A stretch of 59,015 bases of DNA from a virus. Its lineage: Duplodnaviria > Caudoviricetes. Below the pieces are notes generated by a model. That model was not told the DNA's origin. It saw only the letters and a list, made by a program, of their open reading frames with translations, and searched no databases. The stretch is from IMG/VR virus record IMGVR_UViG_3300032053_000084, positions 1 through 59,015 of that record, one strand, 5' to 3'. A program made the translations under genes and the position numbers. This document shows, piece after piece, positions 1-59,015 of the stretch; the first letter of the stretch is position 1; each line of letters begins with the position of its first letter.

Positions 1-176
1 CCAGAATGACCTGATGATCCAGAGCATCCTGATAAATTATTATTATGGCATATGAATACCAGATGATCCAGAACATCCAGAATGACCTGATGATCCAGAA
101 CAACCAGATAACGATCCTGATCATCCAGATCATCCAGAACATCCAGAACATCCAGATAACCCAGATGATCCTGATT
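1..176. repeat. Degenerate 9-bp tandem repeat (CCAGAACAT/CCAGATGAT/CCTGATGAT); minus strand reads as an interrupted Ser-Gly-X repeat
   Basis: Minus strand reads DQSGSSGLSGCSGCSG*SG*SGSLSGCSGSSGHSGCSGSSGI, then SGCSGSSGHSG after a frame change; stops occur in the repeat frame on both strands. Confidence 0.85.
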
Positions 177-240
177 GGTCCGACCAATACATTGTATATC
201 GGATAATAATATTTTATATAATCGGATTGGTCGGACCAAT
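174..240. repeat. Pair of 15-bp near-palindromes in inverted orientation
   Basis: ATTGGTCCGACCAAT (174-188) and ATTGGTCGGACCAAT (226-240) are exact reverse complements, 37 bp apart. Confidence 0.85.
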
Positions 241-243
241 TTA

Positions 244-251
244 TATAAATA
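244..251 (+). promoter_or_regulatory. T4-type late promoter (gp55-dependent)
   Basis: TATAAATA at the head of the plus-strand gene block, 5 nt before ATG 257; a gp55 homolog is present in the window. Confidence 0.55.
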
Positions 252-256
252 GAATT

Positions 257-583
257 ATGAATATGAAGCAATGCCGTACATGTAATCAAAATAAACCTTT
301 ATCTGATTTCCCAAAAAATCCAGATAGTAAAGATGGATTTCGTTCTGAATGTAAATTATGTAGAAAACAAAAGAATAATATTGGTCATGACCAAGAGGAC
401 AGGATAAATAAAGTAAAAGAATGGGCACAATCTATACTGGACAATAAAAATAAAGAAATTGATATTAAGGATAAGGAATTAGATAATAAGAATAAAGAAA
501 TAAAGAAATTAGAATATGAAAATACTATGCTGAGAGAAGTAATAGAGGATATGAAGCATGGTGATAAATGGAGTAATATATAA
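257..583 (+). CDS. CxxC...CxxC zinc-finger plus coiled-coil protein
   Basis: KQCRTCNQNKPLSDF...RSECKLC resembles the N-terminal Zn domain of phage HNH/EndoVII-type proteins, but no nuclease domain follows; ATG 257 preferred over TTG 227. Confidence 0.6.
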   Translation: MNMKQCRTCNQNKPLSDFPKNPDSKDGFRSECKLCRKQKNNIGHDQEDRINKVKEWAQSILDNKNKEIDIKDKELDNKNKEIKKLEYENTMLREVIEDMKHGDKWSNI

Positions 584-2907
584 TGAAAGCGTTAATAAGC
601 GGGGTTACTGGTCAGGATGGTTCTTATCTATTAGAATTTCTAATCAATAAAGGGTATGAAGTTCACGGTATAATACGCAGAGCATCAACATTCAATTTAG
701 AAAGATTATATAATGTCAAGAGTAGCAATGTAAATTTACATTTTGCTGATCTGAGTGTAGGTACTCATTTGCTCAATATAATAAATGAAATTCATCCAGA
801 TGAAATATATAATTTAGCAGCACAATCTCATGTGAGAATAAGTTTTGACATACCAGAATATACAAGCGATATAACAGGCCTTGGATGTTTAAGGTTCCTG
901 GAAGCAATTCACAAATCAAAAACACACCCTCGTTTTTATCAAGCATCATCATCAGAAATGTATGGGACTACTTTACCCCCTCAATCAGAAACTTCTCCCT
1001 TTGATCCTAATTCTCCATACGCATGTTCTAAACTCTATGCGTATAATATGACAAGAAATTATCGCAGAGCATACAATCTTCACGCATCCAACGGCATATT
1101 ATATAACCACGAGTCCTGTATAGCCGGCTTACCTTTTTTCATGCGTACTAATAAAGGGTTCGTTGATATTTTACCTATACGGGATATAGTATCACTTGTT
1201 TCATCCGTAAAAGAAGATAGGAATATCAAACAAACCGATCTTATTCCTTTACATATACATATATGGGATGGTTCTGATTGGACTCGTATAAAATCTGTCA
1301 CGGTTTATCCGAATAAAGATATTGTTAATCAATTAGATATAAAAAGCAATAATTCTGCGGGATTTAAAATTGGTAATTCTGGTAGTATTTTAGATAATAA
1401 AGTAAAGAAAATAAAATTAGTAAATGCACGGGGGGGTACTTATACTGTTACAGGGGAGCATAAATGTATACTGGAAGATGGGGTTTCAACAAATGCTGAA
1501 AATCTTATAGGTAGAAAATTTTTTACTACTCGCTCTAAAAGAATTAATAATATGATTGGCAGTTGGCTTAAATTTGGTTCTTATCCTATAATAAAAGCAT
1601 TAGATTTTGGTATCACTGAAAATGAGGCTATGTTTGCTGGTTATCTTTGTGGGGATGGTTCTATTGATGATAATGGTAACATATGTCTAAAGAGTTTTGA
1701 TATTGATACCTTGAAAAAATATAGTTCAATGATTTATGCGGGGGTGGGTTGGGGGCCTTCTAAAGAAAAGGATTGGATAAATGCTCGCACTATTTCTATT
1801 GTAAATATGAATCCTAATATGGAATGGAGGGGGAAGTTTAGGAAATCAGATTTCTTTTGTAATAATGGAGATAGGCGGGTTCCTTGGAAGATATTAAACT
1901 CTAACAATAAAATTAAGATGGCGTTTTTACATGGATACTATGAAGCGGATGGGTTACAGGGTGGATTAGATAGATTGAATGAATTTAAGAATATTAAATC
2001 TTCTTCTATGACTTTAACTGCGGGGATGGTATACTTGATCAATACTGTAGTAGGGCAAGAATATAATATCAACGTGGATATTGCTAAATGGAAAGGTAAG
2101 GAAACTTATTATTATTCAGTGAATTTTTTATCTACATCTAAAACATATCAGAATAGAAGAAATTTGAAAGCAAAATATGATGCTGTAAAACTAATGATTG
2201 ATCAGCAAAGTAGAAATGCTGAGATAACACGTAAAACAGGTGCTACAAGTCCATTCATAAGAAAAATACGGGGTGGATATATACCGAAATTTGAACATCA
2301 TTTTTATCAGAAACGAAATGAAGTAAAGAGGGTTATTACTTATCCTGTATATGATGGATACTTGTATGATTTGGAAACGGACAGTGGGAAGTATATGTGC
2401 GGGATCGGAGTTGGGGTTGTTCATAACAGTCCTCGGCGTGGTATAAATTTTGTTACTCGAAAGATTACACAGGCTGCTACTCGAATCAAATTAGGATTAC
2501 AGGATAAATTGATATTGGGGAATCTGGACGCTAAAAGAGACTGGGGTTATGCGGGGGATTTTGTAGAGGCAATGTGGCTCATACTACAGCAGGATAATCC
2601 AGATGATTATGTTATTGCTACGGGAGAATCGCATACGGTTAGAGAATTTGTTGAAGAAACTTTCAGGGTATTAGATTTAGATTATGATAAATATATAAGT
2701 ATAGATAAACGGTTGTTCCGCCCATCGGAAGTAGATAATTTATGCGGAGATGCTTCCAAAGCCAAGAGAGTATTAGGATGGGAACCGAAGGTAAAATTTA
2801 AAGAGTTGATCAAAATGATGGTTGCCAGTGATATGATTTTGGCACGCCAGGAAAAATTATTACGGGACAATGGATTGTATATTGAAAATCATTATGGGGG
2901 AGAATAA
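583..2907 (+). CDS. gmd: GDP-mannose 4,6-dehydratase, intein-containing
   Basis: GVTGQDGSYL, NLAAQSHV, QASSSE, SPYACSK, NHE...SPRRG, FVTRKIT, GNLDAKRDWG; about 336 aa after splicing. Confidence 0.95.
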   Translation: MKALISGVTGQDGSYLLEFLINKGYEVHGIIRRASTFNLERLYNVKSSNVNLHFADLSVGTHLLNIINEIHPDEIYNLAAQSHVRISFDIPEYTSDITGLGCLRFLEAIHKSKTHPRFYQASSSEMYGTTLPPQSETSPFDPNSPYACSKLYAYNMTRNYRRAYNLHASNGILYNHESCIAGLPFFMRTNKGFVDILPIRDIVSLVSSVKEDRNIKQTDLIPLHIHIWDGSDWTRIKSVTVYPNKDIVNQLDIKSNNSAGFKIGNSGSILDNKVKKIKLVNARGGTYTVTGEHKCILEDGVSTNAENLIGRKFFTTRSKRINNMIGSWLKFGSYPIIKALDFGITENEAMFAGYLCGDGSIDDNGNICLKSFDIDTLKKYSSMIYAGVGWGPSKEKDWINARTISIVNMNPNMEWRGKFRKSDFFCNNGDRRVPWKILNSNNKIKMAFLHGYYEADGLQGGLDRLNEFKNIKSSSMTLTAGMVYLINTVVGQEYNINVDIAKWKGKETYYYSVNFLSTSKTYQNRRNLKAKYDAVKLMIDQQSRNAEITRKTGATSPFIRKIRGGYIPKFEHHFYQKRNEVKRVITYPVYDGYLYDLETDSGKYMCGIGVGVVHNSPRRGINFVTRKITQAATRIKLGLQDKLILGNLDAKRDWGYAGDFVEAMWLILQQDNPDDYVIATGESHTVREFVEETFRVLDLDYDKYISIDKRLFRPSEVDNLCGDASKAKRVLGWEPKVKFKELIKMMVASDMILARQEKLLRDNGLYIENHYGGE
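1114..2427 (+). mobile_element. Intein with LAGLIDADG homing endonuclease in gmd
   Basis: Splits the conserved NHE-SPRRG motif; begins (S)CIAG; block B TGEH; LAGLIDADG-like FAGYLCGDG and FLHGYYEADG; block F YLYDLET; ends VVHN followed by Ser+1. Confidence 0.92.
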
Positions 2908-3320
2908 TGCTATTAGTCAAAACAAAAGTAAAGAAAAGCGATATACATGGGGTTGGATTATTTGCGGATGAATTTATTCCAAAGGGAACAAGAGTATGGG
3001 AATTTACCCCCAAATTTGATATAGAATTTAATATGCGGGAAGCGTTTAGTTTTTCTACCTTTGCGATGAAATACTTGATGAAGTATTCTTATAAAAGTTA
3101 TAAGAACGGGAAGTATATTTTATGTTTTGATGATACTAAATATATAAATCATTCTAATAATCCTAATATGGCAGAGATGATAGATTTTGAAGGAGAGGCG
3201 CCGGATTATGCGCTAAGAGATATAGAGTTAGGTGAAGAATTAACATTGGATTATACAATAATTGATTCTGATTATAGAAGTAAATTGGAGGATGATATAT
3301 GGTTAAAAAAGATATCTTGA
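2907..3320 (+). CDS. SET-domain protein (putative lysine methyltransferase)
   Basis: KSDIHGVGLFA, YINHSNNPN, ALRDIELGEELTLDY. Confidence 0.9.
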   Translation: MLLVKTKVKKSDIHGVGLFADEFIPKGTRVWEFTPKFDIEFNMREAFSFSTFAMKYLMKYSYKSYKNGKYILCFDDTKYINHSNNPNMAEMIDFEGEAPDYALRDIELGEELTLDYTIIDSDYRSKLEDDIWLKKIS

Positions 3321-4360
3321 TAAAAAAAGGGGTTGTTGGATATGGTAAGGGGATTAAAATTAAAGACGGCGTTCAAACGTGGAAATGTGTAACGGTATTG
3401 GTTGAAAAGAAATTGCCTAAAAATCAAATTGCTGCCATAGATTTAGTTCCTGATACAATCGGAGGAGAAGTAACCGATGTTATTGAAGTAGGTAAAATTA
3501 GAGCATTGTCAGTAACAGGAAAATATCGACCAGCCCTTGGAGGATGTAGTATAGGCCATTATCAATCAACAGCGGGAACCCTGGGATGTATAGTCAAGGA
3601 TGTTTTAGGAAAGAAATATATCTTATCAAACAATCATGTATTAGCAAATGAAAATAACGCATTAGTCGGAGATGCTATTCTACAACCAGGACCGTATGAT
3701 GGAGGAAAAAATCCTGCTGATCAAATCGGTATATTACATAAATTCGTTCCTATTAATTTTGGAAATACAGGCCAACCACCCCCTCCACCTGTAGATCCAC
3801 CACCAGCTAAACCACCATCGTCACCATCATGCTCGATTGCTTCATTTACCAGATCGTTTGTGAATTTTCTTGCGGTTGCGGTAGGATCATCATGGAGAGT
3901 GAAAGAGTATAACACTATTGAAGAGATAAAGAAAACAATTGTGTGGGACACTACACCTATTATGAAAATCGGAGAGGAAAATAAAGTTGATGCTGCTCTT
4001 GCTATACCATTATCGGAAGACCTCATATCAACAGATATTCTCGATATAGGTTCTATAACAGGTATCAATGAAATTCCTGATATTGGAATGGGTATAAAAA
4101 AATCTGGTAGAACTACAGGAATGAATAAAAGTAATATATTAGTAACGGATGCGACAATCAATGTAGGATATACTGGAATATCAACTGCCCTATTTGTTGG
4201 ACAAATTATTGCGGGTGCTCTAAGTCAGGGTGGGGATTCTGGTTCTCTTGTAGTTGATGATACGAATAGGGCGGTTGGTTTATTGTTTGCGGGTTCTGAT
4301 ACAACGACAATCATCAACCCAATAAGTGATGTAATGAAAGAATTGGAAATAACGATATAA
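3299..4360 (+). CDS. Trypsin-like (Nal1-type) serine protease with Pro-rich insert
   Basis: AGTLGC, SNNHV (His), DAAL (Asp), GDSGS (Ser); PPPPPVDPPPAKPP insert. Confidence 0.8.
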   Translation: MVKKDILIKKGVVGYGKGIKIKDGVQTWKCVTVLVEKKLPKNQIAAIDLVPDTIGGEVTDVIEVGKIRALSVTGKYRPALGGCSIGHYQSTAGTLGCIVKDVLGKKYILSNNHVLANENNALVGDAILQPGPYDGGKNPADQIGILHKFVPINFGNTGQPPPPPVDPPPAKPPSSPSCSIASFTRSFVNFLAVAVGSSWRVKEYNTIEEIKKTIVWDTTPIMKIGEENKVDAALAIPLSEDLISTDILDIGSITGINEIPDIGMGIKKSGRTTGMNKSNILVTDATINVGYTGISTALFVGQIIAGALSQGGDSGSLVVDDTNRAVGLLFAGSDTTTIINPISDVMKELEITI

Positions 4361-4370
4361 GAGGTGGATT

Positions 4371-4628
4371 ATGGATAATGATGTAAAAGTTAAAATTGAA
4401 AAAGTTTTATCCGATGGTACATGGGTAATATGTGAAATGAGTGAATTGAAAAGAGGAGATATGTTTAGAACATATTTTCCCGATGAAGAAGAAAAGAAAA
4501 AAATATTTATTGCTGAATCAGATTCGAAAGAAAAAGATGGTTTGTGGTCAATAATGGCAAGACAAACAGCAAGTGATTGGGAATGTTCATCATGCGGGGA
4601 TTGTAAAGTTTGTGGTATTGATGAATAA
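4371..4628 (+). CDS. Hypothetical protein with C-terminal CxxCxxCxxC
   Basis: GAGG RBS, fits the operon. Confidence 0.6.
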   Translation: MDNDVKVKIEKVLSDGTWVICEMSELKRGDMFRTYFPDEEEKKKIFIAESDSKEKDGLWSIMARQTASDWECSSCGDCKVCGIDE

Positions 4629-4642
4629 GGAGATTGAATAAA

Positions 4643-5158
4643 ATGAAAAAAATTACAATAGCACTATTAGTCATATTGTTTATGTTGATTGGTTGTTCTA
4701 AAGATACTGTAAAGAAAGATACTCTCTCACAAAAAATTATGGATTTTGGAACATTCAAGGTGATTGTTCCCGCAGAACTTCCAGATTTTATGAAATGGGC
4801 TGGTAAAACAGCAATTGTTTATCCAGGTGAAGAATTTTTTGGAGTTATGGGATATAGAGGGGAAAATCCAGAAGATACTACTGAATTTATTTGGTTGTAT
4901 ATTGCCGTTGAACGGAAAAAAGTTAGAGATGGTTATGATGTAAAATCATATCTTATTGCCTTGAAGCATGGGTTTACAGATAAGGACGGGAAAGAAAAGA
5001 ACAGTATATCATATATTGATAAAGAGTATTGGACAACCGGGGTATGGTCAGGAACATTATATAAAGTTGATGATATACCAGATTTGAAAATTTTATCTGA
5101 TATGAAAGAAAAACAATTGTCAGAATTAGGTAAAAATTTAGGAGAAAAAAAATTTTAA
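4643..5158 (+). CDS. Putative lipoprotein
   Basis: MKKITIALLVILFMLIG-C signal peptide and lipobox. Confidence 0.65.
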   Translation: MKKITIALLVILFMLIGCSKDTVKKDTLSQKIMDFGTFKVIVPAELPDFMKWAGKTAIVYPGEEFFGVMGYRGENPEDTTEFIWLYIAVERKKVRDGYDVKSYLIALKHGFTDKDGKEKNSISYIDKEYWTTGVWSGTLYKVDDIPDLKILSDMKEKQLSELGKNLGEKKF

Positions 5159-5172
5159 ATAAGGAATAGGTT

Positions 5173-6060
5173 ATGAATAAACTACCAAAAGAAGAAATAA
5201 TTATAAACCCTTTGAAAGAATTTAAAAGAAAAATAAATATTGGGCTGGGTGATTTGATTTTTGCTAAAAAAATGCTTGATAATGTAAGAGATAAATATAA
5301 AAAAATAATAATTGTTCCTAATCATAGTAATAAATGGAGACAATCAAGGGGTACTAAGAATGTAGATAATCTTTGGGAGTATACAAAAAAAGTAATAAAA
5401 TTATTATTTGATAATGATCCATTATATGAAATTGATTGGGAAACTGGTAGGGGTATTGTAAGAGCAACATGGGATTTTTGGACGGAAGACGGTATTTTAC
5501 CTATTGTTCCATATCTTCCCCAATATTTTTGTAAACCTGAAATGACATTTGATTTTAATCCAGAAGAATATATTGTGTTACATACCAGAGCAAGGAATGT
5601 TGATCATTCAGATATTGATATTACCAAAACATTTGAACTTTTAAAAGGTAAAAAATTAATTGTCATGGGGGAAACTAAATTCTGGCCAGCGATTGGAGTA
5701 AAAGGTTTTTGTATATATGATGAATTAATTCATTTCTTCGGAAGACCTGGAACAAAAGGAATAAAAAACATTCGTTTTATGTTGACGAATTTGGATAAAC
5801 CAGATATAGATATTTTATTCAGAGATTCAACAATAATGAGTAGAGCAAAAGCAACAATAGCAATAGGTAATGGAGGTAATCATGTTTTGACTACTGCTGT
5901 TACAAAAAATTGTATATGTTATAGAGGAAATTCATGGAAAAAAGATGTTTCTACAAGACATCTTGAAAATTTTTTATGGGGAGATCATCATGATGATAAA
6001 CAAGGACTACTGGTTACTACCAATTATGATGCTTTTCTTGCGAGAATAAAAACCTTATGA
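5173..6060 (+). CDS. Putative glycosyltransferase-like protein, paralog 1
   Basis: GLGDLIF, YIVLHTR, DSTIMSRAKATIAIGNGGN; motif layout resembles GT9/GT-B proteins. Confidence 0.5.
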   Translation: MNKLPKEEIIINPLKEFKRKINIGLGDLIFAKKMLDNVRDKYKKIIIVPNHSNKWRQSRGTKNVDNLWEYTKKVIKLLFDNDPLYEIDWETGRGIVRATWDFWTEDGILPIVPYLPQYFCKPEMTFDFNPEEYIVLHTRARNVDHSDIDITKTFELLKGKKLIVMGETKFWPAIGVKGFCIYDELIHFFGRPGTKGIKNIRFMLTNLDKPDIDILFRDSTIMSRAKATIAIGNGGNHVLTTAVTKNCICYRGNSWKKDVSTRHLENFLWGDHHDDKQGLLVTTNYDAFLARIKTL

Positions 6061-6962
6061 ATAAAATATCTAAAAGAAAAATAATTATAAACTCTTTACC
6101 AAAAGTAATTACACCACCCGCAACCATACAATTAAAAGAATTTAAAAAATTAAGTGGGAGAATAAATTGTGGATTAGGTCATATGATTTTTTGTAAGGCA
6201 CAACTTGATTCTGTAAAAGATCAGTATGAAGAAATAAAACTTGCGCCAGATTTAAAATGGCTTAGAATTAGTAGGCAAGAAGCATATGATGATCAACATA
6301 AATTTATCTTTAAATTTATGAAACTTCTTTTTGATAAACCGCCTTATATAATATCCGATGATCAAAACCTACCAGTAAAATATGGTGTTCCGTTTATGAG
6401 AGATGATGGAATTATGCCAGTGGTTCCTGATTTAGTAAAATATCTTTGTCGTGGAAAACCTCTTCCTACTAAACAAAAATATATTGTTCTTACAACAAAG
6501 GTAAGGGGTGTTGATATTATACAAACATTTCAAAGAAATCAAGATGAATTTTTTAGTATCCTACAGCAATTAGCAAGAAAATATCGTTTGATTATTTTAG
6601 GTGATAGGATAATTTGGCCAAATTTACTAAAATATACTTGTATATATACTGATTACATTAAAAATTTAAAAAAATATAATCTTACTGATTTAAGTATGGA
6701 TGATAGAAGAATATCAAGTCCTGATTTAAAAATGATTCAACATGATTGTATGATTATGAATGGTGCTGAAGCGGTAGTTACTTTTGGGAACGGTGGTAAT
6801 TTTAGTTTAGCAATAGCGTCAAGTAAAATTTTAGATTATAAAAATGATGGTGGACAAATGGAACCAGTTGAAACATATATGTTTGGTGAGCATTATGATA
6901 AAGACGGTAAATTTGTAACAAGAAATTATAAAAAATTTCTTGGAAAATTGGCTTCATTGTGA
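6057..6962 (+). CDS. Putative glycosyltransferase-like protein, paralog 2
   Basis: GLGHMIF, YIVLTTKVR, DCMIMNGAEAVVTFGNGGN. Confidence 0.5.
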   Translation: MNKISKRKIIINSLPKVITPPATIQLKEFKKLSGRINCGLGHMIFCKAQLDSVKDQYEEIKLAPDLKWLRISRQEAYDDQHKFIFKFMKLLFDKPPYIISDDQNLPVKYGVPFMRDDGIMPVVPDLVKYLCRGKPLPTKQKYIVLTTKVRGVDIIQTFQRNQDEFFSILQQLARKYRLIILGDRIIWPNLLKYTCIYTDYIKNLKKYNLTDLSMDDRRISSPDLKMIQHDCMIMNGAEAVVTFGNGGNFSLAIASSKILDYKNDGGQMEPVETYMFGEHYDKDGKFVTRNYKKFLGKLASL

Positions 6963-6969
6963 GGGATAA

Positions 6970-8115
6970 ATGATTCGTGAAAGAATAGCAGAAAAAATTA
7001 TGGTTCCTGTTTATAAACCATATCTTCCAGTATTAGTAAAGAATTATGCGAGAGATGCTATCAATAGCGGATGGATTTCAAGCAAAGGAATATATGTTCA
7101 ACTTGCAGAAAAGAAATTACGGGAATTGTTTGGATACAAATATGTTATATTGACAAGTAATGGAACTACCGCAATGCACTTGGTAGCAAAAGCATTAAAA
7201 TATAAGCATCCAAATATAAATTCATTGTATGTTCCAAACAATGTTTATGTTGCGGCATGGAATGCGTTCTTGTATGATAAAGATCATTACACCCTAATTC
7301 CTTTTGATGCTAATCTTGATACTTGGTGTTTTGATATAAATAGTTATAAAGAATATATTGAGAATTTTGGCTTACAATCCAAAACCCATGCGATGTTGGT
7401 TGTTCATAATATAAGCGGAATTGTGAACATACCAAAATTGAAAAGAGATTATCCTGAATTAATAATTGCGGAAGATAATTGTGAAGGATTTTTAGGTAAG
7501 CATGAAGGAAAATATACAGGAACAGAATCTTTATGTTCTGCTATATCTTTTTTTGGTAATAAATCAGTAACCGCAGGAGAAGGCGGGGCATTCATAACGA
7601 ATGATGAAGATATTTATTTATATATAGATCGTCTTCATAATCAAGGGTTATCTCAAAAGAGATTTATTCATAATGTTTTGGGATATAATTATAGAATGAC
7701 CAATTTACAAGCAGCAATTCTTTTTGGGCAATTGATGTGTATAAAAGATATTGTGAAGAAAAAGAAATCGTTGTTTGATTATTATAGATCGGAATTAAAA
7801 TCAGAAGATATTGAATTTCAAATTCCAGAGGAAGGATGTGATCTTTCAAATTGGATGTTTGGATTTAGAATACATAAACAAATAAGTTATGATAAAGCAG
7901 AATTATTTTTTAATGATAGAGGAATAGAAATAAGACCGATGTTCTACCCTATCAATAAACATGAATATCTTAAAAATATTACAGGGATAATGGATATTGC
8001 TACCAGATTAAATAAGGAGTGTATCTTGTTACCAAGTTATCCAGATATATCAGAAAAGGATAGAGAAAAAGTAGTAAGTGTGACTAAAAAATATATTGAG
8101 GAGATAAAAAAATAA
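6970..8115 (+). CDS. DegT/DnrJ/EryC1/StrS PLP aminotransferase (perosamine synthase-like)
   Basis: SNGTTAMHL, EDNCE, SFFGNKSVTAGEGG (PLP Lys), GYNYRMTNLQAA, LLPSYP. Confidence 0.92.
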   Translation: MIRERIAEKIMVPVYKPYLPVLVKNYARDAINSGWISSKGIYVQLAEKKLRELFGYKYVILTSNGTTAMHLVAKALKYKHPNINSLYVPNNVYVAAWNAFLYDKDHYTLIPFDANLDTWCFDINSYKEYIENFGLQSKTHAMLVVHNISGIVNIPKLKRDYPELIIAEDNCEGFLGKHEGKYTGTESLCSAISFFGNKSVTAGEGGAFITNDEDIYLYIDRLHNQGLSQKRFIHNVLGYNYRMTNLQAAILFGQLMCIKDIVKKKKSLFDYYRSELKSEDIEFQIPEEGCDLSNWMFGFRIHKQISYDKAELFFNDRGIEIRPMFYPINKHEYLKNITGIMDIATRLNKECILLPSYPDISEKDREKVVSVTKKYIEEIKK

Positions 8116-9470
8116 TGTCATTTATAAGAAGATATACCGTAGGAACCAATGTTACTATAACAGCGCCAGTAACGGCAGGCGGAACATATCAGTTTTATGA
8201 TTGGGAATATGATAACACACACCTTTCATATGATTTGGGTGCATTAATAACTACTGGGGTATTAAATAAATCATTAGATGCAAAATATTGGGGATTTGAG
8301 ATATTAAAAATTGGTGATTATGGATGGTATCCAAGACTCTCAGTGTATAATAATACAATATATATTATAGGAGAAGATTGGGTAGACGGTAATAGTTGTC
8401 AGTTTGTTTTATATAAAAGTACGGATAATGGAGATCATTGGACCAATTCTTTTGTAAATCCAGATAATAGTGATGTAATAACCGAACAACAAGAAATGAC
8501 AAGTGGTTCAATAAAAACCATTAGTGATGATATAATTTATTTATCGTATAATCATAAAGACATGTTATCAATAGTTAATCGTATGATATTGTTTACTAAA
8601 TCAATAAATGGTGGATCAACATGGTCAACACCAGTAATAGTAGAAGAAATGTCCCATCCTCAGGCAGTGAATTATGGATATACAAATATGTGTTGTCCAG
8701 ATGCAAATAATATTTTTATTTTTTATAATTATATTATGTATATAGTACCCTATTATTATTTTAAATTTGCTAAATCAATAGATGGTGGTGCTACTTGGGT
8801 AACATCAACCATTTATAATCCATCGTTTCTTGATAACGCATATATGGATAGTGATGCATATGATTCAAATCGTGTTGCGTGTGTTTTTCGTGAAGCCGTA
8901 GATAATTATACTGAACAATTAGTTGTAGAAATTACTACAGATGGGGGTTCTAATTTTACCAAAAAAATTATAGAAACAAGTCCATATGCATATATTGAAA
9001 CAGCACTTAGTTCAAGAATAAAATGGGTTGATTCAACCACGATATATATTGTGTCTAAAATGAACTCAGATCCATTATCTGAAATTGCATTTTATAAATC
9101 TACAAATAGCGGAGTAAATTGGACAAAAACAGTTATTTATTCATTTGATGAAAGTCTTGATAATAGTGATGATTGTATAGGACTTCATGTTGTTGATGCC
9201 AATACAATTTATGTTTTAAACAGTCTTGATCAATATGATGATAGTAGCAATAGTGGATTTGCAATTTATAAATCAATTAATGCAGGAGCAACATGGTCTA
9301 AGATTTATGAATATTATTTTTATGGTACTGAATATATGAGAAATAGAAGTGTTTCTGCTTGTGCTTTACATATTTCAGGAGATAAAATAATGTCATTTTT
9401 TTATGATTATAATTATAATACTGAGGGATATGATGCTATTTTATGGAAAAATTTTTATGTAGAACCATAA
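8115..9470 (+). CDS. Asp-box (BNR) beta-propeller protein, sialidase-like fold
   Basis: Six Asp-box motifs: KSTDNGDHW, KSINGGSTW, KSIDGGATW, TTDGGSNF, KSTNSGVNW, KSINAGATW. Confidence 0.8.
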   Translation: MSFIRRYTVGTNVTITAPVTAGGTYQFYDWEYDNTHLSYDLGALITTGVLNKSLDAKYWGFEILKIGDYGWYPRLSVYNNTIYIIGEDWVDGNSCQFVLYKSTDNGDHWTNSFVNPDNSDVITEQQEMTSGSIKTISDDIIYLSYNHKDMLSIVNRMILFTKSINGGSTWSTPVIVEEMSHPQAVNYGYTNMCCPDANNIFIFYNYIMYIVPYYYFKFAKSIDGGATWVTSTIYNPSFLDNAYMDSDAYDSNRVACVFREAVDNYTEQLVVEITTDGGSNFTKKIIETSPYAYIETALSSRIKWVDSTTIYIVSKMNSDPLSEIAFYKSTNSGVNWTKTVIYSFDESLDNSDDCIGLHVVDANTIYVLNSLDQYDDSSNSGFAIYKSINAGATWSKIYEYYFYGTEYMRNRSVSACALHISGDKIMSFFYDYNYNTEGYDAILWKNFYVEP

Positions 9471-9480
9471 GTTCGGAGGG

Positions 9481-9699
9481 ATGAAACTTATGCAAGTGTT
9501 AGTTAAACTTAAAGACGGAAGAGAAAAAAGATTAGATGTGAAATGGCCGGAAAAATTTGAAGAAGAATTACAATCCGTATATAATAGTCAATGGGAAAAA
9601 GAAATATCACGGATTCTTTGTGGTAGAATAATAGAAGAATTGTTATGGTGTAATATAACCTTTAAAAAAATAGAGTCAATAAATTTCGAGGAGGATTAA
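9481..9699 (+). CDS. Hypothetical protein
   Basis: GGAGG RBS; stop overlaps the next start. Confidence 0.6.
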   Translation: MKLMQVLVKLKDGREKRLDVKWPEKFEEELQSVYNSQWEKEISRILCGRIIEELLWCNITFKKIESINFEED

Positions 9700-10523
9700 T
9701 GGACAAAATTGTTTTAGTCGGTGAGATAGGTATTAACGCAAACGGTGATGTGGAAATTGCTAAAAAATTAATAGATGTAGCAAAAATAGCAGACTTTGAT
9801 TATGTGAAATTTCAGAAAAGATCCATTGATCTTGTTTATACAGAAGAAGAATTGAATGCCCCAAGGGAATCAAAATGGGGTACTACATTCAGAGAACAAA
9901 AGGATGGCCTGGAATTTGATCATGGTCAATATAATGAAATAAGTAGACATTGTATGAGGAATAAAATGAAATGGTTCGCAAGCCCGTGGGATGTTGAATC
10001 AGTAAGATTCCTTGAAAATTTTGACCCGCCTTATATAAAGATACCTTCCCCTCTTATTACTAAAATGGAATTACTGGAAGAAATAAAAAATACAGGAATG
10101 TCAGTTATCGTATCTACTGGAATGTCAACAAAAAATGAAGTTGATAAATGTGTTGACTATCTTGGAGATCAGGTTGAATACATTCTTGCGTGTACAAGCA
10201 CTTACCCCACACCTATTCAAGAAATGAATATGAATTTTATTAAAACCCTTAAAGAAGAATATCCAGAATATAAAATCGGATTTAGTAATCACAATCCAGG
10301 TCTTACATTTTGTATTATCGCAGGTGCGCTTGGTGCTGAAATGATAGAACTTCATATAACACTTGATCGTGCTATGTATGGATCAGATCAGGCTGCGAGT
10401 GTAGAGCCCGAAGGTGTTATGAAAATTGCTAAATATGCGAGAAGTATTCAAGCAGGCATGGGGGATGGAAAATGGACAATATTTCCAGGAGAAATTTCTA
10501 TACGAAAAAAACTCCGAAGATAA
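9699..10523 (+). CDS. neuB: N-acetylneuraminate synthase family (NeuB/SpsE-like), lacking the C-terminal AFP-like domain
   Basis: EIGINANG, VKFQKR, IVSTGMS, CTSTYP, IGFSNH, ELHITLDRAMYGSDQAASVEP. Confidence 0.88.
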   Translation: MDKIVLVGEIGINANGDVEIAKKLIDVAKIADFDYVKFQKRSIDLVYTEEELNAPRESKWGTTFREQKDGLEFDHGQYNEISRHCMRNKMKWFASPWDVESVRFLENFDPPYIKIPSPLITKMELLEEIKNTGMSVIVSTGMSTKNEVDKCVDYLGDQVEYILACTSTYPTPIQEMNMNFIKTLKEEYPEYKIGFSNHNPGLTFCIIAGALGAEMIELHITLDRAMYGSDQAASVEPEGVMKIAKYARSIQAGMGDGKWTIFPGEISIRKKLRR

Positions 10524-10524
10524 T

Positions 10525-11397
10525 ATGAGTAGAAAAATTTTAAGTGGACCGTCAAGCTGTATTTCAGGTCTTGTTTTGAAAGCAAAATTGAATTTAGGAA
10601 TAGGCTCTCTTATTCTAATGAAGGCACAGTTAGATGAAGTAAGAGATAAATTAAAGTTATATGTATCCCCTAATTGGGAATTGATAAACAAGTATCGTAA
10701 TGGAAGTGAAGATTATAAAAATTTCATACGAGAATTCTTTAAAATTTTATTCCCACCACCTTATATTATAACCGAAGATCAAGATTATCATGAAAGAGAT
10801 TATTGGTTATTTACTCATTTTGACAACATTCCTTTTATAATTCCAAAATGGAAAATCTTCACTAAAATATTCTGTAATCCAAAAATGCATATTGATATAG
10901 ATGAAAAATTTATAGTTATAACAACTAAAGTTAGATTATTCAAACAATCTAATTATAATAAAATAAAACCCATTATACAAGATGTAATAAAGGAATTAAG
11001 TAATAAATATAAGATTGTAGTGATGGGTGAAAAGGTTGTAGAAATGAATGCTGAATATTTACAATTACAAAAAAAAGATCAAATATTTTCTATATATAAT
11101 GATATTATTGAGTGTGTACCGAAAAATAGAATAATAGATACAACATATGATGGTCTTGGTATTACATCTCCTATTTTAAGCAGACTGAAAGAAGACTGTA
11201 CAATTATGAAAAATGCTGTTCGAACAATATGTATCGGTACGGGAGGGAATTTCATATTAGCGTTATCTTGTGGTTCTCCATTTATTTTAAGGCAACCAAA
11301 TATAAAAGAACCTTTTACTGAAATAACATTTAAAAATGATAATGATTATGTTATGAGCAATATAGAAAGATTTATTCAGGTTGGTAAAAGATTGTGA
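10525..11397 (+). CDS. Putative glycosyltransferase-like protein, paralog 3
   Basis: GIGSLIL, FIVITTKVR, DCTIMKNAVRTICIGTGGN; ATG 10525 follows the neuB stop. Confidence 0.5.
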   Translation: MSRKILSGPSSCISGLVLKAKLNLGIGSLILMKAQLDEVRDKLKLYVSPNWELINKYRNGSEDYKNFIREFFKILFPPPYIITEDQDYHERDYWLFTHFDNIPFIIPKWKIFTKIFCNPKMHIDIDEKFIVITTKVRLFKQSNYNKIKPIIQDVIKELSNKYKIVVMGEKVVEMNAEYLQLQKKDQIFSIYNDIIECVPKNRIIDTTYDGLGITSPILSRLKEDCTIMKNAVRTICIGTGGNFILALSCGSPFILRQPNIKEPFTEITFKNDNDYVMSNIERFIQVGKRL

Positions 11398-12380
11398 ATA
11401 AAATACCTAAAATAAAAGATTCTAACCAAAAATTTATTACTCCAAGAGAAGTTAAAAGAGAAATTACAATATATCCTCATTCTTTAAATATAAAACCTTG
11501 GTATAAAAAAGCTCTTCCGCAACCTGATTATGATTATGGTATTATACAGGCAAAATTAAATGCGGGGATTGGTGATCTTATTTACACTAAAGCAACACTC
11601 GATTCAATAAAACATAGGTTCAAAAGAATTATAGTTTCTGCTGATATGCATATGATTAGATTATATAGATCAAAAGAGTATGAGGATTTTGTATGGTATT
11701 TGTGTGAGCTTATGTTTTCGAAACCACCATACGAACTTACGAGAAATCAAAATCTCATAAATCGAAGTCAACATTCTTTATGGGAAGAAGATGGATTTTA
11801 TCCTGTAAGACCGAATAGAGAATATTTTTCAAAATTATTTTGTAGACCACTGAATGAAACATTTAGAAGAGATTATGTAGTAGTAACAACGAAAGTTAGA
11901 TGGTTCTCAAAAGTTAAATGGGAAGATACAAGAAATATTTTTTTCAATGCATTGAATACTATTTCATCAAAGTATGATATAATGATAATGGGTGAACAAA
12001 AGATAGAAGATACTTTAGAGTATAGGAAGATAAACAATAAAAGAAATGATGGTGGTGGTATATATACAATATATAAAGATTTGATAAAATATATAAACCC
12101 TGATGCCCTTATTGATAGAACAACACCATATATTTTGGTCAATCCCAGTATAAAACAATTTCATTATGATTGTTCTATTATGAATAAAGCACAAAAAGTA
12201 ATTTGTGTTGGTCATGGGGGAAATCATTGCCTTGCGCAATCCATATCAAACTGTATAACATTTCTTGATGATTTTAATAATTATACATTTATAGTAGAAC
12301 AAATGGTATATCCCAAAAACGATGATGATGCTGTAAGAGATATATATCTCTTAGATAAAATAATCAGAAAAATAAGATAG
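11394..12380 (+). CDS. Putative glycosyltransferase-like protein, paralog 4
   Basis: GIGDLIY, YVVVTTKVR, DCSIMNKAQKVICVGHGGN. Confidence 0.5.
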   Translation: MNKIPKIKDSNQKFITPREVKREITIYPHSLNIKPWYKKALPQPDYDYGIIQAKLNAGIGDLIYTKATLDSIKHRFKRIIVSADMHMIRLYRSKEYEDFVWYLCELMFSKPPYELTRNQNLINRSQHSLWEEDGFYPVRPNREYFSKLFCRPLNETFRRDYVVVTTKVRWFSKVKWEDTRNIFFNALNTISSKYDIMIMGEQKIEDTLEYRKINNKRNDGGGIYTIYKDLIKYINPDALIDRTTPYILVNPSIKQFHYDCSIMNKAQKVICVGHGGNHCLAQSISNCITFLDDFNNYTFIVEQMVYPKNDDDAVRDIYLLDKIIRKIR

Positions 12381-12386
12381 GAAATT

Positions 12387-13619
12387 ATGATAAAAGAAAT
12401 TGATAAATGTAGAATTTGTGGTAACACTGAATTGGTTCCGGTATTAGATATAGGAGAACATACAATATCCGCAGTTTTTCCTAAAACAAAAGATGAAAAG
12501 GTTATTTGTGGGCCATTAAGACTTGTTAGATGTAAAGGAGATAAGAAGAATACTTGCGGTCTTGTTCAACTAAAACATATTTTTGATCCAATGGATGTAT
12601 TTGGATGTAATTATGGTTATAGATCAAAATTGAATAGGCCAGCGGTTTCTCATTTATATGATATAGTTTCTAAAATATATGAGACAATAGATATAAAAAA
12701 TAGAGATATTATTGTTGATTTAGGTAGCAATGACGGAACAATGCTCGGAGCATATAAAACTAATGGTAATATTCTTGTAGGTATTGATCCTATTGGAAAA
12801 AGATTGAAAGAAAATTATCCTACTGGTTCAGTAATTATCCCCGAATACTTTTCAGAAAAGGGCTTCATAAATCATTTTGGTAATAAAAAAGCAAAAGTTA
12901 TAACTTCTATTTCCATGTTCTCAAATATAAACAATCCAATGGAGACAGCACAACAAATTTATAATATCCTTGCCGATGATGGTATATGGGTTTTAGAAGA
13001 TAATTCAATAATGGATATGATATTTTCTAATTCATATGATAATGTCTGTCACGAACATACAGTATATTATAGTATAAGTCAAATCAATTGGATTGCGAAT
13101 AAAATTGGATTTAAAATTATTGATGTAACAGAAAGTAAGGCAAGTGGTGGATGTTTTTTAATTACTCTTTCTAAAAAGAATGGAAATGGAATGGATTTAT
13201 CCAAATTATTGAATTATTTTGAAAGACATTTATATTCTGATAAAATATATAGAGATTTTGAATGTAATGTAATAACTCAGAGAAAAATTCTGGTTGATCT
13301 TATAGTAAATAAAATAAATGATAAAGGAAAAATTGTTATAGGTTATGGAGCATCATCAAGAGGAAATACAATTCTTCAATATTGTAATTTTACTGAAAAA
13401 GATATACCTTTTATTGTAGAAATAAATGAGGAGAAAATTGGTTCTTTTATGCCACAAACACTTATTCCTATAATATCAGAAAAAGAAGTTGAAAATATTA
13501 ATCCAGATTATTTTTTAATTTTACCTTGGTATTTCAAGGATAATATAATTGAGAAAGAAAAAAAATCAGGTAGAGGACTAATAATTCCTTTACCAATTGT
13601 AAGTGTTATAGGGGGATAA
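12387..13619 (+). CDS. NDP-hexose C-methyltransferase
   Basis: N-terminal CRICG Zn site, DLGSNDGTML, CHEH, GYGASSRGNT, ILPWYF. Confidence 0.88.
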   Translation: MIKEIDKCRICGNTELVPVLDIGEHTISAVFPKTKDEKVICGPLRLVRCKGDKKNTCGLVQLKHIFDPMDVFGCNYGYRSKLNRPAVSHLYDIVSKIYETIDIKNRDIIVDLGSNDGTMLGAYKTNGNILVGIDPIGKRLKENYPTGSVIIPEYFSEKGFINHFGNKKAKVITSISMFSNINNPMETAQQIYNILADDGIWVLEDNSIMDMIFSNSYDNVCHEHTVYYSISQINWIANKIGFKIIDVTESKASGGCFLITLSKKNGNGMDLSKLLNYFERHLYSDKIYRDFECNVITQRKILVDLIVNKINDKGKIVIGYGASSRGNTILQYCNFTEKDIPFIVEINEEKIGSFMPQTLIPIISEKEVENINPDYFLILPWYFKDNIIEKEKKSGRGLIIPLPIVSVIGG

Positions 13620-13620
13620 T

Positions 13621-13920
13621 ATGGCAGAAACATTGGGTATGTTGATGGATCGTTTAGGTGTCGCAAATTTAAAAATGTGGCAGTGTCAAGAAGTCTTATA
13701 TGAAATTCGAAGATTTACATTTGAAGAGTTTATGACAAAGTATTATTCAGAAGATGGTATGAAAATCCTTTTTGATATATTCAAGAAAGCGTGTGATCTG
13801 AATTATCAGCGCAATCAATTGATTGATGAAATAGATAAAACCGTTGTTACTATGATAAAAGATGGAGTAGATAAAAAAGACTTGGATAAATATATTCAAT
13901 TGAAACATAAAACCTATTAG
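13621..13920 (+). CDS. Small helical protein, DUF4254-like
   Basis: ETLGMLMDRL...LKMW and LNYQRNQLIDEID. Confidence 0.5.
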   Translation: MAETLGMLMDRLGVANLKMWQCQEVLYEIRRFTFEEFMTKYYSEDGMKILFDIFKKACDLNYQRNQLIDEIDKTVVTMIKDGVDKKDLDKYIQLKHKTY

Positions 13921-13931
13921 GAGAAAATGTT

Positions 13932-14348
13932 ATGTGTGGATATGATGAATGGAAGAAAGAAAATAAAACTAAACTCAAAAGGAAAATGGTTATTTATGTA
14001 GATGTGGATGAAACGGTAGCAATCACCCCTGAAAATAGAGATTATAATCAATCTATACCAAATAAAGAAATGATTTCAAACATCAATAGATTGGCTCATA
14101 TGGGCCATGAAATTCACTATTATACCGCAAGGGGATCAGGGTCCGGTAAGGATTGGTTCAATGTTACATATGATCAATTGGTTTATTGGGGTTGTAAATT
14201 TTTTGGCTTAACAATGGGAAAACCGATGTATGATTTTATTATAGATGATCGTTCTTTACGACCAGAAGAAACAGAATGGTTGATCAAAACAACACAAAAA
14301 ATGATGTGCGATGAAATTGATGCGGATATTGATGCGGAGATTATATAA
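13932..14348 (+). CDS. HAD-superfamily phosphatase (capsule-locus type)
   Basis: DVDET, YTARG, GKP, IDD. Confidence 0.8.
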   Translation: MCGYDEWKKENKTKLKRKMVIYVDVDETVAITPENRDYNQSIPNKEMISNINRLAHMGHEIHYYTARGSGSGKDWFNVTYDQLVYWGCKFFGLTMGKPMYDFIIDDRSLRPEETEWLIKTTQKMMCDEIDADIDAEII

Positions 14349-15235
14349 TGAAAATTGTTCCAAAAGTAATAAATGGGATGAAATTGTTTTTAGTTGAAGG
14401 CTGGCCCGGTATTCATTCTGAACTTATACAATGGAATGGTAAGGATGGGGAAGAGCCTCGCGAGCCGGAATTCATGTATGTTTTCAAGAAAGAACTTCCG
14501 GTAGATGGTATCATTATAGACCTTGGAGCAAACATTGGATACAATACCCTTTCAGCATCAAAACTTATAAAAGAAAAAAATGGTAAGGGAAGAATATATT
14601 CTATTGAACCGGATTCACGAAATATAGAACTTCTCGAAAGGGCTGTCAAGGAAAATAAGTGTGAGGATATAGTTTCTATACATCGTTGTGCTATCTATAA
14701 CAAAACTGGAAGAAAAGCGTTACATTTATCCAATCAAACAAATTTGAATAGTCTTATAAAAACAGAAAATACTATACAAACAATTGAAGTAGAAACATTT
14801 ACCTTAGAAGATTTTATGAGCGGAAAAGGATATCCGAATTTTATCAAAATGGATGTTGAAGGAGCAGAAGTAGAAGTCCTGGAAGGCGGTATGAAATTAT
14901 TTGAGAATAATTTTCCGTGTGGTATATTGATGGAAACACACCAAAAGATGTATACACCACAAAGAAACTTATCAAAACAATTGAAAAAATTGGTAGAAAA
15001 TGGGTTCAATATAAAAACAGTTATGAGCGCAGGGGTAGCAATACCCGATGTATTCAAAAAATATAAATATTATCCATCAATGATTTTTAATTCTGGTATA
15101 TTCAGCAGAGGATTATATAATGATATATCAAATGAACACGCTATTGAATTTGCTTCTAATATAATATATCAAAAAACTTCAACAGGTCATATTTCCCCGA
15201 AAGTGGTAAGAAGTATTTTGATTGAGAGAAAATAA
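14348..15235 (+). CDS. FkbM-family methyltransferase
   Basis: IDLGANIGY, SIEP, IKMDVEGAEVEVLEG. Confidence 0.9.
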   Translation: MKIVPKVINGMKLFLVEGWPGIHSELIQWNGKDGEEPREPEFMYVFKKELPVDGIIIDLGANIGYNTLSASKLIKEKNGKGRIYSIEPDSRNIELLERAVKENKCEDIVSIHRCAIYNKTGRKALHLSNQTNLNSLIKTENTIQTIEVETFTLEDFMSGKGYPNFIKMDVEGAEVEVLEGGMKLFENNFPCGILMETHQKMYTPQRNLSKQLKKLVENGFNIKTVMSAGVAIPDVFKKYKYYPSMIFNSGIFSRGLYNDISNEHAIEFASNIIYQKTSTGHISPKVVRSILIERK

Positions 15236-15541
15236 ATGCCAGAAAATTTTGATGATATACTTGAACCTGATATTCCAGAAACCGATGATGATTCTGAAAT
15301 TGAATTTGATGATGATATATCGTTAGAAGAGATTATCAAAGAAGTTATAGAACTTTTAGAAGAATATAAAAATGATAATGATGCTTGGGAAATTGTTGAT
15401 GACGAAGATGAAGACGAAGATGAGGATGAGGATGAGGATGAGGATGATAAAAAATGGGACTCTAAAGAAGTAGAAGATTATTTATGGAAACGGAAAGAAA
15501 GATGGAAAAAAGAAGATGAAGATGAAGCAAACGGATGCTAA
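15236..15541 (+). CDS. Highly acidic protein with (DE)n tract
   Basis: Asp/Glu-dominated; GATGAG-type microsatellite near 15400-15447. Confidence 0.65.
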   Translation: MPENFDDILEPDIPETDDDSEIEFDDDISLEEIIKEVIELLEEYKNDNDAWEIVDDEDEDEDEDEDEDEDDKKWDSKEVEDYLWKRKERWKKEDEDEANGC

Positions 15542-15556
15542 AAAGGAGAAAATATA

Positions 15557-15805
15557 ATGTTTGATGATATAATTAGTAAATCAGTAAAAGTTTGTGATAT
15601 TCTTCAAGAAGGAATGTATATCATCTATGTTGATAAAGATATTAGTATTCACCATAGAATGATTTTTGATGAAATCAAAAAAATAATTCTTGATACTGAA
15701 TGGTGGTTAGACCTAATTAATAAAGATACAATTATTCATACAAGAGTTTGGAAATATTATAAAGATGGTCAACATTTTATATATCCATTTTATAGGGGGT
15801 TATAA
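15557..15805 (+). CDS. Hypothetical protein (MFDDII N-terminus)
   Basis: AGGAG RBS; stop overlaps the next start. Confidence 0.6.
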   Translation: MFDDIISKSVKVCDILQEGMYIIYVDKDISIHHRMIFDEIKKIILDTEWWLDLINKDTIIHTRVWKYYKDGQHFIYPFYRGL

Positions 15806-16356
15806 TGCTTTGTATTGATATCGGTGGAGCTAAAAGATTTACAGAAACAATAATTCCCTGGAAAGTATTAGATTTGAAAGGAGAAGATTATAAATATGAT
15901 CTCAATTCAGGACAACCTTTTCCTCTTGAAGATAATAGTGTTGATAATTATTATACTTCTCATACTCTCGAACATATAGATATAAAAAATTTATTATTTG
16001 TATTCAAGGAAATTTGTAGAACATTGAAACAAAAAGGCTTGGTTCGTATAGTAGTGCCTAATTTTGAAATAGGTATGTTATGGTATCAGAATAGAAATAA
16101 ATTATTGTTTGATAAACTGGCACCGGGGGTTCCACATCATTATCCACCAACATATCTTGGTAGACTTACAGCGTGGATACTTACCCCTAACGATCACAAA
16201 GGGGCATTTGATAAAGAAACTCTTGAATGGTATTTGAATACAGCAGGATTTGTAAATATAAAGAAAATGAAATATGATTCTCATTCTGCTATATTTGAAG
16301 GAAAGGATTTTATCAGATATTCTATGTATTCTCTTTATTATGAAGCACAAAAATAG
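15805..16356 (+). CDS. Class I SAM methyltransferase
   Basis: IDIGG, DNSVD..YTSHTLEH, RTLKQKGLVRIVVP. Confidence 0.82.
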   Translation: MLCIDIGGAKRFTETIIPWKVLDLKGEDYKYDLNSGQPFPLEDNSVDNYYTSHTLEHIDIKNLLFVFKEICRTLKQKGLVRIVVPNFEIGMLWYQNRNKLLFDKLAPGVPHHYPPTYLGRLTAWILTPNDHKGAFDKETLEWYLNTAGFVNIKKMKYDSHSAIFEGKDFIRYSMYSLYYEAQK

Positions 16357-16972
16357 CGTTGTTATGATGTATTCCCGCTAATATATAAGAATAGGGTATA
16401 ATTTTTTCTTCAATATTATTCAATCCAATCCAAGGATATTCTATACATAATATCTTTGGTTTTGTAGGTAAAATTCCTTCTAACGCTTGTAATTCATGCC
16501 CCTCAACATCTAACACAAAAAGATCAATTCCTTTTCTTCTTATATCTTTACCTATAGATTTCCATAATGATGAAAATTTTATACATTGAACATCATATGT
16601 TTCAAATTTATAATTCAATCTTTTCAAATCAGCCAAATGTTCTTTTGTATGGGTCAAAGAACCATTTCCAAAAAATTCTAATTTATGATGTATTGGATAT
16701 AAAAATGATGCTTTTTCTTCTTTATCTGAAAGAGCAAAATTAGAATTGAAACATTTAGGTCTATTTTCTACAAGGCGAGTATACATTTTTGGGACAGGTT
16801 CAATATTGATACCTGTCCATCCAAGAGTTTCTTCAAAAAATTTACAGGAAGAATCAATAACACCTTCCCCCGCACCACATTCAACAAAAAAACCGTCTCG
16901 TTTATTATTGATAAAATTATCGTTCAAATAACTATCAATCCCTTTTTGTCCGTAGTATTTGTGTTTTTCCAT
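16322..16972 (-). CDS. FkbM-family methyltransferase
   Basis: FFVECGA, GWTGINIEP, LDVEGHE. Confidence 0.88.
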   Translation of the reverse strand: MEKHKYYGQKGIDSYLNDNFINNKRDGFFVECGAGEGVIDSSCKFFEETLGWTGINIEPVPKMYTRLVENRPKCFNSNFALSDKEEKASFLYPIHHKLEFFGNGSLTHTKEHLADLKRLNYKFETYDVQCIKFSSLWKSIGKDIRRKGIDLFVLDVEGHELQALEGILPTKPKILCIEYPWIGLNNIEEKIIPYSYILAGIHHNNAIFVLHNKENT

Positions 16973-17331
16973 TTCTTTTTCCCAAACATTACCAATCCAA
17001 CCAAACCGCTTCCCAATAGCAACATTGTAGATGGTTCAGGTACAGGAGAAGTGTTACAATGCGTTCCTTCATAACTAAAAACATGATTGAAAGCAAAAGA
17101 ATAATCTATACTATTACCCGTATAAACATTTTCTCCAAAAGAAGGAAAAGTATTTGGAAAATTATTTATTTCGTTATGAATGGAAAACATCCACGGATCT
17201 AAATAATTATTTAGAAATTCTGACCCAAAACTTTCCCAACAATTTTCCGTTGTAGTGGGTATAGTTATAGCATAAGATAACGATACACTGAATAACAAAA
17301 TTACAATCACCAAAAACATTTTCTTCAACAT
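16924..17331 (-). CDS. PEP-CTERM protein
   Basis: N-terminal signal peptide; PVPEPSTMLLLGSGLVGLVMFG followed by KKKWK. Confidence 0.88.
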   Translation of the reverse strand: MLKKMFLVIVILLFSVSLSYAITIPTTTENCWESFGSEFLNNYLDPWMFSIHNEINNFPNTFPSFGENVYTGNSIDYSFAFNHVFSYEGTHCNTSPVPEPSTMLLLGSGLVGLVMFGKKKWKNTNTTDKKGLIVI

Positions 17332-17454
17332 ATTTACTCCTTTTCTTTTTCCTTGAATTTTTCCAAGTCAATGATTCCACAAATCAAATTATTATGTGGA
17401 ATATAAACAACCCCCTGCTTCGGAAATTGTAATATCTTCTTGTCCTCTTTTTTC

Positions 17455-18024
17455 TTACGGTTTCCTATAAAGAAATTGATAATCCCTGTAACAATTTTCA
17501 TAACCAATTATTTCCATATAAGGAATAACTTCTTTTCCCTTACCTATAAGAGTTTGTGTATCTAATATATCATCAATCAAAACAAGTGATCCGCTTTTCA
17601 ACATTGGTTCGCATTTCAGAAATGCTTGAAGATGCATTTTAGAACTTTTATCTAATTCTTCTTGATTTCCCAAATAATCCCAAGCATCCAAATATAAAAG
17701 ATCAATCTTTTTCAATTCAAAACTATCTAAAAAAGACATAGCATCAGCACAAACAAGAAAAATATTATTAGTTGATATTTCATAGAATTTTATCAATGCA
17801 GACGAAACATTGATTGTTTGAGGATCAATATCAATAGAAATCAATGATCCGCCGTATTGTGCTATTTGATATGCCCAATGAATTGTAGAATAACCATCAC
17901 CTTCACATCCATCAAGAACTCTCGTCATCCCAAATTCTAAAATTATTGGTTTATCTTTATTCAACAATTCAAAACATTTTTCCATAGAATTTTTTCTACG
18001 GCTTGAAAACGGTGGTTGTATCAT
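17455..18024 (-). CDS. Class I SAM methyltransferase
   Basis: ILEFG, SIDID, IDLLYLD, LVLIDD. Confidence 0.78.
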   Translation of the reverse strand: MIQPPFSSRRKNSMEKCFELLNKDKPIILEFGMTRVLDGCEGDGYSTIHWAYQIAQYGGSLISIDIDPQTINVSSALIKFYEISTNNIFLVCADAMSFLDSFELKKIDLLYLDAWDYLGNQEELDKSSKMHLQAFLKCEPMLKSGSLVLIDDILDTQTLIGKGKEVIPYMEIIGYENCYRDYQFLYRKP

Positions 18025-18142
18025 AAATCCTTTCGGGGCGCCTCGGAGTGGTGGTTTTCCACAGGATACTTTTGTTTTCTCCCTAAACCATTTTTGTCCG
18101 ATATTGGTAAGAAGATAAAGTATTTACACGGCGCACAATATA

Positions 18143-18364
18143 TTAGGGATGACCCTTTCCTGCATGTCCAGTGTTGTTACTTGCCGGGTTGCCCGTTGAG
18201 GGTGGAGGGGGATTGTTATTCCAAACATTCGGATTTGGTGCTGTCCAAAATTGTTGCGGTTGTCCAGAATCCCATCCTTCAGCCTCCGTATTTCGTGGAG
18301 CATTCCTTCTTTGATTTTCTCTCAAAAATGGATCATTATTCGGGCTCAAAAGATCATCAAACAT
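18143..18364 (-). CDS. Low-complexity hypothetical protein (MFDDLL N-terminus)
   Basis: Lies directly downstream of the promoter at 18403-18431; GGGG RBS. Confidence 0.55.
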   Translation of the reverse strand: MFDDLLSPNNDPFLRENQRRNAPRNTEAEGWDSGQPQQFWTAPNPNVWNNNPPPPSTGNPASNNTGHAGKGHP

Positions 18365-18402
18365 TTCATTTTCCCCTTATTATTATTTTCAACTCTATAT
18401 AT

Positions 18403-18431
18403 ATTATAACACATTTCAACTATATTGTAAA
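18403..18431 (-). promoter_or_regulatory. Sigma70-type promoter
   Basis: TTTACA-17 nt-TATAAT. Confidence 0.75.
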
Positions 18432-18626
18432 CTATGGTTTACAGCCTTTACAGTTACCGCAAGAAACATCTTCATCATCAGCGTCATCTTCAAATTTCCA
18501 ATTTGTAGTCCCTAAAGTTTTACTGATTGATTTTTTCATTGCGTCAAGAGTTTCATCATCATCTGTTATTTTTGGTTTTGGTGGTTCTGGAAATAATCCA
18601 CTATTTCCGATTATATCATCAAACAT
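18432..18626 (-). CDS. Hypothetical protein (MFDDII N-terminus, C-terminal CxxCxxC)
   Basis: AGGAG RBS, operon position. Confidence 0.55.
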   Translation of the reverse strand: MFDDIIGNSGLFPEPPKPKITDDDETLDAMKKSISKTLGTTNWKFEDDADDEDVSCGNCKGCKP

Positions 18627-19035
18627 TTTTTTCTCCTTCTAACCATTTTATCGTTTCAGGGGCTACATTTGCGGGGGATTTACCAAACCAATAACCTTCC
18701 CAATGTATAAGTCTTCCAATACGATCTAATTGTTTTTTATTTGTTGTTTTCAATAAAATACCAAAATAAATAAAACCTTTATCTGCGGGTTCAAAATCTA
18801 TTACCTCCGCAAGATAATATGGGGATTGTTCTTTATATCTTCTTTCACAAAGGACAATTTGTTCACCTATTTTATATTTAGGTGCGGGAATTTGTTTATT
18901 TCTTTTTGCTTTTATATGACGATCAATATAATCTTCACGTGCTTTAGGTCTTACACCCGCCCATTTATCATCCCCAACATGAGTAATTCCAAGGCTCCTA
19001 TCTGTCAATTTTGATTGATCCATTATGTTCTCCAA
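18619..19035 (-). CDS. Hypothetical protein
   Basis: ORF packed in the minus-strand operon. Confidence 0.55.
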   Translation of the reverse strand: MENIMDQSKLTDRSLGITHVGDDKWAGVRPKAREDYIDRHIKAKRNKQIPAPKYKIGEQIVLCERRYKEQSPYYLAEVIDFEPADKGFIYFGILLKTTNKKQLDRIGRLIHWEGYWFGKSPANVAPETIKWLEGEKNV

Positions 19036-19286
19036 ATATTAGCAGTAGATGGATAATCTGGCGAATCGTCTTCTTCCTCTTCCTCTTCCTTTTCTTCTTT
19101 GAAGTATTCATTTATTTCATCTTCTTCCGCATTCCAATCAATAATTCTTCCAGTTTCAGTGTCAATTGACAATTGAACATAATCACCACCACCAAAAAAT
19201 TCTGGAACATAACCCTGAAATTCTCTTCCATTTTCATCCCACATACTAAAACAATCAGAACATTTTGCTGAAATATTGATAATCAT
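19023..19286 (-). CDS. Hypothetical protein with acidic tail
   Basis: AGGAG RBS; KCSDCF and GYVP..GGDYV motifs. Confidence 0.6.
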   Translation of the reverse strand: MIINISAKCSDCFSMWDENGREFQGYVPEFFGGGDYVQLSIDTETGRIIDWNAEEDEINEYFKEEKEEEEEEDDSPDYPSTANIWRT

Positions 19287-19295
19287 TTTATTCTC

Positions 19296-19727
19296 CTAAC
19301 ATTTTTTATTTCCGTGTCGATATGGTCTTTCAAGATTTACTTTATGTTTTTTCAATACTTCGGATACAATATCAATTCCTAACTTTTCACTCATATCCCA
19401 AATCCTAATAACACAATCTGCTAATTCCTCACCAACCCATCCTTTTTCTCCAGGCTGTAAATGATTACGGTATGCTTCTAATGCTTCTGATATTTCACTA
19501 TGACATAAACATAATAATTCCGGTATTCCTCTTTCTTCTTCCCACCAACCATGTTCTACAGCACATTTATGAATTTCTTTTGGTGAAATAATTTCTACTA
19601 TTCTCTTATTACGAAGAATTTCTATAATTTCTGCTTCCAGTCCTTCTATTTTTTTTGTAAATTTTTCAGTGTTTATTACTTCTTTTTCTTCTATTATTGA
19701 TTCTGGTTTTTCTGTCAACATTCCCAT
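19296..19727 (-). CDS. MazG-like NTP pyrophosphohydrolase
   Basis: HSEISEALEA, EELADCVIRIWD, K..VNLERPYRHG. Confidence 0.82.
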   Translation of the reverse strand: MGMLTEKPESIIEEKEVINTEKFTKKIEGLEAEIIEILRNKRIVEIISPKEIHKCAVEHGWWEEERGIPELLCLCHSEISEALEAYRNHLQPGEKGWVGEELADCVIRIWDMSEKLGIDIVSEVLKKHKVNLERPYRHGNKKC

Positions 19728-19749
19728 TCCTCTTATGAAAAATACTTCT

Positions 19750-19962
19750 TTATAATTTGAACATATTATCTGAAAATAGTTTTACTTCATATTTTGGGCA
19801 TTCTTTTATATTAGCGCAACCCATTTTATATTTATTAGACTCATAACATATACATAAATCTCCACCAAGAGCATATATTTTACAAGACGGATGTTTTTTT
19901 TGAAACATACTTGTTCTTATTCTTTTTTTATCTAAATGAATACAATTATTCATGAAAGGCAT
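19750..19962 (-). CDS. Small Cys-rich hypothetical protein
   Basis: Overlaps the upstream stop; ends FSDNMFKL. Confidence 0.5.
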   Translation of the reverse strand: MPFMNNCIHLDKKRIRTSMFQKKHPSCKIYALGGDLCICYESNKYKMGCANIKECPKYEVKLFSDNMFKL

Positions 19963-20521
19963 TTTTTATCTCCTTCCATGATGTTACTCTTTTTATATTA
20001 TTATTGAATTTCATATTACTAAAAACATCGAATTGATCAAATAAAAACATTTTGATCCCTGCTTGACTTCCATCGGATAATTCTTTTGCTACATGAGGGC
20101 TATCATCAATAAAATATTTTACCTCATTTTCTAATAGAGCAGAAAGTTTTTCATATTTTACAAAGATAACTTTATACGGTATCCCATTCAATAATATGTT
20201 TAGTAATTTGAAAGTGTTGTCATAATCCCATCTACGGGTGACAAAGACAATTTCCTCTTTTGTATATTTATGGTATTTCCGTATAAAGTCTATCGCTCCT
20301 TCAATCTCTTTTTGCGCTTCAAGATTTGCTGTAGCAAGATTGACGCATTTCAACGCATCACCGTATTTCAATTTTGTTACTTCTTCAATACTCCTACATT
20401 GTAACCAAACTTCTTTTTCTACTCTTATCCCATATATTTTTTCAATATAATTCAAGACAGGTGTAGATAAATCAATGATCGTATCATCAATATCGAATGC
20501 TATTTTACCGTTGAACTTCAT
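19946..20521 (-). CDS. HAD-family 5'(3')-nucleotidase-like protein
   Basis: FDIDDT, FVTRR, FIDDSP, RVTSWKEI. Confidence 0.75.
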   Translation of the reverse strand: MKFNGKIAFDIDDTIIDLSTPVLNYIEKIYGIRVEKEVWLQCRSIEEVTKLKYGDALKCVNLATANLEAQKEIEGAIDFIRKYHKYTKEEIVFVTRRWDYDNTFKLLNILLNGIPYKVIFVKYEKLSALLENEVKYFIDDSPHVAKELSDGSQAGIKMFLFDQFDVFSNMKFNNNIKRVTSWKEIKNAFHE

Positions 20522-20522
20522 T

Positions 20523-21272
20523 TTATAAAGCCTTTTCCAATTCTTGAATAACTACTTTACCTATCAATATGTCTTCAAACACAATCGGTAATTTATTATA
20601 GAATTCCTGTAAGATTGAAAGAAATAATTCTCTACATTGTGGATGAACATCTTTTGCGGTTCGCAGTTTCAGAATATGTCTCCATTCAGTGAGATTTGCT
20701 GTCATAACTAATTCAGTTTTCAAATCAAGAGGTAATATACCTCTTGCTTGTTCTGGGTGTTGCCCTAATTTTAGCAAATCATAATAAGTATATTCTGTTT
20801 GTCTTATTGCCCATATCCACCTTTCAAATTGTTTTTCAAGATTTGATAAAAATCTCCCCGCCGGATTTCTCCGTTCTGGTAAATCATCAATAGTTTTGAT
20901 TGTTTCCTCTATTGGTTCAAGAGAATAAAACCAAGATGGAAGAATGACTGTAATTTCATTTCCAAATTTTTCATTTGAATAATTACAATAACGAGTAGAT
21001 TCTTGGGTATAACTCACCAACCGATGGCGAACTATTTCATTTGCGATTGCTCTATTCGTGATTATGCGAATGGAAAGTGATCCATGTTCCAGAACTGAAA
21101 AATGGCCACTTTTGACAAGCCCACGGATAAATTTTTCATAAGATTCATCGGTAATTTTCTCTTCAGTTTTATATGCGGTTCTCCCCGTTTCTTCTATACG
21201 GGAAAGAATTTTATCTATATCAAAATCATCAAAGTCATTTAGAAATGACCAAGATTGTTTTATAATTTTCAT
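20523..21272 (-). CDS. thyX: FAD-dependent thymidylate synthase
   Basis: GHFSVLEH, EIVRHR..SYTQESTRYCNY, ARGILP, WRHILKLR. Confidence 0.95.
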   Translation of the reverse strand: MKIIKQSWSFLNDFDDFDIDKILSRIEETGRTAYKTEEKITDESYEKFIRGLVKSGHFSVLEHGSLSIRIITNRAIANEIVRHRLVSYTQESTRYCNYSNEKFGNEITVILPSWFYSLEPIEETIKTIDDLPERRNPAGRFLSNLEKQFERWIWAIRQTEYTYYDLLKLGQHPEQARGILPLDLKTELVMTANLTEWRHILKLRTAKDVHPQCRELFLSILQEFYNKLPIVFEDILIGKVVIQELEKAL

Positions 21273-21543
21273 TTATTCTTCTCTTTTTTTATCAAACAAT
21301 TTTTACAAAAACATTCCCCAATTGATTGTCTTCCGCCAAGAGCCCAACTTCCCATTTCCGGCTCTTCATGTTCACATTTTGAACAAGACCATCCATTACA
21401 AACACCTGATGAATGTCCCGATGGGCACATTTCAATTTTACAATATGGACAAGATATAATAAACATTTATCTACTCCACCCCATAATAAGAAAAAGGAAT
21501 ATCAATATAAATACTATAATTACAAAATAAGAAAGATATATTA

Positions 21544-21750
21544 TCATTTTTTATATTTTCCAAAATCAGTGATAGACATTTTTATTTGAGCACCAGAGCC
21601 GAGCATTGTTACTTTGAATTGTAATTCTCTTCCAGAATTTGCGACAATACGAAATAAGGATCGTGCCTTATATTCCTCAAATGTAAACATTTTATCCAGA
21701 TTGATTTCTGGTCTTTTTTTCTTTTTGTTCTCCCGTAGTATGTTTATCAT
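21544..21750 (-). CDS. Hypothetical protein
   Basis: AGGAG RBS, downstream of a promoter. Confidence 0.5.
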   Translation of the reverse strand: MINILRENKKKKRPEINLDKMFTFEEYKARSLFRIVANSGRELQFKVTMLGSGAQIKMSITDFGKYKK

Positions 21751-21811
21751 AAGAACTCCTAACCTACGACCTTACAGTAAAAAAACATAAAATTCCTATT
21801 ATTCTCACTTT

Positions 21812-21840
21812 ATTATACCAAATTCGTATTGTATTGTAAA
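21812..21840 (-). promoter_or_regulatory. Sigma70-type promoter
   Basis: TTTACA-17 nt-TATAAT. Confidence 0.75.
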
Positions 21841-21843
21841 CAC

Positions 21844-21872
21844 AAAAAGAGCACGATTTTCAATGCTCTTTT
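21844..21872 (-). terminator. Intrinsic terminator-like hairpin
   Basis: AAAAGAGCA...TGCTCTTTT inverted repeat just after the 21889 ORF stop. Confidence 0.55.
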
Positions 21873-21888
21873 CGTTCCCAAATTCAGA

Positions 21889-22095
21889 TTATCCCCTTCC
21901 TTGCGCTTCACGTTTTGAAGCCTTCAAGGGGTTTACGAATTTCTGCTCTTTGACTTCCCGTACAAGGTGAGTGGCCATAGGGCAATTCTTTCCAGATTCC
22001 CATTTCCCCAAGGGGGAAATATAAACACCACAGAAAAGAGTATCAACCACTTTTCCACATCCCGCACATTCTTTTACAACAGTTTCTTTTTCCAT
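21889..22095 (-). CDS. PxxKW-family cysteine-rich protein
   Basis: CAGC...C..YISPLGKW...CPMATH...VNPLKASKR. Confidence 0.75.
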   Translation of the reverse strand: MEKETVVKECAGCGKVVDTLFCGVYISPLGKWESGKNCPMATHLVREVKEQKFVNPLKASKREAQGRG

Positions 22096-22507
22096 TTTAC
22101 TTACCTTCCAATTTATATTTTACCCATCTATCTGCTATTTTTCCATTTATAATCATATTCCAACATACCGGAAATTCAGTATCCTTTGGAATAAATTCTT
22201 CTGGCCAAAATCCTGTATTTTGCATATGGGCATATGCTTTGATATGATTCATATTATCAGGATCAAAATATTCTGTAATTTTCATTTATACTTCTCTTTT
22301 ACAAAATAAACAATATCTATATTTCCCCAGTAAATCATCAATAAAACTATTTTTTTTGATAAAAGCAGAATGGTCCACACCATCATGACCACACTCATTT
22401 GATGGACAAACATGAATGGACAACGACTTTCCTGTTTTGGCGTCAAACTTGTTTATTTTCTTTTGCAGTAATTTTTTTCCACATGTAATACAAAACATTT
22501 TATTCTC

Positions 22508-22801
22508 CTATTTCATCAATTTCAAATGTCTAAATCTTCTTCTGTTATTATCAAAAACAGCCAAAGCCGTCATTTCATAATTTTTATCGGGTTCATAAAA
22601 AGCAAAACGATAAAAATTTCCTAATTTTTCATGATACCCTTTGAGAGATTTTTCATTTGCTACATTCAAGTAAATCAAAGTTTCATTTCTCCAAAAAGGA
22701 TAACGGAGAACAAATCCTGCTACAGCATGTCCCGCTTGAACCGCTTGATATGCTTTTTTCATATCTTTTCGAATCAGAACATAAAGTCTGTTTTTTTTCA
22801 T
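22508..22801 (-). CDS. Peptidyl-tRNA hydrolase 2-like protein
   Basis: LYVLIRKDM..YQAVQAGHA, FYEPD...MTALA; ATG 22801 overlaps the upstream stop (ATGA). Confidence 0.7.
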   Translation of the reverse strand: MKKNRLYVLIRKDMKKAYQAVQAGHAVAGFVLRYPFWRNETLIYLNVANEKSLKGYHEKLGNFYRFAFYEPDKNYEMTALAVFDNNRRRFRHLKLMK

Positions 22802-22977
22802 ACAAAAAAACCATCCTGACATTTTTGGCAAATCCCCGAAATACGAAATTCTTTTCGAGAAATATCATTTTGAAAATCCTCTACCTTTACAGGTAAATTA
22901 CAAAAAGGACAAACCCCCGCTTCAACTTTTTTTACTTCATTCCCAAAACCTAATTGTTCCATAATTTTCTTATTCAT
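22798..22977 (-). CDS. 59-aa zinc-ribbon protein (not in the ORF track)
   Basis: MNKKIMEQLGF...CPFC...SRKEFRISGICQKCQDGFFV; translationally coupled to the next gene. Confidence 0.7.
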   Translation of the reverse strand: MNKKIMEQLGFGNEVKKVEAGVCPFCNLPVKVEDFQNDISRKEFRISGICQKCQDGFFV

Positions 22978-22978
22978 T

Positions 22979-25329
22979 TTATCCTTCCTGAAAAGTTAGT
23001 CTTCGAAGAATTTTTTGTAATTCTCGAATGCTATCTTGAATTTTTCCGTTTACATTCCAAAGAGCAATTTTTTCTGATCCATCGGTAGCAAAAATAGTAT
23101 GTTCAACTTCTTCGCTTATCACCTGTAAACGAATGATAATATCAGATACCCTCATTTCTGTCAATGCTTTTGATTCATCAAGTATTTTCATTTTTACCCC
23201 AATATCATTTTCAAAAGGCCGGGACGAGAAATACCCCGTTTTCGCAATACCTTTTTTATTTCACTTCTAATAACATAATCAGGAGCAATATTGATATCAA
23301 TATATTTTGCTTGATAAATGAACATATTCGACACTTTTTCATGCGAAACTTTGCGTCTAATCACTCGACCAGTTTTTGATACAGTAAAAAAACGATATGG
23401 TTCAACATTATATCTCCCATATTTTAGCATTGGGAACATTGTTTCCAGTTTTTCGGATGGTAACGAATAAATTATATCTCTTTGACTTATTGATAACCAA
23501 CTTCTCATTTTATAATCCTTTCCTTATTTCATTTATACAATAATTTGCAAGACATTTTGAATTTGGTTCTTCATATAAAATACAATCAGGACATTTTGAT
23601 AAAGTTCCATCAAGAAGATCGACCATTTCCAATAATTCCCTGCGAGTAAGATAAACCTTTGATTGATTTGCTTCAATCATTTTCGGATTCAAATGAATAA
23701 CCACTTCATTTCCATCATAAATTTCTACCCCATGATTATTGACTTTTAGCATAATACCCTTTCTAATACTCTTTCTATTGAAATACTACCCTTATTTTTC
23801 AAAATCCATTGTCACCCATAATAAAAATACAACAACCCCCACTATTAGTAATCTCCATAAATCATTCTCCATTCCAAACCCAATTTGAAGAAAACCATGA
23901 GAGAATGTGGCAACAACTAAGCATACAATAATTTTGAATATAAAAATTATCATTCCAATACAACCTTTATTTGATGATTTTGAATTTGCTCGACCAAAGT
24001 TTTATAAGCAATATTCAATTCTCCTAATCGGTTTTTTGTTACCAGAACACAAATATCGTCTTCAACTCTAATAACATCATAAATTCTGTTATAAAGTTCT
24101 AAACGATCACCAACCTTGATTTCTACCATTTCTATGATCTCCATAATGCTCGTTTCCAAACAGACTGTTCATTTCCATTTTGATCTTCAATCCAGGTGAA
24201 TGCTTTTCCAATTCGTTTTGTAACACGAACCTTTTCACCCGCTTTGATCGGTTGACCTTTGATTATCATAGGGTCAACAACATCCATAATTCCAGGTCTG
24301 TAAACCCAAGAAAAAGTTTTCATTTTATTCTACCTTTCAATGTATTCAATAAATACTAATTTGTGACATTCATATCCTGTAAAACCACAATCATCACAAT
24401 CCACTTCATATAACATTTCATCATCTTGAGGATGGGCCATAGAATAATCTAAATTTGTACTTCCGCATTTCGGGCATTTTCCTAATTCTTGATTTTCTAC
24501 TTTGAGTTCACTCATTTTTTTTCCTTATTTTTTGATAGGTGAAGAATAAACCAAATAAGAATCCATAATTCTGATGATTTCTTCAATAGTAACCATAAAA
24601 TCACCTTCCGTCATACCCATTTCTCCCGCATCATTCAAAAGAATCATCAATGATGCTTGTACCTTTTGAGCAAAACGATTTTGAATTTTTTTATTTTCAT
24701 CGGCTCCTAACGATTCCCTTTTAATGGTTTCTTGAATGGCGCGTTTCATTTCTTTCTTCGTTGAATACTTCATTTTCATTTACCTTTCTTTTTTATTTTG
24801 GTTCTTTGAGAAATTCAATCAGTTTATCATTATCCATTATTGTTTTTCTTTTTCAATATAAATTACTCTACCATTACAATAAGGGCATTTTTCTGGTCTT
24901 CCATGTTTATAAAGTGATAATATACTAATCAAAGTTACTTTTTCATATTGAATACAAATTATCTTTCGTTCCATTTTTTTATTCTCTTGGAAGAATTTTA
25001 TTTACAAACATATTTTCTTGAATTGTGATATAACAATTTCTTCCACCAGTATAATCGCTATAACTTTTTGCAGTTCGAATGAGCATTTTTTCATTTGCAA
25101 AATAACGAAAATCAGAAGTCATAAAATAATAAATCTTATTGTCAAGGGTGGTGAAAAAACCCGAAAAATAGAAATGACCTTTATGAAATTCGTATTTTTT
25201 GATTCCAATATTTTTTTGTAGTTCTTTCTCCAATTCCCTTTTTGCGGTTCTACAAAAATAACTCCATTGCGGTGTATTTCTTGAAGATGATTCAAAATCG
25301 TTCTGCATAAGTTCAAGCGTTCTGTTCAT
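22979..25329 (-). other. Run of small early hypothetical ORFs (22979-23191, 23194-23508, 23510-23752, 23950-24159, 24132-24323, 24330-24515, 24525-24779, 24979-25329)
   Basis: Tightly packed co-oriented ORFs behind the promoter at 25351-25379; no family recognised except a Zn ribbon at 24330. Confidence 0.6.
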
Positions 25330-25350
25330 TTTTCCTCACTTTCTATATCT

Positions 25351-25379
25351 ATTATATCAAAAAACAGGTAACTTGTCAA
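25351..25379 (-). promoter_or_regulatory. Sigma70 consensus promoter
   Basis: TTGACA-17 nt-TATAAT. Confidence 0.85.
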
Positions 25380-25399
25380 GGAAAAAGAAGAAAAAATAA

Positions 25400-25430
25400 A
25401 TGCTATGATTACATAAGGTTATCATAGCAT
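25400..25430 (-). terminator. Terminator-like hairpin
   Basis: ATGCTATGAT...ATCATAGCAT followed by a T-rich run on the minus strand. Confidence 0.55.
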
Positions 25431-25478
25431 CATTGAAATCATTGAATATTTTATAAGGTATTGAAATCTATAGGGATT

Positions 25479-25898
25479 TTATTTTCTTATCCAAACTGGA
25501 AATCCTTTTTCATCTCTTATTCTCAAAATTTTTCCCTCACCTAAAATTTCAATATCTTTTGCAATAGCAAATTTTAGACCATTTTGTGTAATTCTAAAAA
25601 CCGATAATTTTACATTATCTCTGATATGGAATGAAAGATTTTTATCAATAAACCATGCAGGCCCCATTGAAACATTTTCTTCTGTTGTCTTTGTTTTTAC
25701 TATGATATGAATCCCTTGAGAAAATTGTCTTCCACCTGGATGCATATATCTATCAATACGAATAATTGACCCTGAAATAATTTCTATATGCTCCCATATC
25801 ATACTTGGAACCGGAACATATTCTTTTTGGGCTTCACTTTGATTGACAAAAATAAAAAATAACGATAACAAAAATACAACCAACAATATTTTTTTCAT
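25479..25898 (-). CDS. Secreted beta-rich protein
   Basis: Signal peptide; MGPAWF and IRDEKGFPVW motifs. Confidence 0.65.
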   Translation of the reverse strand: MKKILLVVFLLSLFFIFVNQSEAQKEYVPVPSMIWEHIEIISGSIIRIDRYMHPGGRQFSQGIHIIVKTKTTEENVSMGPAWFIDKNLSFHIRDNVKLSVFRITQNGLKFAIAKDIEILGEGKILRIRDEKGFPVWIRK

Positions 25899-25996
25899 TT
25901 TTTTACCTCCAACAATATTTTTTTCATTTTTTTACCTCCAACAATATTTTTTTCATTTTTTTACCTCCAACAATATTTTTTTCATTTTTTTACCTC
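25881..25996 (-). repeat. 4 x 29-bp tandem repeat of an RBS plus start codon
   Basis: (GAGGTAAAAAAATGAAAAAAATATTGTTG)x4 on the minus strand. Confidence 0.92.
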
Positions 25997-26494
25997 CTAC
26001 GGTGTGATATTTATTACCATTGGATCAACTTGCATTTCTACAATATCAACACCCAATCCTTTCAATAAACAAACATGACAAATATGAATCATAACTAATT
26101 CTCCAAAATTAGGATCTTTGTATCCAGATATTCCTTTGAACTCTGGATATACATCAAGAAATCCAGGAGCATCTTTTTGAATGGACATAGTATTAGCAGA
26201 ATAAACTACACCTTTTCTTATCATACTTCTTCCACACGATGAACAATATTCACTATCTTTATACATATATGTTCCTTTTAGTTCTGTTATACCTATTGCT
26301 TTCAATACGCATATAACACATACATTATAATTTCTAATTCCATATTTATCAAAGATTTTTCCTGTAAATTCAGGGTAAATTTCAAAAAAATCACCTTTTT
26401 TTGTTTGTATTCTTTGTTCTAAAGATACTTTATGCTCCATTCCAATATGATTACTTACTTTACTCATATTCCTTGAACAAACTGAACATTCCAT
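25997..26494 (-). CDS. Protein with an internally duplicated CxxC...YPEF...CxxC domain
   Basis: CSVC..EIYPEF..CVICVLKAIG and CSSC..DVYPEF..CHVCLLKGLG. Confidence 0.65.
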   Translation of the reverse strand: MECSVCSRNMSKVSNHIGMEHKVSLEQRIQTKKGDFFEIYPEFTGKIFDKYGIRNYNVCVICVLKAIGITELKGTYMYKDSEYCSSCGRSMIRKGVVYSANTMSIQKDAPGFLDVYPEFKGISGYKDPNFGELVMIHICHVCLLKGLGVDIVEMQVDPMVINITP

Positions 26495-26506
26495 AAAATT
26501 TCCTTT

Positions 26507-26836
26507 TTATCTTGCAGATGCTAATAAAACAGCACCAAAAATTATTATTCCAATACCTACCAATTCAATAAATACAGGAATTTCTTTGAACACAATTGAA
26601 CTAAAAATAAATCCCGATACCAATATCAGAGCATTCCCAAAAAACCATACTGTAAGAAATTTAGGGCCCGTCATATATCCCATTCCAATACCATATTCTG
26701 CTATAATGATCAATGGAATAAGTAATAAAATAATTGTCCAAATACTTATATTATAATGTTGAGGTATCCATCTAAAAAAAGTATTTCCTATCCCAATAAA
26801 TAACGCTCCTAATATAGTATATAATATCCAATTCAT
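26507..26836 (-). CDS. Small 4-TM membrane protein (EamA/SMR-like)
   Basis: Four hydrophobic helices; FKE...GIGIIIFGAVL. Confidence 0.6.
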   Translation of the reverse strand: MNWILYTILGALFIGIGNTFFRWIPQHYNISIWTIILLLIPLIIIAEYGIGMGYMTGPKFLTVWFFGNALILVSGFIFSSIVFKEIPVFIELVGIGIIIFGAVLLASAR

Positions 26837-27489
26837 CGTTCTATTATCGGCCTTCCAAAATCTATTCTTATTAGTTTTGCTGTCTTTTCAAATTCTTCTC
26901 TGCTACCTGCGGAAATATCATCTTTTGTGCTAACAGCAGTAAATTGTGTTTTATCGCATAAGGTTCCGATATACCCATAATAATATAATTTTAGAAACAT
27001 TGCCCAATCACTCAAACGATGATATATTTCTTGAACAACAAAACCTTTTACCTTATTGATTACTTCTGTTTTATATAAACTATTTGAAGAAATATAATTT
27101 CCCACCAATAATCTTTCAATATCATATTTTTGCGGAGGAAATTGTATATTTATAAATCCTCTGTATTCAAACGGACAATATGTAAATCCAATATCTTCCT
27201 TTGTATTCACCAATGCTTCATACATTCTATCAAGAAAAAATCTACCTAAAATAATATCCCTATCAAGGATCTGAATATATTTCGGTATAGGATATTTATT
27301 TATAAACGTATCCAAACCATTTTGAACATTCTTTGCATGTTTACCATCACCTGTATAACTTACCCATATATAAGGAATTTCATTTCTTTTGATAGAATTT
27401 TTTGTATCTTTGGATATAGTATGGCCGGTCAAAAGCGGAGTAATCACTAATATTTTTGGTTCTTTATCTTCATGAATTATTTTCAACAT
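26833..27489 (-). CDS. GT-A (family 2-like) glycosyltransferase
   Basis: LVITP, LDRD (DxD), NYISSNSLY, LSDWAMFL; ATG 27489 has a TAAGG RBS (the ORF track starts at 27537). Confidence 0.72.
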   Translation of the reverse strand: MLKIIHEDKEPKILVITPLLTGHTISKDTKNSIKRNEIPYIWVSYTGDGKHAKNVQNGLDTFINKYPIPKYIQILDRDIILGRFFLDRMYEALVNTKEDIGFTYCPFEYRGFINIQFPPQKYDIERLLVGNYISSNSLYKTEVINKVKGFVVQEIYHRLSDWAMFLKLYYYGYIGTLCDKTQFTAVSTKDDISAGSREEFEKTAKLIRIDFGRPIIER

Positions 27490-27596
27490 TACAAATTTCC
27501 TTATATCGGGAAAATATAGCGAAAGGAGGTTTTTCATAATAGAGTCGCTGGAAACTATTATGAAATAAAGACACTATACTTTCCCGCTATTTTATA

Positions 27597-27977
27597 TTAT
27601 AATACCTTTTCTACTGTTTCTTCAATATTTCCTACAGGAGCATCGGGAATTGGTTCTGTTACTACTTCCGCTTCCATAAATCCTGCAAATGTAGCAGAAA
27701 ATCTATTCTTTTCTGGCATAAGATAATTTATAAGATATTTTTTTCCTTCCCAAGAAAACATTGAATCATTCTTCGGCATTTCTTTAGAATGCGCTGTAAA
27801 TCGCATTTTTCCAGTATTATGTGCTACAATATGAAATTTTAGTTCTTCCAAATTGATTTCTGTTCCTACAGGCGGAAGAATCATTTGTTTGAATTGTTTT
27901 CTTGAAACAACAATATTTTTTTCAGCATTATCTTTTTCTTGTTTATGTTGATGTTTATGGAGCAATTTTCTTTTCAC
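27597..27977 (-). CDS. Hypothetical protein
   Basis: ORF in operon; weak internal duplication (KMRFTA/KNRFSA). Confidence 0.5.
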   Translation of the reverse strand: MKRKLLHKHQHKQEKDNAEKNIVVSRKQFKQMILPPVGTEINLEELKFHIVAHNTGKMRFTAHSKEMPKNDSMFSWEGKKYLINYLMPEKNRFSATFAGFMEAEVVTEPIPDAPVGNIEETVEKVL

Positions 27978-28719
27978 GTTTTTTCCCCTTTTTCCACGTT
28001 TTTGTATCTATTTTACCAATAACTGCTTCTTTAGGATCATAAAAATTAGAAGACATTGTTTCACCTACACCCCTACTCGCAAAATAACTTTTATATGCAG
28101 ACATAGTTTGAACATTTGCATATTGAACTCCAATTGCATCTGCTACGAAATTAGCGGTATTTGATAATGGAATATTCAAGTCTTTACTGATCTTACTCAA
28201 ATCCTGATTTGCTCCAAGATAAGTAAATGTCCATTTTTTTGTTTCTGTAAGAGAAGAGATGGTTTTCTGAATATCACCATACGTATATTTTTTTGAATTA
28301 TTTTCAGCACCATCTGAAATAATGATAACAAGAAATGATGTATCATTTTTTGCTTCTTTCTCTGTAATGTCTTTCATTTCAGATAAAGTATCCCCAACAC
28401 AATCAAGCATTGCGGTCATTCCTTCAGGCATATATTCATCTCTGTCAAGTTTTCGTAATATATCAACTGATTTATTCCAGAATACAGGACGATGGGGGGT
28501 TGTTGAAAATGTTCTGAAAGTAACAAAGGTTTTCATATCTTTAGAACTTTCTCTAATAACATTCACTTGTTGATTGAAAGCATCAATCGCTTCATTTTGC
28601 ATTGAGGTCATGGAACCTGATGCGTCAAGAAGGATCATAACATAATTTTTCTTTTGAGGGGTTCCACCACCCTCTATATCCCCTGTCAAATCATCAAACA
28701 TCTTATCAATTTTGTCCAT
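27955..28719 (-). CDS. vWA-domain protein
   Basis: MIDAS LLDASGSM, GMTAMLD, IISDGAENNS, WTFTYLGANQD. Confidence 0.88.
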   Translation of the reverse strand: MDKIDKMFDDLTGDIEGGGTPQKKNYVMILLDASGSMTSMQNEAIDAFNQQVNVIRESSKDMKTFVTFRTFSTTPHRPVFWNKSVDILRKLDRDEYMPEGMTAMLDCVGDTLSEMKDITEKEAKNDTSFLVIIISDGAENNSKKYTYGDIQKTISSLTETKKWTFTYLGANQDLSKISKDLNIPLSNTANFVADAIGVQYANVQTMSAYKSYFASRGVGETMSSNFYDPKEAVIGKIDTKTWKKGKKREKKIAP

Positions 28720-28921
28720 TAGAATTTCTCCTGTAATTCAAGTTCTCTCATCAAACATTTCTTTTGACAGAAATGATATTTTTCTTCTTTGATATACAAT
28801 TGAGCATGTTCACCATAATAAATAATATATGTATTATCATCTTTATTCATAACATATTTTATATCTTTTACACTCAATTTTCTATCACAACCATTACAAA
28901 AATAAGTTACTTCTTGCATAT

Positions 28922-29233
28922 TTACCCCTTTGCTCGTTTCACCCGCAATCCCAGATCATTCTTTGACATAATTCCATAAACAATATCTGCTATTTCACCA
29001 TCTTTCATTATTATTGTTGTAGGAATTGATCGAATACCAAAAAATGTTGATATTTTAGGATTATCATCTACATTTACTTTTCCAAATTCTACTTCTGGAA
29101 AGTCTTGTTCTACCTTTTCAAAAATAGGTGAATACATTTTACAAGGCCCACACCAAGCCGCCCAAAAATCTATAACTTTTACACCCTTTGATTCTTTTAT
29201 TGTTCCAAGTTCATTATCTAAAATTTGTCTCAT
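28922..29233 (-). CDS. trxA: Thioredoxin
   Basis: DFWAAWCGPCK, IRSIPT. Confidence 0.93.
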   Translation of the reverse strand: MRQILDNELGTIKESKGVKVIDFWAAWCGPCKMYSPIFEKVEQDFPEVEFGKVNVDDNPKISTFFGIRSIPTTIIMKDGEIADIVYGIMSKNDLGLRVKRAKG

Positions 29234-29283
29234 ATAAAAATCCCCCTGGCCTATTTATTGTCAGGAGATACCTTTTATTTTAT

Positions 29284-29312
29284 AATATACCATATTTTAT
29301 ATAAAAAGTAAA
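29284..29312 (-). promoter_or_regulatory. Sigma70-type promoter (weaker match)
   Basis: TTTACT-17 nt-TATATT. Confidence 0.45.
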
Positions 29313-29975
29313 TCAATATCTTATTCCTTGTGCTATCGCATGAATTAGCCTTTTCCTACCTTCAGGATCAGATAAAAATTTTTCTTCTTCTGGATTTGAT
29401 ATAACACCACACTCTATAAGAACCGCAGGAATTTTCGATTCCTTCAAAATAAATAATTTGTCTGTACTGTAAATTCCGTCTTCTTTATCTTCCCATTTAT
29501 ATCCCCTTCTCTTATTACCTTCTTGATATGTTGCAACAGGAAAATTCTGGTATACCATTTGACGCCCAATATTTCTCGCAAGTTGAAAACTTTTTTTGTA
29601 TTGATTATTCCATTTACCTTTACTTCTATCAATAAAAATAGAAAAACCCAAAAACCGATAAGCAGTTTTTGGATTATAAACAACAGAATCGTGATGAATT
29701 GAAACGAGAATTGATGCTTTACTATTTGCTATAAAAGGTCTTTCTTTGAGTAAAATACCATCTATTAGAAAACATTCAAATCCTCTTGCTTCAAGGTTCT
29801 CTTTCAATCCGGTTGCAACTTCTTTATTATAAGTTACTTCTGGCACTCCACTTGCGCTAATTGTACCATTACCATAACCCGCATGACCAACATCAATAGC
29901 AACAACAAAACCATAACAGGTTATGGGAAAAGTAATAAACAAAATTGAAAACAGTATAAACAATATATTTTTCAT
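29313..29975 (-). CDS. N-acetylmuramoyl-L-alanine amidase (Amidase_3) with signal sequence; candidate endolysin
   Basis: IDVGH, E..YN, VSIHHD, PAVLIECG; hydrophobic N-terminus. Confidence 0.88.
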   Translation of the reverse strand: MKNILFILFSILFITFPITCYGFVVAIDVGHAGYGNGTISASGVPEVTYNKEVATGLKENLEARGFECFLIDGILLKERPFIANSKASILVSIHHDSVVYNPKTAYRFLGFSIFIDRSKGKWNNQYKKSFQLARNIGRQMVYQNFPVATYQEGNKRRGYKWEDKEDGIYSTDKLFILKESKIPAVLIECGVISNPEEEKFLSDPEGRKRLIHAIAQGIRY

Positions 29976-30014
29976 ATTTTTCCTTTTTGTAGGTGAGTAT
30001 TGTAACAGGTTCAG

Positions 30015-30082
30015 GTTAGGATTCGGTTCTATGATTAGGAGCTGATCCCTAAGATTCGTACCGAAAGGCCAAACACCCTAAC
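30015..30082 (-). other. Nested intergenic stem-loop upstream of the amidase
   Basis: Nested pairings GTTAGG/CCTAAC, TTCGGT/ACCGAA, TTAGG/CCTAA. Confidence 0.5.
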
Positions 30083-30113
30083 TTTCAACATTATGGCTTA
30101 GTTGATTCCCCCA

Positions 30114-31010
30114 TTACAATACCCGTTTTCTATGTTTTCCAACCAAACTTTCCAAATCATTTACCAATTCAGAATATGAATTTGGTTTAGCAATAGCCTC
30201 GTCTAAAGAACCATAATGTTGCTCCAAACAATTCAAGAGCAATTCTTTGATTTTATTTTCATCAGGCCCATATGGAAGAGTGCTTTTAGCATACACTTCT
30301 TCAAGGGACTTTTCTTTCATGGTGAAATATTCAAAAATTTGTGTTTCTGTCCATTCACCTCTACGGATAGATTTCAATTGTTCCCTGTTTCGGGTAACAT
30401 CAAGATCACCCTCCGTCAAGATCATTTCCACTTCATTCAATAATCGAACAACGTGATAAGCGAATTTTACATCATAACCAAATTTTTCAACAATTTCTTT
30501 TCGCTTTCCTTCTGGCTTTTTTGTATCCATTTTATGCATCTGACTATATGCATAACCTTTGAATTTATGCCAGCATCCTTTGTGAAGGAACATTCTCCGA
30601 TTCTCACGAACCAAATTTCCGATTGCGGTAGAATGCAAAACGCATCTTTGCGGAACGAAAAGACTGTCAATCATATTTGGATTATTATCCATACACAATT
30701 GAAAATATTTGACAATAGAATAGATTTGTAAATCGTATTCTTTTCTTTCGTCTTTACATTCGATATGCGCTTGCTGATATTGTTCAAACCGATTTGTTTG
30801 CTTTCCGAAGCCTGAGATTTCACCAATCAAATGAGGAAAAATCATATACTTCGGTGGAATGGCAAAACCATAAATATCCATATCAGAATTATCAGAAGAA
30901 ACACCATAAGCGATACTTCCCATAATTACTTCATAATGAACATTCATTGCCAAAAATCCAGGTGGATTGATCAATCCTTTTTTACATAATCTGTCAACAA
31001 GACTTCCCAT
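30114..31010 (-). CDS. Pol-beta superfamily predicted nucleotidyltransferase
   Basis: GSIAYG...SDMD, NPNMID, GYDVKFAYHVVRLL. Confidence 0.85.
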   Translation of the reverse strand: MGSLVDRLCKKGLINPPGFLAMNVHYEVIMGSIAYGVSSDNSDMDIYGFAIPPKYMIFPHLIGEISGFGKQTNRFEQYQQAHIECKDERKEYDLQIYSIVKYFQLCMDNNPNMIDSLFVPQRCVLHSTAIGNLVRENRRMFLHKGCWHKFKGYAYSQMHKMDTKKPEGKRKEIVEKFGYDVKFAYHVVRLLNEVEMILTEGDLDVTRNREQLKSIRRGEWTETQIFEYFTMKEKSLEEVYAKSTLPYGPDENKIKELLLNCLEQHYGSLDEAIAKPNSYSELVNDLESLVGKHRKRVL

Positions 31011-31024
31011 AATATTTTTCCTTT

Positions 31025-31102
31025 TGAGGAAGAGTTACGGAATCGAACCGTTCTTCTGAATCAATGATGTTCTCAGTGTGCAATCCTTTACACTAACTCG
31101 AC
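31025..31102 (-). tRNA. Aberrant tRNA-like element (pseudo-tRNA); anticodon not assignable
   Basis: U8A9, D arm GTGT-AAAGGATT-GCAC, T arm ACGG-TTCGATT-CCGT, anticodon stem CTGAG/TTCAG with an 11-nt loop, acceptor stem with 2 mismatches, no CCA. Confidence 0.6.
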
Positions 31103-31108
31103 CATAAT

Positions 31109-31606
31109 TTATAAACTTCCCATAAAATCTTTTTTGAAAGAAGTTTCATTCCCTTTGAGATAATGAATAATCAATTTCGAAATACCTTCAATTTTTTCTT
31201 TTGTATATTCTCTTTTTTTCAATTCATTACAAAAATTAGAAACAGTCAAATAAAAAACATCAGGACTAATCCATTCCTTCCCCAGACAATGAAGAAAAAT
31301 CTGAAAAAGTTCTGGAAGGGATTCTCTTGAAAGTCTTTTTACTTTTGTTCTATCTTCTAACGGCATTCTTCTCCAAGAATTCAAATTAGAACAACATCCT
31401 TCCCTTGCATAAAGTTCTTTCCTATAAAGTTCTCCAAGATTTCCAGGAAGTTGCATAAGATCACAAACATGTCTTTTTCCATTCCATATAAGCGCAGGAC
31501 ACAATTCAGCGCCAGGATAAAGTCTATGTCCGGCCTGACACATAGATTTCCAACAACAAAATCCGCATCCAATACAATCTTCGATTTTTCCAATTTCATC
31601 ATTCAT
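31109..31606 (-). CDS. Cys-cluster (CxxCxxCC, YkgJ-like) protein
   Basis: CIGCGFCC...C...CPAL...C...CC; start moved to ATG 31606, downstream of the promoter. Confidence 0.6.
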   Translation of the reverse strand: MNDEIGKIEDCIGCGFCCWKSMCQAGHRLYPGAELCPALIWNGKRHVCDLMQLPGNLGELYRKELYAREGCCSNLNSWRRMPLEDRTKVKRLSRESLPELFQIFLHCLGKEWISPDVFYLTVSNFCNELKKREYTKEKIEGISKLIIHYLKGNETSFKKDFMGSL

Positions 31607-31612
31607 TATGTT

Positions 31613-31641
31613 ATTATACCAGAATAAAGGAAATATGTCAA
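31613..31641 (-). promoter_or_regulatory. Sigma70 consensus promoter
   Basis: TTGACA-17 nt-TATAAT. Confidence 0.85.
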
Positions 31642-31665
31642 GATAAATGTTTATTAATAATATCA

Positions 31666-31789
31666 ATGGGTTTGATGGGTTCGGTTCTGGCTTTCCACCT
31701 TCCGTTAGGACGGAGTTGTATAACCTATGGTGTGGCTACCGTCCTAAGTCCATAATAAGAAAAAGGATTTTTCCCCCCATCAAATCCAT
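31666..31789 (-). other. GC-richer structured intergenic element (candidate ncRNA)
   Basis: Outer ATGGGTTTGATGGG/CCCATCAAATCCAT stem and inner perfect TTAGGACGG/CCGTCCTAA stem. Confidence 0.5.
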
Positions 31790-31929
31790 CGTGCTCGATT
31801 TTTATTGAACTCTTTGACAGTTGTTTCCTGTTTCAAAAAATACATATTCCCGCACTCAATACATTCAATACGGTTTTCATAAACATACCATTTATTACTT
31901 CCACAATTACAAATAAATTGAGGTTTCAT
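31780..31929 (-). CDS. 49-aa zinc-ribbon protein (not in the ORF track)
   Basis: MKPQFICNCGS...ECIECG... Confidence 0.55.
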   Translation of the reverse strand: MKPQFICNCGSNKWYVYENRIECIECGNMYFLKQETTVKEFNKNRARWI

Positions 31930-31935
31930 AATAAA

Positions 31936-32849
31936 TTATCTTCTATCATTTAAACTAATTCCCTCTGTCGGGGTTACTGTCATTGACACCATTTCATTTC
32001 CAAATCGTTCCAGAACTTCCATCATTCTTGATTCAGCATTTCTCAATGCTTCAATATATGCAACTGGACCTCTTTGTTGAAGCGCATCTAATTCATTCAT
32101 AAGAGATAAACATTCAAGACCCCAAAGAGCATCAAGTCCGTGGGAAACTTTATCATAAACTTCAGTTGTTTTATCTACATCAATATTTTTTACTGTGATG
32201 GAAACTGCGGGCTTGATTCCTCTATAATTAGGTAAAGAAATTGTTGCTCCCCTTGATATTGTAATATCAATTTTTTGTTTGTTCATTTTCTTCTTTCCTT
32301 TTCATATTTTCAATTTGTTCAGGAGAAATTTTACCAACAAAAATATGATAAGTGTCTGCTGATTTCCCCATAATATTTTTGAACCAAGAACAAATTATTG
32401 ATGGTTTAGTTACAATTACCATTCTTTCTTTTGACCAAACGGTATGTATTTCATCAGAAATTATTTTTTCTCTCCATATTTCATCAATGATAATATTTTT
32501 TACTTGATTACAAATCTCCATCATTTCTTCTGTTCCCATACTAAAAGTGTTTATGGTAGACATTTATAACTCCTTATGGATTGCCCTGATAATCCTGATG
32601 TTGATGCCCACCGCTGGGCTGCCAAATATAAACGCCGTTCCCATATTCATATATATCTGATTTACTTGATGAAGGACTCATTGTTCTTGTATCCCATACA
32701 TCTACCATCCAACCATCTTCTCGATAACAGGATTCAATTGCGTTTTGTGCCATTTGATCAATAGAATGGGGGCGATATCGCCCCCTTTTCTTCAATCTTC
32801 TCTTTTCTAAAAATAACTCAAACCATTTTTTTATCAGTTTGAATAACAT
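31936..32849 (-). other. Three hypothetical ORFs (31936-32286, 32267-32563, 32574-32849)
   Basis: Packed co-oriented ORFs. Confidence 0.55.
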
Positions 32850-32852
32850 ACA

Positions 32853-33728
32853 TTATTCCTTTTTAGCAGAAGGATCTTTCATTTTCAAATTTACAAAAGG
32901 TGTAGCATTGCTTCCCATAAATTGAGGAAGAACACCATCCCATTTTTTCAGAGCCTCATACTCAAGAACGATAGGATTCAATTGTTCCCTGCGTAATTGA
33001 ATAGATTTCGCTTCTCCCTCTGCGGCTGCTATCTTCTGTTGCGCTTTGAATTTTTCCGCTTCCAGATTTCTCTGTTCGGTCAATGCTTTCTGTTCCGCAA
33101 TCTGTTTATTTTCAATCGCTTCCTCAAATTGTTTTGACCACTTGAAATTTACAATGGTAAAATCATCAACAATCATTTTATATGGAAGTAAATTTGCTTT
33201 CAAATCTTTCTTCATTTCATCACGAATAATCTCTCGTTTAGTAATCAATTCAAGAGCATTGTATCTTGCTGTTGCTTGTTTTACCACTTCTTGAGTTTTT
33301 GGTTCCACAATCTTTTGAGCATATGATAAACCTAACTCTCTATATACCCAGGAAACATCTTCTGGAATAAGGTGATAGTTTACCGTAACTGTAGTATGAT
33401 TGAACTGCTGATCTTTTGTAACCGCTTCACAATCTTGTTTACTCAATAAAATCTGAACAGACATTTTGATAACATCTTGATAGATAGGTATCCTTGAAGA
33501 TAAACCATCTGATAGAGGAATAGGTTTAGGCTTTCCCCATTCAAGAACAACACCTCTATGTCCTGCGGGTACAATTACCCAAGGATGAGCAATAAGAACG
33601 CATAAAAAACCAAATAGGATAGCAATAAGCGTTCCCCATTTTTTCCATTTTCCACTGATAAGATCCAGTGTTTGATTTGTCAATTCCTGTTTTTTCTCAT
33701 TATGAGCATCCCAATCATTTCTCGCCAT
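32853..33728 (-). CDS. SPFH/band 7/prohibitin protein
   Basis: N-terminal TM, VPAGHRGV, TKDQQ, AIENKQIAEQ, KWDGVLP. Confidence 0.92.
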   Translation of the reverse strand: MARNDWDAHNEKKQELTNQTLDLISGKWKKWGTLIAILFGFLCVLIAHPWVIVPAGHRGVVLEWGKPKPIPLSDGLSSRIPIYQDVIKMSVQILLSKQDCEAVTKDQQFNHTTVTVNYHLIPEDVSWVYRELGLSYAQKIVEPKTQEVVKQATARYNALELITKREIIRDEMKKDLKANLLPYKMIVDDFTIVNFKWSKQFEEAIENKQIAEQKALTEQRNLEAEKFKAQQKIAAAEGEAKSIQLRREQLNPIVLEYEALKKWDGVLPQFMGSNATPFVNLKMKDPSAKKE

Positions 33729-33748
33729 AACATTTTCTCCTTTACATT

Positions 33749-34114
33749 TTAGTCGTTATTTGATCCAGAATCACTTGAACTTGAATCTGAACCCGAATCA
33801 GACGATTCAGAATCAAAACTTTCGGAGGCTCCTCCACCCCCAAATTCTCCCCCACCACCAACAAATTTATTATTATCATCTAAAATATCTTGTCCAGTAG
33901 AAAGAAGAGAACTGATTACTACAGCTTCAACTATAGAAATTCCACTATCTTCTTCTTTTTGAATTATTTCTTTTTTCACCGGCCGGCCATGAAATCTTTC
34001 ATCATGAGATATTTGATCTGATACAGGAACCCCCCTTTCAGGATTGCATAAATTACAAATATAATATTCGGTATTGAATATTTCTGATTCTTGTTTCTTT
34101 TTGAACGGCCACAT
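33749..34114 (-). CDS. Hypothetical protein with Gly/Ser-rich tail
   Basis: GGGGEFGGGGAS followed by a Ser/Asp tail. Confidence 0.6.
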   Translation of the reverse strand: MWPFKKKQESEIFNTEYYICNLCNPERGVPVSDQISHDERFHGRPVKKEIIQKEEDSGISIVEAVVISSLLSTGQDILDDNNKFVGGGGEFGGGGASESFDSESSDSGSDSSSSDSGSNND

Positions 34115-34491
34115 ATTATTTCCTCTTTATAATTTATTGATGAAAAGCCTTCCACCACGACTGTCTTCCATGTATTTTGCTATTGTTATTTGTAAATCTC
34201 TTATTGAATCAGGATCTCCGATAACTTCTAATTTCAGACGCCCCTCACCAATATTTACCATAAATTTTTCATCTTTTACAGTCATTTCAAATGTTGTTGT
34301 TTTTATCATATCATTCTCTAATTTTTTTTATTTCTGCATTTTTTGTCTTATCATAATATAATAAAACATATCCTATTTTTTTACCAATGGCCCATTTTGC
34401 TATAGGCGCAGTTTCAATAACTATTCCATTCTCTGCAACTATACCAAATGTTGCATAAGATGTTGAAATCCAAAAGAGTTCTTCCATATTT

Positions 34492-35355
34492 TCATTTATC
34501 TATAAAGTATTTTATCATATTCACGGTGTATTGTAAACTCATTTCAGGATATTTATTTTTGATAGTTTCGTGTATGTCATAAATAAAACCAAAATGTGTA
34601 CTTTCATAAGAATTACAATACATTGCGATATCTATGCTTTTTTCTATTGTGGTAGGAAATCCATTGAAAAATCTATGTTCATCTGGTATTAGGGGAATAC
34701 AATTGTTTTGAAGAGCATCGAAAAATGATTGATCTAAATAACCTATTTTATAATTTTGAATTGAACCTAAAATAACAGTACATTTTGCGTCTACATATGG
34801 TATCGGAGCACTATTTCCTAAACTCAATTTGGTAAAATATTCTTGTTCTTTTCCTTTGTCTATTTTTGCAGAATAATAAACACCACCAAATTTTTTATGG
34901 TATTCAAGAATGTATTTTTCAAATGAAAAAATCTTTTCTATCAAATCCCCGTTATAAACTAATGAAAATTTTCTTTTCTCATCAATGGGATTGATCGTCA
35001 AGTTTTCTTTATCTTTTATTTTGATGGAGAATGGTAGATAGGTAAATTCTGTACGGAAATTCAATGCGGGTTCAAACATAATAGTTCCCGCTTTCTTGAA
35101 TAATTTATATTCATCGGTTGTAATTCCAAGATATCTGTCAAAAATCATCATTGGAATTTTCTTCGCATAACAATGAGTAACAACTTGAATTTGACGAGCT
35201 AATAGAGGCGATTTACGATTGCTTGGAGTCCAATCAAGAAAAATCGCCTCCATATTATTATCATCCTTATTGGTAATATCTAAAGTTGTAAATTCTTTTT
35301 TTAGTTCATCAATAAGGTCTTGGTTTTTTACATTATATAAGGCTAATCGGCGCAT
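34492..35355 (-). CDS. Hypothetical protein, possible GT-B-like C-terminal domain
   Basis: LVYNG and FFDALQNNCIPLI weakly resemble the GT-B nucleotide-binding half; overlaps the Ro60 stop. Confidence 0.4.
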   Translation of the reverse strand: MRRLALYNVKNQDLIDELKKEFTTLDITNKDDNNMEAIFLDWTPSNRKSPLLARQIQVVTHCYAKKIPMMIFDRYLGITTDEYKLFKKAGTIMFEPALNFRTEFTYLPFSIKIKDKENLTINPIDEKRKFSLVYNGDLIEKIFSFEKYILEYHKKFGGVYYSAKIDKGKEQEYFTKLSLGNSAPIPYVDAKCTVILGSIQNYKIGYLDQSFFDALQNNCIPLIPDEHRFFNGFPTTIEKSIDIAMYCNSYESTHFGFIYDIHETIKNKYPEMSLQYTVNMIKYFIDK

Positions 35356-36799
35356 TGATTCCACCTGTTAGAGATACAATAATGTCATCCAATTTAGTTT
35401 CCCAATTAGATTCATTTTCTTTCTCTAAACTCACAAGGTAATCTACAACCGCATCGGAAAATCCATGAATAACCTTATAACCTTTATCTTCTTCAATACC
35501 TTCCTTTTCAGGAGCGACATTGATTACATATGCTTTATCTACTTTTGCTTTGGTAACTACATTTTTATCCTGCGCTTGTTCGTCTGTTATGATAATTATT
35601 CTATCATATTCACGAATCTTATTATTGATAACTCCTAATGCTTTTGCTAAATAAGTTGCGTTGTGGCTTTGGCTATGATTGATAGCATTTGCAAGGGAAA
35701 ATCCTCTCAACCTGTTGTCTACAGAGGCAATATCAGAAGAAAATGAGAATACCGCAACATTCTCACAAATCTCTCTCAAAAGAAGACCAATACCGCAAGC
35801 AACATCAATACGGGTAGTTTCTTTCTGTCTGCTAAATCTTTTTTGAGTCAAAGGGGCATTCATAGAACCGGAAACGTCAACTAATAAAACAGTTCTACCT
35901 GAAAGACGATCTTTATTTTCAAGACATTTGAACATCGCCTTTTCTAACATTTCTCCCATTGAAGGAGCAAACTTTTGGGCGGTGATAAAGCGATAAGGTA
36001 ATACCTTATCGAATTTGATAGTATCAAATCCATGAATAAGAACATCCTTTGTAACTCCTGCATCAATCATACCTCTCAAATTACGAATGAATGCTAAAGC
36101 ACCAAGTTTACCTTCACTGATAAGCCTTTCAAAAGTTTCTTTTTTGTCTTTACCAGCAGACAATTCTACTTCCCAAGTATCGGCCGCTGTCAGATTACCG
36201 TCAATCAATTTTTTCCAAATTAGAGATTGTTCCTCATTTCTTGGTTTAGGATGAACAAGAAACATAACATCTTTTAGAGAAATACCTTTTTCTTCCCTGT
36301 ATTTCGCAAGATTATAAGCATTGAACTTGCCGAAAGCATTTGCTAAACCTTTCTTTACCTGTGAAGAAATAGGTTGCTTGATCAATTTTACATTTGAAAC
36401 TTCTTTTCTATCTGAAATTCTTGTATCCCAAGAAAAAATTGTACTTCCACAAGAATTTTGTGCTTCTGTTTCTAATGTAATAGGATCAAGGAAATATAGA
36501 TATAGAAAATATGCTAATTCATCAGCCCTTTGAATAACTCTGTTTAGAGTAGTAGCAACCAAATGTTTATGAGTATTATGTTTTGCCATCTGGCGAACAA
36601 TCCATAATGGAGCATGTCTCAAATTATATTTGGAACGTGCTTCAATTGCAAGGGAGGCAACAATTTCAGGATTTACTTGCGGGACAAGTGAAGCAATCCT
36701 ATTAGAAATGGATAAACCATTTTCATAGAATGTATCTTCGAATAACAAGCAATTCAAAACGGAACGTCTTAGTTGCTGATCTTTACGTAATTCTAACAT
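35333..36799 (-). CDS. rsr: Ro60/Rsr (TROVE plus vWA) RNA-binding protein
   Basis: LRRSVLNCLLFEDTFYE, IQRADEL, KKGLA.AF.KF..Y.LAKY, LKDVMFLVHPKP, TWEVELS, ALAFIRNLR, VLPYRF; vWA DVSGSM and ITDEQ; AGGAGG RBS. Confidence 0.93.
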   Translation of the reverse strand: MLELRKDQQLRRSVLNCLLFEDTFYENGLSISNRIASLVPQVNPEIVASLAIEARSKYNLRHAPLWIVRQMAKHNTHKHLVATTLNRVIQRADELAYFLYLYFLDPITLETEAQNSCGSTIFSWDTRISDRKEVSNVKLIKQPISSQVKKGLANAFGKFNAYNLAKYREEKGISLKDVMFLVHPKPRNEEQSLIWKKLIDGNLTAADTWEVELSAGKDKKETFERLISEGKLGALAFIRNLRGMIDAGVTKDVLIHGFDTIKFDKVLPYRFITAQKFAPSMGEMLEKAMFKCLENKDRLSGRTVLLVDVSGSMNAPLTQKRFSRQKETTRIDVACGIGLLLREICENVAVFSFSSDIASVDNRLRGFSLANAINHSQSHNATYLAKALGVINNKIREYDRIIIITDEQAQDKNVVTKAKVDKAYVINVAPEKEGIEEDKGYKVIHGFSDAVVDYLVSLEKENESNWETKLDDIIVSLTGGINAPISLI

Positions 36800-36816
36800 A
36801 TTGACCTCCTAAAAAT

Positions 36817-36914
36817 TGAGAATATGAAAGGAACAGGCGACAAAAGTTATGCCCTTGCGGGCGGTCATTTTTAGAGATGAAGTAACTCTCATCTATCACC
36901 ACAACATATTCTCA
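36817..36914 (-). ncRNA. Y RNA-like unit 4 (98 nt; GNRA hairpin module)
   Basis: Closing stem TGAGAATATG/CATATTCTCA; TGGTGATAGATGAGAGTTACTTC...AACTTTTGTC..TGTTCC; inner GCCC-GCAA-GGGC. Confidence 0.75.
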
Positions 36915-36925
36915 TATAAAATTGA

Positions 36926-37084
36926 TGTTATCAGGGAATAATCGAAAGAGACTTTTTATAACAGCTGTGCTACCGTTACACTAAATTTCCTTACGAAACC
37001 TTTCGGTTGTCCTGGGGAAACTTGGGAATTGAACCCATCATGCTGTTTCCATGCGAAGTATCTCTATCTACACCACCGATAACA
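36926..37084 (-). ncRNA. yrlA: YrlA-type Y RNA with circularly permuted tRNA-like domain (159 nt)
   Basis: Closing stem TGTTATCGG/CTGATAACA; TGGTGTAGATAGAGATACTTC; ACAGC/GCTGT stem enclosing a T arm (TGGG-TTCAATT-CCCA), a 7-bp acceptor analog AGTTTCC/GGAAATT, then TA and a D arm (GTGT-AACGGTA-GCAC). Confidence 0.85.
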
Positions 37085-37098
37085 AAATAAACATAAAA

Positions 37099-37179
37099 TG
37101 TAAATTAGAGGAATAAACAATAAAAGTCTTTTTTCATCAGTATAGTGAAGTAACTCTCATCTACACCATCTAATTTACA
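37099..37179 (-). ncRNA. Y RNA-like unit 2 (81 nt; minimal)
   Basis: Closing stem TGTAAATTAGA/TCTAATTTACA; TGGTGTAGATGAGAGTTACTTC...ACTTTTATT..TATTCC. Confidence 0.75.
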
Positions 37180-37188
37180 AAATCAAAA

Positions 37189-37385
37189 AGATGAATAAGG
37201 ATCAAAAAGATAAGGCTGCCATAGGTACAACCCGATAATTGGCTTTCATACAATCATGTATACCGTTCCAAAGACGGAATATGAAGGTGCCAGTCTGTTA
37301 TTGTGTGACCACTCACACCCTGGCGGTTATGGTTTCATTTTCAATTTCAATTTGAAGTATCCTTATCAACCACCATTATTCATCT
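37189..37385 (-). ncRNA. Y RNA-like unit 1 (197 nt; large multibranch module)
   Basis: Closing stem AGATGAATAA/TTATTCATCT; TGGTGGTTGATAAGGATACTTC pairing with CCTTATC; inner stems CCATA/TATGG, GCCAG/CTGGC, GTGTGA/TCACAC, TTCATA/TATGAA. Confidence 0.72.
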
Positions 37386-37398
37386 AAATTCTACTTAT

Positions 37399-37427
37399 AG
37401 TATAACATAAACTGATAAAATTGTAAA
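37399..37427 (-). promoter_or_regulatory. Sigma70-type promoter of the Y RNA array-Ro60 operon
   Basis: TTTACA-17 nt-TATACT with extended TG; predicted start a few nt before unit 1. Confidence 0.8.
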
Positions 37428-37431
37428 CATA

Positions 37432-37954
37432 CTATTTTTTGGGAATAACAACTGCTCCAAGTTTTTCCTTCGGCGGAACTTTCAATGCTTTTGGTGCAGG
37501 AAGCCCAAGTTTAAAAATCTGTTTCAGAACTGAATCAGAAAGAGCATCCAATCTCATCTGTGATCCGATACTTGTAAAATTACATCTTTTTCCCCAATAT
37601 CTTTGAATGTAAGCCATTGCTTCTTCATTTGATCCGGCAGCCACCATTGCTGTCCACGCATTCATATCGGGTGGAACTTCATACTCAAGTCGATAAATAT
37701 ACACTTCTTTTAGTTTCATACAACACTCCTTGTTATTGTTTTATATCTTCTACCAATAATTCATATTTTGGAGAATATTCATATCTCGCAGGTTTTATAC
37801 TTTTCACATCGGTTATAATATAATATGTAATCCACTGACCCGCTTGTTTTGTATCTTTTTGTTCTGCAAGTTTATCGGGTAAAAATATTTGTCCAACTTC
37901 TATTTTTTCAGGTTCCTTTTCTAATCTTTCAAACTCTGATATTGTCATTATCAT
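37432..37954 (-). other. Two hypothetical ORFs (37432-37719, 37733-37954)
   Basis: RBSs; downstream of TATAAATA. Confidence 0.55.
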
Positions 37955-37967
37955 TACCCTCTATACA

Positions 37968-37975
37968 TATTTATA
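37968..37975 (-). promoter_or_regulatory. T4-type late promoter
   Basis: Intergenic TATAAATA, 13 nt upstream of ATG 37954. Confidence 0.55.
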
Positions 37976-37981
37976 TTGTTA

Positions 37982-39100
37982 TCATTCCTCTTTTTGTTCT
38001 TTCTTTTTTCTCTTGCTGGGCTTATCTTTTTCATCATTTGGTTCAGTAACAATTTCGCTCTCTAATAATTGTTCTGCTTCTTCAACATTCTTATTTACTG
38101 TTGAATACCCTGTTGTTTTCAGCCAAACATCCAATTCTTCTAATAATTGTGGAAATTTATGTAAATTTTCTTCTGTGTTTTTTTCTCCCTGACCTAACCT
38201 TTCACCTTTATATGAAAACCAAGCACCCGCTTTTTCTACCATTCCAGCATTCACCATAATATCAAGCAAACCAGCATATGGTTCAATACCATTCGAATAA
38301 TCAATTTTTACAATAGCCTGTTGAAATGGAGGATAAATTCTATTTTTCAAAGTTGTTGCTGTTATTTGATTTCCAGTGATCTTAGCATCTTTACCTACAC
38401 CATCCTTTATTGATTCTTTTTTCAAAGAGATCAAAACGCTTGGAAACATTTTCATTGCTTTACCACCACCAATTTGATCCGGTAAAGGAAATCCTTTGGA
38501 TGGTTGACTATACATATGACCTGTAACAATACCGATAGAATTTTGTTCAACACAAATATTGAGAAGAAGTTTCAATAATCTACGAATCCATCTTTGTAAT
38601 TGTCCTTGATCACCTTTGGGATCATCATCGAGAGCATCTTCAAACATTTTATACTGATCTACACCACCCATTGAATCAATACCGATAATCATTTTCTGTT
38701 GACCTGATTCTTTTACCTGTGCAAGAATAGTCATAATTTTATCTACCCACGGTTGATAAACATATCCTATCTTTGATAGATCCATTCCCCATCGTTGACA
38801 GAATTCATTAGTAACTCCTCTTTCTGTATCAATGATCAATGCTTCATATCCTTGTCGTAATCCTTCAACCATACACAAAACCATAAATGATGATTTGAAT
38901 GTATGCTCTGGTCCCACAATACCCACAAGATTTCTATTCGCAATTCCCTTGAATAAACTTCCTGAAAGAATTCTATTCAAGTCAAGCGCAGGAGTTTTTA
39001 CAAAATCAGTAGATGTTGCTATATCTGAATCTGTCATCATTGATGCATGAACCCCTTTTACGTTATCATTTATTCTTTTTATTATATCACTTATTGACAT
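37982..39100 (-). CDS. uvsX: RecA/UvsX-like recombinase
   Basis: LNRILSGS, Walker A GPEHTFKS, IDTE, IDSMG, GGGKA, KNR, KAGAWFSY. Confidence 0.9.
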   Translation of the reverse strand: MSISDIIKRINDNVKGVHASMMTDSDIATSTDFVKTPALDLNRILSGSLFKGIANRNLVGIVGPEHTFKSSFMVLCMVEGLRQGYEALIIDTERGVTNEFCQRWGMDLSKIGYVYQPWVDKIMTILAQVKESGQQKMIIGIDSMGGVDQYKMFEDALDDDPKGDQGQLQRWIRRLLKLLLNICVEQNSIGIVTGHMYSQPSKGFPLPDQIGGGKAMKMFPSVLISLKKESIKDGVGKDAKITGNQITATTLKNRIYPPFQQAIVKIDYSNGIEPYAGLLDIMVNAGMVEKAGAWFSYKGERLGQGEKNTEENLHKFPQLLEELDVWLKTTGYSTVNKNVEEAEQLLESEIVTEPNDEKDKPSKRKKKEQKEE

Positions 39101-39518
39101 TTGCTTTCTCCTCCGCCTTTTCTGCTCTCAATTTTTTTATATGTTCTTCTATATCTCTACCTTCTTTTCTCCAACCTATAACTCTTTTCGTATAACTATA
39201 TTCCCAATAAGGATGATCTTTAGAATACCCTTTTTCATCTTCTATTTCAACAGGCAGATCAGGGTCATCTTGAACAGCATCATCAATTCCCCAAGTATGA
39301 ATCACAATCTTTCTTCCAGATCGTGCAAATTTTGCACCTACCACACTATAACACGATTTGTTTTCAAGTTCTGGATCACGAAAAAGAATTTGAAGGGGAC
39401 CATCATAATATGCAGGAAGATTATCTACATATACAATTGGTGTATTATGAACACAAACTTCTGTTTCACCATCTGGATCGTTTTCTTGTAATTGTTTTAT
39501 CAATTCTTTTGTTTTCAT
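39087..39518 (-). CDS. Hypothetical protein
   Basis: Packed ORF; LPAYYDG motif. Confidence 0.6.
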   Translation of the reverse strand: MKTKELIKQLQENDPDGETEVCVHNTPIVYVDNLPAYYDGPLQILFRDPELENKSCYSVVGAKFARSGRKIVIHTWGIDDAVQDDPDLPVEIEDEKGYSKDHPYWEYSYTKRVIGWRKEGRDIEEHIKKLRAEKAEEKANVNK

Positions 39519-39520
39519 TG

Positions 39521-41440
39521 TTATTTTCCCAGAGTAACAGTAGAAAAACCGTCTTTCTTTTCTACTAAATAAATATTATCAGGTTCAAACGAATCAACTT
39601 CTTGTCTATGAGTAACGATAAATGTTTTATTTTTATCATCAATTTGTTTTGCTTTTATAATACTCAAAATATTTGTAATACCAATAGAATCAATAGAACT
39701 ATCTAATACTTCATCTATAATCATTATATCTGGAAATAAGGTGGCTTGTACACGTGCTGTATCAAGAAAAGCAAATTGTAATGCAAGATCAATACTTCTT
39801 TGTTCCCCTCCGCTCAAATTATCATATGTACAATTATAAATTCCTGGACCCTTTATTTCTGCTTCTAACCAATTATCAAATTTGATATAAAATCCCATCC
39901 CCCCATCAGAAAGATATTTATTTGTTCTTTCATTTACATAAGGAATATGTACTGAAATCGCATATTGTTTTGCATTTTCATCTTTACAAAGAACTTTTAT
40001 ATATTCAATATAATCTATAATGGATTGTGTTTGATTTATTTTATTCCTAACAGTTCTTGTTTCAATATTCAATTCTGCTATTTTGTTTTCATTTATTTTT
40101 ATCAATTGTTGAATTTCTTCTTTTGCTTTTGTTTCGTGAGAAATCCTTTCTTCAAGAACCTTTATTTTACTTTCAATTTCTCTTATTTGTGAATCGAATA
40201 AACGAACTTCTTCTCTTTGCTTATTCAGTTCTTTGAACTTACCATTCAATATGTTCAAGTATGCCTGTATTCTTTCAAGTTCTTTTCTTTGTTCTTTCTT
40301 TTGTATTCTTTCCTCTTCTTCTTTTTCTTCTATTTCTACAAGTTCCTTTTCCTTTATAGATTTTGCTTCTTTCGATTCAATAAGTTTTGTTTGATACTTC
40401 TGACTTTCTAACTGGATTTTTTGTAAAATGTTTCCTGCGGATATTTCTGTTCCACAAGTAGGACAAACATCTTTACCCTCTAATCCTTTTTTCCTGGAAT
40501 CACTATTCTTCAAATTTGTTTTTACTTCTGTAATAAAAATATCAATTCTATGTATTTCATTGACAAGTTTTTCTTTTTGTTCTTTCAATAAAATATTTTC
40601 CTGCGGTAATTCATTTGTTTTTTCAACAATATTATTCCATAAAATATCTATTTCTTCTTTACATAATGCTCTTTTTTCTTCCAGATCGTTCACTCTAATT
40701 TCTTCTTTTTGTTTTATCATTCTCATCAATGTATCTTTTTCAACTTCCAATTCATTTTCAGATGAAATCATTTCACTTATTTTCAATATCAATAATGTAT
40801 TCTGACTTGATATAGTATCTATCATTTTATTAGAATACTCAACGGAAGAATTATAAGAAATAATTTTATCATTTGTAGTTTTTAATTTTTCATTTGCTTT
40901 ATTTACAAGGCTTGTAAAATATTCTAAATTGAATATTTTTCCCAAAAATTCTCTTTTCTTATTTTTTTCCATTTGTAATATTGGGGTCATATCATTCAAA
41001 TTTGTATAAAGAAGATTCATAAAAGTAAGAAAATCAAAATTCAATATTTCATTTTCTATTGTTCTTTGATATGCTCGTATATCGGGAGGGGTGGGTAAAT
41101 CTTTACCATTCTCAAATACTTTCAATACATCAGGTTTCAACCCTCTCAAAAATGTATAGCGTATATCGTTCTTGATAACATCAAGATACACTTCACAATT
41201 TCTTCTATTTTTCCAATTGATAATATTTTCTTTTTTGATAGGATTTTTATGAGTTTTACCGAAAAGAGCAAAAGGAATAGTTCGTAAAAATGAAGATTTT
41301 CCGCTTCCATTTGATCTTTCTTTTTCGTGATCAACACCCAGGATCAGATTTACACCTGGAAGGAAAGGAACCTCTTGAAGTTTTCTACCGTAAGAAAATA
41401 TATTTTTGAAGCGCACATTATCAAAAGTCAGTGTGGACAA
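39521..41440 (-). CDS. gp46: gp46/SbcC/Rad50-like recombination ATPase
   Basis: FKNIFSYG, NGSGKS, CPTCG zinc hook in a coiled coil, LSGGE, IIDE..D, IVTH. Confidence 0.93.
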   Translation of the reverse strand: MSTLTFDNVRFKNIFSYGRKLQEVPFLPGVNLILGVDHEKERSNGSGKSSFLRTIPFALFGKTHKNPIKKENIINWKNRRNCEVYLDVIKNDIRYTFLRGLKPDVLKVFENGKDLPTPPDIRAYQRTIENEILNFDFLTFMNLLYTNLNDMTPILQMEKNKKREFLGKIFNLEYFTSLVNKANEKLKTTNDKIISYNSSVEYSNKMIDTISSQNTLLILKISEMISSENELEVEKDTLMRMIKQKEEIRVNDLEEKRALCKEEIDILWNNIVEKTNELPQENILLKEQKEKLVNEIHRIDIFITEVKTNLKNSDSRKKGLEGKDVCPTCGTEISAGNILQKIQLESQKYQTKLIESKEAKSIKEKELVEIEEKEEEERIQKKEQRKELERIQAYLNILNGKFKELNKQREEVRLFDSQIREIESKIKVLEERISHETKAKEEIQQLIKINENKIAELNIETRTVRNKINQTQSIIDYIEYIKVLCKDENAKQYAISVHIPYVNERTNKYLSDGGMGFYIKFDNWLEAEIKGPGIYNCTYDNLSGGEQRSIDLALQFAFLDTARVQATLFPDIMIIDEVLDSSIDSIGITNILSIIKAKQIDDKNKTFIVTHRQEVDSFEPDNIYLVEKKDGFSTVTLGK

Positions 41441-41452
41441 TTTATCACCAGA

Positions 41453-41495
41453 AATAAAAATAGGTATACCTCTTTATAGTATACCTATTTTTATT
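41453..41495. repeat. Perfect 17-bp inverted repeat overlapping the gp46 promoter
   Basis: AATAAAAATAGGTATAC-9 nt-GTATACCTATTTTTATT. Confidence 0.85.
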
Positions 41496-41506
41496 ACAAT
41501 TGTAAA
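41478..41506 (-). promoter_or_regulatory. Sigma70-type promoter
   Basis: TTTACA-17 nt-TATACT. Confidence 0.7.
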
Positions 41507-41961
41507 TATGGTATTTTTATACTGATTTACGTATACCCTTCAATGATTTTCCATTCTCAAAAAAAACAGAACCAAAGAACGAACCATTGACAGGCATCAA
41601 TCCGAATGAAAGACAACTTACATTTCTGCAATAAGGCTGTCCATTTCTTTCAGATAATGGAGAACCGCATTTTTCACACTCCAAAATTGCGGTTCCAAGT
41701 TTCAAAACAACTAACTTCTCTTTGAACGGTAATCTTTCCTGAATCATTTTTCTTTCCTTTCTTATTTGTTTTTGCTAAGACATTTTGTAATTATCTCAAT
41801 CGCTTTCTCACGTGACTCTGCGGCAAAAGGACGTACAATCTCTTGTACAAAATCATTTCCTTCACAATCATCGGTATAATCTTTATGATCACCAAACCAC
41901 CGCTTAACTTGAATAGTTTCATTTTGATGAAGATATCCCCACCACATCAATTCATTCATTT

Positions 41962-42255
41962 TTATTTCCTTTCTTCTTTTGTTTTTGCTAAACCTAAAAG
42001 CGCATAACCACAAATATCACCATAAGGCGATTCTCCATTATAATCCTTTTGATTCGCAATCCTGAATAACTTATCTATAATCCTTGTAATACATAAAACA
42101 TCATCATATTGTTCAGGACGAATACCATTCGGAAACATAACTCTCAAAACTTGTCCTGACATACCAAATGAATCACCATACGCTTTTTGTTTGTCATTTA
42201 CCAATTTTCCAATATCTTCACCAAGTTTCTTGTAATCATAATTCAACATATCCAT
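41962..42255 (-). CDS. All-alpha nucleotide-modification-associated (DUF1599-like) protein
   Basis: KQKAYGDSF, IIDKLFRIA, DICGYALL. Confidence 0.55.
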   Translation of the reverse strand: MDMLNYDYKKLGEDIGKLVNDKQKAYGDSFGMSGQVLRVMFPNGIRPEQYDDVLCITRIIDKLFRIANQKDYNGESPYGDICGYALLGLAKTKEERK

Positions 42256-42995
42256 TTGTTCTCCTATATCTCAAATAATTCTTTATCTATTTCAAAATTA
42301 TATTTTTTATATTCAATACATCTTGTGTTTTCCCTTCTTTTACCACAAAACCGTTCCCCATCCCAAATTGCTCCATGAGGATTTTTATCACCATTTGAAG
42401 ACCATTCGGTATATGGTCCTTTACCAACACAGTCTCCACATAAATGATCTTTTGGGCCGTCACAAATATAATATTTTACCATATTCTTGGCTTCAACATT
42501 CTTTCAATTATTTCCGTATCTTCGGTTCTTGAATGTTTTTTCAGGGTAGTTGATTGACCATAAACATAAACTATCAACTCATAACCTTCTGGAAGGATTC
42601 TCGCTTCAATATCTACAAATCCAGCAGAAGTAACATTCAATCCCTGAACAAAAAAATTATGATCAACCATTGCAGGAAATAAAATTGGTGTATCTTCATT
42701 TACAATTACATATTTCATTCTTTCATTCATTTTTTATCCTTTCTTAGTCGTTATAAACAATAATTTTTACACCGCATTTATCACAAGTATTTTCCCAATG
42801 CGTTATATCTTCCCCGTATTCTCTTTGATCTTCCCAAAACATGGAAGTAAGAGAATTTTCACGAAGAGATGTACCGCATTTTGGGCAACTTTTAGGAAGT
42901 CTTTGTCCAGGTAATTCAGAAATTTCAGCGGTAAATAAATTGATACTCAGTGATTCCATCCATAATGACATATTATTCCCCTTTCATTTATATAT

Positions 42996-43024
42996 ATTAT
43001 ATCAAATTCCAGAGGTTATGTCAA
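42996..43024 (-). promoter_or_regulatory. Sigma70 consensus promoter
   Basis: TTGACA-17 nt-TATAAT. Confidence 0.85.
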
Positions 43025-43319
43025 GTAAAATCTTTCAGAATAATATCAAGGAGTTATATTGATAATAAGTGGTGATCCGTTTGAAATTTCCCCAGTATCA
43101 GCAGAAAGTCTTCTTTCTGAAATCAATCTGACATAAGCACAAAGTTCATTTACAATTCTCAATGCTGAATGCGTATCAAATGTTCCATTTTTATCCCAAC
43201 AACGAGAAGCATAACCCACGGCTGTATGAAGATTTTGAACATAATTGTCTGAATCCATAATTTGCGGTTTCTTTTTATCACAATCAAAAATTTCAGGTTC
43301 ATTTCTCAAATCGTACATA

Positions 43320-43787
43320 TTATTCTCCCTCATCAGCTTTTTGATCATAAATAGCTGCGGTCAATTCTGCAACTCTCAATCTCCACGAAACATCATCCTG
43401 ATTCAAATGAACTTCTTCTGCGAAGTCTTCAATGTCGTGAGGTAAAAGTTTATAAGGTGTTTTTTCAGAATCAGCGTCAAAAAACGCATGTCTAAGTTCA
43501 TGGCGAAGCAATTTTATTTTATCAGATCTTTGGATTGCATCCCAACAAATTTTGTCTAAAAAAATGATATAGTCAACCCCCGCCTCATCCTCTTCATTTT
43601 GAGTAAAATATTTGACAAGATCATTTGCTTTTTGTATCCTGCCTAATACAATTTTACCATCATATTGTCTTTTTTTCAAATCAAAAAGCATCTTAATATT
43701 TGCATTTCTTAATTCAGGACAATATTCTGCACGAATTTCTCTTAAAAGATCATTTTCTTCTTGTGTTACATCGTCATACCTATTCAT
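43320..43787 (-). CDS. Putative phage metallopeptidase
   Basis: LLRHELRH (HExxH), PHDIEDF; start at MNRY with a GGAGG RBS. Confidence 0.78.
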   Translation of the reverse strand: MNRYDDVTQEENDLLREIRAEYCPELRNANIKMLFDLKKRQYDGKIVLGRIQKANDLVKYFTQNEEDEAGVDYIIFLDKICWDAIQRSDKIKLLRHELRHAFFDADSEKTPYKLLPHDIEDFAEEVHLNQDDVSWRLRVAELTAAIYDQKADEGE

Positions 43788-44304
43788 TTTGTTCCTCCAG
43801 TTTAAACAGTTTTTCATCAAAGTATTTTTCTTCTTTTGGTTTTGGTAATTCTTTCATTATAAGATCATCTATGGGAACCATATTCATTATAAAATTATGA
43901 ATTCTTTCTAATAAATTATATGCATTCTCAAAACAACCTTTATTTATTTCTTCTTTCATTTTTGTTATCAATATCATCATTTGTTCTTTTGTTATATTAA
44001 TTAACTCAGGAAAAATAAAATTATTATAATTAAAAGTATGGGAATGTCCCGATTGAAAAGCCCCCTCACCGGCTTGTCCATATTGAGATGGATGAATAAT
44101 CCATTGCCCAGAAGCGGCATCATATATATATGATGGGCTACTAATAAATGATGATGGACTAATAGTAAATGATGATGGTGAAACTGCTGTGCCAGATGAA
44201 TAAAAAGCATTTCCAGAATTTTGCACATATCCCCCAGCCGCTCCCGTACCCTCCGCTGTATTATATATACTCATTTTATTTACTCCTTTAAAAATCTTAT
44301 ACAT
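43780..44304 (-). CDS. Hypothetical protein with Ser/Gly-rich N-terminal half
   Basis: SPSSF repeats; helical C-terminal half. Confidence 0.55.
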   Translation of the reverse strand: MYKIFKGVNKMSIYNTAEGTGAAGGYVQNSGNAFYSSGTAVSPSSFTISPSSFISSPSYIYDAASGQWIIHPSQYGQAGEGAFQSGHSHTFNYNNFIFPELINITKEQMMILITKMKEEINKGCFENAYNLLERIHNFIMNMVPIDDLIMKELPKPKEEKYFDEKLFKLEEQNE

Positions 44305-45310
44305 TCGGCTCTTTTAATAAAATATCTACCACATCTCTTAATACAGATATTTTTAAATGAGATGGTAATTGAACACTATCTATAAAGTCAAAAAATACTT
44401 CTCTATTATCTTTTATTTCTGTATCAGTTCTTTCTTCATTATCTTTTTTAATAATTTCTGACGCTTTACTAAAATCAGTAGATAATAATAAAGGCTGCAT
44501 CCTTTGAATTATTTCCATCTTTCTATTATTTTCAACGGTTCCATAATCTTTTAGATAAATAAGTTTTACAATATTTTTTTCTATTAATTCTTTTGTAGGT
44601 TTCTCTCCCGTTGTTATTTTAATAAACTTGGGGGCCCCTGTAAATTCAAGAAAACTAAGTTTATTATCATCAAGAATATAATATCCTCTTTTTCCACCGC
44701 TATCATTAAAACTTAATTGAAATGGAGCACCTAAATATATTATATTTCCTTTACGGGATGGAGTATGAAAATGTCCTGTAAGAACCAATCTAAATTTTTC
44801 AAAATCCTCTGGATTCAATGGTGAACTATGATAAACATATCCTTCATTTAATGCAAATCCATTTATTTCAAAATGACCAAGTATAATACTATCTTTATAT
44901 TCATTCATTGGTAGGTCTTTATTTAATAGGAAACCGTGAGTATTCCAAGGAACAAGAATGAGATTTTCAAGTCTATGAGGAGAACTTATAATAACTATAT
45001 TTTTATGTTTTTCGTAAAAAGATAGGCTTGTAGGATTAATTTGATCTTTAAAAAATGTATCGTGGTTTCCCACAATAATATATAGTTTTAAGTCTTTTAA
45101 TATTTCTGCAATTTGTGACGCTATATCCATTGTTTTGATATTGACAAATTTACGATTATCAAACCAATCACCAAGACATATAACATTTTCTATATCTTTC
45201 TTTACACAAACATCAACTATTTCTTTAGCAAGTTTTATTGATGCTTCGTGCCAAATTTCAGAAGACTTATGAATCCCAAGGTGTGGGTCGGCAAAAATAA
45301 GTGCTTTCAC
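44297..45310 (-). CDS. gp47: gp47/SbcD/Mre11-like nuclease
   Basis: ADPHLG, LGDWFD, VGNHD, GHFE, TGHFH. Confidence 0.93.
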   Translation of the reverse strand: MKALIFADPHLGIHKSSEIWHEASIKLAKEIVDVCVKKDIENVICLGDWFDNRKFVNIKTMDIASQIAEILKDLKLYIIVGNHDTFFKDQINPTSLSFYEKHKNIVIISSPHRLENLILVPWNTHGFLLNKDLPMNEYKDSIILGHFEINGFALNEGYVYHSSPLNPEDFEKFRLVLTGHFHTPSRKGNIIYLGAPFQLSFNDSGGKRGYYILDDNKLSFLEFTGAPKFIKITTGEKPTKELIEKNIVKLIYLKDYGTVENNRKMEIIQRMQPLLLSTDFSKASEIIKKDNEERTDTEIKDNREVFFDFIDSVQLPSHLKISVLRDVVDILLKEPNV

Positions 45311-45330
45311 AGTTTCAGTTTACATCCCTT

Positions 45331-45834
45331 TTATAATTTTCCCAATACTTTACTATTTTTGACATTTTTTATTTCTTTTTCTATTTCAGGATCAATAAAG
45401 TTTATCAAATCACTTTCTCTATTATCTAAAGTTCTTAATGATTCATAATCAATACCAATAACAGTAAATCCTGAATGATCGAATACACCATTTTCGGTCA
45501 TTTGAAAACAAATATCTTTTATTTTACTGTGTTTATTTTGAGTTTTAATATATGCTTTGAATGAATTATTGCATATTTGAGTTATATATGCGAATGCATT
45601 ATTTGATCTTTCAGGATCAAAATTTTTAAGGTATTTTATACAAGTCAAAACAGCCTCGGAAACCATGTCATTTCTCCAAGTATATCCTGAAAAATTACCT
45701 TTCGATGAGAAATTTTTAGCGATAGTCAGAAGCATTTTACCTAATACCTCTGATGCTTTTCCTAATTTTTTAAATTCTATTATTTCACTAATCAAATCTC
45801 CATTCTTTACGTAAAAATTATTCCCATTAGCCAA
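45331..45834 (-). CDS. gp55: T4 gp55-like late sigma factor
   Basis: YVKN, NFSGYTWRNDM, NFDPERSNNAFAYITQI. Confidence 0.9.
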   Translation of the reverse strand: MANGNNFYVKNGDLISEIIEFKKLGKASEVLGKMLLTIAKNFSSKGNFSGYTWRNDMVSEAVLTCIKYLKNFDPERSNNAFAYITQICNNSFKAYIKTQNKHSKIKDICFQMTENGVFDHSGFTVIGIDYESLRTLDNRESDLINFIDPEIEKEIKNVKNSKVLGKL

Positions 45835-45845
45835 AGTCCTCTCTC

Positions 45846-46139
45846 CTATTTCTTATGCTTCTTCATTGCTCTCTTTGACGCTTTTAGAGGATCAACAAAT
45901 TTTACATCCTCTTTTTCTTTTATAATATGAGTTGCTCGATTACATGCATAAGAAGACCACTTTACTGCGGGAGAAGCATAATTATCACAATATTTTCCGT
46001 CTGGAAATTCTTCAATATGAAGACAACCATTACATTGTTCTACTATCGGATCGCATTTTCCACCATCAAAGAAACATCCCTTTAGCGTCATGAAGATACA
46101 TTCTTTTCCATTTTTTATAGTTATGCAATTTAAATTCAT
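45846..46139 (-). CDS. PxxKW-family cysteine-rich protein (long form)
   Basis: C...ECIFM...GC...CDPIVEQCNGC...YC...SPAVKW...CNRATH...VDPLKASKR; the start may extend to 46229. Confidence 0.75.
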   Translation of the reverse strand: MNLNCITIKNGKECIFMTLKGCFFDGGKCDPIVEQCNGCLHIEEFPDGKYCDNYASPAVKWSSYACNRATHIIKEKEDVKFVDPLKASKRAMKKHKK

Positions 46140-46254
46140 TATAATACCTTTATCTTCTAATTTTTTTTGTTTTTTCTTTTTTCTTTTTTGTAAAATTTTT
46201 TCTTGTCTATTTTGATGGATAATATTCAACCAAGTCTCCCGTAGAGTTATATAT

Positions 46255-46283
46255 ATTTTACTATATTTTAAGGGAATTGTAAA
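46255..46283 (-). promoter_or_regulatory. Sigma70-type promoter
   Basis: TTTACA-17 nt-TAAAAT. Confidence 0.6.
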
Positions 46284-46652
46284 CTACTTTGATGGGATAA
46301 CTAATTTTTTTTCAATATTTTTTTTAGTTTGTTCAAATGATTCATTTACTTCGAACATTTTTAGTGTTAGCCTATCATGATTTTTCTTCGGTGCTTTGAT
46401 TTTATCAATAGGTATGCCTTCATCCAAACAAAAATCAAAAATATATTTTCCACGATACGCTCTTTTCAATTCATTATTCAATTTTTCTTTCAATTCAAAA
46501 ATCACTTTCTCTGAAAGAAGAAACTTCTGACATATCTCTGATACAATAATATTATAGTCTGATTTTTTATTTACCAGTTTAATACTTAATGATCTAAATA
46601 TATTTGTTTTCTCATCTGTGTTAGAAAATGAGAGATACGCCAGAAGCCGCAT
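46284..46652 (-). CDS. Hypothetical protein
   Basis: TAAGG RBS; last ORF of the structural block. Confidence 0.55.
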   Translation of the reverse strand: MRLLAYLSFSNTDEKTNIFRSLSIKLVNKKSDYNIIVSEICQKFLLSEKVIFELKEKLNNELKRAYRGKYIFDFCLDEGIPIDKIKAPKKNHDRLTLKMFEVNESFEQTKKNIEKKLVIPSK

Positions 46653-46661
46653 TTTTATTCC

Positions 46662-47534
46662 TTATGCATATACAACCGCAACAGTATTACTAAGACTACC
46701 TATCCATATACGTACATCATTTAGTGTTGTTGATTGTATCCTTACATTTGCTAAAGTATTTGTATCCGAATTCCAAATTTGAATAATAGGTGTTCGAGTA
46801 TTTCTATTATGTGTCAAATCATAAAAATATGCACCCCAATTTCCACCTGTAATTACAGCATACCCTGAAGAAGGCGCCGCAAAATTAATTGTTATTTGTG
46901 TTGGTGATGTAAAACTTATACTTGTAAACGGTAAATCTACAGGAGGGCTTCCTGCATTTGTACAAAATACAGAATATACCACAGCATCGTCAAATCTTTC
47001 TAAAAGTGTAATACCCCATGCAGAAGAAGGACTTGATTGTGTATGAATATAAGACATAGCGGGAAGTCCGTATGATGCTGATGTTTCAGCAGACCATGAT
47101 CCTGATGGTATATCAAAGGTTAATGATCTAACTAAATTATCACTCCATGATTTTGCTAAAGCATTACTTACCGTTTTATTTTTTACTGTATCCGTACTTG
47201 TTATATCAACAACAAATGTTTCTATTGGTGGAGAATAACATTCAATATTATCTACTCTACCTGTGGTTATAATTCCAGGTTTTGACCAAGATATTGCAAA
47301 TTTTTGTGTACTTGAATAACCACTTAATTCCGTTGGATTTCCAATCCAAAATTCAAAATAACCCTCATCATTTGAAGTTACTTGTGGGTTTGTATTTGTT
47401 GCCGTACCACCAGATTCTTGTGTAAATACATAAGCGGGAACATTTGATCCAGTTAAATAAACATTAACTTCAGCATCCGCTATCGGCTGACCTTCTTCAT
47501 TGAGGATATATTGCCAAAAATGACCACGGGCCAT
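46662..47534 (-). CDS. Putative virion/tail-associated protein
   Basis: EGQPIADAEVNVY...NPQVTSNDEGYFEF; beta-rich repeats shared with 48122-50401. Confidence 0.55.
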   Translation of the reverse strand: MARGHFWQYILNEEGQPIADAEVNVYLTGSNVPAYVFTQESGGTATNTNPQVTSNDEGYFEFWIGNPTELSGYSSTQKFAISWSKPGIITTGRVDNIECYSPPIETFVVDITSTDTVKNKTVSNALAKSWSDNLVRSLTFDIPSGSWSAETSASYGLPAMSYIHTQSSPSSAWGITLLERFDDAVVYSVFCTNAGSPPVDLPFTSISFTSPTQITINFAAPSSGYAVITGGNWGAYFYDLTHNRNTRTPIIQIWNSDTNTLANVRIQSTTLNDVRIWIGSLSNTVAVVYA

Positions 47535-47537
47535 AAC

Positions 47538-48119
47538 TTATCTCCTTTCCATTTGATAATACTTTATCAAACTTTCTCTAATTTTTCTTTTTGTTTCTTC
47601 TGTTACAATATGATTTTTTAAACCTTCACTAACCTTTTTTCTTACGTCAGGATGTCTGTTTCTTTTCATATTATCTAATCTCTTTTTTCCATACATTGGA
47701 TTTTCTTTACCAAATCTCCGAATACCATACATTGGATTATTTTTACCTTTCATTTTTTCAGAATGATCATCTCTTCTTTTTCCAAAAAAATAATTTTTTT
47801 CTCCCATATGTGCTTCACTATTTTTTTTTCTCGTATCATTCGAAGGTATCCATCCTAAATTTCCTTCTCCACCATCAGTAAGATTATATCCATATGGAAC
47901 TTTTGTATTATATTCTTTTATATAATATTTTTCTTTATCATTCAATTCTTCAAGAGAATTACACTTACACAAAATTTCTTTTACAAAATTTCCCTTTCCA
48001 TATTTCTTTATAGCCCTATTCAAATAAACACCGGAACCAAAATAACTTGATTCATTTCTGGAATCTTGACCTATATACGATTTATCATTTATTTTATTTA
48101 CAGTTTTATAAATTATCAT
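47538..48119 (-). CDS. Free-standing GIY-YIG homing endonuclease with NUMOD3-like repeats
   Basis: IIYKTVNKINDKSYIGQ, YFGSG, GYNLTDGGEG, repeated GKNNPMYG, ETKRKI. Confidence 0.88.
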   Translation of the reverse strand: MIIYKTVNKINDKSYIGQDSRNESSYFGSGVYLNRAIKKYGKGNFVKEILCKCNSLEELNDKEKYYIKEYNTKVPYGYNLTDGGEGNLGWIPSNDTRKKNSEAHMGEKNYFFGKRRDDHSEKMKGKNNPMYGIRRFGKENPMYGKKRLDNMKRNRHPDVRKKVSEGLKNHIVTEETKRKIRESLIKYYQMERR

Positions 48120-48121
48120 TA

Positions 48122-50401
48122 TTATCCTGCTCTCTTTTCCACTCTATAATGAATAAATAAAGTAACCCCTTCAGGTTTATATAATTCACTCATTTTTGTA
48201 TAGAATGCTATATCATCATTATTATCAAATACGCCTATTTCAGTCGCATCAATTTCATCAAATGTTTCAATTAAACATTCAACATAATAATATGTATCAT
48301 CACTTCTTATACTTACTGGATAATTATGTGTATTAGTTGCAACTGTTTCTATATCATTTGTCGCTATCGGATCAAATGATGCCGTGGTTCCAGAACCAAG
48401 TTTAATATATGTTGTTCTTGCCATTAATGCAATCATGGCTGCTGAACTTTTACCAATCGCTTTAACAACAGCATGACCGGAAACAGCAGTTTCAAACAAA
48501 GCAACTGCTGTATTATCGTCTACAATTTGTATTGATTTAGGATATATTTCCTCATCATTTCCATCATAACATTTAACCTGGATAGCACCATAACCAAGCC
48601 CATGTCTAATATCCCATCTTGCATTTGCAAAAACTCTAATAAAAACATATTCACCTGCTTCTGCTAACGCATATCCTGATTCAGCGGATGTATAAGTTAT
48701 TACCATATTCCCTTGGCTTGGAACATAACTTGTCAACGGAACAAATGTTCTATCATAACTTGTATCATCAACCTGTGTCATTACATATTGTTCTTGTAAT
48801 GCTGACCCACTAACAGTATGAGAAAACGTCCATGTAATCAATGCAGATGCTTGACTATGTTCAAACTCTGCCTTTGACATAAAAGCATATCCCGCAACAG
48901 CATATGCATAATGAATAACAATATTATTATCATCTATTCTTTCAATCCATTGTGGTTCCATATATTTTAAATCAATATCATAACATTGCGTAATTATATC
49001 AGGAGAATTTAAATTATGATTTACAGCCCAACTTATTTGATTGTATTGAATTAAAAATACAGCACAATTAGGCAAAGCACCCATAATAGGCTGACAACAT
49101 TTTGACGTACAATTACCTAATTCTGTCGTTGGGAATAATTCCCTGTATATACCACTAAAATCTGTTCTCGGTCCAAGTAATTCTTCATAATGAACAAATC
49201 GTGATGCAGGTCTTACATCTTCCCATTGATCCATCAAATATGATGCGGTTGCTTGATTCATAATATATGAATATCCTAATGGCTCATTTGATAAATCCAT
49301 CTGAACTTTATAATGAGGAGATAAAACATTATTATCATCAACATCATACGATAACGGATATCCACTTGCCCCGCTTGTATATGAACTATAATAATATCCA
49401 ACCCCAGCCCCCCCTGTAGGTGGAAGTGTTTTATATATACTATCTGTTATAGGAACAACATCCCATGATGCACTTGTTGGAACTGTTCCTGTAGGTGGAG
49501 TTGTAAAATTATCATGGTATGTATAATAATAAGGATAATTTATATACAATTGATCTTCATATGATTTAAAAAGTGTTGCTCCTGATGGGGGCCATGTTCT
49601 ATGCCATTTTTCATAAACATTCAAATAATTTGTTGTATTTTTAAGAATACTTTTCCATATAATTAATAAAGAGGTATATGTTCCTTTTCTCTTCAATAAA
49701 TCAGGTAAAGATGCTGTGATTCCTCTCTTTATATCAACATCAAGATTTTCTGGTAAAGTAATATTGTACATATTATCAATATAATATAGAAAATCTTGAT
49801 CTACTTCAAATGGATCAGAAAGAGTAAAAACATTTTTTGTTAAATTATATGGTTCATTATGAATATAATCAAAATAAATATTCAAAAATTCTTTTATATT
49901 ATCTGTTCTATTATTTTCAGGTAAGGCTGCTATCGCAAAATCCTTCATTCCTGTATACATAATTTTTACGGAACCTGCAAAATAATTACCAAAGAAAATA
50001 TATAATTTATTAGGATTAATATAATTATCCCAATCTGGATTATTTCCAATATAATCGTGAAGAACACCATCTTTCCTAAACCAAATTTCCGATCCGATGT
50101 AATTTGCAACCATTGTTGCTTCAGTTAATTCTGATGCTCTAAAATTATCCGTCAATAATTTAAATTTAAATTCATTTTCATCAGGAGTTCCTGATTCTTT
50201 TTGAAGTCTTAATCTATAAAATCTATTTTCTCCTTTTAACCATACATCAAATCCTATACCGCCTTTTGCCCATATAGAAGTTTTTCCTCCACGTAAGTAT
50301 CCTTTATGAAGACCACCAGTTGTATGAACAGTTCCATATGCTTCCTGATTATCAAGAAATTCTTTTAATATAAAATAAGGAACATCACTAAATTTAGCCA
50401 T
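48122..50401 (-). CDS. Baseplate wedge/tail-fibre attachment protein
   Basis: Follows gp6; DPFEVD..FL and LKRKGT motifs; repeated W.x.x.H.L beta modules. Confidence 0.6.
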   Translation of the reverse strand: MAKFSDVPYFILKEFLDNQEAYGTVHTTGGLHKGYLRGGKTSIWAKGGIGFDVWLKGENRFYRLRLQKESGTPDENEFKFKLLTDNFRASELTEATMVANYIGSEIWFRKDGVLHDYIGNNPDWDNYINPNKLYIFFGNYFAGSVKIMYTGMKDFAIAALPENNRTDNIKEFLNIYFDYIHNEPYNLTKNVFTLSDPFEVDQDFLYYIDNMYNITLPENLDVDIKRGITASLPDLLKRKGTYTSLLIIWKSILKNTTNYLNVYEKWHRTWPPSGATLFKSYEDQLYINYPYYYTYHDNFTTPPTGTVPTSASWDVVPITDSIYKTLPPTGGAGVGYYYSSYTSGASGYPLSYDVDDNNVLSPHYKVQMDLSNEPLGYSYIMNQATASYLMDQWEDVRPASRFVHYEELLGPRTDFSGIYRELFPTTELGNCTSKCCQPIMGALPNCAVFLIQYNQISWAVNHNLNSPDIITQCYDIDLKYMEPQWIERIDDNNIVIHYAYAVAGYAFMSKAEFEHSQASALITWTFSHTVSGSALQEQYVMTQVDDTSYDRTFVPLTSYVPSQGNMVITYTSAESGYALAEAGEYVFIRVFANARWDIRHGLGYGAIQVKCYDGNDEEIYPKSIQIVDDNTAVALFETAVSGHAVVKAIGKSSAAMIALMARTTYIKLGSGTTASFDPIATNDIETVATNTHNYPVSIRSDDTYYYVECLIETFDEIDATEIGVFDNNDDIAFYTKMSELYKPEGVTLFIHYRVEKRAG

Positions 50402-52099
50402 TTATAACTCCAATGCCAATACACATCCAGTAGAATATAATGCAGGAAATTGATTAAAACCTAATATAATATTATTTAACATATTATTATTACCAGTATA
50501 TGAACTTATAGGAACAGCATACATCGGATAATTTCCATTTATATTATAATCAACAAGTGTTTTATTAATAATATGAATGTCCCTGATAATTAAATTTTGA
50601 ATACCTGCTGTATAAGGAAAATCATTTGTAGCAGATACTTTTGTTGTGTCCATTATGTAATCTACAACATTTGTATGCGATATATTTTCATTGAATGATC
50701 TATTCTGCGCTTGAAAATAATATTCTAATTTTGCAAGAATATCCAATGCAACTAATGTCGCATCATATGTTCTTTTCGCTTTATATCCTATTCTGTATGT
50801 AAAATAAACTAATTCAGGAACTATATATGCTTCATACGCATTTAACATTTTTCGAGGCTCAAGATAACTTGCAATTAAATCTCTATATGTTGTTACCCAT
50901 GCGGTAGGTGTTATAATCCCTGCGCTTGGTGTTGTATATGTTATCGTTCCACTACCCCATGAATCAGGAATAACGGAAACACGAACTTTATTATATTCAT
51001 ATATGCTTCCAGAAGGCGCAACTTCTTGTTCTCCCCAAACATTTGCAACAATAACATCCGATCTTTCTTGAAGAAAATCAACATAATCATTTTTCGTAAC
51101 GCATCTTCTCTGAACACCAAGAGAACTTTCTGAATTTTGTTTAACTTCATCTATTGTTTCAGGGCTTGCACCGCCTGTTGATGCTAATAAATTTGTTACT
51201 GTAATTTGTTCATTATTACACCATTTAACTTGAGTTTGATTGTATATAAATTCTGTTTCTGGTAATGTAATTGTTGCCGATCCTGCACCACCATCTGCCC
51301 CCAATGTTTTTAATACTTTAATATAAATATTATCCGTAGCAACAGGAACATCTCTAAAAGATGCAAATTCAATTATATATCTTTCATATTTATCATATCT
51401 AAACATATAAACAGTATCAATAGTTTCTAAACCTGAAATTTCACTATAAAAATCTGGAACTCTTGACCATAAGATATCATTTACAACAACTTCAACCGAT
51501 GGAACTGTATTTGAAATATCATCATCATAATCAAAATCAAAAAGAGGAAGATTGATTTTATTGTCAATTAAATCAGTACCGCTATAAACTAAACTTAAAA
51601 TATTTCCTTGCCTTATATTAATATCTGATGTAAGAGTATATGGAAAGGATGCAGTTACAGGAATTGTTTCTGTAATATAATCAACTGTTGAATATTTTAT
51701 AGTATTTCCATCAACATCAATTAATGAAGGAGATTCTATACTTTTCCATGCAGGAATATATAAAACATCTCCTTGAACAAAATCAGCACCAGAAACCGCA
51801 AGAGATAATATTGTTCTGTTCGATATCATTCCTTGTGGATTATATCCTCTCAATCTTGACAGAGTATGAACTGTTTCATATATATCAGCAGTTTCCATAT
51901 ATTGATTTTTCGCAATTTTATTCAGATAATAGGTTTGTAATGCACCTAAATAACAAACTAATTCTGTTAAAATTGTAATATTATTACCTTCATAATCATA
52001 ATCTCTGAATACTGGATTTGTTCTTAACAGGTCATTTAATCGAGCCTTCATTGTATTAAAGTCCAGGTTCAAATATTGAGGAATCAGTGTATCTGCCAT
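50402..52099 (-). CDS. gp6: Baseplate wedge subunit, gp6-like
   Basis: LDFNTMK, FRDYDYEGNN, GGASPETIDEVK, QRRCVTKNDY, VWGE. Confidence 0.85.
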   Translation of the reverse strand: MADTLIPQYLNLDFNTMKARLNDLLRTNPVFRDYDYEGNNITILTELVCYLGALQTYYLNKIAKNQYMETADIYETVHTLSRLRGYNPQGMISNRTILSLAVSGADFVQGDVLYIPAWKSIESPSLIDVDGNTIKYSTVDYITETIPVTASFPYTLTSDINIRQGNILSLVYSGTDLIDNKINLPLFDFDYDDDISNTVPSVEVVVNDILWSRVPDFYSEISGLETIDTVYMFRYDKYERYIIEFASFRDVPVATDNIYIKVLKTLGADGGAGSATITLPETEFIYNQTQVKWCNNEQITVTNLLASTGGASPETIDEVKQNSESSLGVQRRCVTKNDYVDFLQERSDVIVANVWGEQEVAPSGSIYEYNKVRVSVIPDSWGSGTITYTTPSAGIITPTAWVTTYRDLIASYLEPRKMLNAYEAYIVPELVYFTYRIGYKAKRTYDATLVALDILAKLEYYFQAQNRSFNENISHTNVVDYIMDTTKVSATNDFPYTAGIQNLIIRDIHIINKTLVDYNINGNYPMYAVPISSYTGNNNMLNNIILGFNQFPALYSTGCVLALEL

Positions 52100-52124
52100 T
52101 TTAATTACTCCTACTTTTTATAAG

Positions 52125-52541
52125 TTATACACGCTTTAAAATTAAATTTAAGGTTCCCAAACCAGCATTTCTATTGAAACCAACAACCCTAAAAGTTAAA
52201 TCAATATCATACTGATTATTATCATAATTAGGGAAAATATTTATATTATCAATAGAAACTCTTGGTTCCCAAACTTCTATTGAATTAAGTATTTCCGATC
52301 CTATCCAATGAGATGTTGTTTGATCCATTGGTTCAAATAACATTTGATCTAAAAGACTTCCAAAAGCAGGAAGCATTCTTCTGCTCCCTTTTTTTGTTTG
52401 TAGAATATTGACGATAGAATTTCTTATAGAATCAATATCAATATTTCTTTCTATGTCACCATTGTTTTGTCTTGGTAACTCCATATTAAAATCAGAATAT
52501 ACATACCCTGTTGTTGATGTTAATGTAGATAATGTTGCCAT
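52125..52541 (-). CDS. gp25: Baseplate wedge subunit, gp25-like
   Basis: YSD, SIRNSIVNILQTKKGSRRMLPAFGS, WEPRV. Confidence 0.9.
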   Translation of the reverse strand: MATLSTLTSTTGYVYSDFNMELPRQNNGDIERNIDIDSIRNSIVNILQTKKGSRRMLPAFGSLLDQMLFEPMDQTTSHWIGSEILNSIEVWEPRVSIDNINIFPNYDNNQYDIDLTFRVVGFNRNAGLGTLNLILKRV

Positions 52542-53236
52542 TATGCAAACCTCGCATATACTGTTATTGCACTATTATATTTATTTTTATTCGCCGTGAG
52601 TAAAGATTTTCCCTGTCCTAATTTTGTAATCATATCATTTATTCCATATGTTCCAGTAAGACCAAGAAGCAATGAAAGATGATCATATGTAAAATTAAAT
52701 TCTGTTATCCTTGAAGTTATATAAACATCACTATCCCATCCAACCCCATTATACTTATATTGAGGTTCCATTGCTTTTTGAATATCAGCATAAACAAGAC
52801 CACCCTGAACTACAATATCAGCAGTAGCACCCATATTTGTTACAGTTACAACAGAACAATCAACTACTGTTGTTCCACTATGATGAAGACCTAATACCAT
52901 ACTTGGTGAAAATAAACCTTCAGCGGAAGCAGGAACAGTAAATGTTGTAGGATTTAAATATGTAGGGGTTGTGTTTATAACTTTATAAACACACCATGCT
53001 GTAAGATTTGTTGTTCCATATCCCCCCGCACCTGCGGAAGTCGCTACATAAACAGTTCCTGTTCCTTTTGTCGGAAGATATAAATTCATTTCACTTGTGA
53101 GTGTTGCAAGAACACTATCCAATGCACCTTTTTGTAAAGTCAATTCTGCTATCTGTGTATCTATACCTGCTATACTTGCACTTAAACTTAAAACTATTGT
53201 GGGCATTTCTGCAATCCAATCACCTAATACTGACAT
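52541..53236 (-). CDS. Hypothetical structural protein
   Basis: Between the PAAR-like gene and gp25; AGGAG RBS. Confidence 0.55.
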   Translation of the reverse strand: MSVLGDWIAEMPTIVLSLSASIAGIDTQIAELTLQKGALDSVLATLTSEMNLYLPTKGTGTVYVATSAGAGGYGTTNLTAWCVYKVINTTPTYLNPTTFTVPASAEGLFSPSMVLGLHHSGTTVVDCSVVTVTNMGATADIVVQGGLVYADIQKAMEPQYKYNGVGWDSDVYITSRITEFNFTYDHLSLLLGLTGTYGINDMITKLGQGKSLLTANKNKYNSAITVYARFA

Positions 53237-53245
53237 ATTTTCTCC

Positions 53246-53548
53246 TTATCCTGAATATACATTTCCGCTTCCCGTAAGAATTATTCCTGTATAAGAACCA
53301 GCAAACATATCTCCAACTCTTGCTTGACCCTGACCGTTTGTAATAACCGTTCCTGAACCCGTTATTATTAAACCTACATGACCACAATATCCCAATACAA
53401 TACTTGTAATTGTTCCTGCACCCAGACCATTTATAAAAACATTCCCGCTTCCAGTTAGTATCATTCCACCAGTATTAATAGGGCTTGGACTATGCGAAGT
53501 ACATATTCCAAAACCTTGATCTGTTATTCGTGCTGCCGATGCTCCCAT
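53246..53548 (-). CDS. PAAR-like spike tip protein
   Basis: AARITD, C..H, TGSGNVFING, CGH, ARVGD. Confidence 0.85.
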   Translation of the reverse strand: MGASAARITDQGFGICTSHSPSPINTGGMILTGSGNVFINGLGAGTITSIVLGYCGHVGLIITGSGTVITNGQGQARVGDMFAGSYTGIILTGSGNVYSG

Positions 53549-53555
53549 ATTTCAC

Positions 53556-54345
53556 CTAATTCAAACTAATAGGGTTTCCAGTAATTGTTGCTGCCCCTGT
53601 TACTGCAATTGTCGCATTTCCTGAAACAGTAATATTAAAATTTCCTGATACACTAATTGTTTTATTTGCATTAACAGTTTCAGTTGCACTTCCAGTTATG
53701 GCTTCCGTTTTATCACTACCTATATTTATTGTTTCATTCTCTGCAATATCTTTAGTTTCGTTCTTAACACCATTAATATTAATATTTCCATCTTTATCAA
53801 TTAATACATATGTTCCTGTATCATGATAAATACGTATTCTCTTATCAGTAGGTGTAGAATCAATTTCTACTATATGACCCCCATGTACATGCAAAACAAG
53901 ATTATGAGGATATTGACCTAAACCTGCATCCCAATCAGGAGCACCTATGGCAGCAGGATATTCTCCTGCTGGATCATTAAATCCAAGAATTGGATTAGGA
54001 GAATTATCAGGAATACCTGGAGCAGTAGCAAAAAATCTTGGCTGTAATATATTTCCACTTTCAAAGAATACAAAAACATGTGATCCCTGTAAAGGAACAC
54101 TCCAAAGACCATACAATGATACCGATCCTTCAATTAGTCCCAAACATGGTTGTGCCCACGGTAATTCATCAGTAGGTATTCCATCCAATGAACTTTTTAT
54201 TTTAACAGGAGAATGGACACCGAAAATTCTTATTCTACATTTTCCTGCTTCATCAGGATCATTATTATCTTCAAACCACCCCCCTGAAGATGCCGAATAA
54301 TTTTTCTCTTGGAAGTGCAAAATCTTTCAAGTCTGTTTTGATCAT
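53556..54345 (-). CDS. gp5: gp5-like baseplate spike (OB fold plus beta helix, no lysozyme domain); needs a +1 shift near 54273
   Basis: ATG 54345 with GGAG RBS gives MIKTDLKDFALPREKLFGIFRGVV*; the +1 frame continues EDNNDPDEAGKCRIRIFGVH...LPWA; C-terminal beta-helix repeats. Confidence 0.8.
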
Positions 54346-54420
54346 TCATTTCTCCTTACCATATCTGGTGGCGCCATGTATTTTTGTTCCAAATCTATAA
54401 AATCCCTATATATGCTAACA

Positions 54421-55695
54421 TTATTTGCTCCCCATTTTTTTAGCAAAATCAAGATTCATTCTTGATGATGTAACTAATAATTTATCATTACTATCATCAT
54501 AACCTGTTTTTAATAAAACTAATTTTTGTGTATATGTAGGACTTTTCATTCCAAAATGATGTGTTACAGATTTTATTAAATATTTTCCTTCAAGATTTTT
54601 ATTAAAAACTTGTTCTTTATCACCGCTTGGCCATAATATGCTTGTTATCAATCCTGCACTTCTTCTCTCATGTCCTCTAACAGTTATAATCATTGCCATT
54701 TGTTTTGTATATCTTTTAATAAAATCAGAATAATATATATTATCAATAATATTTTTATCCGTTTCTCCTGTCAATTCATATCTACTATTTTTCATACTTA
54801 TATCAGGAAATAAAGTTTTTCTACCAAAAACAGTATATTTGGATATTGATTTTTTATAATTATAATATCTATTAATAAAATTTTTTGTTTCAAAATCATA
54901 TCCTAATCTATGTCCTCCTCTCAAAACATTAAAACTCTGTAAATCAACATGACTCATTTCCCATGTTATAATAGCACTTATATCTTGAGTTGTTGTATTG
55001 AATTTATACATTGCAACATTTTTTGTATCTTCATCCATTTCCATTTCTTTTGAAAGAAATAAAGATTCAAGTGTAGTATAATTCAATCCCAATGTATTTC
55101 CATAAAATAAATATCCAGGTAATCCAGAAACCGAACCACTTCCTTTATCCAATAACCATCTAATTGCTTCAAGCGGAGTCCAATATGGTATATAAAAATA
55201 TGGTAATTTTTCATTTGTTGATTCAAACTGTTTAAAATCTTCATTCAATAAAATATTATTTGATATTTCTTTTATAATATCTGATATATAATAATTTTTC
55301 CATGATCTACTAAAAACGGCAGAGGTCATTGCGAAATATCTTGGTTCTACAAGAACTATTTCCATCATTTGCTGTGATCCTGCTTCTGCAAAACCAAGAC
55401 CAGAAATATTCATTAATGAAAATATTTTAAAATTTACTTTTATATTATTTTTAACTCCATATGTTATACTAACCATCTCATTTCCGGTTATAGGAGCGAA
55501 TTCCATCATACCTGTTTTATCAAGAAAAATGATTTTACCTGTCATGCAAAAACTGAAAATATCCTCAATAAAAAATACTTCAACGACATTTGCGTTATCT
55601 AATGTTACTTGTCCTGCTTGAGTATATATATCAATTTTAAATGACGAATCAAGTTCTGTAGCATATCTTGTTTCTGTTTGTCCAATTTCAGCCAT
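54421..55695 (-). CDS. Baseplate hub-like tail protein
   Basis: Between gp53 and gp5; EDIFS..MTG, GKYLIKSVTH. Confidence 0.6.
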   Translation of the reverse strand: MAEIGQTETRYATELDSSFKIDIYTQAGQVTLDNANVVEVFFIEDIFSFCMTGKIIFLDKTGMMEFAPITGNEMVSITYGVKNNIKVNFKIFSLMNISGLGFAEAGSQQMMEIVLVEPRYFAMTSAVFSRSWKNYYISDIIKEISNNILLNEDFKQFESTNEKLPYFYIPYWTPLEAIRWLLDKGSGSVSGLPGYLFYGNTLGLNYTTLESLFLSKEMEMDEDTKNVAMYKFNTTTQDISAIITWEMSHVDLQSFNVLRGGHRLGYDFETKNFINRYYNYKKSISKYTVFGRKTLFPDISMKNSRYELTGETDKNIIDNIYYSDFIKRYTKQMAMIITVRGHERRSAGLITSILWPSGDKEQVFNKNLEGKYLIKSVTHHFGMKSPTYTQKLVLLKTGYDDSNDKLLVTSSRMNLDFAKKMGSK

Positions 55696-56075
55696 TATTT
55701 CTCCGATATTGCTCTAATTTCTCTCAATAATTGAGGCATATAATCATTTTTTAATATATTTAAATTTATTCCAATATCCATATCTTCGAAAGGATTTCGT
55801 ATATTATTCATCAAACAAATAGCCCACCAAAGTTCAACGATGCCATACATTTTCCATGAAATCTGTTCCCAAAAATCTACATTCTCTGTTTCATATGTAC
55901 TATAATAAACAATATCCGCAAATACATTTTGATCTATTTCATATGCTCGAAAAATATTTATAAACTTTGTCCCATCATCATCTTGTAAAATATTGAACAT
56001 TGTCAAAAAAGATGAGTTTCCAAGTCTAACACCAGTCAATGTAAAAAAATCATCTGTAACAACTCTTGCAGCCAT
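55695..56075 (-). CDS. gp53: Baseplate wedge gp53-like (LysM-like) protein
   Basis: EQISWKMYGIVELWWAICLMNNIRNPF. Confidence 0.75.
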   Translation of the reverse strand: MAARVVTDDFFTLTGVRLGNSSFLTMFNILQDDDGTKFINIFRAYEIDQNVFADIVYYSTYETENVDFWEQISWKMYGIVELWWAICLMNNIRNPFEDMDIGINLNILKNDYMPQLLREIRAISEK

Positions 56076-56090
56076 TATTGACCCCCAATC

Positions 56091-56936
56091 TTATGTTTTA
56101 CGCAGATCATTGAATGTTATTTTTGCACTTAAATCTTGATCATATTGTTTACGATATAATGGTTCTAAACTTTCAAAAGATAATAACAACTCACATGATG
56201 ATGGAAGACCACCAACAAATGGACCTCTAAATGTTGGTTGAACTGTTTTTAATGCAGCATATTTTATATTAATCCACGGTATAGGATATGTTTCAATTGA
56301 AAAAACATAAGGTATATCTACACCAATTAAATTATCTGTTTGTACTGAACATGATAATGCTTGTAATGTTTTTACTGGTTCAATTATATCAGCAGTTCCA
56401 CCACCTTCTTCTATCAAATTAAAATTCAATTCAAGACTTCTTCTCTCTGACCCTGTATATACTAATGGTGTATCTAATCTAAAATTATATACCTTAGAAT
56501 TTCTAATTGTAGCACCAAGAGACTCGTTCAATGTATGAGCAATTTTTCCTTCTCCTTCGGTATGATTTGGATCGTTCCATATCTCTACTACATTTTCTTT
56601 AAATGATTTAAGACCTGCACCAACACCTTTACCTTCATTTACCGCTTTTAAAACTTCTGCTACTTTTTGTCCTAATCTTGAAACTAAAGAATCATAAGTT
56701 TCCCAATGATGGGATGTTGTTTCAATTATATCATTAGGCGCAATGAATTGAAATGTAGGTAATGAAGTATTTCTATCTACTTCTAAAAAATCAGTACCTC
56801 TTGCCATAGTCTGTTGTGATTTTATTTTGAATGCAGACATTTTAATCCATACTACTCCATAATCAGGTCTTGTTTGAGGAACAATACCGGCCCTTTCAGG
56901 ATTTCTATAAATTTTACCTTCAATCCCCTCTGACAT
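56091..56936 (-). CDS. gp48-like tail tube/baseplate junction protein
   Basis: Position; YTGSERRSLELNFNL, GLPSSCELLLSFESL. Confidence 0.5.
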   Translation of the reverse strand: MSEGIEGKIYRNPERAGIVPQTRPDYGVVWIKMSAFKIKSQQTMARGTDFLEVDRNTSLPTFQFIAPNDIIETTSHHWETYDSLVSRLGQKVAEVLKAVNEGKGVGAGLKSFKENVVEIWNDPNHTEGEGKIAHTLNESLGATIRNSKVYNFRLDTPLVYTGSERRSLELNFNLIEEGGGTADIIEPVKTLQALSCSVQTDNLIGVDIPYVFSIETYPIPWINIKYAALKTVQPTFRGPFVGGLPSSCELLLSFESLEPLYRKQYDQDLSAKITFNDLRKT

Positions 56937-56948
56937 AAATTTATCTCC

Positions 56949-59015
56949 TTACATTGTATTGAATAACGGTAAAATATTAAAACCGGAAATTATTGTTGGA
57001 ATATTATCCGATGATCCAGATGTTGTTGCAGGACCACCAGTTGCTGCTGATGAAGTTTGAACATTTACCATATTCGGTTTTCCTGTCGTGGTTCCTTTTT
57101 CTACTTGTATTTGAGATGCTTTTGCGTTTGCATCTTCTCCTCTTCTAACAGCATCACTTCCCCCCGCACCTGCGGGAACATTTTTCATTTCAGGTTGTGA
57201 TATTCTTGTTGTACTTCCTTCTCCCGCAAACATCGAATTAAGGAGTTTTGTTTTTTCTTCTGGATTTAAAGAACCAATTTTTTTATTACCAAGGCCAGCC
57301 ATTCCAAGTTTTTTTGCATTATATCCTTGATTACTCCATTTTTTTAGACCTTCATCTACTGTCATATTATTATATACACCAGAACTTACAAGTTCTTTGG
57401 CTGCTTGTATTCCCATTTCTTTATTTGGAAAATGTATAAAATGCCCACCATCAGTGGCACGTGAACCTTTTGTAGCCCCCATTTCAGAATATTTTTTTGC
57501 TACACCAGACATTGTTCCACTTTTATCGTAATCCCATTTTATATTCCCTGGATTATTATTTCTATCTGCGGCGGTTCCCGATGATGATCCGGTTGAAGTT
57601 GTAGTATGACCAGAAGCCAAAGGCGGAGAAGGTGGAATAACAGAAGGTGATGTATTTGGACCAACAGACGCTTCTGCACTTTTTGGCGCAAATAAATCAG
57701 TATTGGCCATTTTTTTACTCCAATTACTTCCTGGCTCTGTCAACCACGCTATTGCTTTACCAATCCCAGGTATTTTTTTAATATTTGTCCATAAACTTTC
57801 AAGTGTATTAATAAGACCATCTTTTATTTTACCAAGTGTTTCTACAATATTAAATTTTTTATCTAACCATACAAAAAAATCATACATTTTTTCTCCAGCC
57901 CATACAATTTTATCAACAATCCAAACTATACCGTTTGTAAGAACTTTCAACATCTTTGCTATTGTATCTGGAGATATAATACCAAATGTTAATCCACTCA
58001 ATACGTGGGAAAATCCTGACATAACTTTTGCAAAAATACCATCACTACCAAAAAGACGCATTGCTTCTTCATCTTTATATCCTTTAAAAAAATCAAGGGC
58101 GGCAGTTATTGCTAAAACAATCTGACCAAGAATAGGAATCATTTTTAAAAACTTACCTGCAAAATGAAAAATTTTTCCAAAAAAACCTAAAAAGAGAACT
58201 TCATCCATAAGTTTTAATAATGATCCAGCCTTTCCTAAAACATTTCTAAATAGCGATCCTTCACCAAACCATTTTGAAAAGAATCCTACAAATTTTCCAA
58301 TAAGAGTTTCTTCTCCAAAAATACCTTTTAACCATTTTAGAAACTTTCCTTCTTTTCCTAATCCAAATAATTCTAATATCTTTTGATCTAATTTTAAACC
58401 TTTTAACATGTCTAAAATTAGTTTTCCTAAACCAATACCTTTAATAGCATCTATAATACTATTTTTTATTTTTTCTATCCAACCACCAATAGAATCACCA
58501 AAAATCTTTTTTAAATCAAAACTTTTCAACCATGCAAGTAACCCTGCAATGGCTAATAATAATAAATCACTCCAACCACCTTTTTTACCAGGAGCAGTTT
58601 TACCTCTTAACCTTGCTTTATTTTGTTCTTCTGATGAATCAACAATAGCATCTTTAACTTCTTCTAATTTCTTTTCCATTCTACCTGTCATATACAAAAC
58701 AGCATCTTTGACAGAAGACATTGCTTTTTTAATTCCAAGAACACCAAGAATTTTGGAAATGCCGCCCTTCAGGCCCTTCCATACTACTGAAGCAATACTT
58801 TTAGCAAGATCAAATATACCTTTTATACCATCAATTACTAAATCAACATATTCCTGTAATGGTCCAAGAATATCTCTAAAAGTTTTTACCGCATAATTTC
58901 TTAAATCAAAAAAGAATTTTTTAAAAGGAAAATATACCTTTGTATAAAGAAACTTCTGCCAGGTTCCTAACCATCTCCTTTGCATTGGTTTTTCCATACC
59001 CATAGGAGCGCCACT
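56949..59015 (-). CDS. Tape-measure-like protein, 5' partial, with a C-terminal lysozyme-like domain
   Basis: Frame open to the window edge; amphipathic G/K/F-rich helices; ADRNNNPGNIK motif. Confidence 0.65.
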   Translation of the reverse strand, partial: SGAPMGMEKPMQRRWLGTWQKFLYTKVYFPFKKFFFDLRNYAVKTFRDILGPLQEYVDLVIDGIKGIFDLAKSIASVVWKGLKGGISKILGVLGIKKAMSSVKDAVLYMTGRMEKKLEEVKDAIVDSSEEQNKARLRGKTAPGKKGGWSDLLLLAIAGLLAWLKSFDLKKIFGDSIGGWIEKIKNSIIDAIKGIGLGKLILDMLKGLKLDQKILELFGLGKEGKFLKWLKGIFGEETLIGKFVGFFSKWFGEGSLFRNVLGKAGSLLKLMDEVLFLGFFGKIFHFAGKFLKMIPILGQIVLAITAALDFFKGYKDEEAMRLFGSDGIFAKVMSGFSHVLSGLTFGIISPDTIAKMLKVLTNGIVWIVDKIVWAGEKMYDFFVWLDKKFNIVETLGKIKDGLINTLESLWTNIKKIPGIGKAIAWLTEPGSNWSKKMANTDLFAPKSAEASVGPNTSPSVIPPSPPLASGHTTTSTGSSSGTAADRNNNPGNIKWDYDKSGTMSGVAKKYSEMGATKGSRATDGGHFIHFPNKEMGIQAAKELVSSGVYNNMTVDEGLKKWSNQGYNAKKLGMAGLGNKKIGSLNPEEKTKLLNSMFAGEGSTTRISQPEMKNVPAGAGGSDAVRRGEDANAKASQIQVEKGTTTGKPNMVNVQTSSAATGGPATTSGSSDNIPTIISGFNILPLFNTM

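Follow-up and report, generated by a model that had tools for sequence, protein, structure and literature searches.

The 632-base gap (36800-37431) in front of a Ro60-type gene in an IMG/VR virus contig very probably contains four Y RNAs of the class known from bacteria and phages, which have a handle in common, differ in their modules and would be co-transcribed, cut apart, bound by the phage Ro60 protein and used for tethering. The contig was analysed over its whole length of 59,015 bases, which is referred to as the window. On the minus strand of the gap four hairpin-closed units, numbered u1 to u4 from 5' to 3', are found at 36817-37385, 5' of the Ro60 gene. Directly seen at this and other loci are the anatomy of their handle, its conservation and covariation, the fact that they belong to one family with phage Y RNAs already in print, and the linkage to Ro60 genes.

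The Ro60 gene and the four units in front of it

The features of the region are given below.

37399..37428, minus strand: promoter-like site GTTTACAAT...TGTTATACT (TTTACA-17-TATACT with TG extension); u1 begins about 13 nt after its end
37189..37385, minus strand: u1, 197 nt; perfect 10-bp terminal stem AGAUGAAUAA/UUAUUCAUCU, handle UGGUGGUUGAUAAGGAUACUUC ... CCUUAUCUUUUUGAUCC, internal module of about 150 nt
37099..37179, minus strand: u2, 81 nt; 11-bp terminal stem, handle, loop of about 20 nt of the minimal type
36926..37084, minus strand: u3, 159 nt; 9-bp terminal stem including one G-U, handle and permuted tRNA-like module
36817..36914, minus strand: u4, 98 nt; 10-bp terminal stem, canonical 3' strand of the handle CGCCUGUUCC, GCCC-GCAA-GGGC hairpin as module
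36805..36810, minus strand: AGGAGG, ribosome binding site for Ro60; 6 nt separate it from u4 and 5 nt from the ATG at 36799
35333..36799, minus strand: gene of the Ro60-type protein (488 aa), TROVE plus vWA domain with the MIDAS motif DVSGS

The 488-aa ORF exceeds the Pfam cut-offs for TROVE (64 bits, cut-off 23) and VWA_2 (31 bits, cut-off 27) and matches PHROG 850, 'RNA-binding protein', with 1.6e-40. The order of its domains, a TROVE domain (HEAT-repeat ring) followed by a vWA domain with MIDAS, is that by which Ro60/TROVE proteins are recognized. The nearest relative of solved structure is the Ro60 protein of Thermus phage phiLo (9KOP/9L5Y, E 4e-22), and the DVSGS motif of the window protein is aligned with the same motif there. 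The NCBIfam equivalog model of bacterial Rsr (NF041674) gives 20.9 bits against a cut-off of 900. By its sequence the window protein is classed as a divergent phage Ro60 and not as an Rsr equivalog.

The record is a 59-kb contig with a CheckV completeness of 25%, and the genes in the Ro60 part of the window are located on the minus strand. The window is assigned to a large myovirus, of which it is a fragment, because T4-type baseplate genes for gp5, gp6 and gp25 as well as UvsX and SbcCD are present; ThyX is encoded as well. An origin from the Crassvirales was considered due to blastn matches to the TROVE genes of cr106_1 and cr112_1 and a shared SPFH gene further along, and was ruled out by the same T4-type gp5, gp6 and gp25 genes, UvsX and SbcCD. 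A gene for a nucleotidyltransferase of the RlaP family ('RNA repair pathway') lies on the same strand, 4.3 kb further along from the array and Ro60. The ORF of 290 aa which overlaps the Ro60 stop is an unlikely partner of Ro60: no family in Pfam, PHROG or NCBIfam was found for it, the Atlas groups it with GT-B glycosyltransferases, and it is missing at the other loci examined.

The sequence-only reading had delimited four units of 197, 81, 159 and 98 nt with their own stems and a common pair of motifs, and all of its coordinates hold, on the minus strand. Each unit has one terminal stem of 9-11 bp, the sequences of which are unrelated among the four, and between neighbouring units there are linkers that consist of A and U only (9, 14 and 11 nt). 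On the 5' side every unit carries UGGUG(N0-1)U(A/U)GAU, the 5' strand of an inner helix and (A/U)UACUUC; on the 3' side the partner strand of the inner helix is found together with ..(A/U)UCC. The 5' motifs are TGGTGGTTGATAAGGATACTTC (u1), TGGTGTAGATGAGAGTTACTTC (u2), TGGTGTAGATAGAGATACTTC (u3) and TGGTGATAGATGAGAGTTACTTC (u4), and the 3' partners end with GATCC in u1, with ATTCC in u2 and u3, and with GTTCC in u4. The minimum free energy fold of the whole gap consists of four domains that are closed independently of each other (z -3.2), and folds of the single units give z values of -2.1, -3.8, -3.7 and -3.7 for u1 to u4.

The modules inside the handles differ, and most of what had been proposed for them was borne out. 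In u2 the loop of about 20 nt is indeed minimal, and the unit resembles the simple hairpin Y RNAs YrlB and Yrn2 as they are described in the accessible part of Chen et al. 2014 (PMC4201824). The GNRA hairpin expected in u4 is present and is capped by GCAA. The module of u3 comprises a V hairpin, a T arm GGGUUCAAUUCCC, an acceptor-like stem of 8 bp with a GAAA-capped extension and a D arm UAGUGUAACGGUAGCAC. For u1 a multibranch module had been proposed. The module exists, but the multibranch fold is weak, since the centroid differs from the minimum free energy structure and the z value is the least negative of those given above; no relative of these approximately 150 nt was detected in Rfam, with the tRNA-mimic model described below or at the other loci examined. 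Nevertheless ACUUC and an inner helix of 7 bp are kept in u1.

Covariation of the handle and assignment to the Y RNA class

Covariation of the inner helix had been claimed from the four units of the window. Among these four alone it is weak, because u2 and u4 have the same 5' strand (18 nt of the 5' handle strand are identical). A covariance model, R1, draws on further loci. The DNA examined comprised the surroundings of 14 viral-contig relatives of the Ro60 protein (35-46% identical) and, as named phages, crAss001, cr106_1, Xanthomonas phage Tenjo and Caulobacter phage CcrColossus; almost all of these have units of this kind in a row beside Ro60. R1 was built from 18 short units, including u2 and u4 of the window and leaving out u1 and u3; the training alignment was made with MAFFT from sequence only, and its RNAalifold consensus contains 16 pairs.

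In the 59,015 bases of the window R1 finds three matches under default filters, all of them in the gap, namely u4 with 64.3, u2 with 60.0 and u3 with 41.0 bits. The fourth unit, u1, is missed under these settings and is recovered with 26.6 bits (E 9e-6) if the filters are switched off, the next match having 10.9 bits. All four units are aligned over their full length, and the 5' and 3' ends that carry the motif pair as stem, bulge and stem, which is characteristic for Y RNAs. A scaffold model of this kind had been suggested for checking the sequence-only reading; it detects window units in the gap only, and its pairs covary.

In the 18-unit MAFFT alignment 15 of the 16 pairs show compensatory changes, and 88.3% of the cells are paired compared to 57.7% in shuffled controls. 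For covariation the alignment scores 0.80 versus 0.26, a value that none of 500 shuffles attains, and partners slid along the alignment give at most 0.27. The search was extended to 170,846 bases, i.e. the window and 16 viral or phage Ro60 loci, which resulted in 55 matches at E<=1e-3. All 55 are located within about 1.3 kb of a Ro60 ORF, 51 on the strand of Ro60 and four, all from one viral locus (L014), on the other strand. The alignment of these 55 units, which is fitted to R1 so that its pairing is somewhat inflated and for which the MAFFT alignment is the unfitted control, has double changes in 16 of 16 pairs, 92.2% paired cells (57.4% shuffled) and 330 double-change cells (102 shuffled). 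Its covariation score is 0.90 versus 0.23, a value reached by 0 of 500 shuffles, and slid partners stay at or below 0.20. The main covariation support for the handle comes from other loci and less from the four window units: the earlier claim holds strongly across loci and weakly within the gap.

The invariant positions of R1 bias what this model can find. As an independent check, an exact 17-mer common to u2 and u4 was scanned in 2.9 million viral contigs and occurs at five loci; at all five, a Ro60 homologue (33-41% identical) adjoins an array of three to five R1 units.

By these sequence features the four units are assigned to the published class of bacterial and phage Y RNA genes. Chen et al. 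2014 found RNAs resembling YrlA in the vicinity of Ro60 in 22 phages as well as 254 bacteria, and the features of the class, according to the available part of that paper, are the 5' motif GNCGAAN0-1G and a tRNA-like domain (PMC4201824). The class is further delimited by a position within 4 kb of a Ro60 ortholog and on the same strand, and the four units are located on the Ro60 strand 18-586 nt upstream of its ATG. Three R1 matches in CcrColossus (L018 2413-2548, 2084-2250 and 1912-2052) coincide with the three YrlA coordinates of Table S2 of the same study (PMC4201824, consulted in part). The proposal of Y RNA-type genes next to a phage Ro60 gene is thus backed by the R1 family as well as by the Pfam TROVE match.

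The Rfam model for YrlA (RF02553, gathering score 69 bits), which had been named as a check on the units, detects nothing in the window, not even with E values up to 10 admitted. With the whole of Rfam no match was obtained in the window at the gathering score, and at E<=10 the region 36700-37500 shows snoR17 and Atu_C9 only, both at chance level, and no tRNA. The three published YrlA RNAs of CcrColossus (2413-2548, 2084-2250 and 1912-2052) also remain below the threshold of RF02553, with 29.9, 30.5 and 42.3 bits, respectively. Therefore the Rfam model is too narrow for the phage members, and its silence in the window says little.

A second model, R2, describes the YrlA-type tRNA mimic; the 14 tRNA-like units used for it all come from other phages and none from the window. 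It matches u3 with 66.1 bits (E 1.4e-14) over the full length (model positions 1-134), and T arm, acceptor-like stem and D arm are aligned. The minimum free energy fold of u3 shows the same hairpins as the tRNA-like arms of R2. A permuted tRNA-like domain in the order V, T arm, acceptor-like stem and D arm on top of a Ro handle defines YrlA and is found in u3, which we classify from its sequence as a YrlA-type, circularly permuted tRNA mimic; the tRNA mimic of the sequence-only reading is confirmed in this respect. The idea that u1 is a degenerate YrlA finds no support, as R2 gives 10.1 bits (E 0.91) and a wrong 3' end.

The literal CGAA of the GNCGAAN0-1G motif occurs in none of the four units, which have UGUAG, UGGUUG and UGAUAG instead. 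At the motif position u2 and u3 contain GGUGUAG, u4 contains GGUGAUAG and u1 GGUGGUUG, U replacing the C and the first A. Over the 55 aligned units YG(A/U)AG is conserved at this place. For the C, 32 units have U and 23 have C; for the first A, 29 have A, 21 have U and five have C. GGUGUAG of the window can therefore be regarded as a mainstream phage variant. Mutation of CGAA is described to lower the binding of phiLo Ro60 3-4 fold (PMC12135203, partly accessible). The steadiest letters are G12 and U.CUUC (55 of 55) and the UU of UUCC (54 of 55), a constancy that is partly circular, as the training sequences of R1 already contained them. Pairing between GAAG and CUUC within the handle was considered and rejected; there is no covariation, and U31 is invariant while its would-be partner is A, U or C.

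Arrays at other phage Ro60 loci and in named systems

To estimate how common such arrays are, 23 loci picked via the Ro60 protein alone were used (L001-L018 and L026-L030, including two near-duplicate pairs). At least one R1 match (E<=0.01) is present at 21 of them, and at least three matches (E<=1e-3) at 13. Scanning other phage TROVE loci had been recommended by the sequence-only reading, and the paired motif is conserved at most of them. The largest array consists of eight units and belongs to CcrColossus, and one of the viral loci (L002) has six. Two of five further phage Ro60 loci, those of Ralstonia phage RsoM2USA and of the archaeal virus HGTV-1, gave no R1 match. tRNA genes often surround phage Ro60 loci.

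The four units are a typical array, as rows of Y RNA genes are usual beside phage Ro60, and the window is therefore a new example of a known system. For CcrColossus three YrlA (PMC4201824) and for phiLo two Yrl RNAs (PMC12135203) are in print, going by the available parts of both papers. A literature search over papers readable without subscription returned no relevant paper linking crAss-like phages to Y RNAs and none describing phage arrays of four or more Y RNAs.

A close likeness exists to phiLo, where Y RNA-like genes with a stem-bulge-stem handle also lie directly upstream of a phage Ro60 gene on the same strand (PMC12135203). In phiLo, Ro60 was found to bind both Yrl RNAs encoded upstream of it, and ternary complexes arise with the PNPase of the host (PMC12135203). 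Judged from the accessible part of that report, the two systems differ in number, with two RNAs (Yrl1 and Yrl2) in phiLo and four in the window, in the handle, which contains literal CGAA in phiLo and UG(N)UAG-type variants in the window, and in the tRNA-like module, which is present in u3 and is not mentioned there for phiLo (PMC12135203). CcrColossus likewise has several Y RNAs in a row upstream of the phage Ro60 gene (PMC4201824), and its protein is 42% identical to that of the window. In contrast to the window with one tRNA-like and three other units, the three members published for CcrColossus are all tRNA-like as far as the available part of the paper lists them (PMC4201824).

The combination of one tRNA-like and at least one simpler Y RNA beside rsr is also known from YrlA/YrlB of M. 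smegmatis and from the Salmonella rsr-yrlBA-rtcBA locus. These are cellular loci with two RNAs, and that of Salmonella is under RtcR/sigma-54 control, whereas the window has a phage promoter motif and neither rtcB nor rtcA adjacent to the array. The vertebrate Y RNAs (human Y1, Y3, Y4 and Y5) are similar in that four RNAs have one Ro60-binding stem and differing loop modules. The UGGUG of the window also resembles the vertebrate 5'-strand motif GGUCCGA contacted by Ro60 (motif as given in the accessible text of PMC4201824). However, the vertebrate RNAs are encoded by separate Pol III genes without an operon and without a tRNA-like module, and the resemblance is a likeness rather than established homology.

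A model of the handle alone, in place of one based on the tRNA-like domain, reveals rows of Y RNA genes at most of the phage Ro60 loci examined. In CcrColossus there are eight candidate units versus three published, and many Y RNAs are unannotated even in well-studied phages. The cultured gut phage crAss001 has at least three units, none of them annotated, and stranded RNA-seq data exist for this phage. With the handle model, Y RNA modules can thus be catalogued at little cost, and the role of phage Ro60 RNPs in infection becomes easier to test. For the window itself, part of a large myovirus from sediment, the gain is mainly one of annotation, with a putative promoter and four ncRNA genes that had not been annotated.

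Expression, possible function and alternatives

The promoter-like site agrees with the consensus at 10 of 12 positions and carries the TG extension. The motif GTTTAC-N17-19-TAWAMT occurs five times in the window, always on the minus strand, compared to 0.23 expected copies, and none of 100 shuffles reaches five. The TTTACA-17-TATACT site that had been noticed before u1, at 37427-37399, is one of these recurrent copies; from their number on the minus strand it is a recurrent phage promoter motif, presumably functioning as a promoter. We take it to resemble the early promoters of T4. A second ORF-poor stretch behind a copy of the motif (21273-21811) contains small ORFs and unremarkable structure (z -0.6).

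The ribosome binding site described after u4 is likewise in place (AGGAGG at 36810-36805). No convincing terminator was found between the array and the Ro60 start, and the sole terminator-like site on the minus strand is weak and sits within u1. Because of this weak site and of the AGGAGG 6 nt past u4, the transcript of the array is likely to be read through into Ro60.

As to transcription, processing, Ro60 binding and function, we infer the following course from the named precedents. The array would be transcribed from the phage's own early-type promoter, most likely as a single RNA continuing into the Ro60 coding region, and this RNA would be cut in the A/U-only linkers of 9-14 nt. Such processing is known from M. 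smegmatis, where one precursor transcribed from upstream of rsr gives rise to both YrlA and YrlB (PMC4201824, consulted in part). Each product would then be bound and stabilized by the phage Ro60 ring via a common docking handle. This handle begins with a terminal stem of 9-11 bp that differs from unit to unit; an internal loop follows, which is asymmetric and has UGGYG(A/U)AG in its 5' strand and ..YUGUUCC in its 3' strand, and the inner helix, which is short, and a near-invariant UUACUUC complete it. Above the handle the modules are a large one without known type (u1), a minimal loop (u2), a YrlA-type tRNA mimic (u3) and a GNRA-capped hairpin (u4). The resulting RNPs may tether Ro60 to different RNA enzymes of host or phage, for which PNPase is the known example, or may gate the cavity of Ro60, and in either case RNA decay, repair or quality control could be re-directed in the infected cell. 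Tethering of PNPase is known for D. radiodurans and Salmonella (Chen 2013/2014, as cited in the available part of PMC4201824). The adaptor toolkit proposed by the sequence-only reading stands insofar as a shared handle carries differing modules, but its novelty was overstated, as it is essentially the multiple-Y-RNA model that can be found in the accessible text of PMC4201824.

It is conceivable, if unlikely, that some of the units only are functional, and that u1, perhaps together with others, is a decaying copy of a functional Y RNA which has survived by chance in a spacer rich in A and T. The handle of u1 is the most divergent one (GGUGGUUGAU and GAUCC), its score is the lowest of the four and is obtained with filters off only, and the fold of its module is unstable. 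The 18-nt 5' handle strand shared by u2 and u4 indicates local duplication. On the other hand u1 retains the perfect 10-bp terminal stem, the 7-bp inner helix and ACUUC, and long units elsewhere also score low because of their large insertions, for example the published YrlA at L018 1912-2052 with 31.9 bits. Taken by itself, u1 may be decaying.

We consider it very unlikely that the four domains are never released and form a cis-acting structured 5' leader of the Ro60 mRNA, by which Ro60 would autoregulate its translation or the stability of its mRNA. The end of u4 only 6 nt before the ribosome binding site and the lack of a convincing terminator between array and gene would suit such a leader. 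However, ribosome binding site and ATG lie outside the terminal stem of u4 and are therefore not occluded in the fold. Units elsewhere are located downstream of Ro60 (crAss001, cr106_1 and a Microcystis phage) or on the opposite strand (L014), positions in which they cannot serve as a leader, and the upstream RNAs of M. smegmatis are processed and bound as separate species (PMC4201824, consulted in part).

If the units were tRNA genes in decay, tRNA pseudogenes or a mobile repeat without relation to Ro60, the T- and D-arm-like hairpins of u3 and the frequent tRNA genes around phage Ro60 loci would be accounted for, but this reading can be rejected, as ARAGORN finds 0 tRNA genes and no tmRNA in the window, the Rfam tRNA model (RF00005) does not match even at E<=10, a tRNA-like part is present in only one of the four units, the common element is a Ro-type handle, and R1 matches are found neither elsewhere in the window nor away from Ro60 in about 171 kb.

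The preferred reading, four separate Y RNAs on a common handle, leaves room for a more speculative one, which we hold with little confidence. Phage Y RNA arrays could be sets of exchangeable adaptors or decoys in counter-defence, with one module per host RNA enzyme or defence nuclease and Ro60 bound to the common handle. For coliphage Bas63 a preprint (PMC11482910, seen in part) reports that a Ro60-like protein acts against the defence system Ppl, and by analogy a counter-defence role is possible for the array and Ro60 of the window. If this were true, the module of about 150 nt in u1 would be an RNA domain of a new kind, directed at a partner still to be found, and with UUACUUC, the U.CUUC of which is steadier than CGAA among the 55 units, the handle would have a second recognition element that has not been described so far.

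Handle-bearing units at other phage loci

Viral Ro60 loci were compared with the window by means of R1, a covariance model of the Ro60-docking handle; coordinates are local to each locus unless the window is named. In the cultured gut phage crAss001 and in its relative cr106_1 the model identified the following Y RNA-type units, which are located downstream of the TROVE gene (gp96) in a gap without any annotated feature.

Y RNA-type units found with R1 in two crAss phages
4411-4494: unit, Bacteroides phage crAss001 (locus L015, NC_049977.1)
4505-4582: unit, crAss001
4984-5129: unit, crAss001
4319-4401: unit, cr106_1 (locus L016)
4416-4489: unit, cr106_1

The crAss001 units score 59.3, 23.4 and 24.5 bits. 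The TROVE gene belongs to the early genes of this phage, for which stranded RNA-seq data are available (PMC8375218). Within the collection of papers searched, no relevant one connects crAss phages with Y RNAs.

Eight tandem units revealed by R1 (1677-2872) precede Ro60 in Caulobacter phage CcrColossus (L018). Three YrlAs, Y RNAs with a permuted tRNA-like module, are given for this phage by Chen et al. 2014 (PMC4201824); five of the units are additional to that set and mostly lack a full tRNA-like domain. Upstream of Ro60, locus L014 also encodes a four-unit array (2433-2854), which lies on the minus strand of the locus, opposite to the Ro60 gene, and is therefore transcribed divergently.

An exact 17-mer of the handle, which comprises the 5' strand of the inner helix and UUACUUC, is common to five phage loci (L021-L025) and the window (36870-36900 and 37150-37170). 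The Ro60 proteins of these five phages are only 33-41% identical. The RNA handle is either more conserved than the protein or has been swapped among phages.

tRNA-like modules

In Brevundimonas phage vB_BpoS-Gurke (L026) one of the five units found by R1 upstream of the Ro60 gene (2228-2361, 134 nt) encloses an annotated tRNA-Ser (2227-2301), which may be a YrlA-type Y RNA carrying a tRNA annotation. The units L007 2717-2849 and L013 about 2730-2860 contain tRNA-like modules in the normal order of D arm, anticodon-like arm and T arm, in contrast to the permuted order of YrlA. Within the L013 unit, 2777-2836 matches positions 7-64 of the Rfam tRNA model.

Promoter-like motif and gene content of the window

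The promoter-like motif GTTTACAAT...TA(T/A)A(A/C)T occurs five times in the window, where 0.23 occurrences are expected, and probably represents an early promoter class of this phage.

Features of the window
18403-18432 (-): promoter-like motif
21812-21841 (-): promoter-like motif
34509-34538 (-): promoter-like motif
37399-37428 (-): promoter-like motif
46255-46284 (-): promoter-like motif
34492-35364 (-): 290-aa ORF
30114-31010 (-): RlaP family protein, 298 aa
583-16356 (+): sugar-modifying gene block
2907-3320 (+): SET-domain protein, 137 aa, within the block

There is a 32-nt overlap between the 290-aa ORF and the end of the Ro60 gene; the ORF was not found at the other Ro60 loci compared. 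No sequence family was found for it; the Atlas groups it with GT-B glycosyltransferases, including T4 glucosyltransferase-like clusters. The sugar-modifying block encodes a 774-aa double GDP-mannose dehydratase/epimerase, a DegT aminotransferase and several methyltransferases. The RlaP family protein matches PF10127 ('RNA repair pathway DNA polymerase beta family') with 72.9 bits; it is encoded on the same strand as Ro60, 4.3 kb past it, and may be part of the same RNA-repair theme.
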